The translations under genes and the position numbers were made by a program. DNA of 39,329 nucleotides from an uncultured Candidatus Saccharibacteria bacterium. Lineage in GTDB: Bacteria; Patescibacteriota; Minisyncoccia; Phycocordibacterales; CAIZLB01. The notes under the pieces were generated by a model. That model did not search any database. It was not told the origin of the DNA and worked only from the letters and a program-made list of their open reading frames with translations. The stretch lies in NCBI GenBank assembly GCA_964460835.1, contig CAYWQF010000002.1:1-39329 (forward strand). Reading direction: 5' to 3'. Below, piece by piece: positions 1 to 39,329 of this stretch (positions within the stretch are counted from its first letter, which is position 1; each line of letters begins with the position of its first letter).

Positions 1-1
1 A

Positions 2-1204
2 GAGGTACCTTTATCTAAAGCTATGTCTATGATTCATCAGCTCCCGACAAAAGATCGTAGAGCTTTAAACGCTCTATGTATGGATAAGTTGAAAGACATA
101 AGTTATCTAGCTGAACAAGAGATAAATGCTGTGTACACCCAAAAGCAAATAAGCGACGAGCTCCGTGGGTATAAAAAGCCATATAGTGCCACAATACTTG
201 GCTATGAAAATGATGAAAAAAGTATAGAGAATTTAGTAAAAGTAGTTACAGATAATTTTTATATAAGTCATAGATTTTTTAAATTGAAAGCGAAGATAAT
301 GGGTTTAAAAAATCTAGAATATTGTGATCGTGCGGTAGGTGTTGCAAAAAAACAAAAACCTGTAGAATTTGAAGAAGCTGTTTCTATTTTGAAAAAATCT
401 TTTGGTGCAATAAATCCAAAATATTTATATGTATTGGAAAAAATGCTTGCTACAAAAAAGATTGACGTAAATCCTCGTATGGGTAAAAGAGGTGGGGCAT
501 ATTGTAGTGGTGGTGCTGGTGTGCCGACAGTAGTACTTTTGAACTATGTGCCAAGTATAGATGCTGTACTTACATTTGCCCATGAAATGGGTCATGCTAT
601 ACACACAGAGTTTTCAAAGAAACCTGCGCCTTTATACCAGCACTACACTATCTCAGTAGCAGAAGTTGCTAGTACTTTTTTTGAGAATATTGCATCTGAA
701 GAAATTTATAAAAATCTATCAAAACAAGAAAAGATATTTCTCCTTTACGATAGAGTGGCTGACAGTGTACAGACAATATTTAGGCAGATAGCTTGTTTCA
801 ACTTTGAGCTGTCTTTGCATGAGGAAATGAAAGCTAAGGGTGCTTTGACTACAGAAGATATAGGAGGTCTCCATAACAAGCATATGCAGGCATATCTTGG
901 CCCGGTGTTTAAGATGAAAGAGTCTGATGGATACTTCTTTGAACCATGGTCACATATTCGAAACTTTTTCTATGTGTATTCTTACGCTTACGGCGAGCTT
1001 ATCAGTAAGGCTCTATTTAGAAGATGTAAAAAAGATCCAAGTTTCCATGCAAAAGTAGATCAATTCCTAGAAGCGGGATGCACAATGTCTCCAGAGGACA
1101 TTTTCAAGAGTATTGGTGTCGACACTTCAAATACAGAATTTTTCAAAGAAGGATTGAAGGCTATAGAGGATGATATTGTGGAGTTGGAAAAGTTGTTGGG
1201 GTAG
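2..1204 (+). CDS. pepF: M3B oligoendopeptidase F-like zinc metallopeptidase (5'-partial)
   Basis: The frame is open from nt 2, with no stop before the first ATG at 23, so the N-terminus lies upstream of the window. It has the zinc motif HEMGH in FAHEMGHAIH. The ~390-aa C-terminal architecture is typical of PepF-type M3 peptidases. Confidence 0.8.
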   Translation, partial: EVPLSKAMSMIHQLPTKDRRALNALCMDKLKDISYLAEQEINAVYTQKQISDELRGYKKPYSATILGYENDEKSIENLVKVVTDNFYISHRFFKLKAKIMGLKNLEYCDRAVGVAKKQKPVEFEEAVSILKKSFGAINPKYLYVLEKMLATKKIDVNPRMGKRGGAYCSGGAGVPTVVLLNYVPSIDAVLTFAHEMGHAIHTEFSKKPAPLYQHYTISVAEVASTFFENIASEEIYKNLSKQEKIFLLYDRVADSVQTIFRQIACFNFELSLHEEMKAKGALTTEDIGGLHNKHMQAYLGPVFKMKESDGYFFEPWSHIRNFFYVYSYAYGELISKALFRRCKKDPSFHAKVDQFLEAGCTMSPEDIFKSIGVDTSNTEFFKEGLKAIEDDIVELEKLLG

Positions 1205-1292
1205 TAAAGGTGGGTTAGGAATCAATAGGGGTATAAAGCGAATTGTTAAAGTTATTAAAAATAAAATTGGTGGCAAATTATAAAAAATAAAA

Positions 1293-1326
1293 GAACCACC
1301 TCTGGGAAGATGGTCCTGTTTTGATT
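1293..1326. terminator. Candidate bidirectional intrinsic terminator between the convergent pepF and minus-strand ORFan
   Basis: Stem AACCA(1294-1298)/TGGT(1311-1314) plus TCT(1301-1303)/AGA(1308-1310), with a CC bulge and a GGGA (GNRA) loop. It is T-rich on both sides: cctgttttgattt on +, and ttcttttatttttt when read on -. Confidence 0.4.
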
Positions 1327-1379
1327 TGTGTTGTTGATTGTCCCAGCAATTTTGTTTAATTGAGTCGAAGTCTCACTGC

Positions 1380-2066
1380 TTATACTGTAACAGTTGGTGG
1401 TCCAAAAGCAGCAAACAGAAGGTCGGCTAGCGTTGTCGCACCCACAGCTCGGCTAACTGTGTTGCTAGTACCGACGACACCAAAAGAGTGCGTTCTCAAG
1501 AGATGTGTCAGAGCAGTCAGTATGTCGTATCCAACGCTTGTTTCTTCTGTGTTAAAACGTTGAATCAAATTGGCAAGCCTTGAATTATCGCAAACAATCA
1601 TCCTTGGTGTTGAGACCTCAATACCAGAATAATCCAGATGCAAGATGTTGCCGTTTGGAGTCAAAAAGATATGCTGTAAATCATAAGCACTATATAGACA
1701 TATTGCTCGTGTTTCCAGATTAACAGCTTGAGGCATTTTTTTGATACCAACTAAGCTATGCAATGACCCCATCATGAGTGGACTCATTCCAACCTCATGC
1801 CAATATTTCTGGTGGCCAGGCTTCTTGGCAGCAAATGTAAAAATACTCCCACTGCTAAGTTTCTTGAAATAAGTAATTTCCCGGCGTAGCATTCCATTTC
1901 CTGTGATGATGGCGGTCATGGCTGCGATCACCTTGACCCAAGACTCCGCATCCACCTTTTCAGCACGTATCGGTTGAGAACCACCACTAAATATAGCGGC
2001 CAGTATCGCAACAAAATCGGCGATGTTGTCTCTTGTTGATTCTGTCGAACTTGTATTATTGTTCAT
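1380..2066 (-). CDS. Hypothetical protein (228 aa), the only minus-strand gene in the window
   Basis: Clean 687-nt ORF with an AAGGGA Shine-Dalgarno-like element about 9 nt upstream of the ATG (read on the minus strand). A possible TTGACT-17-TACTTT promoter lies in the 2067-2207 spacer. A hand-counted line (1441-1500) is 53% GC versus ~40-43% in neighbours. I cannot assign any family motif. Confidence 0.6.
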   Translation of the reverse strand: MNNNTSSTESTRDNIADFVAILAAIFSGGSQPIRAEKVDAESWVKVIAAMTAIITGNGMLRREITYFKKLSSGSIFTFAAKKPGHQKYWHEVGMSPLMMGSLHSLVGIKKMPQAVNLETRAICLYSAYDLQHIFLTPNGNILHLDYSGIEVSTPRMIVCDNSRLANLIQRFNTEETSVGYDILTALTHLLRTHSFGVVGTSNTVSRAVGATTLADLLFAAFGPPTVTV

Positions 2067-2207
2067 ATGTCAATGTCCCTTTCTGTGTATTTTGTGTTTT
2101 TGAACGCAACTGGTCATACAGGACGAAGCCCTGAATCCCACCCATAAAGTACAACTCGCCACCACATTAGTCAAACCCCGCTTTTTTGTGATAAAATCTG
2201 ACCTATT

Positions 2208-4103
2208 ATGAAATCTTCAGAAATACGCAAGCGTTTCTTGGCTTTTTTTGAGAAAAGAGGGCACGCCATACTCCCGAGTGCTCCTCTAGTGCCTGAAAAT
2301 GACCCTTCGGTGCTATTTAACACTGCTGGTATGCAACCTCTAGTGCCATATCTTCTAGGTGAAAAGCATCCGCAGGGCGTGCGTTTAGCCAATTTCCAAA
2401 AATGCGTACGTACAGTAGATATAGATGAGATAGGCGACAATACTCACGCTACTTTTTTTGAAATGATGGGTAACTGGTCACTTGGCGACTACTTCAAGCG
2501 CGAAGCCATACAGTGGAGCTATGAACTGCTCACATCAAAAGAAGAAGGTTTTGGCTTGGATCCTCAGAGACTTTATGTCACATGCTTTGAAGGTGATCAA
2601 AATGCACCAAAAGACGAAGAGTCTGCTTCGATATGGCAAGAAATATTTGAGAAAAATAGAGTGACTGGCGAGCGAATATATTTTATGCCTGCAAAAAGCA
2701 ATTGGTGGAGTCCTGGTGACAATGGTCCTTGCGGTCCTGATACCGAGATGTTTTACGATGTTACAGGAGAGCTTACTCACGGTATGACCAAAGAAGAATA
2801 CATGAAAGCCGACGATGCCCAGAAAGTGGTGGAAATTTGGAATGATGTATTTATGGAATATCAGAGCAAGGACGGCAAGGTTGTCGGCAAGCTCGCTGCA
2901 CAAAACGTAGATACCGGCTCTGGCTTTGAGCGAGTGACTATGGTTTTGCAAAACTCTGACAATATTTTTGATACTGATATCTTTAAACCTATTATAGATA
3001 AGATAGAGGAATTTATTTCTACTGACGGCGCAAAAGACAATGCTGATAATTCTAAAAAATCAAAGCGAATAATAGCTGATCATATCCGTACAGCAGTAAT
3101 GCTCATATCAGACGGTGTCCAGCCTTCAAATACTGATCAGGGTTATGTGCTCCGCCGACTTATTCGTCGTTCTGTACGACATGCTGATATGCTCGGTATG
3201 AAAAACAGCTCACTTTTCTGGATTGCTGACACGGTATGTGAGTCATATAAAGATATTTATGAAAATGTAGGGCGACTCAAGGAGACTATTAAGGTCACTA
3301 TCGACAAAGAGGAGCAGAAGTTTAGAAATACTCTCAAAGACGGCCTAAAAGAGCTGGAAAAGAATCTTTCAAAATCAGGTGTGACAGATGCAACGGGTAC
3401 GACAGGTGCGGTCGATGCAATAGATGCAAAAGCGATTGATAGTGATTTGATATTCAAGCTTGTAACCACATATGGTTTTCCATTTGAAATGGTAAAAGAA
3501 ATAGCCAAAGAGCGAGGGCTTCATGTAGATGAATCAGCTTTCAATGAAAAATTTGAAGAGCACAAGGCTCTATCTCGTGCTGGAGCAGAGCAGAAGTTTA
3601 AGGGAGGGCTCGGAGATACTGGTGAAATGTCTGTGCGTTATCACACAGCTACGCACTTGCTACATCAAGCTCTTCGAGATGTGCTCGGCACTCATGTACA
3701 GCAAAAGGGAAGTAATATCACTCCAGAGCGACTTCGATTTGATTTTTCACACCCTACAAAGATGACAGATGAGGAAAAAGCTCGGGTTGAACAAATCGTA
3801 AACGAAAAAATCAAAGAGGCTTTACCTGTGCGAGTAGTGAGTCTACCTTTTGAAGAAGCGGAAAAGACGGGCGCACTTCACTTTTTTGGTGAAAAATACG
3901 GCGATACTGTGACCGTTTACTATATTGGCAATGATAAAGTTGACGCAAGTTCGGCGCAAGACCAGTCTATCGCTAGCGCATACTCAAAAGAGTTCTGCGG
4001 AGGACCTCACGTAAAAAATACTTCAGAGCTAGGTGTATTTAAAATTCAAAAAGAAGAAGCTGTGTCACAAGGTGTACGAAGAATAAAAGCGGTGCTCTCA
4101 TAA
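2208..4103 (+). CDS. alaS: Alanine--tRNA ligase, short form without the C-terminal C-Ala/DHHA1 region
   Basis: N-terminal class II AlaRS signatures (LFNTAGMQPL, GPCGPDTEMFYD). Editing-domain zinc motifs HTATHLLH and CGGPHV. It is 631 aa and ends shortly after the editing domain. Confidence 0.95.
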   Translation: MKSSEIRKRFLAFFEKRGHAILPSAPLVPENDPSVLFNTAGMQPLVPYLLGEKHPQGVRLANFQKCVRTVDIDEIGDNTHATFFEMMGNWSLGDYFKREAIQWSYELLTSKEEGFGLDPQRLYVTCFEGDQNAPKDEESASIWQEIFEKNRVTGERIYFMPAKSNWWSPGDNGPCGPDTEMFYDVTGELTHGMTKEEYMKADDAQKVVEIWNDVFMEYQSKDGKVVGKLAAQNVDTGSGFERVTMVLQNSDNIFDTDIFKPIIDKIEEFISTDGAKDNADNSKKSKRIIADHIRTAVMLISDGVQPSNTDQGYVLRRLIRRSVRHADMLGMKNSSLFWIADTVCESYKDIYENVGRLKETIKVTIDKEEQKFRNTLKDGLKELEKNLSKSGVTDATGTTGAVDAIDAKAIDSDLIFKLVTTYGFPFEMVKEIAKERGLHVDESAFNEKFEEHKALSRAGAEQKFKGGLGDTGEMSVRYHTATHLLHQALRDVLGTHVQQKGSNITPERLRFDFSHPTKMTDEEKARVEQIVNEKIKEALPVRVVSLPFEEAEKTGALHFFGEKYGDTVTVYYIGNDKVDASSAQDQSIASAYSKEFCGGPHVKNTSELGVFKIQKEEAVSQGVRRIKAVLS

Positions 4104-4218
4104 AACTGGTACTCTCATAAAATACGTACCACAAAAATTGCGCAAATAAAAAATCTCCACACCTAAACCTCTAGTGCCTATTCTTTTGCGAGCATATAGG
4201 TTGTATAATGTTTAGTAT

Positions 4219-5376
4219 ATGAAACGACTGGGTTCACTTGTATTTTATATAGGCAACGGTGTTGTCAAAGGAGGACTTGTTTTGCATGAAAAAGGCAAAG
4301 CACCACGTATTTTATGTTCTCGTGTAAAGTACTTACCTCATTATCATGAGAGAGACAGAGAGCATCTAGAGAGTCGTATACTCTCTGAGTTTTCAAACCT
4401 TGTTCAAGAAATAAAGACAAAGATTATTCCTACAACTAAAGAAGCTCTTGATGTAAGGATACGAGATACTCGAATACTACTAGCTTCGCCTTGGTATGTA
4501 TCAGAGACAACTGTCATAAAGATGAAAGAACCAAAGCCTTTTTTGGTTACAGAAAAGATGCTCCTAGATTCAAAAGAAAATATTGTCAAAGGATATAGAG
4601 ATGCACATAAAGTTGATGTCATAGTTCTAGAGCAAAAAATACTCCGTGTATCACTAAATGGTTATCAGACTACTGATCCTATAAAAAAGAAAGCAGAATC
4701 GCTCGATATGACAGTGTATACAAGTTTTGCACGTCATTCTTCTGTGGAGGAGATTAAAAAGATAGTAGAACAAAACTTCAATGTCTCAGATATTTCCGTT
4801 CATTCGCAGTCTCTAGTCTCTTTCTCTGTTATAGGCGACACTTGGAGTGATGCTAGTCAATACATCATTGCTGATATCACATCAGAACTCACTGAGCTTG
4901 TGGCTGTACGAAATGGTGCTTTGTCTGAAGCTACGTCTTTCCCAATGGGTAAACAATATTTGATAAAAAGTGTAGGCGACAGTATGGGTGTGACAAGCGA
5001 AGTCGCTGAAAGTGTTTTAAAAATGAAAAATGAAGGCAAAATAGAGTCTGATTTGGCAAAGAAAGTTGATAAGGCTTTGGTAGATATTCAAAAAGACTGG
5101 CTAAAGTCTTTGACTGATGGACTAGTAGTAATGTCAGCAAGCAACTCTCTTCCTAGTATGTTTTTCTTGTTTGCTTCAAAGCATGTAGCAAATATATTTG
5201 CTAGTTTTATTGTAGAGGAAGAGTATCAACAGTTTTCATTTGCAGAAGGGAAGTTCCAAGTGCATCAGGTATCTACAAATGATTTGTCAAAATTCTGCAC
5301 CAATGCAATAGGCGTAGATGCCGACCTGTCCATAATGATTGCTGCAATATTTAGCAATAAGATGTTTTTTAATTAA
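4219..5376 (+). CDS. Hypothetical protein, possibly a degenerate actin-fold (FtsA/PilM-like) protein
   Basis: 385-aa ORF. The segment IIADITSELTELVAVRNGALSEATSFPMGKQYL resembles the DIGGGTTD...G...P.GG phosphate-2 region of FtsA/PilM, but with the glycines replaced. It is tightly coupled (9 nt) to the next gene. Confidence 0.55.
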   Translation: MKRLGSLVFYIGNGVVKGGLVLHEKGKAPRILCSRVKYLPHYHERDREHLESRILSEFSNLVQEIKTKIIPTTKEALDVRIRDTRILLASPWYVSETTVIKMKEPKPFLVTEKMLLDSKENIVKGYRDAHKVDVIVLEQKILRVSLNGYQTTDPIKKKAESLDMTVYTSFARHSSVEEIKKIVEQNFNVSDISVHSQSLVSFSVIGDTWSDASQYIIADITSELTELVAVRNGALSEATSFPMGKQYLIKSVGDSMGVTSEVAESVLKMKNEGKIESDLAKKVDKALVDIQKDWLKSLTDGLVVMSASNSLPSMFFLFASKHVANIFASFIVEEEYQQFSFAEGKFQVHQVSTNDLSKFCTNAIGVDADLSIMIAAIFSNKMFFN

Positions 5377-5385
5377 TTAAAAAAA

Positions 5386-7023
5386 ATGAAAAGCAAATTT
5401 CACGACATCATACCAAATGACAAGCGCTCAATCAGAAATGTGCCTATACCAGCACGTTCTGTAAGTCATATAGAGGCCAAAAAGCTTAAACAATTTGAAA
5501 ATGAAGAGAATGCTACTTATATAGATGCCATAGATGATGTTGCAGAGTTGAAGGGTCAAGGAATAAATCATGCAACAAAGACTGAACATCTGACTATTCA
5601 TCACGGTACTCATGGACACGCTCATACTCACGCGCACACACACAAGCATAGCGAGCAGCACTCTCACACCAACGGTTCTCATAGCCGTAGCAAAAAACAT
5701 AAGAGTGTTGATGGTATAGAATCTATAAATATTGAGCCGGCCTTTTATCAAGCCAATGAAGATATTGTTACAGAAAATCTAAAAGATTTTGATTCTACTG
5801 ATTCTGATAAAAAAAGAGGCAAGACTTTTTGGCTGGTCACACTAGCACTGATCATCGCTGTTATATATGGTTTTGGTACTTATTTTGCTAGCGCTACTAT
5901 AAATATAAAACTAGTTGAACAGACTTTTGATTTGAAAGATACAAAGATAGATCTTCAAGACATAAAACACGACGCCATTCAACAATCATTTACTAAAGCC
6001 GTGACTGTAAAAGTGACTGGTACAAAGAAAGTAGAAGAAAAAGCTACAGGTACGGTGATACTTTACAATAACTTCAGTAGTAGTGCGCAAACTCTGGCTA
6101 TAAATACTCGACTAGAGATTCCTGAGGGTCTCATATATAGAACTGTAAAGGAAGTCAGTATTCCTGGTATGAAGACGGTGTCTGGCAAAAAAGTGGCAGG
6201 TAGTGTGGAGGTGGGTGTCGTAGCAGACAAAGCTGGCGATACCTACAACAAGGGTATGAAGGACTTTGCTGTGGTGGCCTACAAAGGCTCTGATAGATAC
6301 AAGACTATATATGGACGGTCTAAGACAGCTCTAAAGGGTGGTTATTTGGGTATGGTGGCTGATATTTCAGATACTGATATGGCCCTAGCTATCAAAGATG
6401 CCAAAAAACTGATAAATGAGGCTGTGAATGCTGGATACTCAGCCCTTGCTAGTAAAAAAGAGGTTCCTTATACATATATTTCAAATGCATATCTAGTAGA
6501 TTACAGTGAGCCTAAACAAACCATATCTAAAGATGGCAAATCAGCCGATATAGAGCTTACAGCCAAGGTTATGGCTATTATCTTCAACACCGATTCACTA
6601 TCGCAGTACCTTGCCAATACTTTCGTAACAAAAACCTCTACAGCTTCAGCAAGTACAACAAACCCTTCACTTGATACCCCAGCCAATTCTTTAGCTGAAA
6701 AAACTGATAGTGGAGATAGTACGGTGATATCTAAAAAATACATTGCTACATTTGATCAAATAAATATGAAGATTTCCTCAGATACAAATGTGACAATGCT
6801 TAATACAAATGAAGGTTCTGTGGTCTTCTCCGGTAAAACATCTATCTCCTCTATCTTAGATGAAGATGTACTGAAAAGAGCTGTTAGCGGACTCAGTATA
6901 GAGCAAGCTACGGGAATCATAAAAAATATGGTGGACTTCAGTACATTAAGTATAAAAGCCTTTCCTTTTTGGCTAAAAACAATGCCTAAAATTGACAGTA
7001 TCAAGATTCAATTGCTATCATAG
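5386..7023 (+). CDS. Single-pass membrane protein with a cytoplasmic His-rich tract and a large extracytoplasmic domain (hypothetical)
   Basis: 545-aa ORF. The N-terminus reads DIIPNDKRSIRNVPIP. A His-rich tract HHGTHGHAHTHAHTHKHSEQHSHTNGSHS is encoded at nt 5584-5700. One TM helix FWLVTLALIIAVIYGFGTYFASA is followed by a ~370-aa beta-rich region. I recall similar N-termini in Parcubacteria ORFans but could not verify this. Confidence 0.7.
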   Translation: MKSKFHDIIPNDKRSIRNVPIPARSVSHIEAKKLKQFENEENATYIDAIDDVAELKGQGINHATKTEHLTIHHGTHGHAHTHAHTHKHSEQHSHTNGSHSRSKKHKSVDGIESINIEPAFYQANEDIVTENLKDFDSTDSDKKRGKTFWLVTLALIIAVIYGFGTYFASATINIKLVEQTFDLKDTKIDLQDIKHDAIQQSFTKAVTVKVTGTKKVEEKATGTVILYNNFSSSAQTLAINTRLEIPEGLIYRTVKEVSIPGMKTVSGKKVAGSVEVGVVADKAGDTYNKGMKDFAVVAYKGSDRYKTIYGRSKTALKGGYLGMVADISDTDMALAIKDAKKLINEAVNAGYSALASKKEVPYTYISNAYLVDYSEPKQTISKDGKSADIELTAKVMAIIFNTDSLSQYLANTFVTKTSTASASTTNPSLDTPANSLAEKTDSGDSTVISKKYIATFDQINMKISSDTNVTMLNTNEGSVVFSGKTSISSILDEDVLKRAVSGLSIEQATGIIKNMVDFSTLSIKAFPFWLKTMPKIDSIKIQLLS

Positions 7024-7036
7024 AGAAGTTATAAAT

Positions 7037-7282
7037 ATGGATCACAAGATACAAACAGATAAAAAAGGAAAGGATGTGGTGTATGGTACTGTTATGGAGG
7101 CTCTTCCAAACACATTATTCAGAGTAAAAATAGACGGTACTGAGGACAAAGAGGAAAACCTCGTATTAGCGTTTTTAGGAGGAAAAATGGTACACAATCG
7201 TATCCGAGTTGTCATCGGGGATAAGGTATCTTTGGACATAGACCCCTACGGTGGGAAGGCTAGAATCACTAGAAGAATGTAA
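7037..7282 (+). CDS. infA: Translation initiation factor IF-1
   Basis: The 81-aa product GTVMEALPNTLFRVKIDG...VHNRIRVVIGDKVSLDIDPYGGKARITRRM is a typical S1-fold IF-1. The ATG at 7037 is preferred over the track start at 6992, which overlaps the upstream gene. Confidence 0.9.
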   Translation: MDHKIQTDKKGKDVVYGTVMEALPNTLFRVKIDGTEDKEENLVLAFLGGKMVHNRIRVVIGDKVSLDIDPYGGKARITRRM

Positions 7283-7286
7283 TCGC

Positions 7287-7316
7287 TTTACATTTAATAT
7301 TGGTTATAGTACTATA
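7287..7316 (+). promoter_or_regulatory. Candidate internal promoter (TTTACA-17-TACTAT) overlapping a perfect 12-bp palindrome, upstream of rpmJ
   Basis: TTTACA at 7287-7292 and TACTAT at 7310-7315, with a 17-nt spacer. TATAGTACTATA at 7305-7316 is its own reverse complement. Confidence 0.3.
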
Positions 7317-7344
7317 GCTATCACGACTTTTTATTATTATATTT

Positions 7345-7461
7345 ATGCGAGTAAAAGCCTCTGTAAAAAAGAAATGTGTTCAATGCAAAGTGGTCCGACG
7401 AAAAGGATCAGTGTATGTTGTATGCAAGGCCAATGCTCGTCATAAGCAACGACAAGGATAA
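7345..7461 (+). CDS. rpmJ: 50S ribosomal protein L36
   Basis: Hand translation gives [38 protein letters not shown] (38 aa) with the CxxC...C...H zinc ribbon. It is absent from the ORF track because it is under 60 aa. The track ORF 7251-7445 is a different, spurious frame. Confidence 0.92.
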
Positions 7462-7464
7462 TTT

Positions 7465-7842
7465 ATGCGTATACTCGGTATCACTATTCCAGAAAAGAAA
7501 AGATTAGATATGTCTCTTACTGTGCTTTACGGTATAGGCAGAAGCCGTGCCAAGCTCATCCTAAAGGAGGCTGGCATAGACTTTGCTAAGCAGTCACAGG
7601 ACCTTACAGCTGAAGAAGAGAACAAGATCAAGCTCGTTGTTGAAAAGTTCAAACTAGAAGCAGATCTAAAGCGAGAAGTTGGTGGTAACATCAAGCGACT
7701 CAAGGACATCAAGTCTTACAGAGGTTCTCGTCACGCTCGAAAGCTTCCTTCACGAGGCCAGCGTACAAAGACAAATGCTCGAACTTTGAAGGGTGTGAAG
7801 AAGACTATGGGATCTGGAAAGAAAAAGGAAGCTAAGAAGTAA
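7465..7842 (+). CDS. rpsM: 30S ribosomal protein S13
   Basis: MRILGITIPEKKRLDMSLTVLYGIGRSRAKLILKEAGID is a canonical S13 N-terminus. The position after rpmJ matches the conserved order. Confidence 0.96.
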   Translation: MRILGITIPEKKRLDMSLTVLYGIGRSRAKLILKEAGIDFAKQSQDLTAEEENKIKLVVEKFKLEADLKREVGGNIKRLKDIKSYRGSRHARKLPSRGQRTKTNARTLKGVKKTMGSGKKKEAKK

Positions 7843-7881
7843 AATATAATAATTAAGTAAACTAATAAAAAAACTACAGAC

Positions 7882-8298
7882 ATGGCAAAGAAAGTAACAG
7901 TAAAAAAAGAATCAGCAGAAAAAACTGCACCTAAAGCAACTTCAAAAAGAAAGTTGGATGTTGCTATTCTTTGCGTACAGTCTACATACAACAACACAAA
8001 GCTTGTCCTTACAGATACAAAAGGCAATGCTGTAGCTTGGTCTTCAAGTGGTTCACTAGGTTTCAAGGGTGCTAAGAAAGGCACTCCTTTTGCTGCCGCA
8101 AAAGTAGGTGAGACATTAGCGGACAAAGCTATTGCTATGGGTGTCAAAGAGATATCAGTAGTAGTAAAGGGCGTTGGTTCAGGTCGTGAATCAGCTATCC
8201 GATCATTTATTACAAAAGGTGTAGCTGTAGCAGCTATCAAAGACTCTACTCCTGTACCTCACAACGGTCCAAAGCCAAAGAAGCCTAGACGAGTATAG
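7882..8298 (+). CDS. rpsK: 30S ribosomal protein S11
   Basis: Carries the GSLGFKGAKKGTPFAA motif, and the position between rpsM and rpsD matches the conserved order. Confidence 0.96.
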   Translation: MAKKVTVKKESAEKTAPKATSKRKLDVAILCVQSTYNNTKLVLTDTKGNAVAWSSSGSLGFKGAKKGTPFAAAKVGETLADKAIAMGVKEISVVVKGVGSGRESAIRSFITKGVAVAAIKDSTPVPHNGPKPKKPRRV

Positions 8299-8374
8299 TA
8301 GGCAACAAAATACGCCGACATTGCTACAAAAAGCAGATAGGCAAAATGACCAATTTTAAATACAAAACAAATTT

Positions 8375-8989
8375 ATGAAACTAGGACCAAAATACAAAAT
8401 AGCAAGACGCCTCGGCGCTCCAATATTTGAGAAAACACAGACTGCAAAGTTTAAGCTTAAAGCTGATGCTAAGGGTGGAAAGCAGGGTGGCAAAAAAGGT
8501 GGCCCAAAGAGTGAGTTTGCAAAACAGCTTATTGAGAAGCAGAAAGCTAGGTTTACTTACGGTATCTCAGAAAAGCAGTTTTCATCTTATGTAAAGAAGG
8601 TTATCGAATCAAAGAGTCACACTCCTGTACCTCATCTATTTGAAAAGCTAGAGACTCGACTAGACAACGTTGTATATCGACTAGGTCTTACTACTACTCG
8701 TCAGTTTGCTCGACAGGTTGTATCTCACGGTCACATCCTAGTAAATGGCCGAAAACTAAACATACCTTCTTATGTAGTACTCCCAGGCGATATTATCTCT
8801 ATCCGTGAAGGTAGTAAGACTAATGGCATATTCAAGGAGGCTGAAGAAAAGATGAAGACAGACGTTACTCCGTCATGGCTTACTTGGAATACAGAAAAGA
8901 AGCAGGCTTCAATGCTACGATTGCCGAGCATGGAAGGTCAGGATTTACTGTTTGATTTGAGTTCAGTATTGGAATTTTATAAACGATAA
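8375..8989 (+). CDS. rpsD: 30S ribosomal protein S4
   Basis: S4 domain LDNVVYRLGLTTTRQFARQVVSHGHILVNGRKLNIPSYVV, with conserved operon position. Confidence 0.96.
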   Translation: MKLGPKYKIARRLGAPIFEKTQTAKFKLKADAKGGKQGGKKGGPKSEFAKQLIEKQKARFTYGISEKQFSSYVKKVIESKSHTPVPHLFEKLETRLDNVVYRLGLTTTRQFARQVVSHGHILVNGRKLNIPSYVVLPGDIISIREGSKTNGIFKEAEEKMKTDVTPSWLTWNTEKKQASMLRLPSMEGQDLLFDLSSVLEFYKR

Positions 8990-9011
8990 TAATTTAATTA
9001 ATTTAAATAAC

Positions 9012-9995
9012 ATGTCTGAAACAAACATCGTATTACCATCAAAGCCTCGAATAGTAGAAGAGAAATCAAACTACGGTCATTATGAGATTGACGGTCTTTA
9101 TCCTGGCTACGGTCACACTCTAGGTAACTCTCTACGACGAATCATCCTTTCATCACTTCCAGGTGCAGCTATCACAAGTGTAAAGATTGATGGTGTAAAC
9201 CACGAGTTTTCTACTATCAATGGTGTAAAGGAAGATGTTATAAACATCCTTCTAAACCTAAAGAAGATTCGATTCTCAGTTTCAGGCGACGAATCTCATA
9301 CTATTTCTCTAAAAGTAAAAGGTATCAATGAAGTCACAGCAGCAGACTTCAAGCTTCCAGGTCAGGTTACTATTGCAAACCCTGAGCACCACATCCTAAG
9401 TATTACAGACAAAGGTACTGAGATAGATATGGAAGTAAAGGTAGAAAAGGGAATTGGTTTTGTTTCAAAAGAAATCATACAGAAAGATCGTGTAGATATC
9501 GGTAATATTTCTCTTGACGCAGCATTCTCTCCAATACTTCTTGCAAACTACGATGTTGAGCAGATGCGAGTAGGTGATCGAACAGATTACAACAAGCTAA
9601 AGCTTTACATAAAGACAGATGGTACTATTTCTCCAAAAGACGCTCTTGAGAAGTCTATCGAGATCATGATCACTCAGCTCAAGTCTATTATCGGTTTCAA
9701 GGAGACAGAGTCAGAGATATCTCTAGCATCTTCAAATGCTTCTACTCACGCAAAGCATAGTGAAGAGTCAGCTGAAGACAAAGAGGCTCTAGACGACGTC
9801 CTAAAGACAAGACTCGAGTCTGTAGATATGTCTCAAAGAACAGCAAATGCATTGGTAAACGCCAATATACGGACTGTGGGAGGCCTTATAAGAAAGAAAG
9901 AGAAAGATCTACTAGAGATAGAAGGTCTAGGCTCAAAAGGTATAGAGGAAATCAAGACTATCCTTTCAGGACTTGGCTTATCTCTAAAAGCATAG
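9012..9995 (+). CDS. rpoA: DNA-directed RNA polymerase subunit alpha
   Basis: N-terminal GHTLGNSLRRILLSS-type motif (GHTLGNSLRRIILSSLPG). The C-terminal helix-hairpin-helix domain reads RTANALVNANIRTVGGLI. It sits between rpsD and rplQ. Confidence 0.96.
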   Translation: MSETNIVLPSKPRIVEEKSNYGHYEIDGLYPGYGHTLGNSLRRIILSSLPGAAITSVKIDGVNHEFSTINGVKEDVINILLNLKKIRFSVSGDESHTISLKVKGINEVTAADFKLPGQVTIANPEHHILSITDKGTEIDMEVKVEKGIGFVSKEIIQKDRVDIGNISLDAAFSPILLANYDVEQMRVGDRTDYNKLKLYIKTDGTISPKDALEKSIEIMITQLKSIIGFKETESEISLASSNASTHAKHSEESAEDKEALDDVLKTRLESVDMSQRTANALVNANIRTVGGLIRKKEKDLLEIEGLGSKGIEEIKTILSGLGLSLKA

Positions 9996-10064
9996 TATTC
10001 TGTAAATCCCGCAATAAACAAGCAATCATAGACGCAAAAAACTTACGATAAATTAATCAAAACC

Positions 10065-10415
10065 ATGAGACACTCAAACGCAAACAGAAAATTCGGACGA
10101 AAGACAGATCAGAGAAATGCACTCTTGCGTTCTTTGGCTCGTGAGCTATTTTTGCACGGTAGAATCATCACTACAGAAGCTAAGGCTAAAGAAGTACGAC
10201 CATTTGCAGAAGAGCTTATCACTATCGCTCGAGTAGGAGACCTATCTTCAAAGCGACTTGTTATGGCTCGACTAGCAAACAACGCTATCGTAAAGAAGCT
10301 TACAGATATCATCGCTCCAGAGTACAAAGATCGAACTGGTGGCTACACAAGAATCCTAAAGCTTGAGAGACGACCGTCAGACGGTAGTAAGATGGCTGTA
10401 ATAGAGCTAGTATAA
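10065..10415 (+). CDS. rplQ: 50S ribosomal protein L17
   Basis: MRHSNANRKFGRKTDQRNALLRSLARELFLHGRIITTEAKAKEVRPFAE is a canonical L17. Confidence 0.96.
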   Translation: MRHSNANRKFGRKTDQRNALLRSLARELFLHGRIITTEAKAKEVRPFAEELITIARVGDLSSKRLVMARLANNAIVKKLTDIIAPEYKDRTGGYTRILKLERRPSDGSKMAVIELV

Positions 10416-10446
10416 GCAGACGCAAAACCTGAATAATAAAATCAAC

Positions 10447-10794
10447 ATGACAAAACACATTATCGACGCACAAAACAAAAAGATAGGACGAGTAGCTACA
10501 GATGCTGCTATTATTCTCATGGGTAAAAATACTCCTGCTTTTGCTCGAAATATTGTGCCAGAAGTTGAAGTTGAGATCATCAATACATCTAAAGCTGACA
10601 TCACAGAAAAGAAAAAGACTGGTAAGTTCTATCTTACATACTCTGGATATCCTGGAGGTCAGCGAAATGAAAAGCTTGGTAAACTCATAGAGCGAAAAAA
10701 CATCACTGAAGTATTTCGTCGAGCAGTGAAGGGTATGCTTCCAGACAACAAGCTCAAGACAAAGATGCTTGCTAATCTGACAGTAAAAGAATAA
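10447..10794 (+). CDS. rplM: 50S ribosomal protein L13 (short form)
   Basis: IDAQNKKIGRVAT..., YSGYPGG and RAVKGMLP motifs, followed by rpsI as in the conserved rplM-rpsI pair. Confidence 0.93.
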   Translation: MTKHIIDAQNKKIGRVATDAAIILMGKNTPAFARNIVPEVEVEIINTSKADITEKKKTGKFYLTYSGYPGGQRNEKLGKLIERKNITEVFRRAVKGMLPDNKLKTKMLANLTVKE

Positions 10795-10831
10795 AACACA
10801 GTCGCGCAAATTTAAATAATACACAAATAAA

Positions 10832-11239
10832 ATGGCCACAACAGAAGCAAAAACATATATAGAAGCAGTAGGACGAAGAAAGACTTCAACATGCAGAGTT
10901 CGTATTGTCCCTGCATCAAAACAGTCTATTACTATCAATGATAAAGAGCTTAACGAATACTTCAAGACAGAAGATCTACAGACAGTAGCTCTAGAGTCAG
11001 TAGTGAAGGCTGGTATAGACCAGAAGTTTGCTATCACTGTAAAAGTTCTAGGAGGTGGTATCAGTTCACAGTCTCAGGCTATACGACACGGTCTAGCTCG
11101 AGCACTCGAGATCTACGACAAAAACCTACGACCTACTCTAAAGAAAGCTGGTATGCTTACACGAGATCAGCGAGCAAAGGAGCGAAGAAAGTTCGGTCTC
11201 AAGAAGGCGCGAAAGGCCCCACAGTGGTCAAAGCGATAG
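10832..11239 (+). CDS. rpsI: 30S ribosomal protein S9
   Basis: GRRKTSTCRVRI, GGGISSQSQAIRHGLARAL and the C-terminal KKARKAPQWSKR are canonical for S9. Confidence 0.96.
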   Translation: MATTEAKTYIEAVGRRKTSTCRVRIVPASKQSITINDKELNEYFKTEDLQTVALESVVKAGIDQKFAITVKVLGGGISSQSQAIRHGLARALEIYDKNLRPTLKKAGMLTRDQRAKERRKFGLKKARKAPQWSKR

Positions 11240-11272
11240 TCCTCAAAGTAGATACTCTCCAAAAAACACAGA

Positions 11273-11305
11273 AAATAGCCTTAGAAATAGGGCTATTTTT
11301 GTTTG
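11273..11305 (+). terminator. Intrinsic terminator after rpsI
   Basis: 8-bp stem AAATAGCC(11273-11280)/GGCTATTT(11291-11298) with a 10-nt loop, followed by tttttgttt. It is also T-rich when read on the minus strand. Confidence 0.65.
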
Positions 11306-11329
11306 CATGGTTTTTTATGAATAAAACGC

Positions 11330-11357
11330 TTGACATATTTTGACACTATGTTATGAT
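11330..11357 (+). promoter_or_regulatory. Sigma70-like promoter of the large ncRNA candidate
   Basis: TTGACA (11330-11335), a 16-nt spacer, then TATGAT (11352-11357). It lies downstream of the rpsI terminator, and no ORF follows. Confidence 0.5.
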
Positions 11358-11361
11358 GTTA

Positions 11362-12039
11362 GTCATCAGGTGAGTGGTGATGAATCGCAAAAGACTGATA
11401 GGGGTTGGACAGCCAATCCTTAGAATAAGGCCTTCTTAGGTAAAATTCTTGGCGAAAGTCGAGACTTACTTGCCCCTCAAAAGGCAGAGAAGAAGGTAGG
11501 TATAGGTTGATCTTTAACTTTTTTCTTTTTTGGCTGAAAAAATGCCAAACATAGAAAGAAGGTTTCAATGAAAGCACTTTTGGTCAAAATGTTGCTTGGG
11601 GAAACCTGAGCGACATGATGCCCTACGGAGAAGATAATTACTCCGTTTGCTAACATTGAAAGCATGACTACTTATTTTACCCAAGCCGGGTAGCGTACAA
11701 GAGATAGCAATCTTGTGGCTTGTGTATATAAGTATCCTGACGGTTGGATTCACGCGTAGCCCGACACGAAGGCACTTCGGTGCTGTACGGACTAGGTGTT
11801 AGAGTCCTTGACCTGAAGGAGGTTGGGAGCGATCGTCGTTCCGTTAAATTCCAGTGGAAAAAATGAATCAGGCTCCGGCCTGGTGAATGGATCCCATTGG
11901 GATTAGTTAGAAAAATCTTGTTTAAGCCCTCGGTAACCTTCGGGTCCAGAGGGAACATAGAACATAAAGGTTTCCAAACCTTTCGGGCTCGGGAGTGTAT
12001 GTCATCACACTGACAACATCTCCTGAGCCTCTTTTTTTT
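11362..12039 (+). ncRNA. Unclassified large (~680 nt) highly structured RNA candidate
   Basis: The 857-nt gap has no + strand ORF of 60 aa or more. It has its own promoter and terminator. There are many short perfect stems, several capped by stable tetraloops that are only meaningful on the + strand: C(UUCG)G at 11771-11784 and 11936-11945, GAAA at 11447-11464 and 11591-11614, and UCCG at 11869-11882. The 3' half is 55% GC in a hand-counted line. No RNase P CR-I, tmRNA or SRP signature was seen. Confidence 0.65.
11985..12039 (+). terminator. Intrinsic terminator ending the ncRNA candidate
   Basis: GGCTCGGGAG (11986-11995) pairs with CTCCTGAGCC (12020-12029): 10 bp with one G-U, around an internally pairing loop, followed by tcTTTTTTTT (12030-12039). 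Confidence 0.7.
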
Positions 12040-12058
12040 GGAATTTTTTTAATAAAAC

Positions 12059-12087
12059 TTGCACAGAACCCTCAAGATGATTACAAT
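12059..12087 (+). promoter_or_regulatory. Candidate grpE promoter
   Basis: TTGCAC (12059-12064), a 17-nt spacer, then TACAAT (12082-12087). The grpE ATG is only 9 nt downstream of the -10 box and has no Shine-Dalgarno element. Confidence 0.4.
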
Positions 12088-12096
12088 ACCAACACT

Positions 12097-12792
12097 ATGA
12101 CAGATGAATTTAACAAAAACACAAACAACGACGATGCTATAGCTAGCGATTTAGAAGCTTCATTGGAAGAAATAGAAAATATTGAGCATTCAAGTGAACG
12201 CGCGGAACATGCGGAAGATGCAGAAGGTGCGCATGAACAAGAAGACTCAGAGGACATAGTCGTAGATGAAGACGTGGAGCTAGGCCCTGCGGAGACTATA
12301 AAAAAGCTACGTGCCAAGCTCAAGACTGCGGTAGAAGAAAAACAGCAGTATCTAAATGGCTGGCAAAAAGACAAAGCTGAGTTTATAAACGCCAGAAAGC
12401 GTGATGATGAAGCGAAGCAGGAATTTTTGAAGTTTGCCAAGCAGGGTGTGCTCGAAGATATTTTGCCAGTACTAGATAGCTTTGATATGGCCATGGGCAA
12501 AAATGGCGCTGAAGGCAACGCTCAGGCGCAAGCTTGGGAGTCTGTATCAAAAGAATGGCGAGCTGGTGTAGAAGGTATATACAATCAGCTAGTCGCAATA
12601 CTTTCTAAAAATGATGTATCTATCTTTGGCGCGGTAGGTGAGGCTTTTGATCCAAATCTACATCATTCTATAGGACTAGTGTCTACAGAAGATGCGACTC
12701 AAGATCACAAAGTAGCTGAGGTAATGCAAAGAGGCTATATGCTTGGAGGAAAAGTGGTACGACCAGCGATGGTAAAGGTGTGGGAGGTTTAA
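12097..12792 (+). CDS. grpE: Nucleotide exchange factor GrpE
   Basis: Acidic N-terminus, a coiled coil (KLRAKLKTAVEEKQQYLNGWQKDKAEFINARKR) and the C-terminal beta domain HHSIGLV...VAEVMQRGYMLGGKVVRPAMVKV. The start is moved from the track start 11995, which reads through the upstream terminator, to the in-frame ATG at 12097. Confidence 0.9.
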   Translation: MTDEFNKNTNNDDAIASDLEASLEEIENIEHSSERAEHAEDAEGAHEQEDSEDIVVDEDVELGPAETIKKLRAKLKTAVEEKQQYLNGWQKDKAEFINARKRDDEAKQEFLKFAKQGVLEDILPVLDSFDMAMGKNGAEGNAQAQAWESVSKEWRAGVEGIYNQLVAILSKNDVSIFGAVGEAFDPNLHHSIGLVSTEDATQDHKVAEVMQRGYMLGGKVVRPAMVKVWEV

Positions 12793-12846
12793 AAGGTGTA
12801 AAATTTTTAGTTAAATAGCTTAGACCGGCTAAAATAACCACCAAAT

Positions 12847-12873
12847 TTGCACTTTTCTGGTATATGATATAAT
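12847..12873 (+). promoter_or_regulatory. Candidate extended -10 promoter between grpE and dnaK
   Basis: TTGCAC (12847-12852), a 15-nt spacer, then TGaTATAAT (12865-12873). Confidence 0.4.
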
Positions 12874-13007
12874 GCAACAAAAAACCCATGCTTAGCAACG
12901 ATAAAATACTAGCTCACAAAAGAAATGGTAACAGCGCAGTGTTTCTAACACAGGCTGATTCTTCATTTTTCCTTATATTTGCTCGTCTTGTAGGGGGCAA
13001 GGGCGGT

Positions 13008-13301
13008 ATGACTGTAAAGGTGCTAGCCAAGAAGGAGCTAAGCCCTGAGGAGGCTGAGATAGCCCTTGCAAAGCTTCAGGAAGGCTATCCAGCAGCGTAT
13101 CTGAGCCCTGTTTTGAGTTCTGCTGGTGCTAGTAAGGATATTCAGGACTGCGAAGCTCTTCTCTTGGAAAACCCAAAAACTGACGCAATCCCTTATGTAA
13201 AAGAAGTAAAGGCTCTAAAGCCAACTCTCTCTCCATATTTTCCTACAAAAGAAATTTTTCTTACACATCAAATGACTTGTGCTCCGAATTTTTCATACTA
13301 A
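13008..13301 (+). CDS. Small hypothetical protein (97 aa from ATG 13008; frame open from 12888)
   Basis: ORF embedded between grpE and dnaK. A G-rich stretch (gggggcaagggcgg) precedes ATG 13008. No recognisable motif, so coding status is uncertain. Confidence 0.4.
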   Translation: MTVKVLAKKELSPEEAEIALAKLQEGYPAAYLSPVLSSAGASKDIQDCEALLLENPKTDAIPYVKEVKALKPTLSPYFPTKEIFLTHQMTCAPNFSY

Positions 13302-13432
13302 GTTTTTTCAACTTTTCTCGACGGAATTTATTAACTTTATTAAATTATAAAAAATCAGTCGACGGTATTCTGTCTGTACAGTAGTGTACAGCGAGCTGAT
13401 TAACTAAATTATCTAATTAACTCAAAATAAAA

Positions 13433-15397
13433 ATGGCCAAAATAATAGGAATAGACCTCGGAACAACAAACTCAGCAGTAGCTGTGATGGAAGCCGGTGA
13501 TCCAAAAATACTAGAGAACATAGAGGGCTCAAGAACTACGCCGTCTATAGTAGCTATTTCAAAAAATGGTGAAAGACTAGTAGGACTTCTTGCAAAGAGA
13601 CAGGCTGTAACAAATCCAAAAAATACTGTTTACGGTATCAAGCGATTTATTGGTCACTCATATGATGAAGCTGGGGTACAGCAGGACAAGAAAACTGTGC
13701 CTTATGAAGTCGTGAAATCTGACAACGGTGGAGTGAAAGTAAAACTTGCAGACAAAGACGGCGCAAAAGAATATTCACCAGAAGAAGTGTCAGCAATGAT
13801 ACTTACAAAGCTCAAGAATGATGCTGAAGCAAAGCTTGGTGAGAAGATAACAGAAGCTATCATCACTGTACCTGCGTACTTCAATGATGCACAGAAGCAA
13901 GCAACAATAGACGCTGGTAAGATTGCAGGTCTCGATGTAAAACGAATCATCAACGAGCCTACAGCGGCGGCTCTTACTTATGGATTTAACAAAAAGAACG
14001 AAGAAAAAATAGCAGTGTTCGACTTCGGTGGAGGTACTTTTGATATCTCTATTCTAGAAGTAGGAGATGCTGTGGTAGAAGTGAAAGCAACAGACGGAGA
14101 TCATAGACTTGGAGGACGAGATATTGACTACAAAGTTCTAAACTGGATTGCAGAAGAATTCAAAAAAGATCAGGGTATAGATGTGCGAAACGATGCTCTG
14201 GCTATGCAGAGACTCGATGAAGCGGCAGAAAAAGCCAAGATTGAACTTTCTACATCTGTAGAGTCAGAGATCAATATTCCATTCATCACTTCTGGTACAG
14301 ATGGTCCAAAGCACCTTGTGATGAAGATCACTCGAGCAAAGCTTGAAGAAATAGCTGATGAGTTCATCGAGCGAGCAATGCAGATCACAAAGCGAGCCCT
14401 CGAAGCATCACCTTTCAAGGTTGGTGAGATTAATGAAGTAATACTTGTAGGAGGTCAGACTCGTATGCCAAAGATTCAGCAGGCCGTGAAGGATTTCTTC
14501 GGTAAAGAGCCTAACAAGACTATTAACCCAGATGAAGTAGTAGCACTCGGTGCTGCGATACAAGGAGGTATCATCGGTGGAGATGTAAAAGATATTCTTC
14601 TACTAGATGTTATTCCACTATCACTCGGTATTGAGACAATGGGTGGTATTGCTACAAAACTTATTGAAAAAAATACTACTATTCCATCATCAAAGTCACA
14701 GGTATTCTCAACAGCTGCGGACAATCAGACTTCAGTAGAGATACATATAGTGCAAGGTGAGCGAGCAATGGCGGGAGATAACAAATCACTAGGACGATTT
14801 ATACTCGATGGTATTCCACCAGCACCTCGAGGTATGCCTCAAGTAGAAGTGACTTTCGACGTAGACGCAAACGGTATTCTAAATGTAAAAGCAAAAGATA
14901 AGGCTTCAAATAAAGAACAAAGTATTCGTATCGAAGCTCGTTCAGGTCTTACAGATGCTGATATTGAAAGAATGAAGAAAGACGCCGAAGCTCACGATGT
15001 TGATGACAAGAAAAAGAAAGAGGAAATAGAAGTGAAAAATACTGCGGATCATATCATTTACTCAGCCGAAAAAGCAGTCAAGGACAATAGAGATAAAGTA
15101 TCTGCAGAGATAGTCACTGGAGTAGAAGCAAAGATCACAGCCTTGAGGACGCTAAAAGACGCTGGTGCTACAGGTGCCACAGTAGACCTAGAAGCTATCA
15201 AGAAAGCCACAGAAGAGCTATCTACTGAGATGTCAAAGATAGGCGAAGCTATGGCAAAAGATGCACAAGCTAGTGGCGGACCTGCTGGAGCGGGAGCTAC
15301 AGGCGGTGCTGATGCTGGTGCCGGAGCAGGTGCTGACGCAGGACAGGCTGGAGCTACAGGTGCAGAAGGAAATGTGCGCGACGCTGAGACTAAATAA
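13433..15397 (+). CDS. dnaK: Molecular chaperone DnaK (Hsp70)
   Basis: [18 protein letters not shown] and [11 protein letters not shown] motifs, 654 aa, with a Gly/Ala-rich C-terminal tail. Confidence 0.98.
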
Positions 15398-15476
15398 TCG
15401 CCAGTAATAGCGCAAACAAAGCTAGCGCAGAAATAACGTAGAAAAAGCGAGGACGAAATAAAATCTTATTCAGTTT

Positions 15477-15511
15477 CTGTAGGTAATTAAATATAAAATA
15501 ATTGCCTACGG
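15477..15511 (+). other. Long hairpin in the dnaK-dnaJ spacer (no U-tract)
   Basis: CTGTAGGTAATT (15477-15488) pairs with AATTGCCTACGG (15500-15511): 12 bp including two G-U pairs, with an 11-nt AT loop. It is not followed by a T run. Confidence 0.35.
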
Positions 15512-15552
15512 GCTATTGAACAAAATTAAAAAAACAAGCAAAAAATAAAACC

Positions 15553-16782
15553 ATGTCCAAAGATTATTATAAAATATTAGGGGTAGACAAAAGCGCGTCA
15601 AAAGACGAGATAAAAAAGGCATTCCGAAAACTTGCACACGAACATCATCCAGACAAAGCTGGTGGTAATGAAGCCAAGTTCAAAGAGGCCAATGAAGCCT
15701 ACTCTGTACTATCAGATGACAGCAAGCGTGCACAGTACGATCAGTTTGGTTCAGCAGGGCCTGGAGGCTTTGGTGGACAGGGTGGATACAGCGCAGGAGA
15801 TCAAGGAGGCTTCGGTGGTTTTGGAGGTTTTGATTTTTCTGGATTTACAGGACAGGGAGGTTTCGGTGGTCAGGGAGTAGAGTTTGATCTCGGAGATATT
15901 TTTGGAAATGTATTTGGTGGTGGCGGACGTGGAGGGGGTCGAGGCGGCGCGCGTCAGCAAAAAGGTTCTGATATATCAGTAGATATTGAAATCACTTTTA
16001 AAGAATCTATTTTTGGTACAGAAAAAGAGTTCTCTATTCATCGCACAGCAGAGTGTTTGAGATGTAAAGGTTCTCGAGCTGAGCCAAAGAGTGGGTCAGG
16101 TGCGTCTAGTGGGGCTGGAGCCAGTGCCGCAGACTTCGACAAATGCAAAACTTGCGAAGGCTCAGGTCAAGTAGTGGAAAATCGCCGAAGTATTTTTGGT
16201 ACATTTCAATCTGCAAGAGTTTGTGACACTTGCGTTGGTACAGGAAAGATTCCAAAAGAAAAATGTAAAGAATGCAAAGGTAAGGGTGTACACAATCGCA
16301 AGGATGACATCACTATAGTTGTACCAGCTGGTATAGATAGCGGAGAAATGCTCCGTGTGACTGGACGAGGTGAGGCTGTAGCTGGTGGCCAGACAGGGGA
16401 TTTGTATGTAAGAGTGCATATCAAGCGAGATTCAGATTTTCAAAAACACTTTGCGCCGTACAATCTTCGAAAAGAAGGTCATAACCTAGCTATGGATGTT
16501 GAGGTTAAGCTCAGTGATGCACTACTTGGTGGTGACATCACTCTCAAAACTATAGAAGGTGAGCTCATAGTGTCTGTACCACAAGGTATCACTCATGGAG
16601 AAATACTTCGTGTCAAAGGTCACGGCGTGCCTTATGGTCACGGATCAGACAATCCAAAGACTAGTCTCGCAAAGACCACCGCTCGTGGCGATATGATGTT
16701 ACATATTAAAATAAATATTCCAAAAAAACTTTCAAAAGAAAGTCGCAAGCTGGCGGAGGAGATGAGAAAGGAGGGGTTTTAG
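15553..16782 (+). CDS. dnaJ: Molecular chaperone DnaJ
   Basis: J domain with HPDK, a long Gly/Phe-rich linker, four CxxCxGxG zinc-finger repeats ([31 protein letters not shown]) and the C-terminal substrate domains. Confidence 0.96.
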
Positions 16783-16839
16783 TACAAAATAATTTAATTT
16801 TAGCCTTATTAATAGGTTTATTTTCATAGCCTCTGACTA

Positions 16840-16868
16840 TTGCTTTTTATAATAAATTATGCTATAAT
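16840..16868 (+). promoter_or_regulatory. Candidate promoter of the 17010-17459 cassette
   Basis: TTGCTT (16840-16845), a 17-nt spacer, then TATAAT (16863-16868). Confidence 0.4.
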
Positions 16869-17009
16869 ATTGTTACTACGTGTGTAGCTATGACGAGATT
16901 GGAAAAACTCGTTTAATGCCTTCTTGGAAAAAAATTATCTCATTTGTTCGTAAATGTTTAACGAACTACTCCTGTAAGGTACTGGGAGAAAAAACTGTAC
17001 TATTGAAAA

Positions 17010-17459
17010 GTGAATACATTGACAAAAATTGGTGAAGCCGCCCTCAAGAAACTTTTGAGCTCAGCTGAGTTTCGGGGATTAGATCCTGAGACTCAAGTGC
17101 AGATTGATTTTCCAAACATATATCCGGACTTGTCTGCAAAAGTGGGTAACCACAATTTCAAAGAACACTTTGGCAGCTTTCAGGTTTGCCGAGGGCGTGC
17201 ATATTGGATTTGGGGTATTGCCCTCGGTTTGCGTGATCTGGACATCAACGAAGGGGAGACTCTTCTTGATGGTATCGACAAGGTCATGATGTACTATTCG
17301 GTTCCTCAGCCTTCGCATGTCATCGTATTTGACTGGAGTGAGGACGACTTTCTGGATAGCTCCAAGACCTACACGGTTTACAGGCTCTCACAAGTCCAAG
17401 ACAGGCTACTTGCTGAAAAAAGGCAGGAACTCTTGGTGAGTGCAATGGCACTGTCTTAA
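17010..17459 (+). CDS. Hypothetical protein (149 aa, GTG start in track)
   Basis: ORF with 48% GC in a hand-counted line (17161-17220). It is preceded by a ~135-nt leader with two hairpins and followed by a terminator-like hairpin. No motif recognised. The start codon is uncertain (GTG 17010 or TTG 17019; no clear SD). Confidence 0.5.
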   Translation: MNTLTKIGEAALKKLLSSAEFRGLDPETQVQIDFPNIYPDLSAKVGNHNFKEHFGSFQVCRGRAYWIWGIALGLRDLDINEGETLLDGIDKVMMYYSVPQPSHVIVFDWSEDDFLDSSKTYTVYRLSQVQDRLLAEKRQELLVSAMALS

Positions 17460-17466
17460 ACATCAC

Positions 17467-17520
17467 GAACCCGTTACAAATGGAGAAGTTCTCTCTGCTT
17501 GCAGCGGGTTCTTCTTTTAT
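17467..17520 (+). terminator. Candidate intrinsic terminator after the 17010-17459 ORF
   Basis: GAACCCG (17467-17473) pairs with CGGGTTC (17505-17511) around a 31-nt internally pairing loop, followed by ttcttttat. Confidence 0.4.
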
Positions 17521-17584
17521 AAATTTTACAAAATGTGGATACTCCAATATCCCACGCCAATATTTAACTGTATAATATTAAAAT

Positions 17585-18067
17585 ATGTTCAGTATAATAA
17601 ACATCACGCTCGTTGTTACCACATTACTTTTAACAATAATCTCTTTCTATCGAGGTCGTGGAGTATTATTTAGTGCCATCGTCAGCTTCTATCCAGCTAT
17701 AGCACTTTACGCATCGTTTCCATATATTCAAAAGTTCATATTTTTCAAGGCCAACTCAGAGCAAATCTTTTATTCTCATGTATTAATATTTGCAGTTTTC
17801 TTCACAATCGTCTTTTTGGTAAGTCGCCAGATCATTCATGCAGAAGGGCATAGAATGGGTTTTCGAAAAGTTTTAGACTCATTGCTCTTGTCTATATCCG
17901 TAGTACTTCTCACTACAGCGCTTTGTTTCCACATACTTCCATCAAGAGATATTTTCAATCTATCTAGAGATATTCAAAACTTCCTCACATCAGATGTTGG
18001 CTATTTTGTTTCAATGCTTGCACCAATGTTTGTAGTGTATTGGATGACTAGGAGGAGTTATTATTAG
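17585..18067 (+). CDS. Polytopic membrane protein, CvpA-like
   Basis: 160 aa with about four hydrophobic helices. The N-terminal pattern LLLTIISFYRGRGVLFSAIVSF resembles the CvpA/colicin V production family (helix, then G(Y/F)RRG, then helix). Confidence 0.6.
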   Translation: MFSIINITLVVTTLLLTIISFYRGRGVLFSAIVSFYPAIALYASFPYIQKFIFFKANSEQIFYSHVLIFAVFFTIVFLVSRQIIHAEGHRMGFRKVLDSLLLSISVVLLTTALCFHILPSRDIFNLSRDIQNFLTSDVGYFVSMLAPMFVVYWMTRRSYY

Positions 18068-18104
18068 GATAAATAGAGGTGGGGATAAGCCCTCTCTGAA
18101 AAAC

Positions 18105-18133
18105 TTGCAAAAGTTTTAAATCCGTGCTTTAAT
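18105..18133 (+). promoter_or_regulatory. Candidate promoter upstream of plsC
   Basis: TTGCAA (18105-18110), a 17-nt spacer, then TTTAAT (18128-18133). Confidence 0.4.
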
Positions 18134-18139
18134 GGAATC

Positions 18140-18298
18140 ACTTAAATGACCCAGGCATCCGACCAAATACTTCGGAAAAAACGCGATTTATTTCGCGATA
18201 TACGTTTAAGCCAGAATCTTACTGGCTCTATTAGGCACCCTTTAACAGTCGACGACTCTAATACAGTCGTCGCTTTTTTTATACATTTTTCAAAATTT
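18140..18298 (+). promoter_or_regulatory. Candidate structured 5' leader/attenuator (or independent small RNA) preceding plsC
   Basis: Hairpins CCGA/TCGG (18159-18175), CGCGA/TCGCG (18182-18197) and AGCCAG/CTGGCT (18209-18227), then a terminator at 18250-18280. The alternative reading is a 51-aa N-terminal extension of PlsC, because the frame is open from ATG 18146. Confidence 0.35.
18250..18280 (+). terminator. Intrinsic terminator-like hairpin 18 nt upstream of the plsC ATG
   Basis: CGACGAC (18250-18256) pairs with GTCGTCG (18266-18272), with a 9-nt loop, followed by c then TTTTTTT (18274-18280). Confidence 0.5.
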
Positions 18299-19024
18299 AT
18301 GAAAAATTTACCTAGTTTATGCTACAACCTTGCACACTCAGGACTCATATTTACCCTAAAAATACTCAAAGAAATCAGATGCGCGGCCATCAAGATCTAC
18401 GCTGGTACTACGCAGTTTCTATCATGGATTGTTTTGTGGCCATTATTTCATCTTTTATTTAAAGTACGTATAAATGGTAGAGAAAATCTTCGAGGACTTC
18501 ACGGTCCACATATCATCATCGCCAATCACACTCGTTTTTATGATAGTTTTCTTTTTCGTCTAGCTGTCGGTTTTTGGTCAAGACTTCTACCTATGCGTTT
18601 TATGGCCGTACAAAAGTTTGATCACGGTTTTCTAAATATGATGCAAAAGCTCGGTATCATACCACTCGTTTACGGTATCTTTGGTGTGTTTGTGGTAGAG
18701 CACGGTCGAGGTTTGCACAAAAACCTGAAGAGAGCTAAAGAAATCATCAAAAACAATGGGACAGTAGCTCTTTTCCCTGAGGGGCGAATAAGCAAAGATG
18801 GGTCTATAGGTATGTTTAAACGAGGTGTGTCTGCTTTGGCGCTTTCTACTGATACTCCCGTGCTTTCACTCGGTATACATATAGATGACAGTCGTTTGCG
18901 AAATATGACTGGTCGCGGTATTATAAATATAAACATAGGTGCTTCAGAAAAACTTCAGACACATCACACCTATGAAGAACTCGCTGAAATACTTCGCGTG
19001 AAGGTGATGGGGTTGGTAAAGTAA
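18299..19024 (+). CDS. plsC: 1-acyl-sn-glycerol-3-phosphate acyltransferase family protein
   Basis: HX4D catalytic motif in IIIANHTRFYDSF and the FPEGR motif in LFPEGRISKDG. The start at 18299 gives a normal-length protein, but the ORF is open back to 18146, so the start is ambiguous. Confidence 0.85.
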   Translation: MKNLPSLCYNLAHSGLIFTLKILKEIRCAAIKIYAGTTQFLSWIVLWPLFHLLFKVRINGRENLRGLHGPHIIIANHTRFYDSFLFRLAVGFWSRLLPMRFMAVQKFDHGFLNMMQKLGIIPLVYGIFGVFVVEHGRGLHKNLKRAKEIIKNNGTVALFPEGRISKDGSIGMFKRGVSALALSTDTPVLSLGIHIDDSRLRNMTGRGIININIGASEKLQTHHTYEELAEILRVKVMGLVK

Positions 19025-19107
19025 CATGATATGTTGTTAGGCTGAGCAAGTCATGTCGGGAGGTATATTATTTTTTATTATTGAAATACAGACAAACAGA
19101 TAACATA

Positions 19108-20022
19108 ATGCATAAAATAGAAAAGGTACTTAAGAAAAAGACCAGGATAATTAAGGATAAAGATCTAAAACTAGAAAACAATTCTCTTATAAGAAAATTG
19201 TTTAATTTTTTTAGCATACCAATATTAAATGTACTCCCTATTAAATCTAGAGGATTGATAAAAAAGAGTAATAAGGCAGTAGGGGACATTGTAGATAATG
19301 CCACAACTCATAAGGCTTTAGAAATTCTCTACCAAAGAGGAAAAAGTCACTCCATTAAAAAGATATATGAGAGAATTGCGCATAAAGTCTGGTTTAGTAC
19401 TAATAATTCAAAGGCTGTAAGAAATAGACTTAAGATAGTTACAAACGAGATATCAGATATAGTAAAAAATAAACTGGACTCTGGAATTAAGGAGATGAAT
19501 GTATTAAGTATTGCCGCCGGGTCAGCTCGAGCTGTTATTGAAGCCTTAAACAAAAATATTTCAAAGGATATAAAAATAAATGTCACTTTTGTTGATAAAA
19601 GTAATGACGCTTTGAAGTACAGTCAAGAATTAATAAACGACTATGAGATTTATAATAATAAGAATTATAATTTTACATGGATAGAAGATACAGTAAATGG
19701 TTTTTTAGATAGAAGTTCAAGTAACTTCCATATAGTTGAAATGGTTGGTCTTATGGATTATTTTTCTGACGAAAAAGCTTTGAATATATTTAAAAAAATA
19801 CATGACTTGCTAGAAAAAGATGGATATTTTATAACAGCTAACATAAATGACAACTCAGAAAAAAAGTTTGTTACAAAAGCTATAGGTTGGCCTATGGTTT
19901 ATAGATCGGCTGAACACATAGGTAGATTAGTTCACGAGTCTGGGTTTCCACACCTAAATATAGATGTGTACTATGAACCGCTCAAAATACATTCTATAAT
20001 AGTTGCAAGGCGAGAGTCTTAA
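19108..20022 (+). CDS. Class I SAM-dependent methyltransferase with a long helical N-terminal extension
   Basis: Rossmann motif I-like NVLSIAAGSARAV, an acidic motif II VTFVDKSNDA and motif IV-like IVEMVGLMDYF. ATG 19108 is preferred over the TTG at 19081. GC is very low: 20% in hand-counted line 19621-19680. Confidence 0.8.
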   Translation: MHKIEKVLKKKTRIIKDKDLKLENNSLIRKLFNFFSIPILNVLPIKSRGLIKKSNKAVGDIVDNATTHKALEILYQRGKSHSIKKIYERIAHKVWFSTNNSKAVRNRLKIVTNEISDIVKNKLDSGIKEMNVLSIAAGSARAVIEALNKNISKDIKINVTFVDKSNDALKYSQELINDYEIYNNKNYNFTWIEDTVNGFLDRSSSNFHIVEMVGLMDYFSDEKALNIFKKIHDLLEKDGYFITANINDNSEKKFVTKAIGWPMVYRSAEHIGRLVHESGFPHLNIDVYYEPLKIHSIIVARRES

Positions 20023-20025
20023 CTC

Positions 20026-21627
20026 ATGGAAATAAAAAACATACTCTTATTTATAGTATCGATAATTACAGCTTATCTAAGTCTTTTTATATTAAGAGGT
20101 AAAAAGACTTACTCCAACAAAGTCTTTTCTATTTTCATTTTGGCTGTAGGATTATGGGCTTTTGGAATATCTTTTTTTTATCTGTCATCAAATTTAAAGG
20201 ACGCACTATTTTATCTAAAATTCTACTATATAGCAGCAGCGGCTATTCCGGTCTCATTCTTACTATTTTCTCTTTCATTCCCCAGGGAAAAAATTGTAAG
20301 TCTTCGTATCAAGTCTGTGTGTACAATTTCTTTTTCAATACTTTCTTTATTTATTGTATTTTACCCAAATTTTATAGTAAGGAGTATTTTTCTAAGTAAT
20401 CCTAAGAGTGTGAATCTAGATCATGGAAGTTATGCATGGTTCTTTGTGTATTTTATAGTCTCACTATTAATAGCTTATATTAATTTAATACATTCCTACA
20501 TAAAAGAGACTGATAAAGAATTTAAGGTTCAATTAAAAGTACTAACAATAGGGACATTCATACCTTATATTTTTGGAATGTTATTTAACTTGATTATACC
20601 TATTTATACCTACTCATATATATGGGTAGGTCCATTATTTGGATTGGTTGTTGTATTTGTAGTTTTGTATGCAGTATACAAACATAGACTTTTTGATACG
20701 AAAGTATTAACAGCTGAATTATTTACTTTCACACTGTGGATTTTTATATTTTTAAGAGCTTTGATAGCAGAAGATGCTAAGGAAAAATTAATAAACATAG
20801 GGTTACTATTTTTGACCGTTGTAATAGGTATATTTTTAATAAGAAGTGTTAAAAAAGAAGTAGAGACAAGAGAGAAAATAGAAAAGCTTGCAACAGATCT
20901 AGAAAATGCTAACGAGAGGCTCCAAGAACTCGACAAGCAAAAGTCTGAATTCGTATCCCTAGCAAGTCATCAACTACGAGGACCTCTGACAGCTGTAAAA
21001 GGTTATGCCTCCATGTTGCTAGAAGGTGACTTTGGCGAACTAGCATCTAGTACAAGAGATGCTGTAGAGAAGATTTTTAAATCAACTCAAGATCTTGTAG
21101 TGATAGTAGGAGACTATCTCGATGTATCTAGAATAGAGCAAGGTAGAATGCAATATGACTTCACTACTTTTGATATTAGTGAGCTTGTAGCTACAGTGGT
21201 CACAGAGTTCAGACCAAACATAGAGCTAGCAAAACTCACTATTGATTTTGATTATGATTCTACAAAACAATATTTTGTTAACGCTGATCAAGGAAAGATA
21301 AAACAGGTTATAGGAAACATAATAGATAACAGTATTAAGTATACTCCACGTGGAGGTATACATGTTTGGCTATCTAGAAATGCGTCAAACAAAATATTGA
21401 TTTCAATATCTGATACAGGAGTAGGTATACACCCTGAGGTACTTCCAAGACTGTTTGAAAAGTTTACTCGAGCCCCTGATGCTTCAAAGACAAACATAAT
21501 GGGTACTGGCTTAGGGCTTTATGTAGCTAAGAAAATGATAGAGGCACACCATGGACGAATCTGGGCAGAATCAGCTGGTACAGGCAAAGGGGCAACATTC
21601 TTTATAGAAATTGAACCTATAAATTAA
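20026..21627 (+). CDS. Sensor histidine kinase with a polytopic (HisKA_7TM-like) N-terminal domain
   Basis: About 270 aa of multiple TM helices and a coiled coil. H-box SHQLRGPLTAVKGYASML, N-box DNSIKYTP, G1 DTGVGI and G2 GTGLGLYVAKKMIEAHHGRIWAES. Confidence 0.9.
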   Translation: MEIKNILLFIVSIITAYLSLFILRGKKTYSNKVFSIFILAVGLWAFGISFFYLSSNLKDALFYLKFYYIAAAAIPVSFLLFSLSFPREKIVSLRIKSVCTISFSILSLFIVFYPNFIVRSIFLSNPKSVNLDHGSYAWFFVYFIVSLLIAYINLIHSYIKETDKEFKVQLKVLTIGTFIPYIFGMLFNLIIPIYTYSYIWVGPLFGLVVVFVVLYAVYKHRLFDTKVLTAELFTFTLWIFIFLRALIAEDAKEKLINIGLLFLTVVIGIFLIRSVKKEVETREKIEKLATDLENANERLQELDKQKSEFVSLASHQLRGPLTAVKGYASMLLEGDFGELASSTRDAVEKIFKSTQDLVVIVGDYLDVSRIEQGRMQYDFTTFDISELVATVVTEFRPNIELAKLTIDFDYDSTKQYFVNADQGKIKQVIGNIIDNSIKYTPRGGIHVWLSRNASNKILISISDTGVGIHPEVLPRLFEKFTRAPDASKTNIMGTGLGLYVAKKMIEAHHGRIWAESAGTGKGATFFIEIEPIN

Positions 21628-21686
21628 TTTATCTTTTCTTTATAAAAAATTAAGGTGGTTTGTTATATAGTATTTAAGTAAATATT

Positions 21687-23534
21687 ATGGACGCGATAAA
21701 TGTAACAATCGGAGTATTCATACTCATAAATTTAATGATTGTTGTTGTTTCTTTTACTAGTAGCAACAAAAAAACCGATGATGAGTTAGTCTACAATTTG
21801 TACCTTGTAAATATACTAACAATAGTTTGGTGGTTAAGTAGTATGTTTTTTTATAGAATTTCTAGTCAAAATAATATCTTATTAAATACAAAAATTTTAT
21901 ATGTATCAGCTACGACTATAGCTAGCAGCTTTTACTATTTTTCACTTATTTTTATTGATAATTCAAAAAAATACACCAAGCAGATAGTACCTTTAGTATT
22001 ATTAAATACAGGACTTATGTTTTTTACATTTTTTGGAGACTTAATCATAAAAAACGCCCGGATATCTTATAGTAATGAAAATATTATAGTATTTGGAAAA
22101 TATTACTTTATTTATGTTTTATATATTCTATATTATTTTAATTCTAGTTTTATAAGATTATTTATACACTATAAAAAGGAATCTGAGATCACTAAAAAAG
22201 GTCAGATATTTTATATTTTTATTGGATATACAGCATCTGGAATAGTTGCTTTTTTATCTAATTTAATTTTACCTTGGTTTGGTATTTTTAATTTTAATTG
22301 GTTGGGACAAATTTCCACCCTCTTCATGATTCTCTCCATCACTTATGCCGTAAAGAAATACCACTTATTCAATATCAACATACTGACCGCCGAGGTGTTT
22401 GTATTTACTTTGTGGGTGTTTACTATTATCAAACTAACGATGTTCGAGCCTGTCACCAGCAATGTCATGGGTATCGCCAATAACATCAACATCATAGATT
22501 CACCGCTGGCAAGTATCGCTTTTTTGATCATGGTCTTAGTTGTCGGCATCATGCTTATTAGAAGTGTAAAAAATGAAACTGAAAGAAACCTGGAAAATAT
22601 TGCCTTGGTGGCGCAACTTAAAAAAGCGAAGTTGAAACTTGAAGAAGTCGATGAGATAAAGACTCGTTTTGTTTCGCTCGCAACTCACCACATAGCTAGC
22701 CCTCTCACTGCCATAAAAGCATATACATCTATGCTCAAAGAAGAAGACTCCATGATCGACACGCAAGCATTAAAGAGTGCACCTGAAGATACAAATAATA
22801 TTATTAAAATAGAACCTATGCTCGACAGTCTTGTGGCGATAATAAAAGACTTTCTGGATATTTCCCAAATAGAAGCGGGAGAGGCGGATTATGATTTTGA
22901 AGAATTTGACATACACGAGGCGATAGATGAAGCTGTTGAAATAACACAGAAAGAGCAATCATTTTTACTGCACACAAATAATATAAATATTAAACTGAAT
23001 ACGATTCGACCAGAAATGTTTGGGGCAGGGATTGAACCCGCGACCTTGAAAACCCTAGGTGATAAAACAAAAACTATAAAAGCCGTTGAAAATATATTGG
23101 CAAATTCTATAAAGTATTCTAAGGACAAAGATGTCGCTGTGGAAATATCGTTAGAAAGATCAGAGGCTATACCAAAGACTACATCGACCAAAGCAAGTCG
23201 CGCTGACGAATTTAGTGGATCTGACAGTACTGATAAGAATGACAAGATTGAAAGTGGCTCAAAAATACTTATAAAAATATCAGACTTCGGTATACGCTCA
23301 CTTCCAGAGCTGTCGCCACAACTTTTGCAAAAGTTTGGCCCAAGAAAGACTAAGCAGGGTGGTGAAAATTTATCAGTCGACAATAAAAAAACTCAAGAAG
23401 CGAAACTCATGGGTAGGGGACTTGGAGTATATGTCGCCAAGCAAATAATAGAGGCACAAAACGGCACGCTGGATATAGAGTATGAAGAAAAAACAAAAAT
23501 GTGGCACTTTTATATAAGGCTAAATTTGGCATAA
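21687..23534 (+). CDS. Paralogous 7TM sensor histidine kinase with a divergent/degenerate ATP-binding domain
   Basis: The TM region and juxtamembrane motifs are shared with the upstream kinase (KYHLFNINILTAEVFVFTLWVF versus KHRLFDTKVLTAELFTFTLWIF). H-box THHIASPLTAIKAYTSML and N-box ANSIKYS are present. The G1 position reads DFGIR instead of DxGxG. There are two low-complexity inserts. G2 is GRGLGVYVAKQIIEAQNG. Confidence 0.85.
   Translation: MDAINVTIGVFILINLMIVVVSFTSSNKKTDDELVYNLYLVNILTIVWWLSSMFFYRISSQNNILLNTKILYVSATTIASSFYYFSLIFIDNSKKYTKQIVPLVLLNTGLMFFTFFGDLIIKNARISYSNENIIVFGKYYFIYVLYILYYFNSSFIRLFIHYKKESEITKKGQIFYIFIGYTASGIVAFLSNLILPWFGIFNFNWLGQISTLFMILSITYAVKKYHLFNINILTAEVFVFTLWVFTIIKLTMFEPVTSNVMGIANNINIIDSPLASIAFLIMVLVVGIMLIRSVKNETERNLENIALVAQLKKAKLKLEEVDEIKTRFVSLATHHIASPLTAIKAYTSMLKEEDSMIDTQALKSAPEDTNNIIKIEPMLDSLVAIIKDFLDISQIEAGEADYDFEEFDIHEAIDEAVEITQKEQSFLLHTNNINIKLNTIRPEMFGAGIEPATLKTLGDKTKTIKAVENILANSIKYSKDKDVAVEISLERSEAIPKTTSTKASRADEFSGSDSTDKNDKIESGSKILIKISDFGIRSLPELSPQLLQKFGPRKTKQGGENLSVDNKKTQEAKLMGRGLGVYVAKQIIEAQNGTLDIEYEEKTKMWHFYIRLNLA
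23017..23047 (-). other. tRNA 3'-half-like fragment (variable loop, T-arm and acceptor 3' strand) antisense inside the kinase gene
   Basis: The reverse complement reads AAGGTC GCGGG TTCAATC CCTGC CCCAAAC A. That gives a 5-bp T stem (one G-U), a canonical 7-nt T loop and a 7-nt acceptor strand. It is a GC-rich patch in a ~30% GC gene. The sense frame encodes GAGIEPATL, the peptide typical of ORFs that read antisense through tRNA T-arms. There is no anticodon or D arm, so it is not a gene. Confidence 0.4.
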
Positions 23535-23599
23535 AACCATAGAGGATATTTATGAGATAATGCCTTATTAAATGGCTTGAATTAAAGATTTCAGGTAAT

Positions 23600-23629
23600 T
23601 TGACTAAATGGCTTATTTCGTGTTATTAT
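23600..23629 (+). promoter_or_regulatory. Candidate promoter of the alpha/beta hydrolase cassette
   Basis: TTGACT (23600-23605), an 18-nt spacer, then TGtTATTAT (23621-23629). A 10-nt direct repeat TAAATGGCTT sits at 23569-23578 and 23605-23614. Confidence 0.4.
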
Positions 23630-23736
23630 ACATGATAGAAAGGATAGGGTGTCTAGGCCATCACGGTGCCTAAAATCACTACGGGCTGGTGCTCTAGTGG
23701 ATGAAAACAGACAAAAACAAACCCTTATTTTGAAAA

Positions 23737-24537
23737 GTGAATCACGATGTTTATCCCAAAATCCCATTTTGTATGGGTCAAGGTTATGCAAAAAATCTTC
23801 ATTTCTGCCGAACTCTTGGAAGAGAGTGGAGAACGGCATTTGCTTTCTCACCCATGCCAAAAGGATCGCTTTCTGTAGAAGCAGAAGGGGCAAAACAACT
23901 TTTGTCCTACTTCAAAGGATCATTGGAGCCAGACATCTTGTTTGGCCACTCAACTGGCGCAGTACTGGCGCTGAGCTTGGCACGTTTTTTGCCGAGTGTT
24001 CAGAAGCTGGTGCTTCTGGCGCCAGCGCCAATGCCGGGTATGATTATTCCAGCCTATCTGCAAGCTCGCATGCTGTTAAACCCGCTACAGTATCTACTGC
24101 CGTCGCTACTCGGAAAAGAATTTTCTCTGACACGAGCAGATACATGCGGTCTGATGCTCAACATGATGAAGTCTTGGGATCAGAATGAGTCCTTGCCGTT
24201 TTGTGGCAAACCTTGGTCGGGAGCAATAGTGAGAGAGATGATGCTTTCACCGTTCTCATCCTCATTTGACTGGGCTGGCCTTGAAGGTAAAGAGATTCAC
24301 GTGATCAGCGGTGGCGCTAACAAGATGATTCAACCATGGTTTGCGAAAAAGGTTGGTCAGCACATTGCTGACCAAGCGGGTGTAACTGTGCACTATCGGG
24401 AAATACCCAATGCTGACCATACACTGATGTGCGGTGACAATGCATCATTTGCATTTCACTGCATTTTCCAACGTATCGACGTTCGTCCACCGTATCGTGA
24501 CGAGATCGATTTGGCCTGTGACATGAGCTACTGCTGA
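23737..24537 (+). CDS. Alpha/beta-fold hydrolase (serine hydrolase)
   Basis: Nucleophile elbow GHSTG in ILFGHSTGAVLALSLA and a likely catalytic His in NADHTL near the C-terminus. GC is 45-55% in hand-counted lines. It has a GTG start and no classic HG oxyanion motif, so the N-terminus may be atypical or truncated. Confidence 0.7.
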   Translation: MNHDVYPKIPFCMGQGYAKNLHFCRTLGREWRTAFAFSPMPKGSLSVEAEGAKQLLSYFKGSLEPDILFGHSTGAVLALSLARFLPSVQKLVLLAPAPMPGMIIPAYLQARMLLNPLQYLLPSLLGKEFSLTRADTCGLMLNMMKSWDQNESLPFCGKPWSGAIVREMMLSPFSSSFDWAGLEGKEIHVISGGANKMIQPWFAKKVGQHIADQAGVTVHYREIPNADHTLMCGDNASFAFHCIFQRIDVRPPYRDEIDLACDMSYC

Positions 24538-24596
24538 AACGTAGCGTGCGTTGAAAGCGCCAGTCAAATACCATAGACCAACTGAACCTCAACAAT

Positions 24597-24627
24597 GCGT
24601 AAGTCTCCCAAGGCTTACGCGTTTTTT
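24597..24627 (+). terminator. Intrinsic terminator after the hydrolase gene
   Basis: GCGTAAG (24597-24603) pairs with CTTACGC (24614-24620), with a 10-nt loop, followed by gTTTTTT (24621-24627). Confidence 0.75.
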
Positions 24628-24723
24628 ATTACTTGTGATAATATTAAGCGCACCGATATAAACAATACAAGAAGGTTCAGCGCCGTAAGGTGCTGTACAA
24701 CCCAAAACTATTAAACAAACACT

Positions 24724-25674
24724 ATGTCCAAAATCCTCCTATCAGGTATCAAGTCCACAGGCCGGCCACATATTGGCAACTATTTTGGTGCAATGAAGCA
24801 ATATCTAGAGTTGCAGGAAAAAGGTTATGACTGCCGTATTTTCATAGCCGACCTTCATTCACTTACGAGTGTACAAAACGGCGAGATGCTAGCGGAGTAC
24901 ACGCTCGACTTGGCTATAGACTATCTTGCTATAGGTCTAGATCCTGAGAAGACTGTTATTTTTAAACAATCAGATTTACCTGAGGTCACTCTGCTTGGTT
25001 GGATATTCAACTGCATCACTACTATGCCGTACTTGATGCGCGCTCATGCTTTCAAAGATGCTGAGGCAAAGAGTAAAGAGATCAATGTTGGTGTGTTCGA
25101 CTATCCACTACTCATGGCGGCAGATATTCTCATACACAATGCAGATATAGTACCTGTTGGACGCGATCAAAAACAGCATGTGGAAATGGCGCGAGATACA
25201 GCGGAGAAATTTAATCGAACATTTAATAGCGAAATATTTAAACTACCAGACGCTTATATTTTAGAAAATGTTGAAACCGTTCCAGGTATAGACGGCAGAA
25301 AAATGAGCAAGAGTTACAACAATCATATTCCACTTTTTTCTACCGATGAAGAGGTGCGTAAGCTCGTGGCTTCTATAGTCACAGATTCAAACGGTGGTGT
25401 ACCTGTAAATGTTCTAAACATTCACAAACTTTTCCGAGATGAAGAATATCTCAAAAAACTCTATACAGAACATGAAGGGAAGTACAAAGCCTTAAAAGAC
25501 GCACTAGCGGAGGATATTATTGCGTTCATAAAGCCACTTAGAGAGCGCCGTGAGGAGATAGCTAAGGATAAGGACGCTATACGCCAGCTATTGGCGCAAA
25601 ACGGCTCACTGATGCGAGAAAAGACCCATCCTCTAGTATATGAGGTAAGAAAGGCTGTTGGGTTGGTGGTTTAG
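24724..25674 (+). CDS. trpS: Tryptophan--tRNA ligase
   Basis: HIGH-type motif GIKSTGRPHIGNYFGA and KMSKS. At 316 aa the size and layout are typical of bacterial TrpRS. An extended -10 element, TGtGATAAT, sits at 24634-24642. Confidence 0.95.
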   Translation: MSKILLSGIKSTGRPHIGNYFGAMKQYLELQEKGYDCRIFIADLHSLTSVQNGEMLAEYTLDLAIDYLAIGLDPEKTVIFKQSDLPEVTLLGWIFNCITTMPYLMRAHAFKDAEAKSKEINVGVFDYPLLMAADILIHNADIVPVGRDQKQHVEMARDTAEKFNRTFNSEIFKLPDAYILENVETVPGIDGRKMSKSYNNHIPLFSTDEEVRKLVASIVTDSNGGVPVNVLNIHKLFRDEEYLKKLYTEHEGKYKALKDALAEDIIAFIKPLRERREEIAKDKDAIRQLLAQNGSLMREKTHPLVYEVRKAVGLVV

Positions 25675-25724
25675 GGGCACAAACCATAGTGTAAAATCCC
25701 TCAAAATCTGCTACACTACAGGGC

Positions 25725-27026
25725 ATGAAAAATCGCGTATATATCAAAGACCTTTCGGGGCACAAAGGGGAAGAAGTTAATGTTGCTGGCTTTGCCCAGG
25801 CTATTAGAATACAAAGTAAAATAATATTTTTAGTACTCAGGGATATAACAGGGGTTATTCAAAATGTTATAGAAATAAAAGATGAAAGCGTATTTGCTGT
25901 AGCAAAAGATCTATCTGTAGAATCTGTTATAAAGGTGACTGGTTTGGTCAAAGAAGCGCCCCAGGCTCCGGGAGGAATTGAAATATCTGTATCTAATATA
26001 GAAATACTATCTAAATCTTCTCCAGAACTTCCAATACCGGTAATTACAAAGGCTGGCAATGAAGAGACTGAAGCCCCTGTACGCTTTGACTATCGATGGC
26101 TAGATATTCGTAAACAAGAGAAAACAAAAATATTTAAGGTTTGGACAGAACTAGAAAAAGGCTTCAGAAACTATTGGAATGAAAATAATTTTATTCAAAT
26201 ATACTCTCCATCATTTATGTCTACACCATCTGAAACTGGTGCGGAAGTATTTGAAGTAAAGTATTTTGATAAAAAAGCTTATCTTGCTCAATCTCCTCAA
26301 TTCTATAAACAAATGGCTATGGCCTCAGGTTTGGAAAAAGTCTTTATGGTAGGACCTGTCTTCCGTGCTGAAGAATCTTTTACAACAAGACACCTTACAG
26401 AATTTACTGGATGGGACTTCGAGGTTAGTTATATAGATTCTCATCATGATGTAATGGATGTGGAAGAGGGTATGATTGTTGCAGGCTTCAAGCAAGTGGC
26501 TGAAAAATTTCCGGAACTAAATCTTGAGATACCAACTACACCATTCCCAAGAATAAGTATAGTTGAAGCTAAGGAAATATTAGCAAAAGAGGGTATTGTA
26601 GCTGGTGGTGAAGACCACGACCTTTCTCCAGAAGAAGAACGTGGTATTTGTGAGTATGTAAAAAAGACTTACTCGCATGATTTTGTATTCATTACTGACT
26701 ATCACAAATCTAAAAGCGCTTTTTATCATATGCGTCACGAAAATGATAACGATAGATCGAAGCGTGCAGACTTACTATACAAAGGCATAGAAATTACAAC
26801 CCTTGCACAAAGAGAGCACCGAATAGAAATACTTGAAAAACAAGCTATAGAAAAAGGTATGAGTCTTGATGCTTTAAAGGATTATCTAAACTTTTTCAGA
26901 AATGGTTGTCCTCCACACGGTGGTGCAGGTATCGGCCCAGGACGTTTAATAATGAAAATACTTGATCTACCAAACGTACGTGAAGCTACATACCTACCGC
27001 GAGATGTTAAGAGATTAAATCCTTAA
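25725..27026 (+). CDS. aspS: Aspartate--tRNA ligase, archaeal/type-2 form
   Basis: N-terminal OB fold, class II motif 2 FRAEESFTTRHLTEFTGWDFE, motif 3 PPHGGAGIGPGRL and a C-terminal LPRDVKRLNP ending typical of type-2 AspRS rather than AsnRS. It is 433 aa. Confidence 0.85.
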   Translation: MKNRVYIKDLSGHKGEEVNVAGFAQAIRIQSKIIFLVLRDITGVIQNVIEIKDESVFAVAKDLSVESVIKVTGLVKEAPQAPGGIEISVSNIEILSKSSPELPIPVITKAGNEETEAPVRFDYRWLDIRKQEKTKIFKVWTELEKGFRNYWNENNFIQIYSPSFMSTPSETGAEVFEVKYFDKKAYLAQSPQFYKQMAMASGLEKVFMVGPVFRAEESFTTRHLTEFTGWDFEVSYIDSHHDVMDVEEGMIVAGFKQVAEKFPELNLEIPTTPFPRISIVEAKEILAKEGIVAGGEDHDLSPEEERGICEYVKKTYSHDFVFITDYHKSKSAFYHMRHENDNDRSKRADLLYKGIEITTLAQREHRIEILEKQAIEKGMSLDALKDYLNFFRNGCPPHGGAGIGPGRLIMKILDLPNVREATYLPRDVKRLNP

Positions 27027-27034
27027 GTACAAAA

Positions 27035-27232
27035 ATGAAAACTAAAAAAGTATTATCTTTTGCACTTAGATTAATTGGAGCGATAGCTATCGCTTATGCA
27101 ATAGCTATGTTAATACTTATGTTTTTTTCACTTTCTATAGGTTCTTCGTCGCTAACACCTACAATATTTGCAGTATTGATTGCTGGAATTGTGATTAATA
27201 AAATTGGAAATCATATTAAAGATACGAATTAA
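27035..27232 (+). CDS. Small two-helix membrane protein (hypothetical, 65 aa)
   Basis: Two hydrophobic segments. Its stop codon abuts the ATG of the next gene (TAA-ATG). Confidence 0.5.
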   Translation: MKTKKVLSFALRLIGAIAIAYAIAMLILMFFSLSIGSSSLTPTIFAVLIAGIVINKIGNHIKDTN

Positions 27233-27646
27233 ATGAAAATCCTCTTCGTCTGTCGTGGTAATGTTGGAAGAAGTCAAATAGCAGAAGCTTTATTTAGAAA
27301 AAAGTTTGCTGACAAATATGAGGTTTTTTCTGCTGGCACAAAAGTAGGTGAAGAAAGGGTGGTAGGTGATCTCAGACCCGCCATAGACAATGTACTCACC
27401 GTTATGGAAGAAGAGGGTATTGATGTGTCAAAAAATATTAGCAAACAAATTACGGAAGATATGACCAATACGGCAGACAAGATTATTCTCGTAGTAGATG
27501 ATAGAGACCCTATTCCAGAATACCTACTAAATAATCCTAAGGTTATAAAATGGGACGTATTGGATCCGAAAGGTCAAACACTGGAGTTTACTCGTGAGAC
27601 CAGGGAGCAAATCAAAAATCTTATAGATGTTCAATGGACGGAATAA
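27233..27646 (+). CDS. Low-molecular-weight protein tyrosine/arginine phosphatase family protein
   Basis: CX5R(S/T) P-loop in ILFVCRGNVGRSQIAEA and a DP general-acid motif in VLDPKG. It lacks the extra cysteine pair of thioredoxin-coupled ArsC. Confidence 0.85.
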   Translation: MKILFVCRGNVGRSQIAEALFRKKFADKYEVFSAGTKVGEERVVGDLRPAIDNVLTVMEEEGIDVSKNISKQITEDMTNTADKIILVVDDRDPIPEYLLNNPKVIKWDVLDPKGQTLEFTRETREQIKNLIDVQWTE

Positions 27647-27694
27647 AGACAGATACTCTTTTAGCTTAATAATTGATATACTTTATACATTAAA

Positions 27695-28264
27695 ATGAAA
27701 AAAAATATAAAAGGTTTTTCTGGTGTATTAGTAACATTAATAATTGCATTATTAGCTAGTAGTAGTGCTTACATTTATTTTCAAAATAAATCTACTAAAA
27801 ATGTAAATGAAATCGAAATACAACAAAGTGATTTAATCGATTCTCAAAAACAAGATTCGCCAGAATCTATACTTACAAATACAAAAAGAGGAGGTTATGT
27901 AGAGGTCAACAACAACACAGGACTTAAAAAAAATGATTTGAGAAAAGAAGAGTATATCACTTATATTACTGAAGACGGCACAAATGAAAAAAATATCATT
28001 CACCCAGATACAGACAGAAAAGTTACAGTTACGGGTAAGAATATTATTGCATGTCTAGAAACAGCTATTCAATGTGAATTCAATGTAATGATTGGAGATA
28101 GAGCATTTAAATTAAAAATTCCTTCGGACGCTACATCTAACACATCTTCTTATTTTATTCCATCAGATTTAAAGAGTGGAGTTTATAGCCTATATATACT
28201 TAACTATGCCTCAGGAGTTAAAAGCAATACTATACAAATCGAAGTAAAAAACTCAAATAAATAA
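27695..28264 (+). CDS. N-terminally anchored or secreted hypothetical protein
   Basis: 189 aa with the N-terminal hydrophobic helix FSGVLVTLIIALLASSSAYIYF and a low-GC, Asn/Lys-rich body. No acidic residue at +5 after Gly-Phe, so I do not call it a type IV pilin. Confidence 0.55.
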   Translation: MKKNIKGFSGVLVTLIIALLASSSAYIYFQNKSTKNVNEIEIQQSDLIDSQKQDSPESILTNTKRGGYVEVNNNTGLKKNDLRKEEYITYITEDGTNEKNIIHPDTDRKVTVTGKNIIACLETAIQCEFNVMIGDRAFKLKIPSDATSNTSSYFIPSDLKSGVYSLYILNYASGVKSNTIQIEVKNSNK

Positions 28265-28278
28265 ATTTGCTATACTAA

Positions 28279-29115
28279 ATGAATATGTCAGACACACTTT
28301 CTACTTCAACAGAGACCTCAATACCCACAACCACCCCACAATCCTTCACTATCAAAACCCAAGTGTTTGAGGGGCCTTTAGACTTGCTTTTGACGCTCAT
28401 AGAAAAGCGCAAGCTTTTTATCAATGATATTTCGCTAGCAAAAGTGACTGATGAATATATAGAGTTCATAAACAGACTAGGGGACTATTCACTAGGCGAC
28501 CGTACTCAGTTTATATACATAGCGTCAACACTCCTTCTCATAAAAGCCAAGTCTTTGCTCCCTACACTCACTCTGACCGAAGAGGAGAAGACAGATGTCG
28601 CCGACCTAGAGAAGCGCCTCAAAGAGCTGGAGATAATGCGTAAGGCCAGCGAGACTATTCAAAAACTTTTTGGTAAAAAAATCATATTTCCTCGAGGTGG
28701 ATTTGATGGAAATTTTAAGTCGAGTGCGCCCACAGTATTTGCACCGAGTCGTGATACCACTCTCGCTGGTCTCATAGAGTCTATTGGTCGAGTATTAACT
28801 TCACTTCCAAAGAAACAAGCCGAGGCACCAAAGGTCACTGTACGAAAAACAGTGAGTCTAGAAGACATGATCACACATCTCACAGATCGCATAAAGTCCG
28901 CTATCAAAATGAGCTTTCGTGAGTTTAGTGGTGCGAGTGCAAACAAACTAAACAAAAAAGATCTCGACAATGAACGTGGTGCAAGGGTGCATGTAATAGT
29001 GAGTTTTCTCGCTATGCTTGAGCTAGTGAAGCAGGGAGTACTCGACGCGCATCAAGAAGGACTGTTCGACGAAATACACATGGAAAGTCAGGAAATAGGG
29101 GTGCCGAGGTATTAA
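28279..29115 (+). CDS. scpA: Segregation and condensation protein A
   Basis: The N-terminal signature FEGPLDLLLTLIEKRKLFINDISLAKVTDEYIEFI is typical of the ScpA kleisin. Confidence 0.9.
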   Translation: MNMSDTLSTSTETSIPTTTPQSFTIKTQVFEGPLDLLLTLIEKRKLFINDISLAKVTDEYIEFINRLGDYSLGDRTQFIYIASTLLLIKAKSLLPTLTLTEEEKTDVADLEKRLKELEIMRKASETIQKLFGKKIIFPRGGFDGNFKSSAPTVFAPSRDTTLAGLIESIGRVLTSLPKKQAEAPKVTVRKTVSLEDMITHLTDRIKSAIKMSFREFSGASANKLNKKDLDNERGARVHVIVSFLAMLELVKQGVLDAHQEGLFDEIHMESQEIGVPRY

Positions 29116-29172
29116 ATTTAAATATTTATAGAAAGAGAAGACAGAAGTATTATTGCAATATATAATTGAGAT

Positions 29173-29556
29173 ATGAATTTATTAAATAGAATACCAACTT
29201 TTTTTATAATCCTATTTTTTGTAATCTTAATCATATATTCTGTACCCAAAATAAGGGAGAGAAGATTAAAATTGCTAGCAAAAAAGTATAATCTATCATT
29301 TATTCCTAAATTAGAAATAAAACACACTGACGCTATTGAAACTAAAAGGAACCTTTTGGTAGGAAACTTAAATAATAAAAATATAGAAATTTATGATAAG
29401 AGATTTATTGGAGGAAGCGGCTATGGAAACAGCGGCCCTTCGAACAAAAGCTGGACAATATTAGAAGTTAATAATAAAAAAATAAAATTAAAAAGTTTTT
29501 TAGGGGTTGCTTATGTAACTACTATAGGCAATCACTTAAGTAAGTTGTCTGCCTGA
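29173..29556 (+). CDS. Hypothetical membrane-anchored protein inserted between scpA and scpB
   Basis: 127 aa with the N-terminal TM helix IPTFFIILFFVILIIYSVP. The gene is very AT-rich and has no recognisable motif. Confidence 0.45.
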   Translation: MNLLNRIPTFFIILFFVILIIYSVPKIRERRLKLLAKKYNLSFIPKLEIKHTDAIETKRNLLVGNLNNKNIEIYDKRFIGGSGYGNSGPSNKSWTILEVNNKKIKLKSFLGVAYVTTIGNHLSKLSA

Positions 29557-29763
29557 AACTAAGTAATTTCGTCAAGAAGATTTCATAGCAAGGTAAATTT
29601 TCGTGCTGTTAGGAGAAGTAAAAACTCGAGGGTAGCTGTATTTTTAAATGTTTTTGGGCGTAAAGGCATAAACTTTCATCCTATTTTATCTTTTTTATCC
29701 ACATAATTTTACTCAAATCCTTACCCACACGAACCCAAGTAAAAACATATAAAATCCAGCCAA

Positions 29764-29786
29764 ATATGCTACAATATTTAGCATAT
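29764..29786 (+). promoter_or_regulatory. 8-bp inverted repeat overlapping a TACAAT box just upstream of scpB
   Basis: ATATGCTA (29764-29771) and TAGCATAT (29779-29786) are separated by 7 nt. TACAAT sits at 29770-29775 and the scpB ATG at 29792. Confidence 0.3.
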
Positions 29787-29791
29787 AAGCC

Positions 29792-30373
29792 ATGAACCTA
29801 GAACAATCCCTAGAAGCGTTATTATTTTGGAAAGGTGAGCCTATGAGCCTAAAAGAGCTCGCTAAAAGCTTGTCGGAAGACGAGTCTTCTATTAGCGAAG
29901 CATTGACCAAACTAGAAGAAAATCTGCGTACAAACGGTAGGGGTTTGATATTGCAATCTATCAATCAGGAATACTCACTAGGTACCACGCCCGAAGCAAG
30001 TGCTCTCATAGAAAAACTCACAAAAGAAGAGCTCAGTCGTGACCTAGGACGAGCATCACTTGAGACACTTTCTATCGTCTTATATAAAGGTCCTGTAAAA
30101 AGAAGTGAGATTGATTATATACGAGGAGTCAACTCATCTTTCATACTTAGAAATCTCCTCATCCGAGGTCTCATAGAAAAAAAGCCTGCACCAAATGACA
30201 ACAGAACAAGTGTTTACAGCACATCGTTTGAGCTTTTGTCATTTTTAGGAATATCAAAGATAGAAGACCTACCAAACTTTGCATTAGTACAAGAAGAGAT
30301 AGCTAGATTTAATAGCGATCAAGAGCAAGATCAAGAGCGCGCGGGTCAGCAAGACAAAGAAGCTAACCAATAA
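29792..30373 (+). CDS. scpB: Segregation and condensation protein B
   Basis: LEALLFWKGEPMSLKELAK and a second winged-helix region ETLSIVLYKGPVKRSEIDYIRG are typical of ScpB. Confidence 0.9.
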   Translation: MNLEQSLEALLFWKGEPMSLKELAKSLSEDESSISEALTKLEENLRTNGRGLILQSINQEYSLGTTPEASALIEKLTKEELSRDLGRASLETLSIVLYKGPVKRSEIDYIRGVNSSFILRNLLIRGLIEKKPAPNDNRTSVYSTSFELLSFLGISKIEDLPNFALVQEEIARFNSDQEQDQERAGQQDKEANQ

Positions 30374-30378
30374 AAAAT

Positions 30379-31353
30379 ATGAACAAAAAAAACTTGAGTA
30401 AAATTTCGACAATGGCAACCGCCGCGCTTACACTCGCTCTTTTCATTGCGCCGACTACAGCAGACGCACAGATGATGTCTATCACGAGCATTACTTCTAC
30501 TAGTACTACTGCGGTCAATTCATCATCTACAAATCCTATAATATGGCCTCAAATAACGGCCACATCAGCTATTGTTTATGACCCAATATCAAACATAACT
30601 TACTATGAGAAGAATGCCGACCAAGTACAGCCAATAGCGTCTCTTGCCAAGCTCGCGACAGCAGTGGTTGTTGAAGACTTGTTTGTGATGAACCCTCGCT
30701 TTGAAAGACAAACTATAAAGATAAAAAAGACTACTGAGAGCAACAAAGCTGACAGAGATTTGAAAAATGATACCAATTGGACACCAGATATACTTTTGAA
30801 ATACATGCTACTCGGCTCATCAAACAAGGCGGCAGAAAATCTTGCATCACAGATAATTCCTCGAGAATCTTTTATGTCATTGATGAATTTTAAAGCAAAG
30901 CAGTGGGGACTTACATCTACACACTTTTATAATCCATCTGGGATAAGTGTAGAGAAAAGTGCCCGCATAAACGGTAAACTCACAAAGACAGTGACTCCGG
31001 GTGCAGAATCTACTTCAAGAGAACTGGTGAGACTAATGTGGTACGCCATAGAAAAATATCCAGACCTTTTGACAGTGACCAAAGATGCTGTCGGTGTATT
31101 TTATATGCCAACAGAACCAGGCAAAGCAATAACATTGCAAAATACTGACAAGCTGCTAGATACACTTCCTATAGTCTTTGGTAAAACTGGTTTTACAGAT
31201 CTTGCTGGAGGCAACCTAGCGATAGTAGTGCAGAAAAATCCTACAGATCACCCACTAGTGATAGTAGTGTTAGGCTCTACTATACAAGGAAGATTTGATG
31301 ATGCTCTGGCGCTAGCTACAACCACACAGGTACTTATAACAAATAATAAATAA
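30379..31353 (+). CDS. D-alanyl-D-alanine carboxypeptidase (S11 family penicillin-binding protein)
   Basis: Signal/anchor sequence, then SxxK (ASLAKL), SxN (GSSNKA) and KTG (GKTGFT) motifs in the correct order. Confidence 0.85.
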   Translation: MNKKNLSKISTMATAALTLALFIAPTTADAQMMSITSITSTSTTAVNSSSTNPIIWPQITATSAIVYDPISNITYYEKNADQVQPIASLAKLATAVVVEDLFVMNPRFERQTIKIKKTTESNKADRDLKNDTNWTPDILLKYMLLGSSNKAAENLASQIIPRESFMSLMNFKAKQWGLTSTHFYNPSGISVEKSARINGKLTKTVTPGAESTSRELVRLMWYAIEKYPDLLTVTKDAVGVFYMPTEPGKAITLQNTDKLLDTLPIVFGKTGFTDLAGGNLAIVVQKNPTDHPLVIVVLGSTIQGRFDDALALATTTQVLITNNK

Positions 31354-31356
31354 AAT

Positions 31357-32427
31357 ATGACTTCAACATTTGATATTATAAAAATATTATTACCAGCAGT
31401 ATTAGCTTTCATCATTGGTATAGGTATCACACCAACTCTTTCGGATTTTATGTACAGACATAGACTTTGGCGACGTACATCTCGCAGTAAAGAAAATATA
31501 GATGCGATGTCTGTTGATTTTCAAAAAGTACATAATGAAAAAGGGGAGAAGAGTACACCGAGAGTAGGTGGCGTAGTGATCTGGATATCAGTTATTTTTA
31601 CAATCATTCTTCTATATTTAGTAGCATACTTTTTTCCAAATGAAGTGACAGAGAAGCTCAGTTTTTTGAGTAGAAATCAAACCCTACTACCGCTGGTGGC
31701 ACTTCTTTTTGCCTCTATCATAGGACTAGCAGATGACCTTTTGCAGATTTTTGGCTCAGGTAAAGTAGATGCAACAAACGGCATACCAAGAAAAATGCGC
31801 ATACTTGTAGTACTACTCATCGGCGCAGTTGGAGCGTGGTGGTTTTATTTTAAGCTTGCCACACTCAGTATCTACATACCATTTTATGGTGACTTGAATC
31901 TTGGCATGTATTTTATACCATTCTTCATGCTCACAATGCTTGGAGTGTTTTCAGGTTCTGTCATAGATGGTATAGACGGACTATCAGCAGGTGTACTCAC
32001 AGCTTCATACAGTGCATATATGGTCATAGCATTTTTCCAAAATCAAATAGATCTCGCAGCCTTTTGTGCAGTAGTGACGGGAGGAATACTAGCTTTTCTT
32101 TGGTTTAATATTCCACCGGCACGATTTTATATGGGTGAAACGGGTATGCTTGGTCTCACTGTGACACTAGCTATTGTTGCTTTCCTGACACAGCAAGTAG
32201 TACTTCTTCCTATTATTGCTTTTCCACTTTTCATCACATCTATTTCATCAAGTGTACAAATGTTTTCTAAGAAATATTTTGGTAAAAAAATATTTCGCAT
32301 CGCGCCACTACATCATCACTTTGAAGCTATAGGTTGGCCGTCTTACAAAGTCACTATGCGATATTGGGTTATAGCAGTTATCATGGCTATACTCGGTACG
32401 CTCATAGCTGTACTTGGTAGAGTTTAA
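31357..32427 (+). CDS. mraY: Phospho-N-acetylmuramoyl-pentapeptide transferase
   Basis: Polytopic membrane protein with ADDLLQI, IDGIDGLSAG and PLHHHFE motifs. Confidence 0.95.
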   Translation: MTSTFDIIKILLPAVLAFIIGIGITPTLSDFMYRHRLWRRTSRSKENIDAMSVDFQKVHNEKGEKSTPRVGGVVIWISVIFTIILLYLVAYFFPNEVTEKLSFLSRNQTLLPLVALLFASIIGLADDLLQIFGSGKVDATNGIPRKMRILVVLLIGAVGAWWFYFKLATLSIYIPFYGDLNLGMYFIPFFMLTMLGVFSGSVIDGIDGLSAGVLTASYSAYMVIAFFQNQIDLAAFCAVVTGGILAFLWFNIPPARFYMGETGMLGLTVTLAIVAFLTQQVVLLPIIAFPLFITSISSSVQMFSKKYFGKKIFRIAPLHHHFEAIGWPSYKVTMRYWVIAVIMAILGTLIAVLGRV

Positions 32428-32484
32428 AATAATACAAACTATCGCGGGCGAATAATTGAGTATACAAAAAACCCACACAAAGCA

Positions 32485-33579
32485 ATGAAAAAAGTCGACA
32501 AACCATTCCTAATAATAACCATTATACTCGTAGTAATCGGTTTTATTATTTTTTCATCGGCATCTCTAGGACTTCTAGCAAAAGGTAGCTCGAAGTTTTA
32601 TGCAGTGACGTTCAATCAGATAGTTTTTGGACTTATAGGTGGTACTATCGCAGCTTTTATAGCATCGAGAATCAATTATCAAAACTGGCGTAAATATGCT
32701 TTCTTTATATTTATCTTTAGTTTTATCATGATGCTTTTGGTTTTTGTGCCAGGTATAGGACGATTTCACGGGGGAGCGAGACGTTGGATAGATATAGGCT
32801 CTATGAGCTTTCAACCTGCTGAGCTTTATAAGCTTGGTTTTGTAATGTACATATCCGCTTGGTTTGCTTCCGTCAAAAACAAAGCTTCCACATTCAAGTT
32901 GGGCACATTGCCATTTATCACTCTTATATGTATAAGTGCAGGACTAGTACTAATGCAACCGGACACAGATACTTTCATGGTTATCACTATGGCGGGTGTG
33001 GCTATATTTATATCAGCAGGAGGGCGTTTCAAGGATATGTTTATAATGGGTATAGTCGGCACTGCCATACTCACAGCTCTAGTATTTTCTCGACCTTACT
33101 TGATGCAAAGAATACAGACTTTCATACATCCAGCCAATGATCCAACAGGAAGCGGCTATCAAATACAGCAATCCCTCATAGCTATCGGTACAGGAGGAAT
33201 GTTTGGTAAGGGGTTCGGTCAAAGCACACAGAAGTTTAACTTCTTACCAGAGCCTATCGGTGACTCTATATTTGCAGTAGCCTCAGAAGAATTTGGTTTC
33301 GTTGGTGCTGTGACTATTATACTTTTATATGTATTGTTTTGCTTCCGCGGTTTTCGTATCGCCCTAAAAGCACAGGATATTTTTGGCTCATTTTTAGTGG
33401 TAGGTATCATCACCCTCATCAGCGTTCAATCATTTTTAAATATTGCCGCCATGCTTGCCATACTGCCACTTTCGGGTACGCCACTACTTTTTATATCCCA
33501 TGGAGGTACCGCGCTATTCTTTGCTCTTGCCTCAGTCGGAATAGTGTTGAATGTCTCTAGATATCAGAAAAAGGCGTGA
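32485..33579 (+). CDS. ftsW: SEDS-family peptidoglycan glycosyltransferase (FtsW/RodA)
   Basis: Ten-TM-type profile with FQPAELYKL and QSLIAIGTGGMFGKGFG motifs. The symbol is assigned from its position between mraY and murG. Confidence 0.85.
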   Translation: MKKVDKPFLIITIILVVIGFIIFSSASLGLLAKGSSKFYAVTFNQIVFGLIGGTIAAFIASRINYQNWRKYAFFIFIFSFIMMLLVFVPGIGRFHGGARRWIDIGSMSFQPAELYKLGFVMYISAWFASVKNKASTFKLGTLPFITLICISAGLVLMQPDTDTFMVITMAGVAIFISAGGRFKDMFIMGIVGTAILTALVFSRPYLMQRIQTFIHPANDPTGSGYQIQQSLIAIGTGGMFGKGFGQSTQKFNFLPEPIGDSIFAVASEEFGFVGAVTIILLYVLFCFRGFRIALKAQDIFGSFLVVGIITLISVQSFLNIAAMLAILPLSGTPLLFISHGGTALFFALASVGIVLNVSRYQKKA

Positions 33580-33593
33580 TATAATAGGAAAAT

Positions 33594-34736
33594 ATGAAAA
33601 TACTGATGACAGGAGGAGGCTCAGGAGGACACTTTTACCCGATAATAGCTGTCGCCGAGGAAATCCGTGAAATATGCAGAGTAGAAAAGATACTAGAGCC
33701 AGAGATATTTTTTATGTCGCCATCTCCTTACAACAGCAAGGAGCTTCTAGACAAAGATATACAGTTTGTAGCGACTACAGCAGGCAAGAGACGCGTAGGT
33801 GCCAAAGGTTTTTCTAAGATATTAAACTTTATAGATTTATTTAAAATGGCTTGGGGAATACTCACAGCTCTAGTAAAACTTTATAGTATTTTTCCAGATG
33901 TGGTTTTTGCAAAAGGTGGCTACACAAGCTTTCCTGCAATAGTAGCAGCAAAGATACTCGGTATACCAGTGATACTTCATGAATCAGACAGTGTGCCAGG
34001 ACGAGTAAATGCTTGGGCAGGTAAATTTGCTGAGAGAATAGCTCTTTCATACAAAGAAGCAGTATCTTTTTTTCCAGCTAACAAGACGGCATATACAGGT
34101 AACCCTGTGAGAAAAGCTATACGTGAACCCTTGACTACAGGAGCTGTAGAATACCTGCATCTAGAAGAAGGTCTACCTACTGTACTCGTACTAGGAGGCT
34201 CACAAGGCGCTAGAATCATCAACGACGCAATACTAAGCGCACTTCCGGTATTGGTAGAAAAATACCAGATAATACATCAGACTGGTAGAACAAATCTCGC
34301 GGAAGTGACTCGTACCGCAAATCTCATACTCGATAACAACCCACACGCATCTAGATATCACCCTTTTGATTATCTAAGTACACTTGCTATGCGTATGTCC
34401 GCCGGTGTTTCATCTGTAGTAATATCCCGAGGTGGTTCAACAATATTTGAAATAGCACTTTGGGGACTACCGAGTATTCTTGTACCTATTACAGAATCAA
34501 ACGGCGATCATCAGCGCAAAAACTCTTACAACTACGCTCGTGATGGAGGTGCTATAGTCATAGAAGAGAGCAATTTAAGTCCAGAGATTATTATGAATGA
34601 AATAATCAGAATATTAGAAAATCATAAAGTTGCAGACAAAATGCGCGATGGAGCAAAAAAGTTTGCTCGTACAGATTCAGCAACTATCATTGCAAGAGAA
34701 ATACTCAAGATCGCCTTAAAGCACGAAACACAATAA
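33594..34736 (+). CDS. murG: UDP-N-acetylglucosamine--N-acetylmuramyl-(pentapeptide) pyrophosphoryl-undecaprenol GlcNAc transferase
   Basis: N-terminal G-loop MTGGGSGGHFYP and a C-terminal GT-B domain with VISRGGSTIFE. Confidence 0.95.
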   Translation: MKILMTGGGSGGHFYPIIAVAEEIREICRVEKILEPEIFFMSPSPYNSKELLDKDIQFVATTAGKRRVGAKGFSKILNFIDLFKMAWGILTALVKLYSIFPDVVFAKGGYTSFPAIVAAKILGIPVILHESDSVPGRVNAWAGKFAERIALSYKEAVSFFPANKTAYTGNPVRKAIREPLTTGAVEYLHLEEGLPTVLVLGGSQGARIINDAILSALPVLVEKYQIIHQTGRTNLAEVTRTANLILDNNPHASRYHPFDYLSTLAMRMSAGVSSVVISRGGSTIFEIALWGLPSILVPITESNGDHQRKNSYNYARDGGAIVIEESNLSPEIIMNEIIRILENHKVADKMRDGAKKFARTDSATIIAREILKIALKHETQ

Positions 34737-36245
34737 ATGCCTAAAACAATCCCATTAGAAAATAAAAAAATAGTCACTCGCTTTGCACCAAGTCCTACAG
34801 GCTTTATGCATGTTGGTGGTGCTCGTACAGCTCTATATGCTTGGGCATTTGCACGTAAAGCAGGCGGAACTTTCATACTTCGCATAGAGGACACTGACCA
34901 AGAGCGAGCAGTGGAGGGATCCATAGAACACATCATAGAGTCACTCAAATGGATAGGATTAGACTGGGACGAGGGCGTGGATATAGGTGGTCCTCATGCA
35001 CCATACAAGCAGTCAGAGCGTCTCGACTCATATAAAAAGTATGCACAAATACTCATAGAAAAAGGTCTAGCTTATGCTGACCCATATAGCAAAGAAGAGC
35101 TAGAAGCTTTTCGTAGACTGGCCGAGGAAGAGAAGCGACCATTTTTGTATCGCAATCATCGTCCAGAAAATCCACCAACATGGGATGGTACTCAAGCACT
35201 TCGTTTCAAGACTCCAGAGATAAAACATTATGAATGGAACGATCTTGCACGTGGCGAGCTAAGCGCTGGCGAAGAAGCTCTTGATGATTTTATTTTGATA
35301 AAAAGTGATGGCTATCCTACATACAATTTTGCACATATTATAGATGACTTGGAAATGGGTGTAACTCATATCTTTCGCGCTGATGAATTTATATCTTCTA
35401 CACCAAAGTTTTTGTCTTTGTATGATGCTCTCGATATAGAGCGACCTCACTTTGTGACACTTCCACCTATCATGGGTCCAGATGGCAAGAAGAAGCTAGG
35501 TAAAAGAGATGGAGCAAAAGATATTTTGGATTATAAAAAAGAAGGCTATCTTCCTGACGCGATGATGAACTTCCTCGCTTTTATAGGCTGGAACCCTGGA
35601 GACGAAAGGGAAGTATTTACACCTTCAGATTTTATAAAAAGCTTTACTGTCGAGGGTATACAAACAGCTGGCGGTAAGCTAAATGATGACAAACTAAACT
35701 GGTTCAACAAGGAGCATTTACGACTTTTAAGTGATGAAAAATTTGCCGAACTGGCACTCCAGTATATACCAGAAGAGATGAAGAAAACTGAAAATTTTGG
35801 CGGCAAATTTACAAAAATAATTCCTCTTATACGCGAGAGAATTTCATACTTTGGTGAACTTTCTCAAGGAGAAAAATCAGAAGAAATTGAGATATTCTTT
35901 AAGACTCCTTCATATGATACAAACATACTTCTTTGCGCAGAACGACAACGCAAAGGTCTAAATATAAATCTAAAATCACTAGTACCTATACTAGAAAATC
36001 TTGCTAAAAAGATTTCAAAAGTTGAAGAAAATTCAACTACAACTCAAACGACACCAGATGATTTTAAAAATGCTATCTGGGATTATGCTGAGGAGCAGGG
36101 TAGGGGTGTTGTACTTTGGTGCCTACGAGTGGCACTTTCTGGCAAAGAGAGGTCACCAGACCCATTTACCCTATGTCATCTACTAGGTAAAGAAGAGTCT
36201 ACAAAGCGAATACAAAATGCAATAAATAACATACAGCGCACATAA
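34737..36245 (+). CDS. gltX: Glutamate--tRNA ligase
   Basis: RFAPSPTGFMHVGGARTALY (HIGH region) and a KLGKRDG (KMSKS-equivalent) motif. Its ATG directly abuts the murG stop. Confidence 0.95.
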   Translation: MPKTIPLENKKIVTRFAPSPTGFMHVGGARTALYAWAFARKAGGTFILRIEDTDQERAVEGSIEHIIESLKWIGLDWDEGVDIGGPHAPYKQSERLDSYKKYAQILIEKGLAYADPYSKEELEAFRRLAEEEKRPFLYRNHRPENPPTWDGTQALRFKTPEIKHYEWNDLARGELSAGEEALDDFILIKSDGYPTYNFAHIIDDLEMGVTHIFRADEFISSTPKFLSLYDALDIERPHFVTLPPIMGPDGKKKLGKRDGAKDILDYKKEGYLPDAMMNFLAFIGWNPGDEREVFTPSDFIKSFTVEGIQTAGGKLNDDKLNWFNKEHLRLLSDEKFAELALQYIPEEMKKTENFGGKFTKIIPLIRERISYFGELSQGEKSEEIEIFFKTPSYDTNILLCAERQRKGLNINLKSLVPILENLAKKISKVEENSTTTQTTPDDFKNAIWDYAEEQGRGVVLWCLRVALSGKERSPDPFTLCHLLGKEESTKRIQNAINNIQRT

Positions 36246-36263
36246 ACATAAACCCATAAAATA

Positions 36264-37610
36264 ATGCCAGAAAAAAGTTTTTTAAAATCAAAATTTAAAA
36301 CTCACTTACTCACAGCGGTACTTTTTGGCACACTTATAGTCACAGGTTTTTGTTCGCAAATAAATAATGCCGATGCTCAAAGTGCGGTAAATAGTGCAAT
36401 CAACAGTAGCGCGGTAGAAGATCTGCAAAAGAAGATAGACGAGCGAAACAGAAACATAGAGCAACTCAATGCTGAGATCAAGCAATACGCCGAACTAGCT
36501 GACAAGACAAGTCAGGAAGCCAAGACATTACAATCACTGATAAAAAATCTTGAGGCAAATGCTAAGGCACTCAACTTAGATATTAAAAAAACTAGTGCCA
36601 AGATAGACATAGCAAATTTAGATATAAAGAAAATATCAATAAATATTAAAGGTTCTGAAGAAAAGATTACTACCCTCAAAGACGGTATTGCTTCTAGTAT
36701 TAATGAAATAAGTCGAAATGAAGACACTAGTATTGTAGAAAATCTACTCAATCAAAAAAGTTTTTCTGATCTACTCATAGGTATAGATTCACAACTAAAC
36801 TTCAACAATGCCATACAGACAAAAGTTGTACAGCTACAACAAGAAAAGCAAAATCTTGAAAAAAATAAAGGTGAACAAGAAAACAAAAAGAAAGAACTTG
36901 TGGACTTGAAAACAGAATTGTCAGATAAAAAGAAAGTTGTAGACAATACAAAGACCGAAAGAAACCAAGTACTAAAAGACACAAAAAATCAGGAGAAAAA
37001 CTATCAGCAAATGGTAGCTGATAGACAAGCAAAAAAAGCTGCTCTTGAAAAAGAAATATTTGATTATGAATCACAACTAAAATACACCCTCGATCCATCT
37101 AGTATTCCAAAGTCCGGCTCTAGTGCTTGGGCATGGCCTGTAGATAAAGTCATAATCACCCAAAAGTTCGGTAAGACTAGTGCCTCAAAAAGACTATATG
37201 TATCAGGTACTCACAATGGTGTGGACTTCGGCGTCCCTCTTGGCACCAAGGTGAAGGCCATGGGTGTGGGTACTGTAATAGGTACTGGAGATACCGATGT
37301 GACCTGTAAGGGCGCCTCATTTGGTCGATGGATACTCATACGTTATGACAATGGACTAGCAGCCACATACGGCCATTTATCGGTCATAAGTGTGTCAAAA
37401 GGCCAGCAGGTCATGACAGGGGATACAGTAGGCTACAGTGGCAGTACAGGCTATTCTACGGGGCCACATCTACATATATCGGCCTATGCTGCTGATGCCG
37501 TACAGGTACAGGACAGACCTTCAGCTACTTGTGGTGGTCGTACATATACTATGCCGATTGCGCCAGTAGATGCCTATCTTGACCCTATGTTATACTTCCC
37601 ATCATTGTAA
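36264..37610 (+). CDS. M23/LytM-family peptidoglycan metalloendopeptidase with an N-terminal coiled coil (EnvC-like architecture)
   Basis: Signal/anchor, about 230 aa of heptad-rich coiled coil, then HNGVDFG (HxxxD) and GPHLH (HxH) zinc ligands. Confidence 0.9.
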   Translation: MPEKSFLKSKFKTHLLTAVLFGTLIVTGFCSQINNADAQSAVNSAINSSAVEDLQKKIDERNRNIEQLNAEIKQYAELADKTSQEAKTLQSLIKNLEANAKALNLDIKKTSAKIDIANLDIKKISINIKGSEEKITTLKDGIASSINEISRNEDTSIVENLLNQKSFSDLLIGIDSQLNFNNAIQTKVVQLQQEKQNLEKNKGEQENKKKELVDLKTELSDKKKVVDNTKTERNQVLKDTKNQEKNYQQMVADRQAKKAALEKEIFDYESQLKYTLDPSSIPKSGSSAWAWPVDKVIITQKFGKTSASKRLYVSGTHNGVDFGVPLGTKVKAMGVGTVIGTGDTDVTCKGASFGRWILIRYDNGLAATYGHLSVISVSKGQQVMTGDTVGYSGSTGYSTGPHLHISAYAADAVQVQDRPSATCGGRTYTMPIAPVDAYLDPMLYFPSL

Positions 37611-37616
37611 ACATAT

Positions 37617-39329
37617 ATGTGCGGAATAGCAGGAATCATAGGCCCCAAAGAATACACATCTGACAAAATCGACCGCATGGTGGATATTATTTCTCATAGA
37701 GGTCCAGACGACCGAGGAGTGCTCGTAGAAGACTCTTTCGCTTTTGGTATGCGTCGACTATCTATTATAGACCTAGCTCGAGGTCATCAGCCTATATCAA
37801 ACGAAGACGGCACAGTTACCATAGTCTTCAATGGTGAGATATACAATCACCGTGAACTTCGCCCAACACTGATATCACTTGGTCACACACTCAAGACAGA
37901 AAGTGATACTGAAGTCTTGGTACATATGTATGAGCAGTATGGTCCAGATATGCTCAAAAAACTTCGGGGTATGTTTGCTTTTGCAATATTTGATAAAAAT
38001 AAAAATGAGATTTTTATTGCGCGAGATTTTTTCGGCATCAAACCACTTTACTATCGTGTGGAAAATGAAAAGATTGTAAGCTTCGGTTCTGAGATAAAAA
38101 GTCTTTTGGATTCTGTAACTACTAGCGCGCCGAAAAGCGCGCCAAAGATAAACGAGCAGGCTGTATACAACTATTTTGCATTTCAATACAATCCACTCGA
38201 AGAAACAATGTTTGAGGGTATATTTAAACTACTACCTGGACATTATATGACCATCAGTCTTGATGAGAGTGGCAAAGCTGGCTCATACAAAATAGAACCG
38301 TATTGGCATTATCAATTTGATCATAAAAAAGAATGGCCGAGTGTAACTGATGCTGACGAAAAATCTCTAGCTGAAGAAGTAAAAAAAGTTGTGGAGGATT
38401 CTGTCGAGCATCACATTATCAGTGATGTGCCTGTCGGCTCATTTCTATCTGGTGGAGTAGACAGTGGCATCATCGTTAGTACATTACAAAATCTACACAA
38501 AAAAGCTGGTGCCGAGTCTATCTCTACTTTCACCATAGGATTCGATCATGTGAGTGAATACACCGAAGCAAAACAAGTCGCTGATGCTATAGGTTCAAAA
38601 CATCACGAGATAAAAGTAAAGTTTGATGAATATTTTGATGAGCTACCAAAGATTGCGTGGCATTTTGATGAACCTGTAGCAGATCCTTCGGCTGTAGCTT
38701 TGTACTTCCTAGCTCGTGAAGCTCGTAAGAAAGTAAAAGTAGTATTGTCTGGTGAAGGCGCTGACGAGCTTTTTGGCGGATACAATATATATCGCGAGCC
38801 TTTTGATACTGCATACATAGCGCGACTTCCAGATTTTGTACAAAAATACCTTATACAACCTCTACTAAAAGTTCCTTTTAACTTCTACGGCAAAAACTAT
38901 ATTCGACGGTCAACAACAAGACTTGAAGATAGATATATAGGCAATGCTTATATATTTAAACCTGCCGATCAAAATAAACTTTGGAAAAACAGCACGCCGA
39001 TGTCTGGCACAAAATATGGTGCAAAAAAACTAAAATCCGTAGATATGTCTCCATATTATGACATTGTGAAAGGCGAGACTGACTCTAGAAAAATGCAATA
39101 CATAGACATACAGTTTTGGCTACCTGGAGATATACTCGCAAAAGCTGACAAAATGACTATGGCGCATTCGCTAGAGCTACGTGTGCCTTTTTTGGATATA
39201 GAAGTAGGGAAGTTGTCCTCTAGGATTCCTGATAAATATAAATACAAAGACGGCAAAACAAAGTACATACTACGCAAAGCTTTTGAAGGTATCGTACCTC
39301 AAGCCACAGCAGATAGAAAGAAGCTCGGA
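37617..39329 (+). CDS. asnB: Asparagine synthase (glutamine-hydrolysing) family amidotransferase (3'-partial)
   Basis: Hand translation from ATG 37617 gives MCGIAGIIGPKEY..., the Ntn Cys2 of class II amidotransferases. The PP-loop SDVPVGSFLSGGVDS is at about 38421, and the window ends in ...DRKKLG. The frame stays open to the window end, which is why it is absent from the ORF track. Confidence 0.9.
   Translation, partial: MCGIAGIIGPKEYTSDKIDRMVDIISHRGPDDRGVLVEDSFAFGMRRLSIIDLARGHQPISNEDGTVTIVFNGEIYNHRELRPTLISLGHTLKTESDTEVLVHMYEQYGPDMLKKLRGMFAFAIFDKNKNEIFIARDFFGIKPLYYRVENEKIVSFGSEIKSLLDSVTTSAPKSAPKINEQAVYNYFAFQYNPLEETMFEGIFKLLPGHYMTISLDESGKAGSYKIEPYWHYQFDHKKEWPSVTDADEKSLAEEVKKVVEDSVEHHIISDVPVGSFLSGGVDSGIIVSTLQNLHKKAGAESISTFTIGFDHVSEYTEAKQVADAIGSKHHEIKVKFDEYFDELPKIAWHFDEPVADPSAVALYFLAREARKKVKVVLSGEGADELFGGYNIYREPFDTAYIARLPDFVQKYLIQPLLKVPFNFYGKNYIRRSTTRLEDRYIGNAYIFKPADQNKLWKNSTPMSGTKYGAKKLKSVDMSPYYDIVKGETDSRKMQYIDIQFWLPGDILAKADKMTMAHSLELRVPFLDIEVGKLSSRIPDKYKYKDGKTKYILRKAFEGIVPQATADRKKLG

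Follow-up and report, generated by a model that had tools for sequence, protein, structure and literature searches.

A candidate lineage-specific structured RNA gene of about 675 nt in the hypervariable rpsI-grpE slot of a Patescibacteria genome

Large structured RNAs whose function is unknown are a rarity, and the literature searched yielded none described from Patescibacteria. The genomes of this group are small and gene-dense, of about 1 Mb, such that each kilobase is costly. The closest described systems are the RNAs ROOL (RF03087), GOLLD (RF01998), OLE (RF01071) and raiA, and patchy, mobile-element-linked distributions are known for ROOL and GOLLD (PMC5737381, PMC12286853). The unit considered here lies between rpsI and grpE in the window (the whole stretch of 39,329 nt that was analysed), which comes from an uncultured bacterium of Paceibacteria type. 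It resembles the four RNAs in its length of several hundred nucleotides, its dense hairpins with GNRA or UNCG caps, its lack of coding capacity and its layout as a predicted stand-alone transcription unit, and its distribution is patchy like that of ROOL and GOLLD. On balance, we take positions 11364-12039 of the + strand to be probably a lineage-specific, stand-alone structured RNA gene.

The gene rpsI is the last one of the upstream ribosomal-protein/rpoA cluster. Its stop codon (11239) and the ATG of grpE (12097) are separated by a gap of 857 nt, in and around which the following elements are found:

10832..11239, + strand: rpsI (ribosomal protein S9), a 135-aa ORF; homologous genes in relatives carry PF00380
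11272..11305, + strand: intrinsic terminator of rpsI, a 12-13-bp stem with GAAA loop and T-run (inverted repeat, and GNRA hairpin at 11284)
11308..11327, no strand assigned: left one of two direct-repeat copies flanking the unit, TGGTTTTTTATGAATAAAAC
11325-11335, + strand: upstream word of the unit's promoter, AACGCTTGACA, common to the non-coding units of loci L051 and L053 of relatives
11330..11357, + strand: sigma-70-type promoter, TTGACA-16-TGtTATGAT, with 11/12 matches and the upstream TG present
11364..12039, + strand: predicted non-coding RNA of ~675 nt, by its folding, lack of a coding frame and strand-specific tetraloops
11985..12039, + strand: intrinsic terminator, a 19-bp stem in three segments plus U8, pair probability 0.95-0.96
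12039..12058, no strand assigned: right one of the two flanking direct-repeat copies, TGGAATTTTTTTAATAAAAC
12059..12087, + strand: promoter of grpE itself, TTGCAC-17-TACAAT, located 9 nt ahead of the ATG and aligned to loci L047, L048 and L050
12097..12792, + strand: grpE, an ORF with PF01025

The 5' end of the predicted RNA was placed about 7 nt past the -10 box and its 3' end in the U-tract. In the terminator, 11985-11995 pair with 12020-12030, 11996-11998 with 12016-12018 and 12000-12004 with 12011-12015, and the T8 follows at 12032-12039. Since rpsI has its own terminator and grpE its own conserved promoter, the unit appears independent of both, with a predicted promoter and terminator distinct from those of its neighbours. 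Transcription of the predicted RNA would start from a near-consensus extended -10 promoter of its own and end with release at the strong intrinsic terminator. An earlier note on this DNA had described the unit as having both signals, and the description held, as did its coordinates and sequence features.

On the + strand, the spacer contains no ORF of 60 aa or more and the longest stop-free segment has 48 codons. Counting all frames, the spacer has 7-19 stops per frame, and recoding any single stop codon opens none of them; the 751-nt insert at 11306-12056 has 15-19 stops in each + frame and is non-coding according to ORF lists and stop counts. We give almost no weight to the idea that one or more small proteins are encoded on either strand. 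The minus strand of the insert does have stop-free runs of 64-123 codons, whose starts cannot be judged by ribosome-binding site because no Shine-Dalgarno sequences were seen in this genome. However, neither the 93-aa minus ORF nor the 16 stop-free segments, searched as a concatenate, had homologues among 5.8 billion proteins, and the sole match of the 123-codon minus frame in a phmmer search of 1.84 billion representatives was a repeat-protein artefact (P0121). In addition, a promoter scan and reading of the sequence made no minus-strand promoter or terminator evident, and the complete ORFs of at least 250 aa elsewhere in the window are all on the + strand.

The + strand folds far more stably than expected by chance, with an MFE z-score of -7.41 against -3.53 for the minus strand (100 dinucleotide shuffles); such thermodynamic scores, like matches to consensus promoters and terminators, are no proof of function. 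The ensemble is modestly better defined than that of the shuffles (z of about -1.3 to -1.5), and a 150-nt window at 11558 reaches a folding z of -5.7. Hairpins with stems of at least 5 bp capped by GNRA or UNCG loops number four in 685 nt on the + strand and zero on the antisense strand. The background for the + strand elsewhere in the window is 0.36 per kb, such that the unit is enriched about 16-fold. Stop counts, strand-specific folding and tetraloops agree in making the unit non-coding and + oriented, as had been proposed. With about 675 nt, many stems and no open frame, it has the attributes of a large ornate ncRNA (longer than about 400 nt, many stems, no coding potential). The MEA structure consists of 40 helix segments, most helices having a pair probability of at least 0.9, grouped into about a dozen stem-loop domains. 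Besides the terminator, its parts are as follows:

11362..11381, + strand: 5'-terminal hairpin of 7 bp, mean pair probability 0.91
11399..11422, + strand: 10-bp hairpin UAGGGGUUGG-ACAG-CCAAUCCUUA, pair probability 0.98
11430..11497, + strand: three-way junction closed by GCCUUCUU/AAGAAGGU, pair probability 0.63-0.98
11447-11464, + strand: hairpin UCUUGGC-GAAA-GUCGAGA inside the three-way junction, from the GNRA hairpin count
11518..11561, + strand: AU-rich hairpin CUUUUUUCU/AGAAAGAAG with inner UUUGGC/GCCAAA, pair probability 0.75-0.95
11563..11661, + strand: domain closed by UUUCAAUG/CAUUGAAA, pair probability 0.92-1.00
11589-11616, + strand: 12-bp GAAA-capped hairpin within the 11563..11661 domain
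11625-11646, + strand: ACGGAG/CUCCGU hairpin within the same domain
11669..11734, + strand: long interrupted hairpin UACUUAU.../...AUAAGUA with apex ACAAGA/UCUUGU, pair probability 0.77-0.90
11735..11820, + strand: long irregular hairpin with cap GGCAC-UUCG-GUGCU (11771-11784), inner stems with pair probability 0.77-1.00, but only 0.55-0.59 for the two helices that close it on the outside (11735-11738/11817-11820 and 11742-11745/11810-11813)
11826..11842, + strand: 7-bp hairpin GGAGCGA/UCGUUCC, pair probability 0.96
11847..11904, + strand: hairpin with an 11-bp base and cap AUCAGGC-UCCG-GCCUGGU, pair probability 0.97-1.00; its internal loop has G-A/A-G positions facing each other in tandem (read from the sequence)
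11927..11953, + strand: hairpin CCCUCGG..ACC-UUCG-GGU..CCAGAGGG, pair probability 0.83-1.00

The MEA structure contains 11 of the 13 stems listed by the earlier note, 8 of them with a mean pair probability of at least 0.9; the weaker ones are CAAGA/TCTTG (0.77), GGCAC-UUCG-GUGCU (0.86) and AGGTT/AACCT (0.62). The remaining two small stems take other partners, AGTCC at 11803-11807 pairing with 11746-11751 and CCATTGG at 11894-11900 with CCAGTGG at 11851-11857. A GC content of 55% for the 3' half was an overstatement, the value being 0.46-0.48 in 300-nt windows against about 0.38-0.42 in the flanks.

We then asked whether the unit belongs to a known RNA family. Rfam 15 at gathering thresholds gave no match in the whole window, and a search of 951 nt (11200-12150) at E<=10 with lax filters gave only 13 chance-level matches to unrelated small families. 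RNase P A/B, tmRNA, SRP, 6S, ROOL, GOLLD, OLE, raiA, HEARO and group I/II introns were all absent at E<=10, and ARAGORN found neither tRNA nor tmRNA in the window. The Rfam search at gathering thresholds was likewise negative for 11 related loci plus 6 more, and for L002 also at E<=1. We consider it extremely unlikely that the unit has diverged strongly from a known large family, be it RNase P, tmRNA, ROOL, GOLLD, OLE, raiA, HEARO or a group II intron, circularly permuted forms included; this reading draws on its size and ornate look only. Regarding group II introns, neither Intron_gpII nor D1-D4 matched at E<=10. Domain V of these introns is a hairpin of about 34 nt with an AGC triad, a 2-nt bulge and a GNRA loop, whereas the only long GAAA-capped hairpins here, at 11447-11464 and 11589-11616, are unbulged and without the AGC triad, as read from the sequence and the MEA structure. 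Other candidates in the window were ruled out: a further ncRNA at 37618-39329 (the stretch is an asparagine-synthase-like ORF that continues past the window end), a non-coding stretch at 23649-24537 (an alpha/beta-hydrolase gene) and a replication origin at the region (the cumulative GC skew is monotonic throughout).

Homologues of the RNA were not found by nhmmer and blastn in 59 grpE-region loci from relatives (46 + 13), nor by blastn 'distant' in phage and plasmid records. An exact 23-mer had no match in IMG/VR, and degenerate 24-mers over both halves of the RNA (pseudo-protein back-translation, six per scan) had none in IMG/VR and JGI metagenomes. The spurious ORFs of the unit, searched against 5.8 billion proteins, revealed no relative of the RNA locus; these scans of large collections, by exact or degenerate 24-mers and by spurious ORF calls, would miss relatives below about 85-90% identity. 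As no homologue was found in any collection searched, the unit has no conservation or covariation support, and the multiple representatives with covariation that mark a class of the OLE/ROOL/GOLLD type were not obtained from the collections scanned.

The closest relative, L047, has a GrpE 83% identical and flanks 82-86% identical at the DNA level and lacks the RNA, and its alignment to the window stops near 11305, i.e., at the rpsI terminator. An unrelated ORF of 155 aa sits there in place of the RNA; a decayed copy of that gene in the insert was ruled out by a negative tblastn search. The proposal of a functional RNA stands as far as anatomy and fold are concerned, and is weakened because its closest relative lacks the RNA, a lack of conservation being what the earlier note itself had named as evidence to the contrary. 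In fact, the rpsI-grpE spacer is a hypervariable slot with different cargo in each relative; some have nothing in it, and others have small ORFs or a HicA toxin. In L048, the rpsI terminator directly abuts the grpE promoter, therefore representing the empty-site state, and the grpE promoter is kept whether the slot is filled or empty. The RNA gene would be a lineage-specific cargo of this slot of small accessory units. The flanking repeats are 16/20 identical and 731 nt apart; when the two junctions were shuffled, 3/1000 shuffles reached this identity. Of the hallmarks of a MITE-like or IS-derived non-autonomous element, namely terminal inverted repeats and several copies per genome, the unit shows no convincing inverted repeats, only an A-run/T-run pair, and the 39-kb window has no second copy. 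That the unit arrived by insertion is suggested by the 20-nt direct repeats at its two sides.

The same evidence could fit non-functional inserted DNA, what is left of a mobile or horizontally acquired sequence whose promoter-like and terminator-like sites are fortuitous and whose fold owes to composition or history: the unit is an orphan in all searches, the closest relative is without it, the slot gathers unrelated inserts and the flanking repeat hints at insertion. We hold this to be unlikely. The strand asymmetry of the fold (z = -7.4), the roughly 16-fold, strand-specific excess of extra-stable tetraloops, and a near-perfect promoter and a very strong terminator lying exactly at the unit ends all speak against it, and 750 nt of junk would be unusual because Patescibacteria genomes are gene-dense and the window is tightly packed.

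Being directly upstream of grpE in the same orientation, the unit might instead be a cis-acting leader or regulator of grpE-dnaK, for example a thermosensing or attenuating transcript with read-through into the chaperone operon, and the sequences just upstream of the two -35 boxes, its own and that of grpE, are similar. This is very unlikely, as the unconditional-looking terminator of 19 bp plus U8 separates the unit from grpE, which has its own promoter 9 nt before the ATG, kept in the empty-slot relatives; the sequence signals point to neither a continuous transcript with grpE nor a conditional terminator. Moreover, close relatives do without the unit, and the non-coding units in L002, L051, L053, L056 and L057 face away from grpE.

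Such differing non-coding units, of 430-650 nt, occupy the slot in at least six other relatives (L002, L004, L051, L053, L056 and L057/L058). Perfect TTGACA -35 boxes and visible terminators are seen in all of them but L051, whose unit is truncated at the end of its contig, and the four of the six that were folded computationally are well folded, with z-scores of -5.9 (L004), -5.0 (L053) and -3.9 (L002) among them. The motif AACGCTTGACA-N16/17-TATG[CT]TA is common to the window, L051 and L053, which have nothing else in common; 587 kb of sequence contain AACGCTTGACA 3 times where 0.27 would be expected, all three copies lying at slot units, and GCTTGACATAT is common to L057 and the window. From this, one could propose that the unit belongs to a very fast-evolving large ncRNA family of a Paceibacteria clade, conserved in position and lying beside grpE-dnaK in either orientation. 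We regard this as possible but doubtful, and equally so the corollary that only the promoter and the capacity for a large stable fold are retained. The family would comprise, tentatively, an RNA gene of 0.4-0.7 kb by grpE-dnaK, in which nothing but the promoter AACGCTTGACA...TATGYTA can be recognised from one genus to another; with the same reserve, the 675-nt RNA might be the most ornate member of this syntenic family. However, local alignment with shuffles and k-mer comparison revealed nothing shared beyond chance by any pair of slot units, and a single-sequence covariance model of the RNA's 5' 143 nt matched none of the others. Orientation varies, the tetraloop enrichment is confined to the window and, weakly, L004 in a count that covered the units other than L056 and L057, and in several close relatives the slot is empty or filled with protein cargo.

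We therefore return to the stand-alone, lineage-specific RNA gene. The unit is presumably transcribed into a stable RNA, which would work in trans through its fold, as a scaffold or a particle that binds protein, rather than in cis or through base-pairing. Trans-pairing targets were sought by RNAduplex against 36 gene starts, and only diffuse, uninterpretable duplexes were obtained. The accessory, patchy distribution argues for a dispensable role, niche- or conflict-related rather than housekeeping. Transcribed and folded as predicted, the RNA would add one more unrelated large RNA to the type of puzzle posed by OLE, ROOL and GOLLD, and the slot would be a natural source of further examples, with seven non-homologous candidates already visible. 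The slot also bears on the gain and turnover of accessory non-coding genes in small symbiotic genomes. If the syntenic family were real, its members would form a new large-RNA class of bacteria, set by synteny and fold and not by sequence, in a phylum of ultra-small genomes with which large ncRNAs of such kind are not usually linked. If the unit is not transcribed, it becomes a cautionary example of how consensus signals and thermodynamic stability convince falsely in orphan sequence.

Compared with known systems, the unit differs from ROOL, GOLLD, OLE and raiA in having no covariance-model similarity to them, in its phylum, in being a single known copy without covariation support, and in lacking a phage, tRNA or partner-protein context. 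With 6S RNA and the mycobacterial Ms1 it shares a possible positional conservation, near-nil sequence conservation and a strong constitutive-type promoter; unlike them, it is not a rod with a central bubble, is three times longer, has no 6S match in Rfam and is absent from close relatives, which is not expected of a housekeeping RNA. The slot differs from integration or accessory-gene hotspots, such as defence and toxin-antitoxin islands, in its tiny cargo (0.2-2 kb), much of it non-coding, and in that no integrase or transposase was found in any of the loci. Like those hotspots, it has fixed borders, rpsI and grpE, bracketing cargo that varies per genome, one cargo being a HicA toxin cassette and others small hypothetical ORFs, and direct repeats stand at the borders of the insert in the window.

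The window derives from an uncultured member of the Patescibacteria, of Paceibacteria/Taylorbacteria type; when its GrpE is compared with those of GTDB species representatives, the best matches (63-67% identical) are named Paceibacteria/Taylorbacteria. The genes are closely packed, nearly all on the + strand, and the order rpoA-rplQ-rplM-rpsI, spacer, grpE-orf137-dnaK-dnaJ is the same in the relatives. The spacer holds the unit (11364-12039, + strand), whose sequence, coordinates and stems, as reported in the earlier note, agreed with the window sequence.

Features of the rpsI-grpE region and of other genes in the window
rpsI, + strand: ends at 11239, with its own terminator at 11272-11305
11330-11357, + strand: promoter of the unit, TTGACA, a 16-nt spacer ending in TG, and TATGAT (11 of 12 consensus positions)
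11985-12030, + strand: terminator of the unit, a 19-bp hairpin in three segments, followed by U8 at 12032-12039
12059-12087, + strand: grpE promoter TTGCAC-17-TACAAT, separate from that of the unit and 9 nt 5' of the ATG at 12097
12888-13301: 137-aa ORF between grpE and dnaK, with no Pfam match
23737-24537: alpha/beta-hydrolase gene (PF12697) with a GTG start, GC visibly above the surroundings and ~200 nt of non-coding DNA 5' of it

The unit has no coding capacity: the longest open + strand frame over the rpsI-grpE spacer has 48 codons, each + frame carries 15-19 stops across the 751-nt insert (11306-12056), and reassignment of a single stop codon opened none of the six frames of the insert. 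As for the neighbouring genes, no Shine-Dalgarno sequence was seen at any of 24 gene starts inspected in the window (e.g., 12097, 17585, 29173, 33594); several of them have a TATAAT-like box just 6-10 nt 5' of the ATG, a sign that leaderless or near-leaderless mRNAs may be widespread in the source genome. ORFs similar in size to the 137-aa ORF (131-144 aa) lie at the grpE-dnaK position in L047, the closest relative, and in two other related loci (L048, L056), and this ORF has the look of a conserved, uncharacterised partner of the chaperone cluster.

The + strand of 11364-12031 (668 nt) folds with a minimum free energy of -242 kcal/mol (z = -7.41 against 100 dinucleotide-preserving shuffles), and its reverse complement gave z = -3.53 in the same test. 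In the maximum-expected-accuracy structure, the mean pair probability is at least 0.9 for most helices. The unit has four hairpins with stems of at least 5 bp capped by GNRA or UNCG on its + strand and none on the antisense; the background on the rest of the window's + strand is 0.36 per kb, such that the unit is ~16-fold enriched. The shuffle z-scores, pair probabilities and strand-specific tetraloop hairpins fix the + strand as the orientation of the unit and point to selection acting on the structure of the RNA. We regard it as quite improbable that the stretch is an inert insertion whose signals arose by chance. Two details of the earlier description had to be changed: two of the thirteen stems that it listed are better partnered otherwise in the global fold, the others standing, and its 55% GC for the 3' half is too high (46-48% in 300-nt windows vs. 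~38-42% around). In a sliding scan of both strands of the whole window, the 150-nt windows starting at 11408 (z = -3.7) and 11558 (z = -5.7) were among the ten most negative. Strongly negative values also appeared at 18158 (+), 36908, 15458, 24608 and 16958, each from 15 shuffles and hence noisy; the strongest of these (18158-18307, +, z = -6.8) lies at the start of an acyltransferase gene.

The unit lies outside every described RNA family. The earlier note had called it unclassified, and Rfam 15 bore this out, with no match at gathering thresholds anywhere in the window. With lax filters (E<=10), 11200-12150 gave chance-level matches to small unrelated families alone, and none to RNase P, tmRNA, SRP, 6S, ROOL, GOLLD, OLE, raiA, HEARO or introns; ARAGORN found no tRNA or tmRNA, and in the literature searched no large structured RNA was reported for Patescibacteria.

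On conservation in relatives, the earlier note's own test of its RNA, the outcome was negative: nhmmer and sensitive blastn found nothing similar in 46 loci around grpE from GTDB representatives and 13 from the public assemblies with the closest GrpE homologues. Phage and plasmid records gave no match. Large collections were scanned with degenerate 24-mers, back-translated from 8-residue peptides of the RNA's stop-free frames, six per scan. Twelve of them, covering the unit minus its first few bases and terminator hairpin, had no match in JGI metagenome contigs, nor had twelve in IMG/VR, where one terminator-hairpin word replaced one body word. RNA genes often receive spurious ORFs from gene callers, and the stop-free frames were therefore searched against 5.8 billion predicted proteins; neither a 93-aa minus-strand ORF nor a single query joining the 16 stop-free segments that reach 28 aa in the six frames had a match, and exhaustive phmmer with a 123-codon frame returned solely a tandem-repeat artefact. 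As relatives below roughly 85-90% nucleotide identity would escape these searches, we limit the claim to close relatives, of which the unit appears to have none in public data; this is weaker than saying that no relative exists.

The relatives carry differing cargo, or none, between rpsI and grpE, which makes this spacer an accessory slot of hypervariable content, with the unit among its cargoes. In L047, GrpE is 83% identical and the flanking DNA 82-86% identical to the window; the alignment stops at the rpsI terminator and resumes from the grpE promoter, and in between lies a 155-aa ORF with its own terminator, unrelated to the unit. In L048 and L049 the grpE promoter directly follows the rpsI terminator (spacer of 84 nt), which is the empty-site state. 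Other slots hold a ~190-nt hairpin insert (L050), two small ORFs (L052), a 240-aa ORF with ~650 nt of non-coding DNA (L053), or a 102-aa ORF plus HicA toxin (L054 and L055); as a HicA gene occupies it in a relative, the slot also accepts toxin-antitoxin-type cargo. Depending on the member of the clade, 11 to 2224 nt separate the rpsI stop from the point where the GrpE match starts.

Non-coding units and toxin genes in the slot of related loci
L002, 5320-5800: unit on the strand opposite to grpE
L004, 5458-5885: unit on the + strand
L051, 1-272: unit on the strand opposite to grpE, cut by the contig end (272 nt visible)
L053, 2690-3345: unit on the strand opposite to grpE
L056, ~270-880: unit on the strand opposite to grpE
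L057, ~40-470: unit on the strand opposite to grpE (L057/L058)
L054, 3392-3938, and L055, 84-317: HicA toxin gene (PF07927), with the 102-aa ORF ahead of it in L054

The insert in the window is flanked on both sides by a 20-nt direct repeat (16/20 identical), an identity reached in just 3 of 1000 trials when the junction sequences were shuffled, and both copies lie just 5' of a -35 box. To judge from these repeats, the arrangement is compatible with an insertion duplicating the region upstream of the grpE promoter, by which the unit may have reached the slot. The alpha/beta-hydrolase gene may be another acquired gene. Many assemblies end within 1 kb 5' of grpE (contig ends in L001, L018, L026, L035, L051, L056, L057 and L059), a pattern that co-occurring strains with differing slot content might produce. 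A ~38-nt element, AAATTTTGTGAGCGACGRYGARCAAAATATTCGTGAC, with the inverted repeat TTTTGT-N12-ACAAAA, looks like an operator; it is absent from the window and lies in four slots (L002 5187-5229, L003 ~5603-5641, L014 ~5366-5406, L052 ~1050-1087), 92-95% identical between genomes with GrpE just 45-65% identical.

Five relatives (L002, L051, L053, L056, L057/L058) carry one non-coding unit each, of 430-650 nt, with a perfect TTGACA -35 box beside the grpE promoter and directed away from it; all except L051 have a terminator hairpin and U-tract facing rpsI. The ~430-nt unit of L004 has a promoter with a perfect TTGACA -35 box and two terminators. The opposite direction in five relatives, the very strong terminator of the window's unit and the conserved promoter that grpE retains make it unlikely that the unit is a cis-regulator of grpE.

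The sense strands of the slot units have no long ORFs, and the loci scanned (L002, L004, L051 and L053) gave no Rfam matches for them. Folding is strong in L004 (z = -5.9), L053 (-5.0) and L002 (-3.9); a 246-nt insert in L006 is poorly folded (-0.4). Tetraloop enrichment is confined to the window and, weakly, L004 (L056 and L057 left out of the count). No pair of slot units, the window's included, has sequence or k-mers in common beyond chance, and a covariance model of the unit's first 143 nt found no matches in the others. The promoter is the one link among the slot units: in 587 kb of window and loci, the 11-mer AACGCTTGACA has three occurrences (0.27 expected), at the promoters of the window, L051 and L053 units, where the similarity extends into the spacer and the extended -10 box, TATG[CT]TA. 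L057 and the window have GCTTGACATAT in common. We think it doubtful that the slot units all represent a single RNA gene, conserved in position and evolving extremely fast.

We moderately favour the reading of the unit as a non-coding RNA that is independently transcribed, stable and highly structured, a lineage-specific cargo of the slot, which would be expressed as RNA and may work in trans as a folded particle. The signals within the unit are unusually strong, and the pattern seen in the slot is unexpected in its own right. Whereas a class of large ornate bacterial RNAs is defined by several members with covarying structure, which the unit is without, it resembles in kind the large ornate bacterial RNAs of unknown function.
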